Part shown: positions 1 through 64,000 of the stretch, one piece after another | Layout: the number at the start of each line of letters is the position of its first letter | Position numbering within the stretch: the first letter of the stretch is position 1 | Source of the DNA: Alloascoidea hylecoeti | Taxonomy: Eukaryota | Direction: 5' to 3' | NCBI GenBank assembly: GCA_001600815.1 | Contig: BCKZ01000004.1 | Coordinates: forward strand, 310,001 to 374,000 | DNA length: 64,000 nt | The notes under the pieces: generated by a model | Database searches by the model: none | Seen by the model: only the letters and a program-made list of their open reading frames with translations | Told to the model about the DNA's origin: nothing | Position numbers and translations under genes: made by a program

Positions 1-142
1 GGGAAGTAGTTGGAGAGGGTAATATGGGCGTACATGTTGTAGACGTTTGCTCGGAGACATTAGAAATGTCGGTGATCTCATTTGCAGGAAGAGCATGCGA
101 AGCATTCTTCACCAATGGAGAATGCACGGGAAGAGTTGACAT
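1..142 (-). CDS. 5' end of an unidentified Ser/Thr/Pro-rich protein running off the window
   Basis: ATG at 142 followed by 47 open codons to the window edge (MSTLPVHSPLVKNASHALPANEITDISNVSEQTSTTCTPILPSPTTS); pyrimidine-rich leader upstream on the minus strand. Confidence 0.55.
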   Translation of the reverse strand, partial: MSTLPVHSPLVKNASHALPANEITDISNVSEQTSTTCTPILPSPTTS

Positions 143-740
143 TATAAGACACAGCGAGACGAACGAGGTCTATGGGAACAGAGAAAGAGTCTGGTGAAGT
201 GATTGTTTTGTGAAGAGGAAGGAAAGAAAGGAGGAGAAAAGTAAAAGCAGTCTAGAGTACCAGTGGTATTTTGACTTGGATCTTGCAATTGCAAATTCTC
301 GTTACTAGTGATATGTATCTAATATGCAGACACAGGTTTTTTTGAGTCGCTCAACGACTTTGAAAAGAACCTAACCATATTTTATTATCATTATTTATTT
401 ATGATTTTTATCATGTGCTCTGGTATCGCGAGGATTGTTAACGTTACAGTTGACTGTCGTAGTATTCTCGTTAGAAGTATGAGACAAATGTCGTCCATTC
501 CAATGCATTAATATTAGTACCGGAGTGAGTCCGACTAAAATTAGCTTGAACCTCGAGGTTTCTCATCCCAAAACTCCCCCAATCCTATTACACTTGGATG
601 AACCCGTAGAGGTCACCCATAACTGAGGGATCTACCGTCCAGTCGGTCATTCCCTTGCGTCACATATCCGGGTAGCCACATCCGGGTAGCGTTGTGCTGT
701 GTAAGATATGTGGATCAGACACCCACGTGCACCATATCTA

Positions 741-1470
741 TAGATCCAAGATTATTGAAAATGAAGGCCATTCAGGATTCAATTTGTTACAGATAAGGAA
801 ACTACAATCATTTATTTACGACTATGCTACTAAAGTACTCGATCCCAGAAACAATTATCCTATCAAAAAGATATCCCTTCCAATAAAATATTTTATCGAT
901 GATTACCCAAATTGAAAAATTCAAATACTGTACTTTCTAGATTATTTCCTCAAAACATTGTTATTTGGTGTATGTATCGCTTTAGAGAAATTAACATAAT
1001 CCAGTATGGAGAAATCGCCTTGCTTATTACTGAACTGTATGTTGCGATGCCTCAAGCTGCTGGCAAGCTGCTGACTAGAAATCTAAATCTTACATCTAAA
1101 ATTATGTTAGGAACATTCACTTGAAATTCTATAATTCGAAGCATCAGAAATTGAAGCATGTCAATTGAATCATTGGAAAATTATGTGTCTTTGGTTGGTA
1201 ATGATATAAGATTTTTTAGATGAGTCCCTTGCAAAATAACAAGAAAGTAATTCTATTTGATTATAACTCAATTCCATAATTGCAAATCAGCCTAGTTTAC
1301 ATTGAGTAATTGAAAAGAAACAACCTCAAGCTCCTCAATAATAACAAAATGAATTTGAAAGAAGATTGCCTTCCGCAGAAGGAATGATAAAAGTTTATAA
1401 TTTCCTATGCATCTTTTGACAACGGCTGTACGCTCGACCTTTACAATACCAAAAGTTATTGATAGATTGA
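741..1470 (+). pseudogene. Degenerate partial duplicate of UFD2
   Basis: Colinear matches to UFD2 4601-5579: TKVLDPRNNYPIKKISLPIK vs TRVIDPENKHPQKKVSLPIK; LDESLAK*QE vs LDESLAKLQE; tttacaataccaaaagttattgatagattg vs ttttcaataccagaaattgttgatagattg; many stops and frameshifts. Confidence 0.85.
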
Positions 1471-2700
1471 AAAATGATCCAATCTAACTTATTGGCTTTC
1501 TGTGCCTTCTATTATATGAATTAGATGCAGTTAATATTAATAAAATGATATTAACCAACATAACGTAGGGTTTGTATGATTTGATAGATTGAGCGTACAT
1601 ACAACTTAAATGGAGAGGGATTTATGTTCTATTAAAAGAGTTTATTTTTCCTAAAATTAAGTAAAAATATTTTTTCTAAACAGTGGAGTTTCTAACTACA
1701 TGTAATACATAACTATTTATATGTCTACGAGAATGTTGTTGTTATGTGCCATCATCAATACAAGGTTACGAATATTAACAAAATAATCATCTTTATGTTC
1801 AAGTTCTCCTCCCTCTATTTTTACCCATTAAAAGCAATTTCAATTGACTTTATATTTTTATAGGTAAGTAGCCTTATATCCATCAGTTCCATTAAATTCT
1901 CCACTATTGTTTATAATATAAACGTGATAAATCTCAAGACAGGTTAAGTATAAGATGCCATTCTTTCAGCATAAGTATTTCTCATGATCAAGACTCTTTT
2001 TAATTTATCTTATATAATCTATGAACTTTGTTATCACAATGATTTACTCCCTGAATCTTCTTTCATCTTGAACTGCAAGATGGAAACCATCCAGAAGTAG
2101 CATATTAGCTAATTTATATAATTAGACATCCCCCACATCTTAATCTTTTGTTACTCAACCTTAATTAATATACATTTTTGTACTTAAAATCAAAAATTCA
2201 ACTTTATAATTAGGATCTGAGAATATTTATATACTTGTTAATTTTGTGATAGAATTGAATTGGATTTAAAGGTTTTCTTGATTGTCAAGATCACTCTTTT
2301 TCTAACAATCCTATCTATGTTATCTAACTTTAAATTATCCTTTCTATAGTTCTTTTCTAAGCTTTACCCTTGTATGATGATCATTTAACATAACCACTCT
2401 ATATTAGATGATGTTGATCATAATAAAATTGAACCACTAAATTGTGAAAAATTAGATCTATATGGTACCTAAAAATGTAGGGTCTACCTTTCTTCATCTA
2501 ACAAACCCACACACACTTAACACCTTGATCATTTGAACTGTATAATTCTTTCCTATTTTGTAATAAATCCTTAATTTAGTTTCTGTATTCTTTCTACAAG
2601 TAAGTATAAGCAATTGTCATTCCAATGCAATGACCTTAATAATGATTCTAGGAAGCAAAATGCACTATCCGAAAATAGATACGACTAGAAATCTATAACA

Positions 2701-2708
2701 TCACGTGA
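2701..2708. promoter_or_regulatory. TCACGTGA E-box (Cbf1/bHLH-type) upstream of UFD2
   Basis: Exact palindrome about 75 nt before the ATG; similar sites at 15971, 21881, 40396 and 43005, each just upstream of a gene. Confidence 0.5.
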
Positions 2709-2780
2709 ATATATCTTAGAGCTACATAACCTCCAAACATTGATCCTCTGTTCCTCTTCTACATTCACCGTATATCCACC

Positions 2781-5700
2781 ATGTCTAGTACGGCCGAAGA
2801 AGCAAACTTGGTATGAACTTTGCTTTTTGGTATAAGGCTTTTGATTTTGATTTTGAATCTATCTTAACATACTACTTTTATTCAGATCAGACAAAAACGT
2901 TTAGAGAAGTTAAGTAGACTTCAATCATCTCAACAGCCATCTGAAGAGACAAATGTTGAGAAGAAGCCAAAAATAAGTCGCAATGACTCTCCTCATTTAA
3001 CCCCTCAACCAGTACCACGTGGATCAACCTCGACCCAGAATATTCTTGAAAAGACACCTGTTCCTGTCAAAGAGGTTCCTCCTGCAACGAAACAACCGAA
3101 GCAACCCCTAATAAAAGCGGAGGATCTGGGAATATGGACCAATAACACCCTACAAAAGGTTCTAAAAGCAACTATTAACGTATGTTATCATCTAACTTTT
3201 CATGAGCTGTTGAATATTTTTACTCATATCAATATTATAATATAGCCCATGAATGAAGACTCAAATATACTATTTCTAGAAGAGTTGTACGAAGATAACG
3301 GTAAGTATTGATCATTATTTTTGTATTTTCATCAAGTTCTTTTCTAACTCGCATATGAATATCAAGGACCAACTACATTATCCGAGGATAACCTAGATGA
3401 TATTTTCATGAATGCTATTATGAATAATGACAGTAATCACCCTCAACCTTACAACTACTTATTCTCCTGTTGGGATCGAGCAACTAAGGAAAAATATTAT
3501 ACAAAGCAAAAAGATCCATTAAGAAATGAAAAAATAAATCTTTTGAATAAAACTGCCAAACTTGCTTCAAGTTTTGCTTTATTATGCTTCACAGAAACCA
3601 GTTTTGATATTCCAATTGATCCAATTGTTTCTAGAATAGCTCAGAGAATGGACGTCCAAATTGATTTTTTAATTGAAATTCTCAATAGGGCAGAAGAACA
3701 AGAGATAATTTTATATTTTCTCAATACACTACTGCCAATTATATCAAATTTAATGAAAAATATTTCTGAATATAGAGATGCGATTCCTTATCTTACTATT
3801 TTGCAAGTTTTAATTAAAAAGAAGGCTGTTGCTGCTGTTTTCACTCAAATTAATGGCTTTTTTCTTGATTCCCCACTTGCTCCTGCGTTTGAAGTAGATA
3901 CGATCTTGGGTCCGTTTTACGCTATATCTCCTCTTAAAGACACAACAGCTGTCAAACAATATAATAGGGATGTTGTAGAACCTACTCAAAAAATGATCGG
4001 CGATGTCTCTAGATCACTACAATTGGAACATAACTTAATAATACAAACATTATTTGATGTGACAAACCAAATTATTAGAGGATCTGCAAGATCAAGACAA
4101 GATATGATTAAATATTTTGCAATCATTGTAAATTCAAACAAAAAAAGAAGAGCGATGCAATCTAAACCAGAAGAAATATCTTCAGATGCGTTTATGGTAA
4201 ATATTACAGTTATTCTATCTCAATTATGTTCTCCATTTTTGGATATAGCTTACAAAAAAATAGATAAAATAGATTTGGATTTTTTTAAGCACTCGAGACT
4301 TTTAGATATTGATGAGGAAACTAAATTATTCTCTGATAACAAAATCGCAGATGAATATTTTGGGACAAAAAATAATAAATCTCTTGTTACATCAACTCCT
4401 TCAGATGATTCAAATTTTATTTCTAATATCTTTTATCTTACGGTTGCCTATCATCATTTTGGTTTAGGAGGTTTGTTTCAACACGAAGAAAAGTTAAAGA
4501 AAGAAATAAAAGAACTTGAGTCCAGAATTAAGCAAGCAGAAACACTTACTGGCAATTCCAATGCATCGTACCAAACACGACTCATTATAGCCATGCTTCC
4601 TAGATTCAAGATTGCTAAAAATAGAGCAAAATCTATTCAAGATTCAATTATGTCATTTGTTACAAATGATCAACTACAACCATTACTTTTTGACTTTGTG
4701 TTGGGATTATCTACCTTTATGACGAGGGTAATTGATCCCGAAAACAAACATCCCCAGAAAAAAGTATCACTTCCAATAAAAGATGCGGTTAATGACACTA
4801 GAATTGAGAGATTCAAGTATTTTCCAGAATATTTCCTTGAAATTGTCTCTGGTTATTGTATATACGTATCGAGATTTCAAAATAATCCAGTATACCGGAA
4901 TCTACGACTTGATATAATTACCGAATTTTCTGTTTCGATGCTTCGAACTGCCGAAATGATTAGAAATCCGTATCTTAAATCTAAAATTGTTGAATTTCTT
5001 TTCATTGGAAGTTTGGAAACAAGAGATGGAGCTCCTGGATTTATGTTGACCATTTATGATACAAATGATTTATGTTTAAATCATTTATTACATGCTCTTA
5101 TTGAATTTTACACTCAGGTTGAACAAACCGGAGCTTCTTCACAATTTTATGATAAATTCAACATTCGTTATCATATTTCTGAAATTTTGGATAAATTATG
5201 GCATAACCAATATTATCGAAACTTACTTGAAAAGGAAAGTAAAGAGGATGTCGATTTTTTTGTTAAATTTGTTGCTTTGATGCTTAATGATACAACTTAT
5301 TTGTTAGACGAATCTCTTGCAAAATTACAAGAAATTCACTCTACTCAATCCGAGCTCGATGCACATGCCAAAAATCCATCTGATATTCCTGAACCAGCTG
5401 AGGGTGAGCAGCCTCAAACTCCCCAGGAAAGACAACAGGAACTTGAAGGAAGATTGCAATCCGCAGAAAGGATGGCTACATCCTATGTTGCACTAGCAAA
5501 TAAAACAGTAGCTCTTTTAGGTCTCTTCACTGATGCTGTTCCTGCGGCCTTTTCAATACCAGAAATTGTTGATAGATTGGCAGCCATGTTAGATTATAAC
5601 CTGACTGCTTTAGTTGGTCCTAAATGTCGTGATTTAAAAGTACGGGATCCAAGTAAGTATCAATTTGATCCGAAAGAACTTCTACGTAAAATTTGCACTG

Positions 5701-6212
5701 TTTACATTCATCTTTCCTTACAGAATGATTTTGTGAAGGCAATTGCAAGGGATGGTCGATCCTATAATGCTCATATTTTTGTTAGAGCAATCGATATCTC
5801 TAAACGTCATGGATTATTACCTATCGATGATATTCATAAACTTGAAACTTTTGCCAAAAAAGCCGAAGAGGCTAAAATATCAGAAGACGAAGGTGAAATG
5901 GAACTTGGAGAAATACCCGATGAATTCCTTGATCCTTTAATGTATACACTTATGGAAAATCCAGTTGTTTTACCAGGTTCTAAAATCTCAATTGATTTGA
6001 GTACTATTAAAACGCATTTATTGAGTGATCCCACTGATCCTTTTAATAGAATGCCGTTAAAGTTGGAAGATGTTACTCCTGATTTGGAATTAAAAGAAAA
6101 AATCAATGTCTTTATCAAGGAAAAGAAAGAGGAAGCGAGACAAAAGAGAATTCAAGAATTACATAAACCAATTGAGGGGGAAACTAGCGATGTAGAGATG
6201 GCTGATTCATAA
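2781..6212 (+). CDS. UFD2: Ubiquitin chain elongation factor E4 (U-box), 4 exons
   Basis: Exons 2781-2810, 2886-3179, 3246-3300, 3367-6212 join in frame via GT..AG introns; Ufd2 core motifs (QFYDKFNIRY) and C-terminal U-box (IPDEFLDPLMYTLM...DPFNRMPL). Confidence 0.95.
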
Positions 6213-6430
6213 GTATATAAATTAAACTAATATATCATCAGACTACTATTACTTAATAATGACTGTTTTACCTGCAATTTTTCTTCAGTAAAACCTGTTT
6301 GTTACACTAATTAGGAAAGGGGCTTCAATTATAAATATATAATGATGAATAATACATAAACCGTTACATATAGAGTGTATAAGTATTGAAAAAAATGTTC
6401 CGCATGTTATTCACAGATCATATATCGTAT

Positions 6431-7001
6431 TTAAGCTTTGATGGCATACTTTCTTTGTGGGAAAGCAATGTTCTTCTTTTGTTGTTTGACAGTAATGGCA
6501 GATGCTTCATCTTTTGATAAACGACGTCTGATTGCTCTTGTCTTTTTAGCTCTCAAATCCTTTGGTAAATATTTGGAACCATTCTTAGCATATAATTGAC
6601 GAACAGCCTCACGTTGTTGCAAGTTGATAATGGTTAAAACACGGGCAATGTTTTTACGGACTGTGTGGATCTTTGGAAGGGATGGTTTGGTGAGTTTTTG
6701 AACTCTAAGAGCTGCAAGTTCCTTCTTGAGTTCGACAAGTTCTTCTTCAAGATCTTTCTTTGATTTCTGTCGGAGTTCGTATGCTTTAAGACCGGCCTAT
6801 TTATTCAGTTAGATATTGCACATTAACTTCCATATCTTGAGTCTCTAAACAATCACTTGAAGAGATAATGCCAATGAAACCAGATTTGGGTATCGGTTGT
6901 AAATATTAAAATTCAGCAAACTATTTTCGTTTCCAGGTATTATTTTTCCTGGCTACCTCCTCAAAAAGCTAGCCTCTCCCGTAGAAATTATAACATACCA
7001 T
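6431..7001 (-). CDS. RPL35: 60S ribosomal protein uL29/L35, ATG-only first exon
   Basis: ATG 7001-6999, intron 6998-6797 (GTATGT..CTAAC..TAG), exon 2 [13 protein letters not shown]...[19 protein letters not shown]...[10 protein letters not shown]. Confidence 0.95.
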
Positions 7002-7080
7002 TTCTGATGGATTTGAATTAATGAACTGTTAAATGTTACGATGAAAAGTATACTAATCAAAAAGTTTGGGAAGGTTATAC

Positions 7081-7185
7081 TCCGGGTAACGACTTGCCAC
7101 TCTTTTGGTTGTAGATGTTAGTACTGAAAATTACGCATTACCATATTTATTGTGACTGTTGATATTTGAATCGGGTTTAGCCCTA
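7081..7185. promoter_or_regulatory. RPL35 promoter: Reb1-type site, Homol-D box, TAGGGCTA element
   Basis: TCCGGGTAAC 7081-7090; TGTGACTG 7151-7158; TAGCCCTA 7178-7185. Confidence 0.6.
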
Positions 7186-7453
7186 CCTTTATGACACCAT
7201 CCTTCAAAATGAGACAATTTATTATAATTAATTATAGAATTCTTACGATAATAGATATTTATACAATCATTATAAACCAAACAATAAAATTTATATTCTT
7301 AATATTATTAATCAATTAAAAAGTGCTGTAATTGATAATTTATAGTATATAACTGTATTCTGCCGAAACATTCACCGCATCTCCATGTGTATGAATCTAA
7401 TTACAATCTAGAAGAAGTATTTGATTCATCATACATTTTATAAAGCAATCAAT

Positions 7454-8447
<994 letters not shown>

Positions 8448-8690
8448 AATAATTGTTCTTAGTTCTTAATATACCTTGCTATTGTGAAAATCTGTCGATT
8501 AGATGAGTTTCAGCACGATAAGATAAAGGAAGATGTTAATTATAAGTGAAAAAAAGAGCGAAGATTCCAGTAATCGACTAAGAATGACCGATCCGCCCGA
8601 TTGCCACACGGGGCCAATATCAGCTGTCATTTTGTGGGCGCAAAAACAACCGGGTCAAATGGCGACCCGAAAGCAACCGTCGGGGCGTAT

Positions 8691-8700
8691 GTTACCCGGA
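8691..8700. promoter_or_regulatory. Reb1-type site GTTACCCGGA (ARF1 promoter)
   Basis: Matches TTACCCGG; the same motif is at 7081, 10151 and 47574 (core only at 18409), each in a promoter. Confidence 0.6.
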
Positions 8701-8909
8701 CATATTTGATATAGCAACACGACACCTGGCATTTAATCTAAATTTATTTTCTTGATGTGAGCTGAAATTATTTAAAATCTATTTCTACAACAAGTTTAAT
8801 TAGCAAAAAAATTTAAACTCTATAACAATATAATTATAATTAGTAGATATACCCACAGGAAGCTAACTTATATATGTGATTAAGTAGATGTTAATGTATT
8901 TTTACATTT

Positions 8910-9848
8910 TTACTTCCCAACATTAATCTTACACCTAGAATACGTTTGTAAACCGTGAATGAAGACAAGATAAGTAACTTCATTGTTGTCAGGTTCACAG
9001 TAAATTTCACATAAGCGGATATGCCAAGGCGGGAACCCCTCAAGATCCAATTTAGGTCCAAAAGTTATCAAAAGATCTGGTTCTTCCATAACCAAGGTCT
9101 TTAATTCGTTATCAATTATAGGTATGTTCACATCTTTAGGATTCAAGTCACCAGAAACGGCCATATCTGCCAACGTTTTTGTCAGGTCAATAATAGTTTC
9201 TCTACCATCTTCTAAAGATATTAAATTGATAATAATATTAATTTTCTTCTTCTCGTTTGCTGTCATAGAGATAGAATAATGAGGAATATGGAGCTTATAG
9301 TTTGGCATGTCTTTTTTCCCATGGTATGATTCCAATCTTTTTCCTACAACTTTAAACGTTTCTTTATAATATTTTTTAAGAATTCCAGATTTTTCATAAA
9401 CTGTTAAATAGGAAATGCCACCACCAAGACACCAGGCCGCGATTTCACCCACATGATCCATTAGACCATCCAGACCACCGTCTTCTTCATTTTCTTTGAT
9501 ATCCAGTATCACAGCCACTCTTTTCGGCACTTTTTCTAAATCTGCCACATCACCGTGTATTAACTGTGGCGTTCTATTATGGTGATATAATAATCTATTG
9601 AAATGACGAATAATCTGATGATAGTTATAAAGGACAAGACTCTGGAGCCAAATAAACAGGTATATAAACACGAGGATGGAGTGATAAACATAGTAAGTGC
9701 CCGTTGAACTTTTTGGTGCCTTTTTCCGTAAAGACCTCGTTATGACAGCAACAGAATTTGTATCACTTTTTGATTTTTGCATTTTGAATTTGCCGGCGCT
9801 TGATATATCATTAGAAATGACTTGAGAATTTTTAGTTGACGATGTCAT
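8910..9848 (-). CDS. NUS1: Dehydrodolichyl diphosphate synthase subunit (NgBR-like)
   Basis: N-terminal TM segment, EPDLLITFGP..LEGFPPWHIRLCEI, C-terminal INVGK. Confidence 0.93.
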   Translation of the reverse strand: MTSSTKNSQVISNDISSAGKFKMQKSKSDTNSVAVITRSLRKKAPKSSTGTYYVYHSILVFIYLFIWLQSLVLYNYHQIIRHFNRLLYHHNRTPQLIHGDVADLEKVPKRVAVILDIKENEEDGGLDGLMDHVGEIAAWCLGGGISYLTVYEKSGILKKYYKETFKVVGKRLESYHGKKDMPNYKLHIPHYSISMTANEKKKINIIINLISLEDGRETIIDLTKTLADMAVSGDLNPKDVNIPIIDNELKTLVMEEPDLLITFGPKLDLEGFPPWHIRLCEIYCEPDNNEVTYLVFIHGLQTYSRCKINVGK

Positions 9849-10311
9849 TTCAATTACTAATTATTCGCACAGTTTACTATATTGGAATGTTAGAATAAAT
9901 CAAGGTTACTGTATCAGTTAGAGACAATCACACACGGATTGTGATGACATACCTTAATGTGAATCGGAATCAAAACATCAATTATGAAACCAGAAAATAG
10001 ACAAGTGGTTAACGATATTTCCGAGAAAAATAACACCTGAATATTTAAATATTTGAATATATTTTCTATTAAGAGGCTTGGAAGAAAGGAGAAGATGAAA
10101 ATGGAGAAGATAATTTCAGAGCTTAACAAATTGTTTAAATGGTTGTCCATTTACCCGGCCTCTAACTTGGACAAAATAAGATATCTTCCGTTGTCCGTGG
10201 CAACGCCAATTAAGCTCAAATAGGAAATGTGTATACACATCGGGTTATATAAAAGAAAAGCTTCTCTTCTCTTTCAAACATTTATAATTTATTCATCACC
10301 TTCACATCACC

Positions 10312-10726
10312 ATGTCTGTTACTACTACAACTACATCCACTGGTTCAAGTAATGCCGTCCAACCTTTACATCACAGCTTAAAAGCAACTTCTTCAGGAGG
10401 TCTTCAAAAAAGATTGTTCCAAAAAAGCAATTTTAAAATGTAAGTTTTATTTCTTCATCTTATCATTTCATTAATTAAGAACTATAACTGATACTTAATT
10501 AAACAGGCAAATGACTTCTCCAACAGATAATATAATGTCTCCTTGTTCTCAAAAGCTTAATGCTCATAAAAACAGAGTTTTTCAAAATTTAAAGTATGTG
10601 CTATCAATTTTGATCTAACTATTTTTACATCTTCGATCTAACACACCTTCTAGAACTAAACCAAGAACCCAACTTGATTTCGGTAAATTCACGACAACAG
10701 CCTCTACTACATCTTCATCAAATTAA
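10312..10726 (+). CDS. SPO12: Spo12-family small protein, 3 exons (absent from the ORF track)
   Basis: Exons 10312-10439, 10507-10593, 10654-10726; signature SPTDNIMSPCSQKLNAHK; adjacent to PHB2, as the Spo12 paralogue BNS1 is in S. cerevisiae. Confidence 0.85.
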
Positions 10727-11068
10727 AAAGTTTCAGTTTTAAAATCAATTAAAATGATCGTGATTTTTCTTTACCCCAATTGTCTTTATTTTCTTGTACC
10801 CATGGATTTACACTTTTCTTTATAACTAACTAGCTATAGTAGCTTATTTGTTATTACTTTGTATTTTTTTTTTTTTGTTTGTTTCGCTGTATAAATAAAG
10901 GTTTAGGATTTAATAATATGGTTAGAATATATATGTTTTATTGAATATATATTGAAGTTCTCAACTTAACTATTTTTTAAGAAGATTTAATTTATATACA
11001 AAAACCATAAAGTACTCTTTCAAATCAGCCAAGGTATATACATATAAAAGTAATATTGAAGTCTTTCT

Positions 11069-11995
11069 TTATTTCTTTGAAATACTTCTTGAATCTGCAG
11101 TTGTATCAAGTAATAATGATTCATTGGATAACAATAATCTATTTGGAGAACGAGAAAGAATTGTGGCAATTTCTCTAGCAGTATCCAATCTCTTCAATTC
11201 AACGTAATCCTTAGATTTCTTAATAGCTTCACCAATCAATTCAGCAGATCTAGCCTCACCTTGTGCTTTCACAATCATTCCTTGCTTCTCTTGTCTAGCT
11301 TTGTCAACAACAAAAGCAGCTCTTTGTGCTTCTTGTTGAGCAATTTGTTTAGCTTCAACAGCTTGTGTGAATTCAGGACTAAAAGTCATAACAGTAATCG
11401 AAACATCATCAAGTAAAATATCAAATTTAGATGAACGTCGGATAAGATTTTCTTTTACAAGTCGACTAACCTTTTCACGCTGAGTGATTAACTGAGCAGC
11501 ATTGAATTGAGCAACAACTGATTTCAAAACTTCATTGACAATAGAAGGTAAAATTCTTTCATCGTAATCAACTCCTAAAGTTCTATAAATTGTTGGAAGT
11601 GCAGTAACACTTGGTCTTGATAATACTCTGCAGGTAATATTAACCATTTGTAAATCTTTAGTTCCTGTTAAAGAAGCAATATTGCGAGGTTTAGCACGGA
11701 CATCGTAAATTATAGGAGTCTGTAACCAAGGAATGACGAGATGGGTTCCTTCTGGGTAGATTTTGGATTGGACACCACCAATTCGGCTATACAAAATAGC
11801 ACGATGACCACCATCAACGTTGAATAGAGCAGAATTGAAGGCATAAGCACCTAAAGCGAGTACAGTGAAACCAAGAATACCACCGATGGCTGCTGTTGGT
11901 GATCCACGAGGACCACCACCGTTGAACGATCCTTTCAACTTTCCGGTGTCTAGAGAAGCTCGAAACTTCTTCCATTGATCTTGTGGATTGGACAT
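11069..11995 (-). CDS. PHB2: Prohibitin 2
   Basis: SPFH domain (LFNVDGGHRAI, TGTKDLQMVNITCRVL, AVEAKQIAQQEAQRA). Confidence 0.96.
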   Translation of the reverse strand: MSNPQDQWKKFRASLDTGKLKGSFNGGGPRGSPTAAIGGILGFTVLALGAYAFNSALFNVDGGHRAILYSRIGGVQSKIYPEGTHLVIPWLQTPIIYDVRAKPRNIASLTGTKDLQMVNITCRVLSRPSVTALPTIYRTLGVDYDERILPSIVNEVLKSVVAQFNAAQLITQREKVSRLVKENLIRRSSKFDILLDDVSITVMTFSPEFTQAVEAKQIAQQEAQRAAFVVDKARQEKQGMIVKAQGEARSAELIGEAIKKSKDYVELKRLDTAREIATILSRSPNRLLLSNESLLLDTTADSRSISKK

Positions 11996-12130
11996 TTTTA
12001 AAAGTTTATGATTGATTATTGATGCGAGATCTATGGTTGGCCACCAAAAAAAAGTGCTCCTTTCATTTATGGTGTCTGGATGTTTGGGGAAGCATCAAAC
12101 CTCCACATTAACATCACTATATCTATAGCT

Positions 12131-12898
12131 ATGAACGAAGACGATAAGTCGTTTCCTTTACACGAGGCCTCCAGAGATGGTAAAGAGTTTGTGGTCAGAT
12201 CTCTACTCTCCCAAAATCCAGAACTAGTCAATGTTAAAGATCAGGATGATAGGACCGCATTATTCTGGGCTATCTCATATAACAACCCAGCCATTGTTAC
12301 GATGCTTTTGAACCCAACAAAGGTATCTATCAGTAAACCGAATACCAATTCAGAAGAGGGAAATTTCAAAAGAAGTAAGTCTGTGGCAATTGATCTAGAA
12401 GATCCTGATGCGGCCGGTTGGACACCACTTCATGTTGCCGTTTCGATTGGGAATCCGGTTGTCATTAGCTCTCTTTTTGAAGCAAATCCCAGCTTAGATG
12501 TCAATGTTCAAACTAATGCTGGACAAACTCCCCTCTTTTATGCCATTTCAAAGCAACGTTATGACGTGGCTAAGGATCTAATTATTAACCACAAAGCTTC
12601 CACAAGAATCAAAGATAAACGATGGCAATTGCCCTTACACAGAGCTGCAGCAATTGGATCATTGCCTTTATTAAAATTGCTTCTTGATGAAGGAAAATCG
12701 CCTATAAACTCAACTGATAATACAGGATATACAGCGCTACACCATGCATTAGCGGAAGGTCATGGTGATATTGCTATAGAGTTAGTTAAACGAGGCGCAG
12801 ATTTAGAGAAAAAAGATAATGATGGATTTACTCCAATCGAAGTGGTTACTGATGAAAAAGTCAAAAAGTATTTTCAATTCCATTTAAAAGAATTATAA
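12131..12898 (+). CDS. NAS6: Ankyrin-repeat 19S proteasome assembly chaperone (gankyrin/p28)
   Basis: Tandem ankyrin repeats, LPLHRAAAIGS, TALHHALAEGHGD; divergent from PHB2 as in S. cerevisiae; start set at MNEDD; PACE-like GGTGGCCAA (minus strand) at 12037-12045. Confidence 0.88.
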   Translation: MNEDDKSFPLHEASRDGKEFVVRSLLSQNPELVNVKDQDDRTALFWAISYNNPAIVTMLLNPTKVSISKPNTNSEEGNFKRSKSVAIDLEDPDAAGWTPLHVAVSIGNPVVISSLFEANPSLDVNVQTNAGQTPLFYAISKQRYDVAKDLIINHKASTRIKDKRWQLPLHRAAAIGSLPLLKLLLDEGKSPINSTDNTGYTALHHALAEGHGDIAIELVKRGADLEKKDNDGFTPIEVVTDEKVKKYFQFHLKEL

Positions 12899-13912
12899 TG
12901 AAATTTTTGAAAAAAAATAGAAATAGATAATTGTATTTGGATATATAAATAATTAACTAGAACTATTGGTGTTCTCAATTGATAATCTGTAATGATCTGA
13001 CTATATGTGCACTGTTATTGACCGAATACAAACACAATACTGCAGGATTTATTTTCCTAAAAATAGGAGAATTGTTGGAATACTGTAGCTGCTCAAACTT
13101 TAAGCAACTTACTACACTCATCCATCAATATCGGTTTTATTTGCACATGTGACACTATAAGATCTATATTTGAAAGTAACATGTAATTGTAATGTGGGTT
13201 ACAATTGCGATAATTTTTACGTATTAGTCTGGAGCTGCGTCGTATAAATAATGAAATTCCCTTTTCTTCTTCTTCATCTCTCTCTTTCATCATTGCTCCT
13301 TTTAATCGCATCCTCAATATTCATTTTTTTCAAATTGGTATAAATTGAAGCAAGAAGAAACATAATATCCAGAAATGAGCTCTTGAAAATTCAAACCAAT
13401 AATGTCAGTTGAAGTTGAAAATTTTGAATTTGAATTGTTGTTGATTATTTGGTATGACATAGATTAATAGTTAGAGTTCTATAAAATTTATATAAAGAAA
13501 AGGAAATAAGAAAAAAGGGTTAGTATATTATATAAATATGAAAGTTTGGAATCAAGATCAGAAATATTTAATATCCTTATAATAAAATCATACCGAATAT
13601 GAATACTGTATCTTAATGCATATACTCAATTGTACATGATTACAATTATAAGGTTTTGCAAAAAAATCTAGAAAAAAAGCAGGCAATTTAAAGTATAGGC
13701 TATCTATCTAACTTGCAATATTTAGTTGAATTTCAATACCAGCTGGTCTATAGCTTCATCGATCACCTCATGAATTCGAAAGCAAATGCAAATAGTAATT
13801 TTGAATAGAAAAGCATCAACAAAAAAAAAATTGTAAAAAAAATAAAACAAGTCTAGCAGGACTATTATTAAATAAAAAATAAGCAGAAAAAATCTTTAAG
13901 AACGATGCATAA

Positions 13913-15814
13913 TCATCTGATAAGCTCTATTCTGCAGTCATTACCCTCAGAAAGGTCGATTAAATCACTTCCAAACATACTCAAGCTCTTAGTATCGACA
14001 ATGTTTGGCATATCAGAGTTCCACAATTTATAAAATCTTAAGGTGCTGTCACTAACCGCAACACATAGCGAACTATCGTCTGGAGAAGAAACGGCCGACA
14101 ATATTCTATGATTCATTTCAGCAGGGACCTGTGATAACAACTCTAACTTGGGATATGTATACACAGCCAAAAGGATTCTATTCTCGCGTCCGGGCCCACC
14201 AAAGCCATATGTTACGGCAAATTCTCTATTGGTTTTAGACCAGGTAAGTGAAGTTATCTGACCTGTAACATCAAATGATCTCAGTAATGTACCAGATATA
14301 CTATGCCAAAACCTAATATTAAAATTCAAAATTAGAAACGTTAATTGTTTATTCTTACACAAATTCTCTACTGAGCTGATTATGGGGATAATACCTTATA
14401 GTTCTGTCCTTTGTACCTCCTCCGGTAACAAGGAGATTTCTCGACCAAGGACAGAACGCCATTGCTTTTACAGCTGCATTATGGTTCAATTTGTGTAACA
14501 ATTTGGGGTAATTCATGTTTTCGATATTCCAAACAGAGCAACAATCATCATTTCCACCAATTGCGATTTGCTTATGATCACTACTTAGTGATAGACCTAA
14601 GTTATACGTTGAGTTGGGGATGCCATCCTTGTTTAATCTTAATCAGTATACGTCAACTTACCACAAATTTGCTGAGTGTGTTCCTTGATTGTTGTAATAG
14701 ACCGGATGTCCAATGATCCGGCAATATTATCATTGGATTCTTCATCAAACCCTATCTTTTCATTCTTACTTTGATTATACAGCTCCATTAGAACCACATT
14801 TCCGGTCTCATCCCCCATGAAAAATCTATTTCTGGAACCAGAAAGCCAAAGAATACAACATATTCCACTACTATGACAATAGTTAGCCAATAAGTGATAG
14901 TTAATGGCAGAATATACACTCAAAACACCGCCCTTTGTAGCAACTATCAAAACATAATCATTTGAAAACGAAACACAACTAACTTCTGAATCGCTCATAT
15001 CTCTATCCATGAACGTTGATCGAAGTGATGTTTCTGACCATATGAGTGCATTGTTCGCCAATCCAACTAATATTTCGTTAGTTTTTCTGGACCACGATAC
15101 AAGGTTAGAGTAAAAATCATCTCTCAAGTAAGGGGCACCCAAAATTTTAAATGGTTTTAAAACAATGGGTTTCACATTTTTCTGAGATTTGCTTTTTTTC
15201 TCAATATTAGAATTGAAATCGTTAACAGGGGTTTGAGGATCTATCACATAGGGAGTGTTGTGACCCAGATCATAAGTTGAATTAAAAATTGATTTTGAAC
15301 TTGGATTAAAACTCAGTAAATTTTTATTACCAGTTTGATGAATTCCTAAAGCTTTAGCAATAATTTCTTTGTGATCGGATTTCTTATAATTAATGATAGC
15401 TGGACCCCTGCTTTCACTAAATTTCTTTGACTCTGATGAACGAGTTGGTGTATTCATTCCTAACCAAGGAGACCCTAATAAGTCAGATGTGGTTGAATCT
15501 CTCATTAAAGACCTAGGAGTTGAAGGTACAATAAACGGATCATAAACATCACCACCACTAGCGCTTGAGTTGTGACTAAAACAATGAATATTTCTCGGTT
15601 TTTTCCTGGATTTAACAATAGCAGAACTCTCGTCATTTTTCTGATATGCTTTGTATCTTTGAAACGAAAGCTTTCTGCATGGGATAAACCTATCTGAATG
15701 TGTTTTCTGAGTTCTGAAAGGAGTGATTGGAGATGCTAAACCACCAAAATGATCCATATACTTTTTCTTCTCTAAATTGGAACTTCTTGCATAAGAAGTA
15801 CAATCGGAGGCCAT
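13913..15814 (-). CDS. AMA1: Meiotic APC/C activator (Cdc20 family), 3 exons
   Basis: C-box DRFIP, APYLRDDFYSNLVSWS, HNAAVKAMAFCPWS, C-terminal IR tail; introns 14661-14597 and 14394-14313. Confidence 0.88.
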
Positions 15815-16000
15815 TATTCTTATAATGTTGGATACACGACTAGGGGCTAGCTGTTTTGTTTATTTTATAATATATTTTTTTATTCTTTGTCGTGCTTGTG
15901 ATTTTTTGTGATGGAGTGAAAAGACGTAACTATAAAAATACAAATTATAATTATTCCGGATCCATCGGAATCACGTGGCACAACTAATATTAACGAATAT

Positions 16001-18055
16001 TTATAAGCTAAATAGTTCTTGGTGAAATTTGAGCTTGTTTTCATTACTCCATTTTTCTGCTTGATGTACCAAACCTGGAGGCCCAGCAGCTATAACCCAT
16101 AATTTCGATTTTTCATCATCATCATGACCAGGTACGTTACTTGCCCTACAACAAGGTTCTGAACTATTACTCGTGGGTCCTCGACAACAGCCTCGATCTA
16201 AAAACCAATCATACAATCGACAACCTAGAATTGGCCGTCCTTTGAATAAACAAATCCCACCCTCAGGTTTATGCATGGGCTTAAGATCCTTCGGTAATTT
16301 CTTGATCCGAGGAGGAATGGATCTATTATAATGACCCTGTGTATCAATACGAATACTCAAATTTTCATCATCTTTTTCCTCTGTTTGATTGGATTCTTCA
16401 TCTGAATCCAAACCTAAGTCAAAATTGTTATACTTTGTGAAATTTGGTTCACTTGAATTTTTCATAGTTTTTGATGAAAACTTCCGGCCGATATAATCAT
16501 AACAAGAAGACTGTGATTCATCAATACTACTTTTTGAATTCAAAGTAGATTTCACACTATTATAATCATTAAATAATTGTACTCCTTTTAATAATGGATC
16601 ATTTTCAATTTTCTTTTGTAGTTTGGTTGGCGTTAACCTGATTTCAGATTCTTCTTCTTGTCTATTATTTAATTTTATAACTAACCGTGATATCCGATAT
16701 TTTAAATCAACTTCTGTAATGTATAGTTCAACATCGTTTGTAATGTTAAAATACGACAAAATTTCAGCATCCCTAGGATCTCTTATTACCCAAATCAATT
16801 TATAAGGAATACCTCTATATTCGAGTATTCTTAATAATGGAATTGCCACCGAGATTGATGAGCCACCACACACAAATAACACCTTTTTAACACCTTCAAA
16901 GCCATAGTTTAAGGATGTTCCATTTATCCCCGGTACATGAGTCCCTAGGAACTCTTTTCCTTTAAAACTTTTGAATGGCCCAAATAATGTGTATTTTTTA
17001 TTTGGGTGAACAACCCAATTGGTCTTTTTAATTAATAATTTCACTTCTTTGTCTTGTGGTAAAGAAACTATAGTATATGGATGTGAAGGTAAGAGCCATG
17101 CTAAAGGAGATAAAACAATGGATCTTGATAGAATTCTTAAATGACTTCCAGGTGAAAATGTTTTAGGTAAACAGTTCCTTGGAATTGTGACGATATACAA
17201 TGAAGGTGATATCCTCTCCACAATTGAAATAAAAGAGGATGAGTGTGTTAACCTGAAAAGAATCTGATATGATAATATTGAAACACAAGAAATGGTATAG
17301 AGGCCAACACCGGGCCTAGAATGAATATATAACATAAGAATAGAAAGCCAAGCAAATGGATAATGTATAGCATAAAAGAAACGATACGATTTTCGTCTAA
17401 TTTGAGGAAGTGAAGTTATGCCTATCATTAAAAACAGAAATAGACAGATAAATCCAGCAATATTAGCTATCTTTGTAAGTTTGAAAAGTTTCCCAACACA
17501 TGAATAGAAATAAATATACATTATTGCATGGCATAAAGATTGCAACACCACTATCCTCGAGATCCATTTATGTAGTGGTAGAAGTCTAAGATGAAGTGTA
17601 TATGGAAGAGGTGAAGGTTTCAACGTCAAAAACATTAACAAAGGCATTAAAGAAGATGCTATTCTAGCCATTCTTTTCGTCAAGAACAAAAAGTCGTTGT
17701 TGTTGTCATGCCATGTTAAATATAGTATTACTATTCCAATGATGAAGATCCCTTTATTCACAGTACACCTAAGTTTTAAAGCTGTGTAGTACTTCCAAAA
17801 GAATTTTGACTTTGGTTCGTAAGATATAACTGCCCCAATTATAGGGATAGAAACCAGTAATATCATCGACATTAAAAACGATATGAGCCCATAGTGATGA
17901 GTGACTTCTTTTCGAAAGTGAGAGTACACCTTATCTGGATGGTGCACAACCTCTAGGCTGAAATGATTCACTAGAGTGTGAATCCAGTTATTTATGGTGT
18001 CCCATTCTGTCAACGATAAAAATGTGTGATTAACCGCTGGTCGTGGAGAGTACAT
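16001..18055 (-). CDS. AIM14: Ferric reductase/NADPH oxidase-family membrane protein (Aim14/Yno1-like)
   Basis: Multiple TM helices with haem His residues (LPLHKWISR), FAD motif HPYT, NADPH motif GGSSIS, C-terminal AGP...FHQELF. Confidence 0.7.
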   Translation of the reverse strand: MYSPRPAVNHTFLSLTEWDTINNWIHTLVNHFSLEVVHHPDKVYSHFRKEVTHHYGLISFLMSMILLVSIPIIGAVISYEPKSKFFWKYYTALKLRCTVNKGIFIIGIVILYLTWHDNNNDFLFLTKRMARIASSLMPLLMFLTLKPSPLPYTLHLRLLPLHKWISRIVVLQSLCHAIMYIYFYSCVGKLFKLTKIANIAGFICLFLFLMIGITSLPQIRRKSYRFFYAIHYPFAWLSILMLYIHSRPGVGLYTISCVSILSYQILFRLTHSSSFISIVERISPSLYIVTIPRNCLPKTFSPGSHLRILSRSIVLSPLAWLLPSHPYTIVSLPQDKEVKLLIKKTNWVVHPNKKYTLFGPFKSFKGKEFLGTHVPGINGTSLNYGFEGVKKVLFVCGGSSISVAIPLLRILEYRGIPYKLIWVIRDPRDAEILSYFNITNDVELYITEVDLKYRISRLVIKLNNRQEEESEIRLTPTKLQKKIENDPLLKGVQLFNDYNSVKSTLNSKSSIDESQSSCYDYIGRKFSSKTMKNSSEPNFTKYNNFDLGLDSDEESNQTEEKDDENLSIRIDTQGHYNRSIPPRIKKLPKDLKPMHKPEGGICLFKGRPILGCRLYDWFLDRGCCRGPTSNSSEPCCRASNVPGHDDDEKSKLWVIAAGPPGLVHQAEKWSNENKLKFHQELFSL

Positions 18056-18975
18056 TATATTTTTTGTTGAGAGCGAAACCGTTTAAATGTAGGTTTCATC
18101 CAGCAATAATATTTTTAAAATTTTAAATCTCTCGGGTCCGTTGCTGAAAAAGTTAAAAGGAAGGAGGAATAAACAAAAAAAAAAAGAAGGAATACACTTG
18201 GTTATATCCTAGAAGTATTAGCTTAGAAAGGATGAAAGGGTAGTGAAAATCCTGTATGGTTAAATGGAAGAACAAAATAAGTGCAGATTTTATTCTATAG
18301 TCTAAATTATATTTTAAATAAAGAAGATCGAAAATCATAAAAAACACGTAGATTTGACCTGCACAGTTCACCCCGCGAAAAATAAACTACATAAATTTGC
18401 ATTAACGACGGGTAAATCCTCCTTCAACGCTATTTGAAACCACGATTGAATTTTTCTTAGATATCTGATTTCAATGACTTGCTACTGTACTTATATAATG
18501 TCGACACTGTTGAAATATGTTATGATACAGATGATCCTATTTAGGTTTAGTTTGACCCGTTTATAACGACTAACCTGGAATATCCATGACCATGATCAAC
18601 AGCGATGATCATTTGTTAATCTTATATAAAGTTGTCATAGTTTACGTAGTTGTGTATTATATGCTTTCAGGTGCATTGGCTAAATATCTTTTAGTTATAC
18701 CTTAAGCTTATATGCACATAGTCATGAGGTATAAGACCAAGTACTAGTCAGTAATTCTAAGAATTTTTTGATCTATGTAGATTTGGAACTAATCATGTCT
18801 TTTATATTTGTATTAATTATGTGTCTTTGATTATTATAATGTATAATGTATAAGTCTTATAGTATTTTTTTGTAATTGATGTTTTTTTCTATGCATATTA
18901 TCTCATCAATCTCTTCTTTGATGTATATATCATCTCTATAATTATCAATTAAATCTTATTTTAATTTTCATTAAA

Positions 18976-20514
18976 TCATTCTTTCAAATGAGCTGTTGCA
19001 TTCTTATATAATTCCTGCCACATAAATGCTTCAGCTAATAAAATTTCAACTTCTTTACCGCAATCATCCCAATATTTGCTTGGCGGAGATTGTAAAAAAA
19101 CCATAATCTCTTGAAACTCCATTGATAATAATTGTTTTGACCAACGATTTAAAAAAGCAGCACAAACATAAATATGAAATTCTCTAAAACCTGTACCTAA
19201 TGGTTCTGATAAGTAACTATCCCACATTCTTATTATATTTGGTAAAGATAACTCTCGCATTAGTAAACAATTCATCCATCGGAAACTAAATTGAATATAT
19301 TCAATCCCTTGATTATCTAAATGTGCAGCTAATTGTGGATCAATCTTTTTTGTTAATGAATGAAGTGCGGTTATTTGTGAAATGATTCCTGGTTGAGCAT
19401 GAATATAATTGTCTTGTATCGAGTCTAGTAATTTTGATAAACACCAGAATGTATCAGCTTCTAACGAATCTAACTCAGTTTTTGTTAATTTTTCCGGATC
19501 GAATAATTCAACTACCATAAGATCACCAATAGTATTTGGAGGAATATAAGAAGATAGAAAAGTTTGAAAAATTGGAGTTGCAATGTCATTTATACCTTGA
19601 ACATACCCACTAGCTGGATGTCTTATGGCCCAAAGGTATAATATTCTTTCTAATGATCTTTGTGTTGTTTCATAACTATATAAACGAATATGAGGATTTG
19701 TCCTTCTAACATCAATTACAATTTGATGCCATGTTTGTTGATCTTTTTCGGTTTTAAATGATAAATTAATCGCATCAACATATTCTTTTCTTTTTCTTTC
19801 TAAACTTGAGGCATGAAGGTTTGTGTTTGGTGATAAATATGAAAAAAGTAATTTCCAAACTAATGATCTATAGTGTGCTGGTATACCAGACCATGCGAGC
19901 TTGCGCAGGGACACCATGTCGATAGAGTTCGGTACGTCAAGAATGCGGCTGAATTTTGCTTCTTTTGTCGCAGTTGGGTCAAGATTACTTGATTCAGTCG
20001 GAGGTGCAGGTTTGGGGATAGAAGGAGGTTTCTCAATTCGGACATGTGCATCCCAATCATCATCCGAGTCAAAATCACCATTACCGACTGAATCATTTTT
20101 TTCTCTCGTGTGTGTATGTTTTAAATGATTTTGTTTAGTTTCAGTAGAAGGCCGCTGTGAAGATGGCTGTGAATTAGTGTAAGAATAAGAAGCACCAAAC
20201 ACTCTGTTCTCTTCCGCCGATCCTATTTTGGATCGGGTTTGTGAATGGGATCTCAGAAACGATAGGGCCTTTCCTTTTCCTCCATTTTCTCTAAAGACGT
20301 ATGAATCTAGTTTTATAGCCGGTTAGCACTTAATGAGATGTAGATAAAAGAAGGTTTGTTTTTAGATCTTTGGAACGCAGACTTACAACCAGATAGTTCC
20401 TTCTTAAACTATGTTAGTAAAACTGATCAAATATTCATGTATATACAATTTGTCACTTCAATTCCTAATCCATTAAATAACTAAGAAACTTACCTGAGAG
20501 TGCTTATTTGACAT
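18976..20514 (-). CDS. GYP1: TBC-domain Rab GAP, 3 exons
   Basis: IVIDVRRT, ASGYVQGINDI, EADTFWCLSKL, FSFRWMNCLL; 5' micro-exons 20514-20494 and 20408-20387 splice in frame to 20306. Confidence 0.9.
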
Positions 20515-21162
20515 TTCATGTCTCGTAGAAGTTATGATATTTGTGTTCGTTTGCTGTTTTGATGAGTTGTAAATTTGAAAGTAAGAATACTAAATCCGGG
20601 TAACAATAACATACTCTCCAGAATTTCATACTAATTGCAATTTATCAATTATGTTATAAAATGAAATTACTCGGAGCATTAAATTTATATTTATACTTAT
20701 ATCATTATTGAATTGAAATTATAAATCATTGCCCTCTAATATGAACAATGTCTCTTTTTCATTTAAGAAGATCCTCGTATTGTTATATGAACATTCTTGA
20801 TGCCAATATTGATTATCATATCATGTTATTATTATATGCTTATGTAGGAACAGTACTCATAAAATCATAATTAATATTAATAATATATAATTATAGCTAT
20901 GCGATAATATTTCGTTGACAAATCCTCAAAGTACCATTATATATAACTATAGATTATGTTTAATGAATGGCATGCTGCAATGTGATACAAATTGATCAAA
21001 TTCACTTAAGAAAGATAAATTATTATTGATAATACTCGAAGTCAGATTGATAAAAAATGTTGTAGCTGACAAAAATGAAAAATGCATATACCTTGATCAC
21101 CTCTTAATAGCAAAATCAGAAGTTTTGATCGGAAAACAAAGAATGAATACCGCCATCGAGAA

Positions 21163-21768
21163 TTAAACTAGTTCTTCCAAGTAAGTTTTCAGCTTTTCTT
21201 GTTCCTTTACATCTTCTCTTTCCTTTTCAATTTCTTTGTTTTCCTGTTCATCTTTCTTTCTATCTTCCTCTTCTTCTTCTTTTATTAGTTCGTCCAAGTC
21301 ATAATCAAACTGATTCATATCGATCTTTCCAGATGCATCAAAGTCATTCGGTAAAGTTTGTGGTCTTGCTAATGGTTTCCTAAAACCTCTTGATCGCAAT
21401 CCAGATTGAAATTTAAGAGGAATATCATTTTTAGTAACACTAGGTAATCTGACGTGTCTAGCCTTTTCAAAAGCTTCCTTGGCTTTCTCTGTCATACTAC
21501 TTGTTGAATTTCCATATCCATGAGACATTTGGGTAACTCCTGTTGTTGACAATGGTTGATATGTATATGTTTCTGCTGATGAAGTTTGTGCTATTGATTC
21601 TTTGTCATTACCTAATTCTTCTTCACTATCTGATTTTTTCCCGAGAGATGATAAGTTTAATGGAGCATTATCTATTCTGTACTTCCCAATGCCATTAAGA
21701 AGAGGTAATGCAAAAACAAACACAATGATCACTATAATTATAAGAATAAGTATTAGAGTCTGTCCCAT
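21163..21768 (-). CDS. Hypothetical single-pass membrane protein with an acidic, charged C-terminus
   Basis: 201-aa ORF, N-terminal hydrophobic anchor, TCACGTGA upstream at 21881. Confidence 0.7.
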   Translation of the reverse strand: MGQTLILILIIIVIIVFVFALPLLNGIGKYRIDNAPLNLSSLGKKSDSEEELGNDKESIAQTSSAETYTYQPLSTTGVTQMSHGYGNSTSSMTEKAKEAFEKARHVRLPSVTKNDIPLKFQSGLRSRGFRKPLARPQTLPNDFDASGKIDMNQFDYDLDELIKEEEEEDRKKDEQENKEIEKEREDVKEQEKLKTYLEELV

Positions 21769-22559
21769 TCTGTGTATATCGTTAGGCTCCGAATTTTTTT
21801 TAAAAATAAATCAATAGAAGCAAACGTCCTTATAAAAAGTTTGAAATAACTATTTTGAACCTACGCTTAAGTAAAATACATCACGTGATATATATTTTAG
21901 GTATTAGTCAGGGATGCGGAACAACTTACCTAATCAACATAAACAATTGATTCTCCACAATTAATATTGCAATTGAGTCAGTATTTTCTCCCAAAAAAAG
22001 AAATATTATTGCTAAAATAATTAAGTTACATCGTCACATTTTTATATGTAATAAATATTTGATTTAAATTATATTCAGATAGATATTTGGATTTTTCACT
22101 AACAACCGGCCATTCCCTAACAACCGTCCACAGATATGCATCATATAGAATACATCTCCCTGGTCAGCACTTTTATGCAGAAATAGCTAACATCTTGAAA
22201 ATATATGGTAAGTGTTTAAATCAGACATTGATCTCCAAAAACATACTTTCTCGTTCCAAAAAGACTAGTATGACCTTTCTATCCAGAAGAAGTCTTGAAG
22301 AAGTGCACCGATGTGCCAGAGACATCTAAAGCACTCAATTCACTGGAAAACTTAAATGTGCCTGTATTTTTACAATCTATTCTACCTAGTGAGTGACACC
22401 AAAGAATTCTAAAATCTATAAAAAAACAGCTACCAGATTATCCCGTGTAATACGTACAGTTTATATAGACAATAAATAGCTTTGTTAATAATACCAGTTT
22501 TTTTCTTTCTTTCTTTCAACTTCGGAACCTGAATTATCTAACTCTAGATCTTATAGGGT

Positions 22560-24314
22560 ATATTTCTTCCTTCCTGTCTCCCATTTATTTTAAGAGATTC
22601 TGAGTAAAACCATGCTACATCAATCTCAATCATCTTTGACCAGTGTGTAAGTTATAATCTGTCTACTGTGATGCTCATTGCCCGTCAAAACCTTAAATAT
22701 ATTAAGTTCCCAGGTAATAATATATCTACCAAGAAGTCGGTGTTCGTATTAACAAACCTTTCTACAAACGTGTTTGCACATATTGTCAAATTATTAACTC
22801 TCACATCAAAAACGTCCCCGTTCCTTATTAGCATCATGTAATTAGTCCAGTTTGTCTCGTTAGGCGCGAAGAACCGTCCTGGCTTCTCTACATCATATGG
22901 TCGACTCGTAACAGTGTCAATTCTACAGCTTCTCGCCAACCAACAATATTCCCATGCTGTCCAATAATCTGGCTTCATATTAAAATGATTGTGCTTAAAA
23001 TCAGAATTTTTCAACTCACCTTTACCCTCGTACGGAGTATGATGGTCAATGAAAGGCTTAAGTGGCATAAATATGTACATAGCACAAGGTGGTGGTAGCT
23101 AGGTCGTAGTTAAGTGTGAGCACCAACCACAAGATCGTAATCATTACGTGCCGCATCTTCCAAGACAGTAACCGTCATTTTTTTTCTTGGGTGTGATCTG
23201 GTGCCTCGGTAAGTAACCTGGTGACAACAAGCATTCATCAAACAATATGGGATTGGTTTTCCGCAACCAACAGATACCATGGCAGAGTAGTTAGTATCAG
23301 GTACTAGAATGCCAAGAGGTTGATAGCATCAGCCCGTTCGGTTTCAACCCGAAGTTTTACTTGTGTCATGGCGTAACCAAAACCGTAAAAAGATGAATAT
23401 ACTACCCCTGCAAAGTTAAGTTTGTCAAGAACTTTGAAGTAGTAGTGCTCTTTATGTGCTCGGCCAGCTGCAGTACCTGTAATCAAGAAACGTAACCGGC
23501 CACGACAGGTCCTGTAGGTAGGTAGGTAAGCTAACATTCAGGGGATGAGTGAGCCACAGACTTCCTTCATAGTCAGTGCAGCACTAAAGTGTGTGTACAA
23601 CCTCTGTGTAGACACATACAGCGATATGCTTGACCATTCTTCTTCTGGACTCATTCATTCATGTAATCATGTAGTCAACTACAACACCAGGGACCAGCGA
23701 GTTATCACCTTTAGATGGAGTGTCGAGATAGTCATGTAGAACCTCCAAAGAATGCCTGGTTCTAACAGCAATTCGACGGGTCAGCATTGGTGTACTGAAG
23801 TCTAGTAGATATCTAGAAGACCGAACCCATTTACTCCAACTGGCTGTCATAAATCTAGACTGTCTAGGTCCAAACCCTTCAATATCGATAATATCACAGT
23901 CTTCAGAAAAAACAACGGTATTGACAGTTGCATAAGTGGCACATAATCAGGGTCTGACTCGTACTCTACACCTGCAGCCACTGGAGGATAATCATTGTCA
24001 AAGATGTCAGAACGATCGATTTTGATGCGACCATATCCCACCAATTAATACCTTCGATAGCGGAAAATTCCCGTTGAATGTCTTGAGACGATAAACCGAC
24101 ACGAGAGCACATAGCCTTGTAGATCATGTTCAAATTCACAATTCCGTCGGTAGTTAAGAACTCCCCTCCGATACCTGATAGATCGGTGCTCCCTCCTCGG
24201 CAGTAAAAACTCGAGTTTTGTAAGGTTTCCCAAACTTAACCTTAAAGAATTAATCAGAAAAGATTGAGAACTTTCCGGAAACGCTGGTAAAACACTGGTG
24301 ATAAATGTGCTCAT
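22560..24314 (-). pseudogene. Endogenous totivirus-like capsid (Gag) gene, frameshifted
   Basis: Colinear blocks resembling S. cerevisiae L-A Gag as recalled: SKWVRSSRYLLDFSTPMLTRRIAVR~SKWHRRTNLAIDYEAPQLADKFAYR; LYVSTQRLYTHFSAA~KYVNHNRLYNQFYTA; EGSLWLTH~EGYAWLMH; RGRLRFLITG~RGRYPFLLSG; AWEYCWLARSCRIDT~AWKLAWALRVAGYDT; FFAPNETNWT~FYADNGDTWT; NGDVFDVRV~DGDVMEVFV. 3' end approximate. Confidence 0.88.
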
Positions 24315-25971
24315 TGTGTAATTGAATAAGATAAGAAGATTTAAAAAGTTTTTTAATAAAGAGACTTAAACAAAACGGCAGGAAATGAATGAAGAAAGTA
24401 GTTGAAAGTGCATTTTGAGCATATTGCGGTTGTTCTTTAAATCTCGCAGAACTTATGGGTAAAAAAGGAAAAAAATGCCCTTTAAAAGGTAACTCAGGTG
24501 CAGATGTTGAGTAAATGGTTGTTTATGGGATGGATTGAAAAAATGGATGAGCCTATGGCTCTTATCATATATGTATAATTCTTTAGTTATTAAGTAATTG
24601 TTTTTTTAACTACGTACTGTTGCTCTGATGGGGACGGAACATAGATATGGCCGAAACCGAAGTGTTATTTTGAACCGTGTTAGTCGTTTGAAGTCTGTAT
24701 GAGTAAGATTTAGTGCCCAAATAGTATATATTGTCATCTTGGCTGAGAATGTGCAGAGTATACACTCTAGGGAAAAATATAGGAAATATAAGGTCTAGGG
24801 GCTTCAAAATAAGTGCGACTTATTTCCTATAACTTATGGTACATATCTATAAAAGTTAAGGTCAAAAAAATAAAAATAAAGTTTTACTCTTACTATGTGC
24901 ATATGCATATAAATTTATTCTGTGTTTTTTTCTTAGGACCTTCCAAAAAATCCCATCTTTCTAAAAATACCATAGAATGACTTAAGTTCATGAGTTACAT
25001 TAAGCGAAATTTTTGGCAATTCTACTTCTAGAAAACGATTTTAACCAACTAAGCGAATTAAAGATGTAATTTTTGAAAATATAGCCTCTCAGTTCCCAAC
25101 TACAGTGGTCATAATGCTTTTTAATAATTCGCTTTCAACCGTTACGGGGCTGGGATACGGTGGAGAAATTTGCAATAACATTTCTGGGCTACAATTATAA
25201 ATTTATAAGATATGATAGTGCTGTCCATTTAATGTATCACCTAGAGAAGTAAACTTAAACTTATAATTGAGAGCTGTAGATGAAATACCAATATTGCAAC
25301 ATTATATATAAAAGATTGATATTAACGTTAACAGGACTTCAAGGTTTTCAATATCCAAAAACTATGGTACTATCTGGTCGTATATGTTCTCGTATCGGCT
25401 AATCCTCAACAAATAATAAGTTATTAGATCTAGAAAATATAATAAAAGTGAATGGATACTCAAAATGATTTAATTGATCTTATCGGAATGAAAAGAACCA
25501 GCGTAATGGGATGGTAATACCTAAATATAGATTGCAGTGGGTTAATGGCATTTGGAATGGTGTTTTAATCAAAATCTATTTGCAGTATAGAGAAGTCTGA
25601 GTCTGTGGGTCTTGTATATATATATATATAAACTGAAATTTTGAAGAGAAGCCGTAATTCACTGTATAGAGTGATAACTTGATTGACTCCATTTTTCGTA
25701 GGAAGCCCAGCCCGTCTTCGGCGTTAAGGGTGTCGACACTAAGTATTAAAATTACATTTACATACACTAATAGAATCCCTAATTTTCTATCTATGGAACA
25801 CTATAAGCAATACTTTAGGAACAGTTTGAGGTCTTGTAGAGTATGTATTTAGTGGCTCGTTATAATATTTTTTTATTCTTGAAGGTGTCTAAAAAAACAA
25901 AAACGCACACTCCAAGATTCTAGGTATAAGGTTATGGTTGTACCATGGTACGGTTTTTACAGACAGTTTCT

Positions 25972-28524
25972 TTACCGAAGGCTAGTTTCAAGCTTTTGTA
26001 TCCTTATTAATCCACAGGCACTACCAGAAGCAAACCAGTTGCTAAATTCTCTATTCGGATTCCAGGATAACGCTGTGATTTGATTATTATATGGAAATAT
26101 TAAAGATTTCTTTTTTTGGAAATCGATAAGTTTCTAAAAGAAAAAGAAAAAGAAAAAATCGCTGTTAGTTGTTTTATAATTTTCGAGGTGTCCTTTTTAT
26201 ATAAGAAAACAAATTCAAGTACAATGCATGCTCCTTTTTAGAAAAATGCTTACCTCTGCTTTATGCCAATCTAAATAACGATACGTGTTTTCTTTTTCGC
26301 TATATTCAAGAGTGTATAACGATATTTGAGAATAGATCTATATTGTTCATTTAAGTTAGTATAACATCTTGACTGAAAACAAAAAAAAACTTCCAATATT
26401 CTCATACCTTTGACATGGTTTTTCCTGATCCAAATGCTCTTCTAGCACTATTTGCAAGTATAACATCTCCATCAGCACCTGAACTTATTATAAAAGGATG
26501 ATGGGGTGATACAGCAGCAGTGGATATAGATCCACAATGAGTTGTCAATAAGTTGCCGTGTTTTATAGCCAATATTGGATAGAATTTAACTGAAGTGCTA
26601 TCTACACCAATGAAGGAATGCAGAAATTGAGAATATGCGGTGACCGATGATATCTCTAAATGAATAGTAGTTTAGGTTAGCATTTAATTCAAATACGACA
26701 AGAAGAAACGGTGCAAAAGTGTTATACCTTTAGTTCTAGATGATGATACAACCAATGATTGTAAATCATTAGTATCACATATCTTTTGATACCCATCTGT
26801 TGAGGTGGTGAATATAAGATTGGATTTTTCTGGGAAGGCAGTACTAATAGAATAAATATAAGATTCATGAATTGGAACTAAGAATGAAGGTCTATCAGCT
26901 ATAAAATCAGAAAAAAGAAGTTAATATATTGATAATCATGATGATGATAAGTTTTGATATTCTAGCATACCAACTTCTGAAGTATCTTCTAAATCAAATT
27001 CCGATATTTCGCCTAAAAATTCATATAAAAGTATTCAGTTAGTTTGTTAATTAATGAAATGTAAAGTATTATAATCTTACCATTTGCTGTTCCAACTGCT
27101 ATAGCACTTAATGTTCTCCATGTGGCACAAGAAATATATATATCACCGAGGTTAAATTCTCTTGATGGGGAAGAAATAATTTCAAATTTGCTTTGTAAAT
27201 CTTCATTGATATAATTATCATTCGATTCATTAGTAGTATCTATATTAGTATTATGAGATAAATCCAATGAAAATACTCTTAATAAACCATCAGAAAATAC
27301 AGCTGAACAAACAACTTCATTTGAATTACTTTCACTAACTGGTCTCCAATCTAAAGACCAATGGGCACCCCAGTTAATATTAAAGCAAAATCCTTTAGTA
27401 AGTTCTGTTTTACCTGTTGTTGTATCGATTTCATAAATCATTAGAGTTGAAGAAAAGGGATAAAGCAGTTTGCGATGATTATTTTCATTATCATTTGATG
27501 ATGATGATGGTTCCTTTAATTTTGGAAACATAGATAGACTTGGATCAACAATTGACGAATTATCTAAATCTTTACCCAATATACTTACAGATAAGTATTG
27601 CTTTTTATCATTAAAGCCCGGTAGCCATTTAACACAAGTAATATATTTGTTTGCATTTATAATCGACCCTAATATATCTGATTGTGGGAAATAATTTGAT
27701 AATTGGATTATTTGATGTGATTTTAACCATACTTCTTCTTGATTAAAACCCAATCTTAATTTTAACGGAGGAATTTTCATCATTTCATCAACGACTCTAG
27801 TCAAAAAAAAAACAGTTAAATAAAATAAAGGTTAGCTTTTTTTATTTTATAAATTGGTGTGGAATCACAATTAATGATATACCGGTACATACTCATCTGG
27901 TGTATTTGAAACAATTGACTTTGATATACTATTTAAAAATAAAGGGGTTTCAACAGGTATTTCAAAATCATAACCATTCGGAATAATTGCATTATTATTA
28001 TTATCGCTTTTTAGCATTGAATCGGGAAACATATAAATAAATTGTTGCCATTCGATTTTCTTTTTAATCAATTCAATTGATAATTGTAAATTTGATCCAT
28101 AAAGAAATAACACCCTATCTTTGACTGTATCTTTCCTTCTTTCCCGTGTGACTGTACGTTTGATACTATTGTCAATGAATGGTAATAATCGTGCTGATGA
28201 GGGTTTCTTTTTTGGCGTTCCTTTATTTTTTGTGTTAACACCTTGTAGTTCATTATCTTCTTTTATATCAGCTACATCAGCGTCTTCCATAATTTCATCA
28301 TTATCACCGTCATCAGAGAAATTATTATTATTTTCTACTTCTTCGGATTCATTTTCATCACTAACATTATCTGCTTTAAAACCTTCATCGTCATCTTCTT
28401 CTACTTCGTTATCAGTTAAATCCGAAAGCCCCTCAACGTCTTTTAATTGTTGAGCATATTCATTCTCCAACTTTGAATAATCAACTGCAGCTTTTCGTCT
28501 CAAAGACCTCCGTGCTGCACTCAT
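25972..28524 (-). CDS. TFC6: TFIIIC tau91 subunit (WD40), multi-exon
   Basis: Acidic N-terminus, WD-type repeats over several GT..AG exons, C-terminal ALSWNPNREFSNWFASGSACGLIRIQKL; the start could instead be 28536. Confidence 0.75.
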
Positions 28525-29211
28525 GATATATTTCATGGTAAGTTGTGATTATTATTATGCTATAAATTCAAATTTATCTTATGGTAAAAACATCCATACA
28601 ACAGAATTACTATTTTAGGATAAGTAACCGCGAAAATCATCTCCTAATGTCACGCCCCACAAAACCTGACTTTTTAAAATACCCAACTCTATACAAAAAT
28701 GACATATAACAGAAGAAGAAATGTCCAGAAACTGAGAAGGGCTTGAGATTTAAAAGACGCGGTTTGTAGCACACTACCGGTTATTACGTAACCTATCCTA
28801 CATAAAATTATTTTGTTATCTCTATCATAACCGTGATCGCTGATGATTGATTGCAATTCCTAATCAAATTCCTCTATAAGTAATTATGATAATGCATTAG
28901 AATTGGTCAATGTTGATATTTAGTCAAATAAAATTATAAGTTAAAAGAATAACTATAAATTGAATCGGCGATAACTGCCTTATCCAAATTTATAACCCTC
29001 GAATTCATGTGATAGGAAATGTATTTGAATATTGACATCTCGCTCAAAGTTTCCTTTATGTATGAGATCTCATACCAATAATTACCACAAGATGGTAAAA
29101 TGATATTTAAACTGATTAATCCCATAATTGAAGGAAGTACAATCTCGAGTGAGTTCAATTGAAATTGCAACATCGCCATACACTTTAGATTTATAATTCA
29201 TACCAAAAATA

Positions 29212-30522
29212 ATGACTCAAACATTCGAAATCTCTCCAAAGCTTCAAGAAACCGTTAAAGGTTATGAAACCTATTCAAAGGGACATTTTGCACCATTGCC
29301 TATTTCAGTTGTCAAATCAAAAGGTTCAAAACTTTGGGATGAGGATAATAAAGAATATATTGATTTCCTTTGTATGTTTTCAGTAACAAATATGGGTCAT
29401 TCACATCCCAAAATCTTAGCAGCTTATCAAAAAACATTAGCTGAATGTCCAATTGCAAATATGGCGGTCTTAAATCCATTGGTACCAAAACTTGGAAAAT
29501 TGTTATGTGAAACATTTAACTATGATAAGTTTATTGAATTTAATGGTGGATCAGAAGCAAACGATGCAGCATTAAAAATTGCAAGAAAATGGGGTTATGA
29601 AGTGAAAAATATTCATCCTAATGATGCTTTGATCATAACAGGTGAGAATTGTTATCATGGCTGTACTATAGCAACCCAATCATTGCAAATCAAGCAAAAT
29701 CCAAGTTTTGGTCCTTTAGTCCCAAACGTTGGTACAAAAACTCCAGATGGTAAAGTAATCAGATATGGTGTAATTGAAGATATTGAAATTGCTTTTCAAA
29801 ATTATTCAAATCAAATAGCAGCAGTAATGTTCGAACCAATTCAAGGAGCAGCAGGAACAGTTAGTCCACCAAAGGGATATTTGAAAGCTGTATATGATCT
29901 CTGTAAGCAGTATAATATTTTGTTTATTGCCGATGAAGTTCAAACAGGATTTGGTAGAACTGGATATCCATTATCTCATCAATCCGAAAATTTCCAAGCC
30001 GATATTGTTACTTTAGGAAAAGCACTTGGTGGCGGAGTTGCAGCAGTTTCCGGTGTTCTTGGTACAAAAGAAGTTATGAAAAATGTTAAAAATTCTGATT
30101 TTGGTGCAACTATGGCAGGAAATCCACCAGGTATGGCGGCAGCAATAGCAGCAACCCAAGTTTTATTCGAAGAAAAATTATCTGAAAGATCTTTAGAAAT
30201 GGGTAAAGTTTTAGTTGATTATATTACAAAAATGAATCCACCACATGTTAAAGGATTTGATGGATCGGGATTGTTTTTATGTGTTATTATTGATGAAAAA
30301 CCACCGAAAGTTACCGGTAGAAGAATATGTGCATTGGCAATTAGAAAAGGTCTAGTTGTAACTGCTTCAAGTATGCTTCCAAATAGAATTAGATTGAGTC
30401 CTCCATTGAATATTCCCGAGGAAGAGTTATTGGCGGGAGCCGATATTTTGATTGAAAGTCTAAAAGAAGTTGAAAGCACTGAAGGACATATTCCCGGTGA
30501 ACTGAACACCCAATTTTTATAA
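29212..30522 (+). CDS. Class-III PLP aminotransferase, divergent ornithine-aminotransferase-like
   Basis: EPIQG.AG, FIADEVQTGFGRTG, LGKALGGG (PLP lysine), IRLSPPL; intronless. Confidence 0.9.
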   Translation: MTQTFEISPKLQETVKGYETYSKGHFAPLPISVVKSKGSKLWDEDNKEYIDFLCMFSVTNMGHSHPKILAAYQKTLAECPIANMAVLNPLVPKLGKLLCETFNYDKFIEFNGGSEANDAALKIARKWGYEVKNIHPNDALIITGENCYHGCTIATQSLQIKQNPSFGPLVPNVGTKTPDGKVIRYGVIEDIEIAFQNYSNQIAAVMFEPIQGAAGTVSPPKGYLKAVYDLCKQYNILFIADEVQTGFGRTGYPLSHQSENFQADIVTLGKALGGGVAAVSGVLGTKEVMKNVKNSDFGATMAGNPPGMAAAIAATQVLFEEKLSERSLEMGKVLVDYITKMNPPHVKGFDGSGLFLCVIIDEKPPKVTGRRICALAIRKGLVVTASSMLPNRIRLSPPLNIPEEELLAGADILIESLKEVESTEGHIPGELNTQFL

Positions 30523-32102
30523 TTATAACGTTAACGCTGTTATACGAGATAGATCCTAGAATATTTTATATATATATGTCCTTCTCTGGAAAAGTTTTTC
30601 CGGAACTCAAGGAATATCAACCATATTTAACAAAGTTTTTCCGAGATATTTAAATGAGTATAAATATTTGTATTTTCCCAACTACTATTTTGTATCACAT
30701 GCACGCATATCCACAGACAGTGGAACCATATCTACAATACTCCCGCAGATGATGTCATGGCGACCATGCTAACTATTGGCGATGAGGTGTCAATATGCTT
30801 TGAAGTTTGAGGTAAAATTGAAATTGAACTTGTCGCAACTTCTTATATGTATGTACATGTTTAGAATTGTCAAATCACTCCATATTCTCACTCATTTTAT
30901 AATTATCTATAAATCATTACAAAAATAGAGCCATGTTATAATATTACTGTATAAAATGGGGTTTTAACTTATTTTTAAGGAGTAAATTGCCGGAAAATCT
31001 AATTAAATTTACAAGATGAAATACGAACGTTAGAATTAAAATTGAATGAAAATTGAAGAGTGAAAATCATCTGAATTCGAAAAAAGAAGATTTTTAATGA
31101 TGAGGAGCAGAAGAAAAACCATCGGGAATGGCCAGTTTATGATGTAATAACAACAAATTATTTTACAGCCTTTTTTCTGTACTGGGATATAATTCGGCTG
31201 AAGTCTGATTTTATTCGACGATACTATATTATAATTAAATGAACATGGTCTTGGATGTCATCTTTCAAAAATTGCTTACATCTCATACAAAATTATTATT
31301 TAATATTACATTTTACGGGATTATTGTTTATTCTAGATCTCTATTTTATTGAAAAGTATACCCGTAGGTATTCGTGCATACTCATATTAAGAAGACACTT
31401 CCTATCTACACATCTATGTAGTTATTTATAGCCAATTGGTCCTCCAGCTACCAATATAGTTATCTAAATTGAGATAAATTCAGTAAATCAACTTTCTATT
31501 TGCATTAATTGAGACTCAAGAGGATGGACCGAAGTACCGCGGCCAATCTTTTCATTATCATATACACGTGCACATGTATGACCATGGCGCTCAGCTTTTA
31601 AAATGATCATGATTAATATTGATTAGCTGTAGCACAATTAACAGTGTTAAGGTAGATCCGGAGATTTCTGGATATTCCCAAATTCCAATAATATTAATAT
31701 AATTTTCATTGTATGTAATTAAGAAAGATTTTTCATCTTGCTAGGTCTTTAACCGTTGGGCTAAGTATACAGTAATAATAAATCCTTGAAATAATTACAA
31801 TTATCTAACAATTTTTGATATCGATATTAATGTTAGTGTTAATATTGATTTTAATGATCATGATTCATGAATAGTTGAATATATAGATAGCTAGGACTCA
31901 ATATCAGAACAATTACAATATTTATACAATAGTATGCATCATAAATACGGTTATGGCACGTGCTTCTAATGATCGTTATCGGCCAATAAAATGACAATAA
32001 GCATGAGAATTAAGTGAAAAAAGAGCTTGGCAGCTAGAACTGAAAAAGTAAAAAGTGAGAAATTTCTTTCTTTTATTTTACTGGATTTCTTAAAATTAAA
32101 GA

Positions 32103-32612
32103 ATGGGATTATTTTCTCACAAAACAGCAGAAGAAAAAATTCGTGCAAAACAAGAAAAGGAAAGGATCAAGGCAGAAAAGAGGAGTCTTCAGGATGAGAA
32201 GAGAAGGGTTCAACAACAAAGACTCGAAGAAGAGAGGATGTTACGCCAACAACGAATCGATGCGATGAGAGAGCAAGAACAGATCCGGAGGATGAATTTT
32301 GCTAGGCAACAGCAGCAGCAGCAACAACAACAACAGTACGCTTATAATAATAATAATAGAGGACCGATGTATGGGCAACAGCAACCATATTACGGTAACA
32401 GAAATGGCGGAGGTCCAGGAATGGGTTCCGGTAGGGGCTCAGGAATGGGGGGTGCCATGATGGGAGTAGGTGGCGGATTACTTGGGGGCTTGCTCATCGG
32501 CGAAATGTTTCAACATGAACAACAGGAGGCCTATAATGATGGTTACAATGATGGAGGTGGTGGAGATGATTACGGTGGCGATTTCGGTGGTGATGGAGGA
32601 GGAGATTTCTGA
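32103..32612 (+). CDS. Low-complexity Q/G/Y-rich protein with a Wwm1-like C-terminus
   Basis: Charged coiled-coil N-terminus, polyQ, GVGGGLLGGLLIGEMF...GGDFGGDGGGDF. Confidence 0.75.
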   Translation: MGLFSHKTAEEKIRAKQEKERIKAEKRSLQDEKRRVQQQRLEEERMLRQQRIDAMREQEQIRRMNFARQQQQQQQQQQYAYNNNNRGPMYGQQQPYYGNRNGGGPGMGSGRGSGMGGAMMGVGGGLLGGLLIGEMFQHEQQEAYNDGYNDGGGGDDYGGDFGGDGGGDF

Positions 32613-32882
32613 TTTATTTTAGGTATACGACCAGATACGATGCATGGTGTTATTTTAATACTTGCTGCTGATATCCACACAATCATGCGGCAGTGCATAT
32701 GCATGATACTACTGGGCGGTAGTATGCACTTATGCATCAGTGGCACCACTGGCACCGCATTGGTCGTTGTGCATATATAATATAAAAATAATTTAGATAT
32801 ATTAATCTCATATTTTCTTCTTTTTTCTTCTTTTTTTGTTTACTCCGTCAAACCTCCTTTTTTTTTTCAGTCTGCCACCGTC

Positions 32883-34064
32883 ATGTCTTCAGGAAACATT
32901 TCTCCCGTCTATCACAGTATGCAAATGCCTTCCAATACAGAGGGAACACGAACCCGAATGAACTCTTTGATTGAAACAAACCCCTATTGGATGGACGATC
33001 TGCTGGAACTCAACTGCTTAGAACAATCTCTAACCAACGAAACTTCGCATACCACCCCTGACGATGTTTTTGATTATGACTCCCTACTCTCTTCAAACCT
33101 GGGATTATGTTCTCCCCCAACCACATCTGCCTCAGGCCAACACATCATGTTTCCCTTGAGCAAAGTAAGCACAATTGCTTCTTATCCTCCCTCTCAATAC
33201 ACTTCCCAAGTATCTTCTTTGGTTTCTTCACGTGTCGTTTCCGCAGTATCCTCTCAGGTATCAACCCCTTTAATCAATTACACGAAGTTACCAACAAATT
33301 GGGAAGAATCCAGCTTTTCTCTTGACAATCCTACTAATAATGGTGACTTGTCAATTAAAATTGAAGATGATAACTCTTTAACTTCTTCATCATCATCTGC
33401 CGAAAACACTCCTGCTCCTTTATCCTTAAATTCCAATTCTTCTCAACAGTTGCAACAGTTGCAACAGTTGCAGAATTTACCCGCAGACTCTTCTGCAACC
33501 TTAATATCTTCGGGTATTGATTCTGTTGATCAGTCTCAAAACAAACTCCAATCACCTTCACAAATTCAAACACAACAACCAGTAAAGCAAAAGAAGAAGA
33601 GAGCACCAAGAAAAAGATTAACCCAGCATCAAAAGCAAGCCCACAATAAGATTGAAAAAAGGTATCGTACTAATATAAATGACAAAATTGCTGGTTTAAA
33701 AGATATTGTACCATGGCTATCGAATGAACCAACGGCATTTGAGACAGGTAAGAATTCATTAACTTCTTCAACTGCGGGAACAGGAACAACTACGCCTGTT
33801 GACTCAAATGACGATGATGGGAATTCTCTAAAATTAAATAAAACAATGATTTTAGACAAAGCCACTTCATACATTTTATACTTAAAAGATATGAATATGA
33901 AAATGCATAATGAAAATCAATTCTTAAGAAATGAATTGAAACGATTAAGTCAATTACAGATGCATCAAAATAATACATCATCTTCATCTTCAAATGGTAA
34001 TATGAGTAATCACCCATTAGGTGGTGGAATGAATCAGGTGTTACAGCACGGCATGAATTGTTGA
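32883..34064 (+). CDS. TYE7: SREBP-type bHLH transcription factor
   Basis: RAPRKRLTQHQKQAHNKIEKRYRTNINDKI...IVPW...TAFE, KLNKTMILDKATSYI. Confidence 0.85.
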   Translation: MSSGNISPVYHSMQMPSNTEGTRTRMNSLIETNPYWMDDLLELNCLEQSLTNETSHTTPDDVFDYDSLLSSNLGLCSPPTTSASGQHIMFPLSKVSTIASYPPSQYTSQVSSLVSSRVVSAVSSQVSTPLINYTKLPTNWEESSFSLDNPTNNGDLSIKIEDDNSLTSSSSSAENTPAPLSLNSNSSQQLQQLQQLQNLPADSSATLISSGIDSVDQSQNKLQSPSQIQTQQPVKQKKKRAPRKRLTQHQKQAHNKIEKRYRTNINDKIAGLKDIVPWLSNEPTAFETGKNSLTSSTAGTGTTTPVDSNDDDGNSLKLNKTMILDKATSYILYLKDMNMKMHNENQFLRNELKRLSQLQMHQNNTSSSSSNGNMSNHPLGGGMNQVLQHGMNC

Positions 34065-34273
34065 TGCTTGATAAGTATAATAATTAACATTCTGGGGAGT
34101 CAGAGTCAATGCCTATAACTAGGACAAGATACACACTACAAATTAAATTCAATATAAAATAATTATACGTCATGGGAAAACAGAAATTGTAACCATCAGG
34201 ATAAAAAATAAAGTGGTTACAGAATATCACTGGTTCCAATAAATATTATATATTGTTGGTTATTTTCATTCTC

Positions 34274-34297
34274 AAAAAAAAAAAAAAAAAAAAAAAA
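34274..34297. repeat. poly(A) tract
   Basis: 24 consecutive A. Confidence 0.9.
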
Positions 34298-34473
34298 CTA
34301 ATTTTATTGTTATTATTATTAACTACTCTTATATGCTCCTTCTATTATTAAGAAGTAGCCTTTTCTTCTGATTAAAAGATATTTTTTTATTTTGCATATT
34401 AAAATTGAAAACAAGAAATACCATCTGCAATGCCTTAGTGATTTGTCACTGCAACTGGTTATCACACAAAAAA

Positions 34474-34475
34474 AT

Positions 34476-34509
<34 letters not shown>
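34474..34509. repeat. (ATTT)n microsatellite
   Basis: About 9 tandem units. Confidence 0.9.
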
Positions 34510-34513
<4 letters not shown>

Positions 34514-35035
34514 TTTGCTTATCTACTGATATCTACTAAGAATATATATGCATGAAACTTTCCAGAATGAAAGTATGAAAAGAAGAGAGAGCATCATCAA
34601 TTTTTCATTCGAATTCAAGCATTCAATTACGATTACGATATGACGACACACACTCATTTTAGTTAGTACAACAGCTTCAACTATAGTTATATATTTATTT
34701 ATTTATTATTCATATATATCCAAGATGCTTATATGGCAAGATGGAAATGATATGATACCGGCCGTTTATTACCACTACCGATATGGGTTTACATCAATTG
34801 TTTTAGTCCATTAAATAAAATGATACTGGAGCTACACCACAATTACAATTACAATTACAAATTATTGAATGCATGGACGAATGATTAGTGACCATAAATG
34901 CGTACTATTCTTTTTTATGAAATTGAACAGGCTTTTTCGGTATTTTGATTCATATTTTTATATTGATTAAGGCTTTTCATTTGTTGTTTAGTAAGGTTAA
35001 AGTTTTTTTGTTTTTTGTTTTACTATTTGCTATTG

Positions 35036-35080
35036 TTAGATAGATATTAGATATTAGATATTAGATTAGATTAGATTAGA
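35036..35080. repeat. (TTAGATA)/(TTAGA) compound microsatellite
   Basis: ttagatagatattagatattagatattagattagattagattaga. Confidence 0.8.
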
Positions 35081-38000
35081 GATGTTTATTTTTTTCATTA
35101 TTTGTTGTCATTTTGTCTTTCAACTTAAATTGTGTTTTAGGCCGCGTAACAGGCAGGCTGGATAATTGACCTTAATTATAACTTGTAATTGAAACCTTTG
35201 AAGGCTTATTTATTTATTTATGATAATGACAGATTAAGTAATTAATTAAGTTTCAATTTGTTCAGGAGAGAAATTAGTTAATAATAGCTTTAATATAAAT
35301 GATATTAACAGTGGTTTTATTATAATTACATGTGGTTGTTATTATAGATAAATATTAACTATAGGATTAATCTTATGGATGTCGTATTGTCAATAATACT
35401 CGATATCGATGTAAGCATAACTGTTTGGTGTGGAACTGCGGAAACATCGGAGTGAGATCCGGATCATAGAGAGTTCCAGGTATCTGAATTAACAATATAT
35501 AAGGTATAATCGGATCCGGATATGTGCTATGTGAGTATATATGTGGGATTACAGAAGGTGAGACGAGCTTTTATAGGAGGGGAAAGCATCTGACTCGAGT
35601 GATATGATCTAACGTTAACAATATAACTTATATGTGATTCCAATAATGGTTCCAATTCTCTGGATCTGTTAGTCATCGAGGGTATTGTTGTATAAAATTT
35701 AATGATTCTCACAAGTAGGAGAATCATTCATCAACTAAACTCCAATATAAAATAATAAAATTAGTTATGAATAAGTTCCATCTAACTCCGCTATCATAAA
35801 AGAAACGGAAAAGGAGACAAGCGAGGGTGATCACAGCTCTATAGAGTGTAGGCACCGGGTAGTGGTAATCCTTAATATAAAACATCTCCTATATATTAAA
35901 CTGCAATCTACTCCAAGAAGCTCAGGATTTGAGTGCGTGGATTCAATAACTACACAATGAATAGGATATTTGACTACAGAACATTGGCAGCAAGCGCTAC
36001 AGTTCACCACTCTTAGTCTCTCACTAACTCTGAAATATAGTGTAAGTGGATTAAACAAATTGATTATCACTGTATCACTGTATCACCAACATCCTCAAAC
36101 GTATACTCACCATTCAGCTTAATGCATGCCGAGAAAAAAAAAAGGGAGGGTGGGACCAACAAAAATTGTTAAATTATAGACCAATGGGACTAAAGTGGTA
36201 ACTTGGATTCATAATATGTAAGGGATAATAAAGTGAAACCCTTACATACGGTAAGTTCAAAGTTGTCGTCAGTAACCAAAAAATCTTCACCTAATCATCA
36301 TCACCGTAATAAGCCATACCACAGGAAACTCCATGGTTATAAATTATATGCTCTGTTCTGTTATGTATAGGTATCAAAGCTTCAATTAAAATAATAGAAC
36401 ATAAAGATTTTTAGTTAAACATTTTCATAGTAGTATACATGTATTTATTTATCTGGAAGAAATATTATAATTATATCATAGTCTGAAATCAGCTGCAGAA
36501 ATGCCATAATTATAACTTAGAATTGAAAATTCCTATTAAATATTATTAGCAGTATTTTATATATATTCTTTCTTTGAATTCCAGAAACAATATATAAGTT
36601 TATATCTTATAGTATTCAAGTTTTAAATCAACTGCCTATTTGTGGATTTAATATACCTACAGATATATATTCTCAATTGAATGGACCGAAACTTTATTAT
36701 AAATGAGAACGAAAAAGATCTAAATATAGTTGATTATAAGTTCATTGTTGATAATCATTGAAACTGTTGGGATATATTATTATATATAGTTATAAATTAT
36801 GTATTTTAATCCACTGTAATTAAAAGCTTATTATATAATATAATGCTACACACTCAGATTATATTATGAATTTATGATGTGATATTCATATACCGTATGT
36901 TACAATCAACGTCAAAAATGTTTGAGTCATTCTTGCAAATTAAAACAGGCTTTATATTTAAATTTAGCTCTAGCTAGTCATACTCTTTTTTCTTTTTCTC
37001 TACTAGTTTTGAGTTCAAATATTATCGATATATCGATCTCATCATTCTCATTACTAATATATATTAATATTGCAATGTTCACTAATTCATATAGGTAATA
37101 GGTACATATATATAAATGATCATTAATATTTAAGATGAAGGCTTAAGCTTAAGCTTTCAGCCATGCTACAGTTAACCATTAATATTTATAAACAAAAGAA
37201 AAAAACTTTTCTTAATGGTTAACGTTGTCTAGTCATATAGATGATATATTTTTCCTTTTTTGGTTTCTATTAATAATACGGTATTATTTTTGATTAATAT
37301 TTTGTTATTATATAATCAATCGTTTGATCAAATTAACATTAATATATATATATATATTAATTTTAAAAACCTTTTACTTCGCCACATATTTCTTAATGAT
37401 TTCTTATCATACGTTTGTTATATCTTATTATAATTATAAGTTATATTAGTTAAAAAGTGCTACCTTAATTATAACTAATACGGTGATTTATAAGCTAAGG
37501 TTGAAAATTGCTAGATCACATGGCTGAAATTAAATGGAACAACTATCTGCAACTACACATCTAACCAAATTTGCAACTGAATCTGGACCATGAAGCTTAT
37601 CAATATCATAATATTGATGTTGTGACCATACCAGTATAATATCAAGCTTTAGTTAACATATAATCGATATAAATATATCCTTCTCAGTAGTAATATTATT
37701 ATAGTATCTAGTCGACATACCATAATAAATAAATTGATAAGGCTATCGGTAGCTAACGTTACTAGTATAGCTATATGTTAATCAAAAGATGATAGCGAAT
37801 TATTAACCGAGGACAACACAGCATACTTAAGATTCTCTATACTGTATCGGTATATATGGTTAGAAATGATCGATGGGAATATATCTAGATAGTAGGAAGT
37901 AACCCCCAGTTTCAATGATTTGGTATTAAGTATATCATGATATAAACTCTGGATCCATATAAGCTTATAGCGTATTTGGAGGAGAAAATCGTCAGTTGGA

Positions 38001-39250
38001 GAATCAGATACAGTTCAAACTCGATTTCTAGACGATAACCAGTGGCAGTCAATAAGGACAGTCTACTGATATAATATATTATTGAAATTGGAATTTTTGT
38101 ACTTATCTGATTTCAGTGAAAAAGGAATTGTAAGTATATGCATATGTGATATAATTACTTTTTTAATATTTGATTTATATAAGAATTTCACTTTCTTTTT
38201 GCTTTTGTTTTTCCTTTACCTTTATTTTCCTTAGGATTATTACCACCATCATCCTTTTTTTGTTTATCATTTAAAAATCCTCCATTTTCTAATGCTTCTT
38301 GAGTGCACTGGCAAATCATTCTAAAACGTGTTGGACCAATTGGCGTTCCTCCATACTGTCTTGTTACTACAACAAGAACATTAAATGCCCCTGTTCGCTG
38401 GGGTTAGTGTTAGTAACTACTAAATAGAAGCTTATACATGTTTTTAATGTTTATGTTTCTTTAATTGGTGTATACATACTTGGATCACTGATAATATCCT
38501 ATCACCACCAGATGTTTCGCCATCATCATGGGAACCTGTGTATATTCGATTAGTGAACTCAAGTAAATGAATAATCACTTTTTTTTTGCTTTTTTGGCAG
38601 TTGGAGGGAACATAAATTAAAATTAATGGCTTAATTAACTTACCTTGTGAGATTAAGTTTTTATCACCTATTCTCCAAGCACTAATATTATGTGTAGACT
38701 TGGGAATGATATCATCATTTCTTTTTAATTCATTGATTAATCTGTCAATTTCATTACAGCTTTGAATCGATATTGCACGGCCTATAAATCTTGACTTTTT
38801 TTCAATTAATAGTGAAGATGTTGACCATGGTGATGTTGATGATGAAATAAACCGAGATTGAAATTTTAACTGTTGCTGATTATGATACGTATTAAAATTA
38901 ATGAAGTCTGTAGATTAAACATACTTTTATAGGTATTAATTAGCATACTTTCTTTATATAATTAATGATATGGGTGCTTTTCATGTTGCTATAATTACAG
39001 GACAAAATGAAAGATTTGATTATATAATGTCAATCATGTGACCTTATCGTTTTTTTAGCTAAATACCGCTTTAAGAAGGTTGTAGCGGGAGTTTCTTGTG
39101 CTCCACGCTTTTTAGCGGAGGTGGGATCGGCTTTATAATATGCTTATCTTTTTGAAACTTTATATACCCAAACAATAGAAGTATAATACACATATAATTA
39201 CCCTTTCCCCTCTAACCTATTTCCAAATTAATAATTAATAATAATAAACT

Positions 39251-40205
39251 ATGAATTATCAAAGTAAAAGTAAAAATATCATTTGGCCAAAGGATACAGA
39301 TACTATAAGATCACTTAAACCAACTGAATATAAAAAGGCTGCAAAAACATTTCAAGCCTGTTTCCAAAATGATCCTTTTGCTCAATGGCTAAGTCACGTT
39401 GATAATAATTCACCTGAAGAGGCTAAAAAACTAGATCTAAATATTTGGGAATGCATGATGTATGCCCATCTATTAAATGGCGTTTGCCATATGATTGGGA
39501 ATTGGGAAGGAATTTCTTGTTGGTTACCTCCTGGTAGAGATTGTGATGATTGGTTGACAATGTTACGAAGTGGTATTTATAATTTACGTTGGAAGATGGG
39601 ACCTGAAGGAAGACAGAGATTTTATAACGAGTTTATGCCTGTTCTTCATGATGCAAAGTATGTATTTTCGATGCTTATCACCTAATAATAATTATGTCAC
39701 TTACAATTATATATGTATTAGATCCGAGGTTATGGGCCATCGGGATAAAAATTGTTGGTATTTGGTGTATCTTGGGACTACTCCAAAAGGACGAGGTAAA
39801 GGTCTTTCAAGAAAACTTATGGAGCACGTCACCAATGTGGTAAGTAATTTGCTTGTTATCATAATAAATTTTACACATATTAATTTACGATATATATCTT
39901 CGTGTGCAAAGGCCGATAAACAAAGTATTCCGTGTTACCTGGAATCATCAAACCCAATTAACGTTGGAATTTATAATAGATTTGGTTATGAAGTTGTAAA
40001 GCAAATCGTTTTGAATGAAAACGGCAGAGGTGCACCTGTTCCATTAGATTTAATGATCCGGGAACCAAGATTTGGTGAGTCAGAAGACACTCTTGGTTCT
40101 GGTATCTCAACCGACGATACTCTTGATGGTGAAGATGATGAAGAAAGTGACATTCCTATATTTTATCATATGAATAGTCGTGAGATCGACTACAAAAAAC
40201 ACTAA
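39251..40205 (+). CDS. GNAT-family N-acetyltransferase, 3 exons
   Basis: Introns 39658-39721 and 39840-39911; WYLVYLGTTPKGRGKGLSRKLM and CYLESS...IYNRFGY motifs. Confidence 0.85.
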
Positions 40206-40487
40206 TTGTCTCATTTTGCTTTATTTTTTCTATGAAATCATCAATGTTAACTAAGCATCTATATATCATCATTTTCCAATTTTATATAATTAATAGAAGA
40301 AGAAGAAGAATATTTAATATTAATAAAGTTTTTCACATATATATACTGTACAAAAGTAAGTCTTAAAATAATTTCATAATTATAATTTCGTGCAATCACG
40401 TGTTTCCTTTGACCCAAAAAAAAAAAAAAAAAAAACTGGAAAAAAAATTCTAATTTCAATTAAAAAAGGAAAGAAAACAAAATAATA

Positions 40488-42749
40488 ATGGGTATGATCG
40501 GGAATACTACCCAGTCATCTTCAATACTTGATACTTGGCATAGTATTCGGGGCCCATTGTTAGCAACAGCTGGTATTTCTGCCTGTTTGTATTTAGCTAT
40601 TCAACAGACACGAAAGAATAGAGATGGGGATAAAAAAGGAAAAAGGAATGAAAATAACGATGAGAAGCTTGCTGATCCACCACAATTAAAAGAGAAGGAA
40701 GGAAGGATTTATGCTATTGACTTCACAACAACTGGGACTAACTCAATTTCAACAACTAGTACAATAAAATCAAAACCAAAGTCAAAAAGAATACCCAAAC
40801 GTTTCACAAGTAAAGGAGCAAAAGAAAAATACTCACAAAAGCGTATTGATTTAATCGAGCAAAAATTAGAAGAAACCACAATTGCGGCCAATCTTAATAG
40901 TAAAATTATTATATTCTACTCAACATTAACAGGAACATGTGAACGATATGCTAAGAAACTATATAATGATTTAAAAATTGAATTGATCAATGAACCAGAA
41001 CTTCTAAATATTGATTATATTAACGACTTAGACGATTATTTTGTTTCACCAAAAGATTCAAAAAATATAATTTATTTATTTGTCATACCTTCATATGAAA
41101 CTGAATCTCCGATTGATTTTTTCATTGAAACATTAATAGAAACATTTAACGATTTTAGAATCGATAATAAATCGCTACAAAATATATTAGGATTTTCTGT
41201 CTTTGGTGTTGGGGATAAAGAAGGGTGGCCAGAAGATGAAAAAAATAGCAAATTCTGTTATCAAGCCAAACTTATTGATAAATATATGTCAAAATTAGGA
41301 GCCCCAAGATTGTTCCCTTTAGGTACAACATGCGTTAAAACTGAAGGGGAAATAAATTTGAATGAATGGTCACAATTATTTCTAGAGACTTTAAAAGATC
41401 CAACTCCAAAATTTCCAATAGAAATTGTTGATTCAGATGATGAGAATGAAGGAATATACTCCGAAATTGAGAGTAGTGATGAAGATCAACAGAAAACTGC
41501 AATTGTTGATGTTGAAGATATGGGTAACATTATTAAAAATTCAAGAAAATCAAAAAGTACTGATTCAGGGTACGGGTCTGAGGAAATCATTTCAAACTCC
41601 GCAAAACAGATGGTTGCAAAAGATTCACCAACTTATAAATCTTTAACAAAACAAGGATATACTGTTGTTGGTTCTCATTCCGGTGTTAAAATATGTAGAT
41701 GGACTAAATCTGCTTTAAGAGGCCGTGGTTCATGTTATAAATTTGCATTTTATGGTATTAAAAGTCATCTATGTATGGAAACAACTCCAAGTTTATCATG
41801 CTCAAATAAATGTGTTTTCTGTTGGAGACATGGAACAAATCCCGTCGGAACAACCTGGAGATGGCAAGTTGATCCTCCACAGACCATTTTCAATGGTGCT
41901 CTAGAAGGTCATTATAATAAGATCAAACAAATGAAAGGTGTACCTGGTGTTAGTGCTGCAAGATTTGCTGAGGCCTTCAGAGTCAGACATTGTGCCTTAT
42001 CATTAGTCGGTGAGCCAATCTTTTACCCACATATAAATGAATTTGTTGGTTTATTACATGCTCAACGAATTTCAAGTTTCTTGGTTTGTAATGCCCAACA
42101 TCCTGATCAATTGAGAGCAATGAATCAGGTCACACAACTTTATGTTTCGATTGATGCAAGTACAAAAGATTCACTGAAGAAAGTCGATAGACCGCTTTAT
42201 AGAGATTTTTGGGAACGTCTTAATACATGCCTTGACATCATAAAAGAAAAGAAAACCCAACGGACCGTATTTAGATTAACTTTAGTAAAAGGATTTAATA
42301 TGGACGAAGTTGATGGTTATGTTGATTTGGTTAGAAGAGGGTTGCCATGTTTTATTGAAATTAAAGGTGCTACATTTTGTGGTTCATCTGGTGATAATGG
42401 TGATCCATTAACAATGAAAAACATTCCATTTTATGAGGAGGTCAAAAAGTTCGTTGTGTCTTTAAATGAAAAATTAAATAACGAAGGTTTAGAATATGAT
42501 ATCGCTGCTGAGCATGCTCATAGTTGTTGTATCTTAATGGCACAGAAGAGATTCAAAATCAATGGAGTTTGGCATACACATATCGATTATGATAGATTTT
42601 TCGATTTATTAGAAGAAGGAGTTGAATTTGGTCCCATGGATTATCTAGGTCCTACTCCTGATTGGGCATGGTGGGGATCAGATGAAGCTGGGTTTAATCC
42701 TCAAGATACTAGATTTTATAGGAAAAAGGCTGCCAAAGCAGTGAACTAA
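40488..42749 (+). CDS. TYW1: Wybutosine biosynthesis radical-SAM enzyme with flavodoxin domain
   Basis: YSTLTGT flavodoxin loop, GSHSGVKICRWTK, CSNKCVFC Fe-S motif. Confidence 0.96.
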   Translation: MGMIGNTTQSSSILDTWHSIRGPLLATAGISACLYLAIQQTRKNRDGDKKGKRNENNDEKLADPPQLKEKEGRIYAIDFTTTGTNSISTTSTIKSKPKSKRIPKRFTSKGAKEKYSQKRIDLIEQKLEETTIAANLNSKIIIFYSTLTGTCERYAKKLYNDLKIELINEPELLNIDYINDLDDYFVSPKDSKNIIYLFVIPSYETESPIDFFIETLIETFNDFRIDNKSLQNILGFSVFGVGDKEGWPEDEKNSKFCYQAKLIDKYMSKLGAPRLFPLGTTCVKTEGEINLNEWSQLFLETLKDPTPKFPIEIVDSDDENEGIYSEIESSDEDQQKTAIVDVEDMGNIIKNSRKSKSTDSGYGSEEIISNSAKQMVAKDSPTYKSLTKQGYTVVGSHSGVKICRWTKSALRGRGSCYKFAFYGIKSHLCMETTPSLSCSNKCVFCWRHGTNPVGTTWRWQVDPPQTIFNGALEGHYNKIKQMKGVPGVSAARFAEAFRVRHCALSLVGEPIFYPHINEFVGLLHAQRISSFLVCNAQHPDQLRAMNQVTQLYVSIDASTKDSLKKVDRPLYRDFWERLNTCLDIIKEKKTQRTVFRLTLVKGFNMDEVDGYVDLVRRGLPCFIEIKGATFCGSSGDNGDPLTMKNIPFYEEVKKFVVSLNEKLNNEGLEYDIAAEHAHSCCILMAQKRFKINGVWHTHIDYDRFFDLLEEGVEFGPMDYLGPTPDWAWWGSDEAGFNPQDTRFYRKKAAKAVN

Positions 42750-43085
42750 TACTTGTTTAAATATTTAAATATATAAGATTAATAATTGTATAGCTATTTA
42801 TATTGCGGCTAACGTTATGGCTTTTCTACTTATAAATAAACTAATTTATGTTTATTCTATTCTATTAATCAAACTAGTATTAAAAGCGACATGTGAATAT
42901 CTATACGTGTAAATTTTCAATTTAAATTCTCTTTTTTCTTACTTCTCTTCGATTTTTAATAAAAACATCTATCAGTTCTAGATCTTATTATATAAAATCA
43001 TTGGCACGTGATCATATTCCTCTCTTTAGGTAAATATGCAGTTTTAGTTAACCTTCCAAACATCACAATATATAACCAATGGATC

Positions 43086-43587
43086 ATGGCGTCACGGCGA
43101 TATACACCAACACTCAACAGCTCATCAGCCCCTTCCAAGGTGTCTCCACTATCCACCTTGATTTTAGAGAAAAGGCAAGAACTAGAGATGTTGCAACAGA
43201 TGAAAGATCTAAGTGGGAACATGATCTCACAACTTGAACAATTACAGGAGAAATTGGCAACCCTAGCAGATGGAACGAAAAGTATGATAAGAATACTTCT
43301 TGCTAAATATAGTTTACAATTGTGGTTTCCATAAAGAGGATTCTAACTCATTACAATGATATAGGTGTTGCATTTGTTTTAAGTAACTGGTCAGCAATAA
43401 GACAAGCTGTCTCTTTGGCTTCACGTAAGTAGTATTATTATAATTGTTATTTCTTTATTTTTTTAACTTACCATTTTTTGAAGTGTCTCTACAAAACTAC
43501 TCCGAACAAGATTATGAACAGGAACAACCTATGCCTGAAACATTGGTACGAATAAGAGTCGATGGTGAAGAAGAGGAACAAGAGTAA
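43086..43587 (+). CDS. DAD2: DASH/Dam1 kinetochore subunit, 3 exons
   Basis: Introns 43282-43364 and 43425-43483; EKRQELE...LADGTKSVAFVLSNW...AVSLAS...MPETLVRIR. Confidence 0.88.
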
Positions 43588-43716
43588 TAAGTTTATGTTT
43601 ATAATCAATGATTTATCTAATGTATAATTTTAATGAAAATATCTTACTAATACACAATACTATTTCAAAATATGTAGACGATATTTTTTTATATGCTTAT
43701 AACTAATTCCTATGGT

Positions 43717-46700
43717 TCAAAATTCATCTCCTTCAGAATCTCTTTGGGCTGTTGCGATGATACTTGAAATCCATCCTTCCAAATTAAAACTCTTAATGAG
43801 GTTTTGAATTTTGTCATTATCTATCTGTAATTCTCTATCAATTTCTTGTAGATCTGATGTAGTAGCTGAAGCGTACCGTGCCGAAAGATCAAGAGGTGTT
43901 ATGGGTGAAAGCAATAAATCTGACGTTGGTACCCGGATTTCTGGATCTTGAGTAAATAAACCTATAGAATGCATAGTTAGAAAAAGATATCAATGCTCAA
44001 GAGAATAATGAAGACTCACCATTTGCAAATGCAAGAAAAAGAGTTCTATATAGGATAGTATTTTGTGAATTTCTTAATACTTCTTGATCAGATTTGTTTT
44101 CTGTAGAACTAATTTCCGACCAGCTATTAAAAAAAAAAAGTTAGCAAATTAGATTTAATTCGATTTTTTGATTAAAAAATTGTGCACATACTTATCTAAT
44201 AAAATGACGCGTCTCCAAATCAATTTCAAGCTTGTACGCTTTTTATCCAAATCTTCATCATACAGTGATAATTGTTTTAAAGCCAGGTAAAAATTATCTT
44301 TCATTTCTTGATTCTTAGGTTCAATCAAAGTCAATCCATCAACTAATTCCTCCTGAGTTAACATTTGTTTTGATAATACTCTTGATAAAACACGAGTTAA
44401 GATATTTAAAGTAGCTCTCATATTTCTTTTCTTCAATCCTATTGCTAAATTATTTACAATGGTTTGAACTTTATTACTTGTGTCATTATTGTCATTATCA
44501 AACGGTAATAAAATCTTATAGAATGATTCTTGGATTTTAGCAATAGAAAGTTCATGATTAATTATATCAATATTTTGTTCAATAACAGTATCATTTGTTA
44601 AACTCTCTGATGCAGCAAGAAATGCTAATTTTGATAAAGATAATTGAAGTTTTCTATTTGAAGTTTTCTCATGTCTTTGTGCTGATTTACCGGTTGTAAT
44701 TTCTAGTAATACCGTTCCTACATCAAGATAACGTTCCTTTAAAATATCATGAATCCAAGAGATATTACCATGTTGATAGTTATTTTCTTTAAAGAATCGA
44801 TCTAAATACTCATCAAATTCAGGAAATCCAATAAGTAAGACCTGTAATTTTTGGGCTTCAAGGTAATATTTATAAGCAATCTTTGCAAAATCATAACCAA
44901 ATTTATTAAAAAATCGACGGAATCTTTCCAAAACTGCTACATGTTGCATAGATTCTTCGCCAAATGAATCAATTGCGTATTCTCTATCAATATCTGATAT
45001 TTCAACCAATGATCTATAAAATTGAAATTCTTCTGATAAATTCAATGCATCTTCCTTTTTATTAAATTCCACCAAATTAGACATCCATCCAGCTTTTCTT
45101 GAGTTAAAAAAATTATTGAATTGATCATATTCTCCAGCTTTAATTAATTGAATATTTTGATTATACCATGATTTTTTATCAGTACATCCAGTCGATAAAA
45201 TCTCGGTTAGTTCAACCAATTCAGTTGACATTGAATAAACCTTTTCATTATTATCACCATTTTTTTTAACTAATGATCTTAGCTGTTTTGTTGTTTCCTG
45301 TATTAATGAATCCATTGCTTCTAATAAGACCCCATTTGATGTCCATGGAACCTGTTTACTACAACTAATATTATCTAAATGAAATAACTCTTTTATTATT
45401 AATTGACGAATCGATAATGCACCAGAGCGTAATGTAGTTGAAATGAGTTGATTTAATAATGATACGTCAATGAACAAGTGATTTTTAGAACTCTTTTGAT
45501 GTTTAAAATATAGTTTAATTGTTGATGATAAAACGCTTCCAATCTTAGAAATATTAGTTTCGAAAAACGAACGTAATGGATCATTTGGTTGAGTGTTTAG
45601 TGATTTCTTAACAGGTAATGCTTCTTTAAATAAATCAACTATTTTGATTTTTTCAGGATCATTAGATGAACCAAATGAATCTAAAACTCCCCATAATTCT
45701 TTCGCAGCAACAACTTTTTCTAAACCAAGCAGCAATTTCACTTTTGTATCATTACCAATCGTATCAACAAAATTGGAATTAACATAGTGAGCGAGGTTTA
45801 ACAATCGATCTGCTCTTAAAGCCAAACACTCTGCTACGGAAGGCAAAAATGGAGGTAAATAAACGGAGTTCGAGTGAATCAATTCACTACTAACTTCTAA
45901 TAGTGCCGTTTCCGTTGCCGTAACACTTATTGTAATGTCCTTTGGAACATCAAATGATAATGGATTACCATTTAGTAGACCATAATAAACAGCTTGTTCA
46001 ATTTTGCTTTTAGCAAAATACTCCATTATTACTGATTCTGGCCGTATTTGAGGCGGCTCATCTGGATCATCTTCAAACTTTTCTATTCTAATAACACCAG
46101 CCTCTTTAGAAATAATAATGACCGCAGCATGTCTATCAGCAGTATTCGCAATTGTTATCATGTCTTCGAATCCAGCACCTATAATCTCAATACCACTTCT
46201 AAATATAAGAATATCCTCCCATTTATGTTTTTTTGTGATATCGACTAAAGCTACTGCATTGCTGAACACAATGAAAGCTGTGTTTCCTGGATATGGTAAA
46301 AATAATTCTGGGTTTCTTGTCGATGGTGATGAAAAACAAGTTAATCTGTATGTAGAGATGACAGAAACATCATTATTATCTTTCCGTATTGTATATAATA
46401 AATAAAATGTATCAATATCATAAGTAAATGAAGTGAGAATTAAAAAATTAACATTATTATTATTACTACTATTTTCTAAAGGATGAATATCATGAACTTT
46501 GAAGCTTTCATATGCAGTTGGATAACCTTGACCAATTTCTTCTAAAAGCATTTCTTTTAAATCAGCTTGAAATAATAGTTTTGATTGGCCATCACGGGAG
46601 CATTCCCAAAAGGAGAATTTAGCATCGATGTTTATAAAAAAGATTTCACGTTCACCAGTTTCATGACCAATGATTTTTCCTGGTCTCACAGCAACAATAT

Positions 46701-47490
46701 CTTTCCTATCCGGACCAGGGATAATTGTTAAAGCACTTGATAAGTTATTCCAGAAATTACCAGCATTGTTTCTGATTATTGAACTGGATAGACATGGTTT
46801 ACCTAAACTGTCGTGTAATGATAAAAGGATGAACCGTCCACTTGTAGTCGTTGCGACAATACCAGCAGGCTCTGCATTTGTTACGATAGAGACGGTTTCT
46901 CCATGATATAGTTTAATAGTATGTGAAATAATCCTCGAAGTCTGAGATAAGAGACCATATGAAATGCCAGTAGAGTCATAAAAATCAGCATTTCCAGAAA
47001 CCGGATCTATAGTGACCAAACCAGGTTCTGTCATACCAGCTTGAGGTGATACAAGAACTGCAAAGGGAAGTCTCCCTTCGTCAAACAATATATCACCATC
47101 TGAATCTGAGCTTGAAATAGGAAAAGTAGCGATTGATGGGATTGGATTTGGTGAGGAATAATCCCAAATATAAGCAAATTTCGAACTAACTAACAATCCG
47201 TGTTTAGTTACCTGATCAGTTATTGCGTATAAACCGTCATTTGGAGTTCTCAAAACCGAGGGATTTGCTGGTAATCTTGACACTGAGTATTTTTCATTTT
47301 TCGTTAATTCAGTAATAGCATCAACACCTGATGAACCTCCCTCACTGATAATATCTGGTGTATCAGACGGGAAAGAATGTAATTGAGCTTTATTAAATGA
47401 TATTGAAGAAGCAGAACTTTCAGATCTTCTTACTGGCTTATTATAAGTGCCACTGACCTGTCTAATATTCCTAACTGAGTTTGTGCCCAT
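43717..47490 (-). CDS. NUP133: Nucleoporin Nup133, two 3' introns
   Basis: ELTKNEKYSVSRLPANP, EPGLVTIDPVSG, SKIEQAVYYG, LSLSKLA, IWRRVILLD; lies between DAD2 and RPF2 as in S. cerevisiae. Confidence 0.88.
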
Positions 47491-47679
47491 AATTGGTTTT
47501 TCAATATGAAAATGAAATGCTAAAAAGATGAATATTTGAGATCTTATGAACCGTGAAATTATTGTCGTGTTTAGTTACCCGGATTATTCACATCGCAAAA
47601 AAAGAAAAATATTAATTTTCTGTGGACATATTTATCAAATTTAAAAAAATTTCTTTTCACATAAATATTTAATTTCAAC

Positions 47680-48816
47680 ATGTTAAGAACATTGTAAGTA
47701 CCACAATTTTTATATGTTGGTGGAAGATATTGTAAAATATTAACGAAGTCTTATATTTTTTTTTTCTTAGAAAACCAAAGAATGCTCGTTCGAAGAGAGC
47801 ATTATTGAAAAAAGACCCAAAGTTGGTTGAAAATACTAAACAGGCTTTATTTATTCCTGGATCAACAAGCAACCAGATTTTACATGATGCTATGGTTGAT
47901 TTGGTAAGTTTTATTTGTCATACAAAATATTGTTATTATGGGAAACTAATTTTGTTACAAGAGCGCTCTCAAAAAACCTGATATGAAAAGATTTCAAAAG
48001 AAAAATAACATTAGACCATTTGAAGACTCTTCAGAATTAGAATTTTTCTCTAAAAAGAATGATTCCTCATTATTGGTATTCGGTAGTAGTAATAAGAAAA
48101 GACCAAACACCTTAACGTTTGTACGAACGTTTGATTATAAAATTTATGATATGATTGAGTTGAGATTGACATCTCATGTGTTCCTACAAGAATTTAAGAA
48201 ACAAACATTTAACGTTGGTATGAAACCATTATTCACTTTCAATGGCCCATTGTTTGATACAGATGCAACTTTCATACATTTGAAGAGCTTATTTTTGGAC
48301 TTTTATAGGGGTACTACAACAGACTTGATGGATTTGACGGGTTTACAGCATATTATTTCTCTAACTGCCGGTGAGAAAGATGAGGATGGAAATTTACCAA
48401 AACTACACTTTAGAGTATATAGATTGAAAACAATACGAAGTGGTCAGAAACTTCCACGAGTTGAATTGGAAGAAGTTGGTCCTAGATTTGATTTCACTAT
48501 TGGTAGAGTTCAAGAAGCAAGCACTGAAATGGTTAAAGAAGCCCTGAAGAGACCTAGACAACTTGAACCAAAAACCAAGAAGAATATCGAAACTGATCTT
48601 TTGGGTGACAAACTTGGAAGAGTTCATGTTGGTAAACAAGACCTTTCAAACTTACAGACAAGAAAAATAAAGGGGTTGAAAAAACGATTTGATCAAACAA
48701 ATGACGATGAGGATGAAATCAGTCTGGATGAGATTAGCCAAGATGAAGATGAAGATGAAGATGAAGATGAAGATGAAGATGTGCCATCACCTAAAAAGTC
48801 AAAAACCAGTCCATAG
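47680..48816 (+). CDS. RPF2: Brix-domain ribosome biogenesis factor, 3 exons
   Basis: MLRTLKPKNARSKRAL; introns 47694-47770 and 47904-47961; LPRVELEEVGPRFDF; (GATGAA)n acidic tail. Confidence 0.93.
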
Positions 48817-49016
48817 TCCAATGTAATGTACTTCTATATAACTCATAATTAATATAATTATTTACGTTTTTGTTCATTACTATGTATAGTAAAATTCGAG
48901 TCTGTTATCATAAGGTTAAAACTTACTAATAGACTTTCCAACATTCAACACTAATGCTTTTAAATTAGTAAAGAGCAAAAAATAATGAGTGATAAAACCT
49001 AATAAAAGTGAGATAC

Positions 49017-49598
49017 CATGTTTTCAACGAATTAGTTTATTCGTGATGTTTGTGAAAATTTCACGGTTTTTCCACTCTGAATAAGCCTTATTTGAGTAAC
49101 ATTTTAGTCTTAATATTGTGTATATTTTCGGAATACTGGAAATTAATAATTAGTTTCACGGTGACACGATATTTCTTTATTACTCTTTAATTTATTTTTT
49201 CATAAGCTTGACATATATTTTGTTCATTTATTGGGGCTTATGTGTGAATAGAGTTTCACCGTTCTGGTGAGTTAAATATTCGCCGTTTTGTTGGCATCTA
49301 TTTCGTTATAATTTGGAACGAAATTCACAAACTAAATGCCATCTGAATCAGTGTAACTAAGTTGATGTCCCCATACAAACGTACATCTAACTCTCCATAT
49401 GGGGAAACTATATTCACACAACAGTCTAATATGGTAACGAAATTTATGCCAACGTACAACTCAATAACTTGAAGAAAAATAGCGAAAACATGATTGCCCT
49501 AGAAACTAATTATTAAGGTTCAATATGCCGAAATTACACATACGAAAGTGCCGAAAATGTTTTTTCAATATCGCGAATTCAAAAAGTGGAAAAACTGT
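49017..49598 (+). ncRNA. Candidate structured non-coding RNA or foldback element (unidentified)
   Basis: At least six 9-40 nt complementary segment pairs between the two halves, with G-U-compatible substitutions on the + strand; no known family motif recognised. Confidence 0.35.
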
Positions 49599-49846
49599 AA
49601 TTAATTTTTACTGTATTTTCAAAATTAATTGTTGTAATTAACATTATGTATTTTATGAATTAACAAAAGATTTGTTGAAGTAATAACCAGACGAATATAA
49701 ATTTGCTATATATATGTAGTAATTGGTCTTCATCGTCTTAATTAGCTCCTTCGTTCTCTTCTCTATATTCACCCATCTATTTCAATCTAAAAGTTGAAAC
49801 TAGTTATGGCAGCAGTTGTCAGGATAAAATGTTTTATCATTAATAA

Positions 49847-50521
49847 TCACATTAGATCAAAATCATCAATAGCATTTCTATATTTAAGAGTAGTTCTCTT
49901 AATTTTACTTTGATCAACCCATGTTAGATAATCTTCCATATTCCTTGTAACCAGAAAGGCAGGATCAGTAATAACCTGTGGTCCTATTCTAACATGACCT
50001 TGTTCAACAAACTTAACAGCATCAGAGACTGTTTCGGCCATCTTTAATCGACACATAACAACACCGATTCTTCTTCTACAAAAGCTTGATACCGTTATTT
50101 TATTTTCCAGGTCGGATATTTTTGATTTGGATGCTAATATACCAATACTATATAGTTTGTCTAATAGTAGTTGTTCGTGTTGAAGTCTGAATGGATCGGT
50201 AGGTTGTAATAGAGATAAACGATGTGCTAATTGCCGAATGTTACCACAGATTTTGTTATATCTAATAGAATAAAGTCAATATATGAAGTGGACAAAACTC
50301 GTTAATAAATGTATCTTACTTATAATAATCTTCCCTGTTTTGAACATGGTATGTCCTCATGACCTGTGAGTCCCGATGACCTTGATCTTGTTTCCACTGT
50401 AAATATGTGAAAAAAAAGTTAGAACACTATCTCAACAAACTGGCTTTGTGATGATACATACGTCAAGGAAATCGACCTTCCGCAGAAGTTTTTTTTCGTG
50501 ATGTTTTAGTTTTCTAACCAT
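49847..50521 (-). CDS. IMP3: U3 snoRNP protein Imp3 (S4 family), 3 exons
   Basis: [29 protein letters not shown]..., [33 protein letters not shown] just upstream. Confidence 0.93.
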
Positions 50522-50798
50522 TGAAATTTGTGAAGTTTTGTAAGACTTTTAACAAATTTTTCAGTGCTGATAAAAAATAAGTTAAAATGACCCCGTACGT
50601 TTAGGAGTGTAAGTTACGGATTTAAATGGTAATATAGAGTGACAGCCTATAAACGCTGTGCTCCCAGACACATGCCTATAAACATATAAGACTGCAGTTG
50701 TTATCATAATAAATAGAAATTCTTATTTTCTTCTTCCCTTTTTCAAACTTATAAAGCCTCTTCTATTTACTTTCATATCCATATTCTTGCTCTTAATA

Positions 50799-53700
50799 AT
50801 GTATGTTTTCTTAATAACCATTCAGTAATCAATTAAATTGCTGTATTAATTAATCCCCATCTTTTAGGAAATTTGGAAAGCATCTGGCTTCCAGGATTAT
50901 TCAGCTTCCTGAGTACTCGGACTATTTCATAAACTATAAAGCCCTGAAAAAGGTATTGATAAACCATGATCTACTTCTTATATATCACATTTAATAATAT
51001 CATGTTTAATATATCTAGTTGATGAAATCACTGTCAAGTTCTCCATTTGATCCCTCTAATCACGATGTGGAAAAGACACTTCAAGAAAATAAAGCCACTT
51101 TTTTCTTTAAACTAGTAAGTATAGGCCTTCAAATTATTGTTGCTCCTCATAATCTAATATCCATCACTATAGGAGCGGGAGTTGGAAAAAATCAATACGT
51201 TTTATCTTGAAAAAGAAGCAGAGGTAAGAACATTAAATCAATTATAATAATAATTATAATTTAATTAATAAAAATATCGATAGCTGAAATTAAGACTGGA
51301 TATTCTATGCAAGAAAAAAGATGAAATAATTAATAAAGATCGTGTGAAAACAAGAAATTCGGTTGCTTATATTTCACTATATGAAGCGTTTCAAAGATTC
51401 AGACGAGATTTAGATAAGTTTGAGGTATGTTATCTATATTATAATTTTGCGATTTATACGAATTCATAATTATATAATTCTGGTTACTAATCTTTTATTT
51501 TACATGTTAATCAGCAATATATTGAACTGAATGAGACGGGTTTTGCAAAAGTCCTTAAAAAATGGGATAAACGATCAAAATCTAATACAAAAGAAATTTA
51601 TTTAACAACTGCTGTTGAAGTTCAACCTGTATTTCATAGTTCTAAAATCTCAAAATTATCTGATTTGGCAAGTTCGTGTATATTAGAACTTGAAGCATGG
51701 TGTGAGGGAGAAAATCTAATTTATGAATCAAGTTCATCTACTTCATCAAGTATAATTAATGCTACATCTGATCAAACGTATAGTTATGATGATTTATACT
51801 GTGAAATTTTACAATCTGCAAACTCATCAAATGATTTGAAAAATCAACAAAATTCAATTAATGAATGGATAAGTCGTTTAAAAACAACTTCAAATTCACA
51901 ATATCAAATGACAAAAATTTTATTTTTATCTATAACTTCTGAAGTATCTGATGAATCAATTGAATTATTACTAACAGATTCAAATAAAGAATATTTAAAT
52001 TTGACTTATGTTGATGAAATAAATGGTAGAAATTGTTTACATTTGGCTTCTATATCTGGTAGATTAATCGTATTAAAGTTTCTTTTAGAATCATTACCAC
52101 AAGAAGAGTTTAAAAAACTGTTAAATCAATCAGATGCATTAGGTAGATTACCATTACATTATGCTTGTATTCATAATAGAGGAGAAATGGTTAAAATATT
52201 TATTGAAAATGACTCAATTATTGATAAATTTGATCAAGATAATTTTTCTCCATTATTATATTCAATTAAAAAGAAATTTAATGATTTAGTTGCTCTTTTA
52301 GTTGAAAATGGGGCTTCAATAAATTCAATTGATGAAAAAGGTTATGTACCTTTGAATATTTCATGTCAATTTGGATCTTATGAAACTGTTGAAATATTAT
52401 TAAAACAGAAATTGATTAATAAATTAAAAATTATACCGGATGCTGAAGGTTTATTGCCAATTCATGTCGTTGCAAAAGAAGGTAATAGTAAATTAGTTTC
52501 ATTATTAAAAGAATATAGTGTTGATGTTAATGAGTTTGATAAATTGAATCATTGGACCGCTTTATTTTATGCTTGTTTATATGGTCACCCCAAAACTGTT
52601 AAAACATTATTAGAATCTGGTGCTGATGTTAGTATACGCGATAGAGATGGACATTCCGCTGATTATTATGCTGCTTGGGAAGGTCATTTTGATTGTTTAT
52701 ATCAATTTACTGCAATTTCAACGAGTGATTTGAATCATTCAAATTCCTTGGTAAATTCATCTCAAAGTGTTTCTATAGTAAAATCTATTGATACTTCCCC
52801 ATCAACATTTCCATCTTCAACAATAGGAAGCACCAATACAATATTTTCAACAACTGATTATAATCATGATATTTTAGATACAATACCTGATTTAGAATTA
52901 CCACCACCAATAATTCCTTTAAGAAAGTATGGTCATAATTTTCTAGATAAAAAAATATTTTTGAATTTAATTTTTGAACCTGGTACATCATCATTGAAAT
53001 TCAATTCCCCAAATGCTTTATTAGGAACAAGAATAACTGTTTCATTAAGAGGTTCAGAAGTTATACCAAGAAATTTAGTTTATCCGATCATTGATAATGA
53101 AAAGATTTTATCTTTTAGATTAGATAATTTAGATTCTTGTATTGTTGATCTTGAATTATATTCAACTTTTGGAACAAGAATTAATGCAAAGACAACTGCA
53201 TTATCATATATCTTTAAAGATTTGATAATTAATGGTGTTACTGGTAAATGTAGTTTACCATTATTTGATATGAGATTAAGAACAATTGGTGAAATTTCAT
53301 TTATGTACCAAATCATTAAACCGTACCCTGGTGAAATATTAGGAATCTCAAAATATAATACTTATTGGAAATCTACAACAATAAATAATAATAATAATAA
53401 TACAGTTGGTAGTGTTCTCGCTGGAGGTTCAACTGCTACTAGTATATACAATATGGAAAGCAATACTAGTAACATATCATTAATGTTACATTCAAATTCT
53501 TATTCATATGTCAATGCATCTTCATTATCTGATGAATATGTTAAAGCAACAATTTGTTTAACAAAAGATAACATACCAATTCTATGTCCAAATTTATTTG
53601 TTACAATTAATTCAACAATTACAATTCCAATAAGTGATTTAGATTATAATGATTTTATGAAATTAACAAAAACAGCACAAGTTGATCAAATAAAATCAAT

Positions 53701-54403
53701 TGAAACAACTAATGATGCAAAAAACTTATTTAAAAATAATTTTATGTCATTAAATGATGTATTAAATTATTTACCACAATTTATTAATCTTGATTTATAT
53801 ATTTTTTATCCAACATTTTTAGAATCTGATTATTTAAAATTAACTTATTCAACATTTATGGATTTAAATTCTTATGTTGATTTAATATTAACTTGTGTTT
53901 TTGATAATGTTAGAAAATCAAGAAATGAAAGTTTAGCTACAACAGAATTAGCAATGAGATCAAGATCATTTATTTTTTCATCAAGTCATGATGATGTTTG
54001 TACGGTTTTAAATTGGAAACAACCAAATTATCCAGTTTTTTATAGTATGGATGCAATTAAATTAAATGATAAAGATTTTAAAATATCAAGTGTTCATAAT
54101 ATATTACCATCAATACCTGAAGATGATAAATATAATATTAATAATATTAAAACATGGTCATTAAAAGAAGCTACACAATTTGCCTTAAATAACAATTTAC
54201 TCGGTTTGATTGTTCCCGCTAAATTATTAAAAATGGTTCCTTCATTATGTGATAGTATCAGATCATTAGGACTTGTTTTGGTTTCATCCATTGATGATGA
54301 ATATGCACCCGAAAAAGAAATAGACTTGAATTTATTAGCATCGAGCGTTAACGGTTGTAGAAGTGATGGTATATTGTGGTTTAAAGAAACAATAGATATG
54401 TAA
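50799..54403 (+). CDS. PHO81: SPX-ankyrin-GDPD-like CDK inhibitor, 6 exons
   Basis: Spliced MKFGKHL...INYKALKK SPX start, ELNETGFAKVLKKWDKRSK, ankyrin repeats, LPPPIIPLRKYGHNFL. Confidence 0.88.
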
Positions 54404-54501
54404 CTTATGAATTATAGCGGTTATACGTTGGTACCTTTTTTTTCATAACAATGTGCAACTTCATCCTTTTTTAAATAAAAATATGTTTTTGACTTCATCT
54501 A

Positions 54502-55642
54502 TTAATCTAAATCAAGCAACCAAAAATATAATTCAGTATCAGCAGTAATTAATTGAAACATATGTGGATTGAAAGCAACCAATCGTGGAGTATGTGACAG
54601 AGTTGGGAAAACATGTGAAGGATTTAATCTTTTCTCGGATCCAACATTGCGAGTATCCCAAAGTAACATTTTTCCATCATTTGATCCACCAAATATAAAT
54701 TTCCCATCAGGTGAAAACGTAACACTACCTGAATCTATTATATTAGAGTTATTAATCGGTTTATGGCCAGATAATCTATGCGAGATTTCACCTGTGAACG
54801 AATCAACAACATAATGATAATTTGCATTTGGTGTGTCTAAAACTAAAGATTTACCATCATTTGAAAATTTCATATTTTTGACATCTCCTTCATATCTCAA
54901 CTTATATGTTGTAAATGGTTCTTCATCATACTTCCTCATGTCATAAAGCCCTATCTCCTTTGTTTCATTAGAAACTATACCAAATATCAAACTTTCAGGC
55001 GATATTGCAACGACACTAGGCGCTTTACAATTTAATGAACCCTAAAAGGAAAATTATTAGTAAATTTTAGTATACTATAATATAAGTGTATATTTATAAC
55101 TTACTTGTGGAGATTCTGCTCGTAAATCCCACATTTTAACAGTGTTATCTAACGACGCAGATAATATAGTATCATTAATAGGAGATACTTCCAATGAGTT
55201 GACATAATCGGTATGTCCTTTCAAATACCGTATGAAGTGATTATCATGAAATGAAAAATAACGAAGATGATCTATAATGTAGATTTGAAGGGTTAATCGC
55301 GTTTCATCTTATTATAATATGGAACCATAAAAAATACATACTTGAATTTTTAGTTGAAGCAAAAATACAATTCATCTTCCAATGGGTAAATTTTGCTAAA
55401 GTGACTCCAAATTTCTTTTGATTAACTGATTTTATATGTTTACCAGATTTGCAATTATATAAATGAAGAGTATCGTCAACACCTGAACTTAAACAAAATT
55501 GACCAGAATCATCAAAATCAATTGAATTTATATAACTATTTTTATTTTCTTTGCTTGATTTGTTACCTTCTATCCCATGATAGTTTAATTTCCTCGCTAG
55601 TGAGAATTTTGTATAAATGTCATCTGAATATTTCACTGACAT
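54502..55642 (-). CDS. SWD2: COMPASS/CPF WD40 subunit, 3 exons
   Basis: NSIDFDDSGQ, KKFGV..AKFTH, LRYFSFHDNHFIRYLKGH, KFSNDGK. Confidence 0.88.
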
Positions 55643-55782
55643 TTTTCTTTATTTATATTTCAAGTAGTGAAGAAACAATAAAAGTCATTAATTGGGGATG
55701 AGTTATACGCTTACAGTGCTGATATATACACACAATAATCCCAAATTCATAACCCCTAAAGCTTCATATTCAAACATACAAA

Positions 55783-56133
55783 ATGGGTGTCGTAAGTAAT
55801 CTTTTTTTATTGTCTCCGTTGTGTCTTCACGTCTTTTCTAACTGCAGCTTCATCAGGTTGATAAACTTATTCATTATTCCTTTGATTTAATTCTTGTTTC
55901 TGTTATTCTGGCAGGGATCCGAAGAAGTGCTGGTATAGGGTAAGAAATCATAAAACCCGTTATTGTTTATTATTTGGATTCTAACATATTTATGTTATAG
56001 TTTTAAATCAGAAGAAATTAAAAATCAAAACACCAGAAAATGGACTAATAAATATCTGGAATTTGGCGAGTTTTTATTAGATAGTGCCGTCGTTTTTCTA
56101 GCTCACTCCCCTTGGTTTTCTAGAAAACCATAA
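55783..56133 (+). CDS. MCO12: DUF1748-family small protein, 3 exons (absent from the ORF track)
   Basis: KLIHYSFDLILVSVILAGIRRSAG...KYLEFGE...SPWF; neighbour of SWD2 as in S. cerevisiae. Confidence 0.75.
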
Positions 56134-56539
56134 ATGTTTATTGATATTCAAATATAATGTCTTTATCTAAATTTTTGTCGTATGGGTTTTTTTACAGTTC
56201 TTCGTATATATTTGGAATATATATCTATTAAATGAACAAACAGTTATATTTAAACGTTATGCCAACTTGCAGTCAAAAAGATGATAAGAATGTCTAGTTT
56301 AAATAACTAACAACAATGATAACAATTACAAACGAATATGGATATGTGTATACTAAAAATACAGAATGATCATAATAATAATAAATTTAAATCAACGATG
56401 TTGTTATTTTTGTCTTTAATCGAGTAGTCTAATTTTAATTGTTTTACGCATTAAAATGGGTGTATGGATGATTCTGATCTCAAAATTCTCCGTCCAATAA
56501 AAATGTGTGTCTTCTTTATTCAGATTTAAATCAATATAA

Positions 56540-57097
56540 ATGTCGTTTTTGCAATCGTTAACAGCTTCGACAAAGGCCATTTCACATCCAACGAAAATTC
56601 AGGTCCGTCATGGTTCAGGAGCAAAACAATTTCGATCTTCCATTGGTTTGAAACCTCATCCAAGACGCATTATTCCTGTTGGTAAAGCAAGACCACCAAT
56701 ATATCATCAATTTGATCAAAAGGTTATATTGACAGATGGTTCATCGTACACTCGTCGTACTTTATACCCAAAACTAGAGCTACGATCAATTTTTGATCAA
56801 AGAAATCATCCTTTATGGAATCCTTCTGGAAATTTCACAGTTATTGATTTATCATCAGCTGCAAGAATTAAGAAATTCAATGAAAAGTATGGTTTCACTG
56901 ATTCAAAGAAGAGCACAAGTGGTACCAAAACGGATAAGAAGGTGGAATCATCAACAACAGAAGAAGCCAAAGAAAATTCAGTTATGGATGATTATTTAGA
57001 TCTTATGTCCCATAATGTTCAAGATGTCCAGAGTGGAGGTAAATTACAACGAAAAACGAAGGTGAAAAAGACAAAAAATAGAAGAGGAGATAATTGA
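56540..57097 (+). CDS. MRPL36: Mitochondrial ribosomal protein bL31m
   Basis: IPVGKARPPIYHQFD..V.LTDGS, DQRNHPLWNPS; next to GRS1. Confidence 0.88.
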   Translation: MSFLQSLTASTKAISHPTKIQVRHGSGAKQFRSSIGLKPHPRRIIPVGKARPPIYHQFDQKVILTDGSSYTRRTLYPKLELRSIFDQRNHPLWNPSGNFTVIDLSSAARIKKFNEKYGFTDSKKSTSGTKTDKKVESSTTEEAKENSVMDDYLDLMSHNVQDVQSGGKLQRKTKVKKTKNRRGDN

Positions 57098-57285
57098 TAA
57101 TTTCAGCTTTATGACATATCTTGTAAATAGATGAAAAATATCATGGCTAATAAATTAAATCTTATATAAATTTAAATTTATATATTATTATTGTAAGAAA
57201 TAGGGAGTTTGGATGTAAAACCTTCCTTGACTCATAAAATTTAAAATCTATAAAAATTTCTGTCAACTTCCATCCCATCCTGTGA

Positions 57286-59439
57286 ATGATTATTTCGAGG
57301 TCTTCTCAAATACTTCAATTCATATCTCCATTATCGTTAAGAAAGACATTTCAGAAGTTTTCAACTACAAATAATAAGTCAATTGCAACTGCTCACTTTT
57401 CAACTACTGGACTTTTAACTAGAAGATTTCTTACCCAGGAAGATATTAAGAAAATTATCATGTCAACCGATTCAACAAATATCCCAAAATCAATCATTCC
57501 ATTTTCTCGTGATTCACTAGAATCACTTTTAAAAAGACGGTTTTTTTTCGCTCCATCTTTTGAAATTTATGGTGGTGTTTCAGGTCTATACGACTATGGT
57601 CCACCAGGTTGTGCATTTCAAGCAAACATTGTCGATGCGTGGCGTAAACACTTCATTTTGGAAGAAGATATGTTGGAAGTCGATTGTTCAATGTTAACAC
57701 CTGCTGAAGTTTTAAAAACTTCTGGTCATGTTGAAAAATTCGCTGATTGGTTGTGTCGTGATTTGAAAACCGGTGAAATATTCAGAGCTGATCATTTAAT
57801 CGAGGAAGTTTTAGAAAGTAGATTAAAAGGTGATTCTGAAGCAAGAGGTGTCGAACATAACATTGTTGAAACTGACGATAAGAAAAAGAGAAAGAAGAAG
57901 GTTAAAAATATTAAAAATATTAAATTGGACGATGAGGTTGTTAAAGATTATCATTCAATACTTGCCAAAATTGATAATTATTCAGGTCCTGAATTAGGTG
58001 AATTAATGAAACAATATAAAATTGTTAATCCAACAACTGGTGGTGAATTAGAAACTCCACATCAATTTAATTTAATGTTTGAAACTGCAATTGGTCCTTC
58101 TGGTCAATTAAAAGGTTATTTAAGACCAGAAACTGCTCAAGGACAATTTTTAAATTTTTCAAGATTATATGAATTTAATAATTTAAAAATGCCTTTTGCT
58201 TCTGCTTCAATTGGTAAATCATTTAGAAATGAAATTTCACCAAAATCTGGTTTATTACGTGTAAGAGAATTTTTAATGGCTGAAATTGAACATTATGTTG
58301 ATCCTGAAAATAAATCCCATCCAAGATTTCATGAAGTTTCTGATACAGTTTTACGTTTCTTACCAAAAGAAGTTCAATTATCTGGTAAATCTGAACCTGT
58401 TGAAACAACAATTGGTGAAGCTGTTAAATCAAAAATGGTTGATAATGAAACTTTAGGCTATTTTATTGCAAGAATCCATCACTTTTTAATTAAAATTGGT
58501 GTTGATCCAACCCGTTTAAGATTCCGTCAACATATGGCAAACGAAATGGCTCATTATGCTGCTGATTGTTGGGATGCTGAATTACAAACATCTTATGGAT
58601 GGATTGAATGTGTTGGTTGTGCTGATAGATCTGCCTATGATTTATCTGTTCATTCGATTAGAACAAAAGAAAAATTAGTTGTTAGACAAAAGGTTGATAA
58701 ACCAATTATTACTGAATTATTTGAAATTGAACTAGTTAGAAAGAAATTTGGTCCAAAATTTCGTAAACAAGCACCAATTGTTGAAAATTATTTATTAGAT
58801 TTAGATCAAGCAAAACTTGAAAGTTTTGGAAATGATTTAAAATCAAATGGTAAAATATCATTTAAAGTTGATGGTATTGATGAAACAATTGAATTAGATA
58901 AAGAATTCATTAGTATTGAAAAAAAAACAAAAGTTGAACATAATAGAGAATATACTCCAAATGTTATTGAACCATCATTTGGTATTGGTAGAATTCTTTA
59001 TTCTATTTTTGAACATCGATATTGGGTAAGGCCTGAGGATTCTGATCGACATGTTTTATCCCTTCCTCCATTGGTTGCACCAACTAAGGTTCTTGTTGTT
59101 CCTTTATCAAATAATAATGATTTATTAGCTTCAACACAAAATCTTTCTAAAGTTTTAAAGAAACAAAGTATTCCATTCAAAGTGGATGCATCTTCTGTAT
59201 CTATTGGTAGAAGATATGCTCGTAATGACGAACTTGGCACTCCTTTTGGTATCACTGTTGATTTTGAAACAGCAGTAGACGGAAGTGTCACTTTAAGAGA
59301 CAGAGATACTACCAGCCAAGTCAGAGGTTCGGTAGATGATGTTATTAAAGCCATTAAAGATATTACCTATGAAGGTGTATCTTGGGAAGAAGCAACAAAG
59401 AGTTTAACTCCATTTACTTCAAAGGATGAGGATGAATAA
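57286..59439 (+). CDS. GRS1: Glycyl-tRNA synthetase with N-terminal presequence
   Basis: GLYDYGPPG, LRPETAQG, FRNEISP, IEPSFGIGR; second in-frame ATG at 57460. Confidence 0.97.
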   Translation: MIISRSSQILQFISPLSLRKTFQKFSTTNNKSIATAHFSTTGLLTRRFLTQEDIKKIIMSTDSTNIPKSIIPFSRDSLESLLKRRFFFAPSFEIYGGVSGLYDYGPPGCAFQANIVDAWRKHFILEEDMLEVDCSMLTPAEVLKTSGHVEKFADWLCRDLKTGEIFRADHLIEEVLESRLKGDSEARGVEHNIVETDDKKKRKKKVKNIKNIKLDDEVVKDYHSILAKIDNYSGPELGELMKQYKIVNPTTGGELETPHQFNLMFETAIGPSGQLKGYLRPETAQGQFLNFSRLYEFNNLKMPFASASIGKSFRNEISPKSGLLRVREFLMAEIEHYVDPENKSHPRFHEVSDTVLRFLPKEVQLSGKSEPVETTIGEAVKSKMVDNETLGYFIARIHHFLIKIGVDPTRLRFRQHMANEMAHYAADCWDAELQTSYGWIECVGCADRSAYDLSVHSIRTKEKLVVRQKVDKPIITELFEIELVRKKFGPKFRKQAPIVENYLLDLDQAKLESFGNDLKSNGKISFKVDGIDETIELDKEFISIEKKTKVEHNREYTPNVIEPSFGIGRILYSIFEHRYWVRPEDSDRHVLSLPPLVAPTKVLVVPLSNNNDLLASTQNLSKVLKKQSIPFKVDASSVSIGRRYARNDELGTPFGITVDFETAVDGSVTLRDRDTTSQVRGSVDDVIKAIKDITYEGVSWEEATKSLTPFTSKDEDE

Positions 59440-61123
59440 TTCCTATATGTGGATAAGCTTTGATTATCTATATTTCTCTGAATATTTTGTGTATATTTAT
59501 ACACTCATAACTGCTCATGTCCATATAATACTTTTTTAGCAATAACCTTCTAATTTGACAACTTTGATCATGACTATTATACCGGTATATAGCTAGCTAA
59601 GGAATACAGTTTTTAGTTGCAATTGATAGACTACAAATCTAGAAATACTCGAAGTAGTGAAGTATAACTTATAACTTATTCGTATATGTATATGTATCTA
59701 TAGTTTGCCTGAACTAAAATGAAAACAATGGAGTACTAATTATAAATAAATCAATTATTCCAAGTCTCGATGACTTCTTCTTAACAATCGTGTACGTCCA
59801 AATAAGTCTAAACCAATATTATAGGTACAGCCTTTTCACCTATCGGCTATCATTGTATGCATATGCATATTTTGCAAAGAGGTCTGAAAGTAATTATATA
59901 ATTAGTGAATAAATATAGAAATATTTAGACATTCTTTCTATACTGAGTTGCTAATTGGCGATTTGCTGAAAAGCTAACTGGCTATTAGTTTAGAAAGTGC
60001 TAACAAGCGATTCATCTTAAATCAATAAGCCGTTTAATTCGATAAACATTTTGATCCTTCCGAGAAAATTAAATCGCAATTGGGTGTTAAAGCCGATAAA
60101 TGACTTACATTAGGATATTTCATAATTTGCACTTTTCAACACATATAAGAGTGGAGAAACTTCCAGATATTGAAGAGACATATAGACTTTATGATGGATA
60201 TAAAGATAAATCCGACCTTCAAGTGACATATTCTACGGTTTTAGAGATGCAGTACTTATTTTCCAATTTAAACCCCATTAGTAGGCTCTATTCATTTAAA
60301 TCTTATTCATACGAAATACAAATCTTTACAATTAATCAATATTGCAAGCTGATCAAAATTTCTGTGAAGCGTTTTGTTGGGTTTAGAAAAGCTAAATATA
60401 ATAATATTTTAAATTTTATTTATAATCATTGATATCTTGAAAGTTGAAACTGCTCTTGATTCACAATTAAATAGAAATGGTTGTTGTTGATTGAGATAAT
60501 AGAAGAGTTTTAGATATTGTCTGCAATTATGATACCACTTGTAATGAGAGACATTTATTTATCTAGAATAACACCATATTTCATTGGCCGATATTTTGTT
60601 TGAAAAACTTGATGAGTTGGAAAAAGATCAATATATTGATTTTACTTTCTATTGGCTACTGGTAAATATTAATTCCGCGGCTGTCACAAGTTTGAAATTG
60701 ATCTTCATTAATATTTTAAGGGACATCGGACGGAGTTCGATTTTATAACACCACCTAAAACTTATATCATAATTAAGTAAATTCATCAATCCCATTATTC
60801 TTACGATCTTCTATGTGCGCGTAACTCATAATTAACAATTAACGTTTAAGTTTAAAGACTCAATTGAATTACGTATAATAAAGTTTGGAAATATCCAACT
60901 TTATTGGTTAAGTACCAATTTTCAAACATTCATAAAGCATAACTAATTGCGATATATATTTATAATTCTAATTAATCTAGCTAAAGGAAATCAAAAACAT
61001 AAGTTTTAAATTTAACTAATAATCAAAATAAATTTAAAAGAAAGGATGATAAGCAATTATCAATTTAGTAATATATAGCAAATTTCAATTATAATTCAAT
61101 TCAATATCAAATTATAAAACTTT

Positions 61124-62368
61124 CTAATCAGCTCTTGGAGGAACACCAATATTATTGGAATTTCTAAACATTAAAACAGGACCATCACCTTCAACAAATT
61201 GACATTCTCTTGCAGTTTTATATAATGATTTAAACATATTTTCACCATTATATTTATAATGAGAGCCCATAACTTTTTTAATTTCTTCAGTTGCTTCTTC
61301 AGCATTATAAAAAGGAATTCTACTAACAAAATGATGTAAAATATGAGTTTCAATAATATCATGAAATATATGTTTACCAATGAAACCAAAATTTCTGTCA
61401 ACTGTACAACTTGCACCAATTGCGAAATTCCAAACTGAACCTTCATAATGAGCTAGTTGTGGATCAGTATGTTGTAGAAATGTTATGAAAACAAGCCAAT
61501 GATTTACACCAATCCAAGGTAATATATAGTGTAACAACATATTTTCAGCACCGAAACGTTGGAAACCTAAATAGACGAGATAACCTTGTGTAATGATACC
61601 AATGTCAGATAAAACGATGTTCCAATATTGAGATTTTGTAAATAAAGGAGAAGTTGGTACGAAATGATTGATTTTCCATTTTGAAACTCCTGGATATTTG
61701 ACTCCACTTGTAACATCAGTAAATAAATACATTAACCAACCACCTAATTGCTGTAATAAAAGTTTTTTAACAGTTGATACAGGAGTATCCTGCATGATTT
61801 CAGATATTTTAGAAACATGTCTTCTTTCTTTCCAAACTTCTCTTGTTTTAGGAACAAAAACCATATCTCTTGTCATATGACCAGTTGCTTTATGATGTTT
61901 ACCATGAGAATATTTCCAAGAGAAATAAGGAACGAATAAAAATGAATGTAATATCCAACCGACGGTATCGTTCAATACTGGATAATCCGAAAAGGCACCA
62001 TGACCACATTCATGAGCCAAGACCCAAATACCGGTTCCAAGCAAACCTTGAATAATAATGTAAGGAATCCATATCAAAGTTCTTAAAGGTGTTGATTGAA
62101 TTTTTGGTAATTGATAAACCATCAAATAACCAAAAAGACAGATGAAGAATATATCTCTGGCGACGTAACTTAAAGATCTAATTGCCGATCTTTTATAACA
62201 TTTTGCGGGAATTGCAGATAAAATATCTTTTATTGTATAATCTGGAACATGAAATTCATTCCCGTAAGTATCTAAAGTGGTAAAATTTTTCAGATCAACA
62301 TTATTATCAGTTTTATTCTTTGTTGAAGAAGTTACTGTTGCTGAAGAAAATCCAGTGGAGGTGGGCAT
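61124..62368 (-). CDS. FAD2: Delta-12 (omega-6) fatty acid desaturase
   Basis: His boxes HECGH, HGKHH, HILHH; start set at MPTSTG (62368). Confidence 0.9.
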   Translation of the reverse strand: MPTSTGFSSATVTSSTKNKTDNNVDLKNFTTLDTYGNEFHVPDYTIKDILSAIPAKCYKRSAIRSLSYVARDIFFICLFGYLMVYQLPKIQSTPLRTLIWIPYIIIQGLLGTGIWVLAHECGHGAFSDYPVLNDTVGWILHSFLFVPYFSWKYSHGKHHKATGHMTRDMVFVPKTREVWKERRHVSKISEIMQDTPVSTVKKLLLQQLGGWLMYLFTDVTSGVKYPGVSKWKINHFVPTSPLFTKSQYWNIVLSDIGIITQGYLVYLGFQRFGAENMLLHYILPWIGVNHWLVFITFLQHTDPQLAHYEGSVWNFAIGASCTVDRNFGFIGKHIFHDIIETHILHHFVSRIPFYNAEEATEEIKKVMGSHYKYNGENMFKSLYKTARECQFVEGDGPVLMFRNSNNIGVPPRAD

Positions 62369-62951
62369 TATATATGTTTTAATGAGCTTTAAAGTTCTAA
62401 GTAAGGAACAAAAAACGTGTTCTTCTTGTAAGAAAAATGAAAAATTAAAAGCAAATGCTGATCGAGCTTTAGCGCTGTTGATCAAAAAGATATACCGTTA
62501 CAAGAAAATGGAGGAGAACAAGCAGGAGAGAGCCAAATCAAATCACAACAGAAAAGAATAGAAAAGAACCCAGATGAAGTTGAAAAAGAAGAAGAGGAGA
62601 AAGAGAGAAAAAGGCGGATCTCTTGGTTTTATAAGAACTAAGCAATAATGGCTTTTTAACAATCAACCCAACAAATAACAAATCCGTCAGGGATTATGTA
62701 ATATTCAATGGTTGGTGTTCTTATTTTCGTGTTCCCCAAGTGCAGGTAATTGGAACTTCCGCAGTGAGACAGAGCGAAACACAGTGCGAGCTCGGGAGTT
62801 TTCGGACGTCCGGGTGTACAGCTGCACCCCCACATCTCCCATCTTTTCAAAAATGCAATTATCATATTAATACTCCCTTTTTTCCAATTGGATTTCTTTT
62901 TTTCTTCTTTCCTCTTCTCCTTATTCATCCAACTTTTCAGTAGTTTCCAAA

Positions 62952-64000
62952 ATGGCTGCGAAGATCGAAAAGAAACCTGTTAGTTTTTCTAATATATTAT
63001 TAGGTGCTGCCTTGAACACTTTTGAGTAAGTTCTATTGTTATAATCAATTAATTATATTACATATTGAAAATTAATATTAATACATCCTTTTGTAGATGC
63101 TCCTCTCTCGGTCAACCATTGGAAGTCACAAAGGTATGTCTTTCGTTTTTTGTTTCTCATTTCTGATCAAGATCTGCTCTTTTTTTCCATCCAATCATGC
63201 TACTACAATTGTAAATCCAAATACTAAACTTCAAACTTAAATTTTAGACCACTATGGCCGCCAATAGGTCATTTACTTTTTTCCAATCCATTAAAACAAT
63301 TTGGTCAAGAGGTGGTCCATTAGGTTTTTATCAAGGTCTAATACCATGGGCTTGGATTGAAGCTTCAACAAAAGGTGCTGTTTTATTATTCGTATCAACT
63401 GAAACCGAATATCATGCGCGTACATTTGGTCTTGGAAATTTTGGTGCTGGTATATCTGGAGGTGTTATGGGTGGTCTAGCCCAAGCCTATTTGACAATGG
63501 GATTTTGTACTTGTATGAAAACTGTCGAAATTACAAGAAAGAAAGCAGCGGGTCCCGCTCAATCTACTTTCCAAGTGTTTATGGAGATTTATAGGAAAGA
63601 AGGTATTAGAGGTATAAACAAGGGTGTTAATGCAGTCGCAATCAGGCAATGTACAAATTGGGGATCAAGATTTGGTCTTTCACGCTTGATTGAGAACTAC
63701 ATTAGAAAATTTCAAAATAAAGAATCCGATGCAAAATTAACTTTTGGTGAAAAAATATTGGCATCTGGTGTTGGTGGTGGTTTATCAGCTTGGAATCAAC
63801 CTATTGAAGTTATTAGAGTTGAGATGCAGTCTAAAACCCTCGATCCTTCAAGACCCAAAAAGTTGACTGTTATGACTGCTATGAAATATATCTACTCCAA
63901 GAACGGGATTAAAGGTCTTTACCGAGGAGTTGTTCCAAGAATTGCCTTGGGTGTTTGGCAGACCATTTGTATGGTTGGGCTTGGAGATGTCGCCAAACAA
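62952..64000 (+). CDS. YHM2: Mitochondrial citrate/oxoglutarate carrier, spliced, 3' end beyond window (absent from the ORF track)
   Basis: [54 protein letters not shown]; introns 63026-63096 and ~63134-63247. Confidence 0.93.

Follow-up and report, generated by a model that had tools for sequence, protein, structure and literature searches.

Totivirus capsid genes that have become part of a host chromosome are well described in yeasts (PMC2805616, PMC3628385), and pseudogenised capsid remnants are described as well (PMC13756089); integrated totivirus sequences are also mentioned for Pichia membranifaciens in a preprint (10.1101/2022.01.05.475065), and a review gives plasmid or RNA virus traces for 40% of 20 budding-yeast genomes (PMC5499181). 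Past dsRNA virus infection in yeasts is recorded mainly by integrated totivirus capsid sequences. Most of the described cases are intact and possibly useful genes; a dead copy offers a neutral comparison to them. Here we describe such a copy, found in a 64-kb stretch of yeast DNA (the window, meaning the whole stretch that was analysed). It is a real, non-functional integrated RNA-virus pseudogene, of a kind already known from other yeasts. In our reading, to which we assign a probability of about 0.92, it belongs to the non-retroviral integrated RNA virus sequences (NIRVs): a non-functional DNA copy that lies in a yeast nuclear chromosome and represents the 5' part of the plus strand of a totivirus, lacking the polymerase.

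The closest described cases are the NIRVs of Debaryomyces hansenii, Scheffersomyces (Pichia) stipitis and Candida parapsilosis, which like the fossil described here consist of Totivirus capsid DNA lying between host nuclear genes (PMC2805616). In C. parapsilosis the capsid-like sequence stands alone, as it does here, and in such integrations residues needed for viral function have often been lost (PMC2805616), which is again true of the fossil. These NIRVs are described as mostly intact, under purifying selection and in some cases transcribed, whereas the fossil is broken about ten times (PMC2805616). The budding-yeast hosts in Taylor and Bruenn 2009 belong to the CTG-serine clade, and D. hansenii, S. 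stipitis and C. parapsilosis read CTG as serine (PMC2805616), whereas there is a weak hint that the host of the fossil reads it as leucine; the fossil adds a host that may sit outside this clade.

More similar in their state of decay are the STORM TLC remnants of Scheffersomyces segobiensis, S. quercinus, S. virginianus and S. illinoinensis, which show frameshifts, stops and truncation like the fossil, and whose hosts are wood-associated yeasts (PMC13756089). In their case the decayed genes belong to a tandem array of four (PMC13756089), whereas the fossil is a single copy in 64 kb. The fossil further differs from them in keeping a putative viral 5' leader, and we found no relative closer than 37% identity. 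The Gag of Saccharomyces cerevisiae virus L-A belongs to the same family as the fossil, with the same order of blocks and a similar 5'-terminal RNA motif. In contrast, L-A replicates as dsRNA and has a polymerase and a -1 frameshift in addition to Gag, while the fossil is DNA, has no polymerase and carries Arg in place of His154; L-A is also distant, scoring 29.4 bits against 53.2 bits for the best relative (P0002) with the same fragment. The known picture is unchanged by the fossil, which is an additional data point with one feature of note, the retained 5' leader.

The decayed Gag copy spans approximately 24354 to 22688 on the minus strand of the window, and is made up as follows.

24315 to 24354, minus strand: putative viral 5' untranslated region, holding AAAAACTTTTTAAAT
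24237 to 24314, minus strand: Gag N-terminus, start codon plus about 26 codons, followed by an out-of-frame gap where viral Gags have about 28 further codons
24035 to 24235, minus strand: Gag residues ~55-120, with the GGxxDLxG..LTxDG..N block (PF09220, custom profile, tblastn)
23943 to 24032, minus strand: Gag residues ~155-188, after a gap of about 35 codons and a frame change at 24034-24033 (weak profile score, -0.2)
23662 to 23940, minus strand: Gag residues ~189-272, with the SKW..R..LDF.TP.L block (PF09220, custom profile), ending at the in-frame TGA 23661-23659
23313 to 23654, minus strand: Gag residues ~273-404 (custom profile), with an out-of-frame gap of about 14 codons near 23570
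23113 to 23310, minus strand: Gag residues ~405-467, after a frame change near 23312-23311 (weak profile match, 5.7 bits)
22688 to 23110, minus strand: Gag residues ~468-600, after a frame change near 23112, with the in-frame TAG 23101-23099 and the stop TGA 22687-22685

Judged by sequence comparison, the minus-strand fragments are homologous to the Gag of L-A-family totiviruses. Two of the eight fragments tested matched the Pfam family of the L-A virus major coat protein (PF09220), and did so in colinear order: 23659-23946 matched positions 191-270 (E 2e-5, 23.9 bits) and 23966-24235 matched positions 66-135 (E 0.0087, 15.2 bits), either score alone falling under the curated cut-off of 25 bits; the other six gave no PF09220 match. 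Against L-A Gag (PDB 1m1c), the fragment 22685-23098 aligned with residues 465-575 (E 7.3e-6, 29.4 bits) and 23659-23946 aligned weakly with residues 196-248 (E 0.25). The Gag motifs listed in the initial annotation of this locus can be read in these two alignments: AW...W..R...DT, FFAPNETNWT and NGDVFDVRV in the first, and SKW..DF..P.L in the second. A custom Gag profile built from 16 PF09220-type Gags (686 positions) was covered from 58 to 589, in order and in three frames.

Profile positions 58-120: 24217-24029, minus strand, 25.6 bits
Profile positions 155-179: 24032-23958, minus strand, weak
Profile positions 189-331: 23937-23518, minus strand, 58.7 bits
Profile positions 271-399: 23660-23322, minus strand, 33.2 bits
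Profile positions 405-469: 23310-23116, minus strand, 5.7 bits
Profile positions 470-589: 23122-22760, minus strand, 77.0 bits

Using viral Gags as tblastn queries gave colinear matches, again in three frames, at 24223-22760 only, and all 25 Gag frames, from 25 viral loci, matched this one place in the window and nowhere else in it. Overall, the copy follows viral Gag colinearly between residues ~60 and ~600 (of roughly 690), in three reading frames. Frameshift-aware alignment to eight viral Gags, of which L019 aligned only from residue 155 and L023 only to residue 470, gave 29-33% identity over 344-466 codons, and the order of the blocks was conserved in all eight. Chance is excluded as the origin of this likeness, because the frameshift-aware score was 310, whereas 12 triplet shuffles scored 30-43, the reversed DNA scored 39 and the plus strand scored 31.

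The stop-to-stop frames of the minus strand between 24365 and 22685 form a chain of short pieces across all three frames. Five minus-strand ORFs had been proposed to join into a protein of about 580 codons; the joining holds, but the counts do not, since there are eight to nine pieces with about 540 readable codons. The lower limit of 22560 given at the same time was too generous: the last frame stops at 22687-22685, and detectable homology is gone by about 22760-22715. The composition of the fossil is foreign. From about 22775 to 24275 the G+C content is 0.41-0.49, compared to about 0.28-0.36 on both sides (0.42 for the fossil against 0.319 for the flanks), and its GC3 is 0.387 against 0.221 in 22 host ORFs.

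The damage to the gene amounts to about eight frame-breaking indels, two in-frame stops (TGA 23661-23659 and TAG 23101-23099) and three internal deletions; compared to viral Gags, these deletions remove some 28 codons behind the N-terminus, some 35 ahead of the DGHV motif and some 14 around 23570. With every one of the eight references that spans the respective site, frame changes were found near 24034, 23941-23887, 23655, 23311 and 23112; the first of them falls near 24033 in six references and at 24045 in one, and the eighth alignment begins past the site. The frameshift placed near 23305 in the initial annotation corresponds to the change near 23311. Two extra shifts, at about 23570 and in the (TACC)3+TAC run at 23528-23514, are used by four references, while in the other four the TGA at 23540-23538 is read through. 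We prefer the path with two shifts, in which this TGA would lie off the ancestral frame, because the conserved P.(F/Y)...RGR..FL block continues past the TACC run in the shifted frame. The slippage suggested earlier at 23516-23528 agrees with this, as the frame change fits the run and an extra repeat unit coincides with it. Introns were considered as a cause of the frame changes and rejected, since neighbouring pieces abut within 0-3 bases.

In L-A, His154, part of a Y.DGHV motif, is the cap-accepting (decapping) residue. It aligns with H156 of P0002, and the column is an invariant His in nine Gags; the fossil codon at this position is CGC (Arg), at 24029-24027. With the frame broken repeatedly, no capsid protein can be made from the fossil. 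An intact ORF of the domesticated capsid paleogene type (D. hansenii Cp, STORM TLC1-4) is absent from the locus, which has about eight frame changes and two stops instead. The longest open piece is 23098-22688, with 137 codons from stop to stop and 127 codons from the first ATG at 23068; the remaining pieces are 11 to 93 codons long. One might suppose that this last piece is still used, as a truncated capsid fragment interfering with a related virus. It is both the longest and the best-conserved piece, 37% identical to P0002, and a D. hansenii capsid paleogene is reported to cure a related totivirus (PMC6166632; cited in PMC13756089). However, its length is not far beyond that of the other pieces, most of Gag is missing, and all pieces upstream of it are broken; we thus consider such a use highly improbable.

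At the 5' end the Gag start codon is kept (ATG at 24314). When the first 26 codons were compared to 17 Gag N-termini, L019 was the best match, with 7 of 11 residues identical and MxxFIxxVLPA in common. In a shuffle test the L019 score was reached by 3 of 1000 shuffles, with p 0.011 for L028 and p 0.034 for P0002; the N-terminal likeness was weak or absent (p > 0.1) against 10 of the 17 reference Gags. Upstream of the ATG, by 25-39 nt, lies AAAAACTTTTTAAAT (24353-24339). Save for one inserted C, this equals the first bases of the viral contig L026, which starts with GAAAAATTTTTAAAT, 29 nt before its own ATG; other, related viral contigs have GAAAAAATTA at a like distance upstream of the ATG. 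The AAAAACTTTTTAAAT pattern occurs once in the 64-kb window, where 0.03 copies are expected and where at least one copy is seen in 3 of 100 shuffles, an estimate of chance that is post hoc in that the pattern was chosen after viewing both sequences, in an AT-rich genome.

We take L026 (4579 nt) to be L-A virus. When an 8-residue motif of 1m1c was back-translated, the resulting pattern was matched exactly at 477-499 of L026, and the register of this match puts the Gag start at nt 30. The viral leader thus seems to be retained in the fossil up to, or nearly up to, its terminus, and the stretch 24315-24354 would represent a putative viral 5' untranslated region that apparently abuts host-like AT-rich DNA. 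Because the start codon is kept and a motif resembling the viral 5' terminus lies upstream of it, the copy looks complete at the 5' end and truncated at the 3' end.

The 3' edge is of a different nature. Homology fades between about 22760 and 22688 without any feature to mark the end, and the frame stops at about residue 600 of ~690; the fading falls in a part where Gag varies among viruses, and the G+C content drops to the host level just below ~22775. None of 12 polymerase frames from viral loci matched the window at E up to 0.01, and six-frame Pfam scans of 21800-22803 and 24300-27004 found no RdRp, reverse transcriptase or integrase domain. The layout of a replicating totivirus, Gag with an overlapping RdRp frame, is absent from the window, and no second capsid-like sequence was found in the 64 kb.

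This leads to the question of whether the insert was once longer, comprising the whole Gag or Gag-Pol, with the polymerase and the Gag C-terminus deleted later. The three internal deletions of ~14-35 codons show that the locus loses DNA, an unmarked 3' edge would fit such a loss, and whole Gag-Pol integrations are known in other fungi (PMC2805616); on the other hand, lone capsid integrations such as that of C. parapsilosis are known as well (PMC2805616), a polymerase remnant was not found anywhere in the window, and G+C drops to the host level just below ~22775. On balance we regard a longer original insert as less likely than not. The 3' edge by itself would be explained equally well by the later loss of part of a longer Gag-Pol insert, because this edge is undefined and homology simply fades in a variable part of Gag.

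Neither edge of the fossil showed retrotransposon sequence, a target-site duplication or poly(A). No flanking direct repeats were found, one weak inverted pair is present at 26133-26311, and comparing the flanks to themselves gave low-complexity matches only. Rfam gave no match in 20000-29000 at E up to 0.1, and there are no tRNA genes in the window. We also observed that the segment 22206-22496, on the strand of the fossil, has TGGTA...TACCA ends and is preceded by a purine run at 22517-22498; together, 22517-22206 loosely resembles a polypurine tract with a solo LTR, with no target duplication seen. The summed contig depth over 22197-22530 is about 2.5 times that of its neighbours, and the islands 22084-22145, 22197-22244 and 22378-22426 are common to several other contigs, at ~85% identity.

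The neighbours of the fossil are ordinary yeast nuclear genes, including those for a ferric reductase, a RabGAP-TBC protein, a class-III aminotransferase, an HLH protein, UFD2, ARF, Band 7, TYW1, NUP133, Brix and others; the fossil itself lies in an intergenic stretch between host genes. The 4-kb stretch around it is present in DNA runs of three studies, with no RNA run listed among those carrying it, which speaks neither for nor against expression. Contigs with 0 differences cover 19000-25416 (X1), 22059-25416 (X3) and 22347-25220 (X4), and in all three studies the contigs join the fossil to non-viral DNA. X1 and X3 may represent the source of the DNA of the window, and X4, from a separate sample and study, is the sole clearly independent support; the evidence for the join consists of assembled contigs rather than raw reads. 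The main-path contigs of every run break at 25406-25416, beside a segment with an apparent diverged second copy; beyond this point the link to the adjacent gene depends on the assembly of the window and an 11-base overlap.

In these contigs, virus-derived sequence is physically joined to host chromosomal DNA, which is the mark of a NIRV, and the segment is continuous with non-viral DNA without a single difference; a break between the segment and its flanking genes, which would have spoken against the initial annotation, was thus not seen on the contigs. Its central proposal, a totivirus capsid gene fossil in a nuclear chromosome, is borne out by the Gag homology, the heavy disruption, the flanking yeast genes and this continuity. 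That the frame breaks or the host join are artefacts of assembly, or that a live dsRNA virus contaminated the library, we consider negligible: contigs from three studies, one of them on an independent sample, show the join to non-viral DNA with 0 differences, and about eight frameshifts are not expected in a live virus. Separately, a second contig in each of the three runs aligns to 25190-25475 with 17 mismatches and 15 gap positions; there seems to be a diverged second copy of this segment, ~230-290 bp long, elsewhere in the genome.

The relatives of the fossil were sought by an exhaustive phmmer comparison of the 137-codon piece to 1.84 billion representative proteins at E up to 0.001. This gave 13 matches. 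One is the 127-residue ORF of the window itself; among the remaining 12, eight carry PF09220, two have no Pfam family, and two (P0003 and P0007) are unrelated repeat proteins. The best relative, P0002, has 682 aa and is 37% identical over the 137-codon fragment (E 3.5e-9, 53.2 bits), and P0005 is named as the capsid protein of Cronartium ribicola totivirus 5. Scans of viral contigs returned L-A-like and other totivirus records only, in total 28 loci, including near-complete genomes of ~4.7 kb and L026. A word-based homologue search with the 137-codon fragment gave no match, while the same type of search with a six-Gag alignment gave two proteins; a metagenome scan with the fossil fragment found no relative. 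In a maximum-likelihood tree of 18 Gags, which is to be read as one without cellular outgroups, L-BC or the published yeast integrations, the fossil lies among the viral Gags with an end branch of 2.85 changes per column and no supported sister, compared to a branch of 3.2 for L026. The length of the fossil branch mixes viral divergence with neutral decay after integration. Together with the 37% identity of the best relative, such a branch is compatible with, but no demonstration of, the possibly undescribed totivirus lineage suggested in the initial annotation. As an observation on the viral contigs themselves, L001-L005 have 12-20 additional bases upstream of the GAAAAAATTA motif that resembles the true 5' end; the additional bases could be overhangs of the assembly or genuine variation of the leader.

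Another route would be entry as DNA: a capsid copy integrated earlier in a different yeast would have been transferred into the host, which is what has been proposed for the Scheffersomyces array. Transfer of this type is argued among wood-associated yeasts (PMC13756089), and the DNA of the fossil is also found in a wood-decay metagenome run. However, the viral 5' untranslated region seems to border directly on AT-rich DNA of host type, neither a transposon nor a foreign flanking gene is seen, and a close relative of the fossil was found in none of the collections searched, so that we believe this route to be improbable.

For the direct integration of a totivirus sequence that we favour, the retained 5' leader hints at the copying route, with a start inside Gag and a run to the 5' end. 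We infer that viral plus-strand RNA was copied by a reverse transcriptase of the cell, for which a Ty-type retrotransposon is the most plausible source in yeasts. Synthesis of the cDNA would have begun inside the Gag coding region and run off the 5' end of the template, which would leave the copy complete at its 5' end and truncated at its 3' end. The cDNA would then have been captured in the chromosome, probably during break repair, and would have decayed without selection since, its composition drifting partway to the low G+C of the host.

In its most specific form, the reading would be that the fossil is a run-off reverse transcript keeping the exact plus-strand 5' terminus of an unsampled totivirus lineage, in a wood-associated, CTG-leucine budding yeast outside the CTG-serine clade, from which most of the described totivirus fossils of yeasts come. 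We offer this only tentatively, at somewhat less than even odds. If true, the fossil would be a mechanistic footprint of the copying of a dsRNA virus into DNA, by internal priming and with a full 5' end, as well as a new host record for an ancient totivirus infection.

As for the host, CTG is rare in the window, with 27 of 9565 codons in 22 ORFs and a GC3 of 0.22. At the positions of the two CTG codons of UFD2 (3408-6212, plus strand), the S. cerevisiae protein has Leu and Phe, and one CTG of the fossil lies at a column with Leu in 17 of 17 Gags; the sole CTG of the aminotransferase gene is at a variable column and uninformative on the host code. Taken together these positions give a weak hint that the host may read CTG as leucine and thus lie outside the CTG-serine clade.

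Two of the neighbouring genes call for comment. In a word-based search, the best non-self match of the ornithine-aminotransferase-like protein at 29212-30522 (plus strand) is 64%, and its best named matches, at 45-52%, are from filamentous ascomycetes and not from well-annotated budding yeasts; this may reflect a poorly sampled host lineage, an unusual history of the gene, or closer yeasts missed by the search. On the minus strand, a WD40 match at 26459-26548 (E 6.2e-5) lies in a reading frame downstream of an ORF of 256 codons without a Pfam family (27013-27783), and the two may belong to a single gene that is interrupted by an intron or a break in frame.
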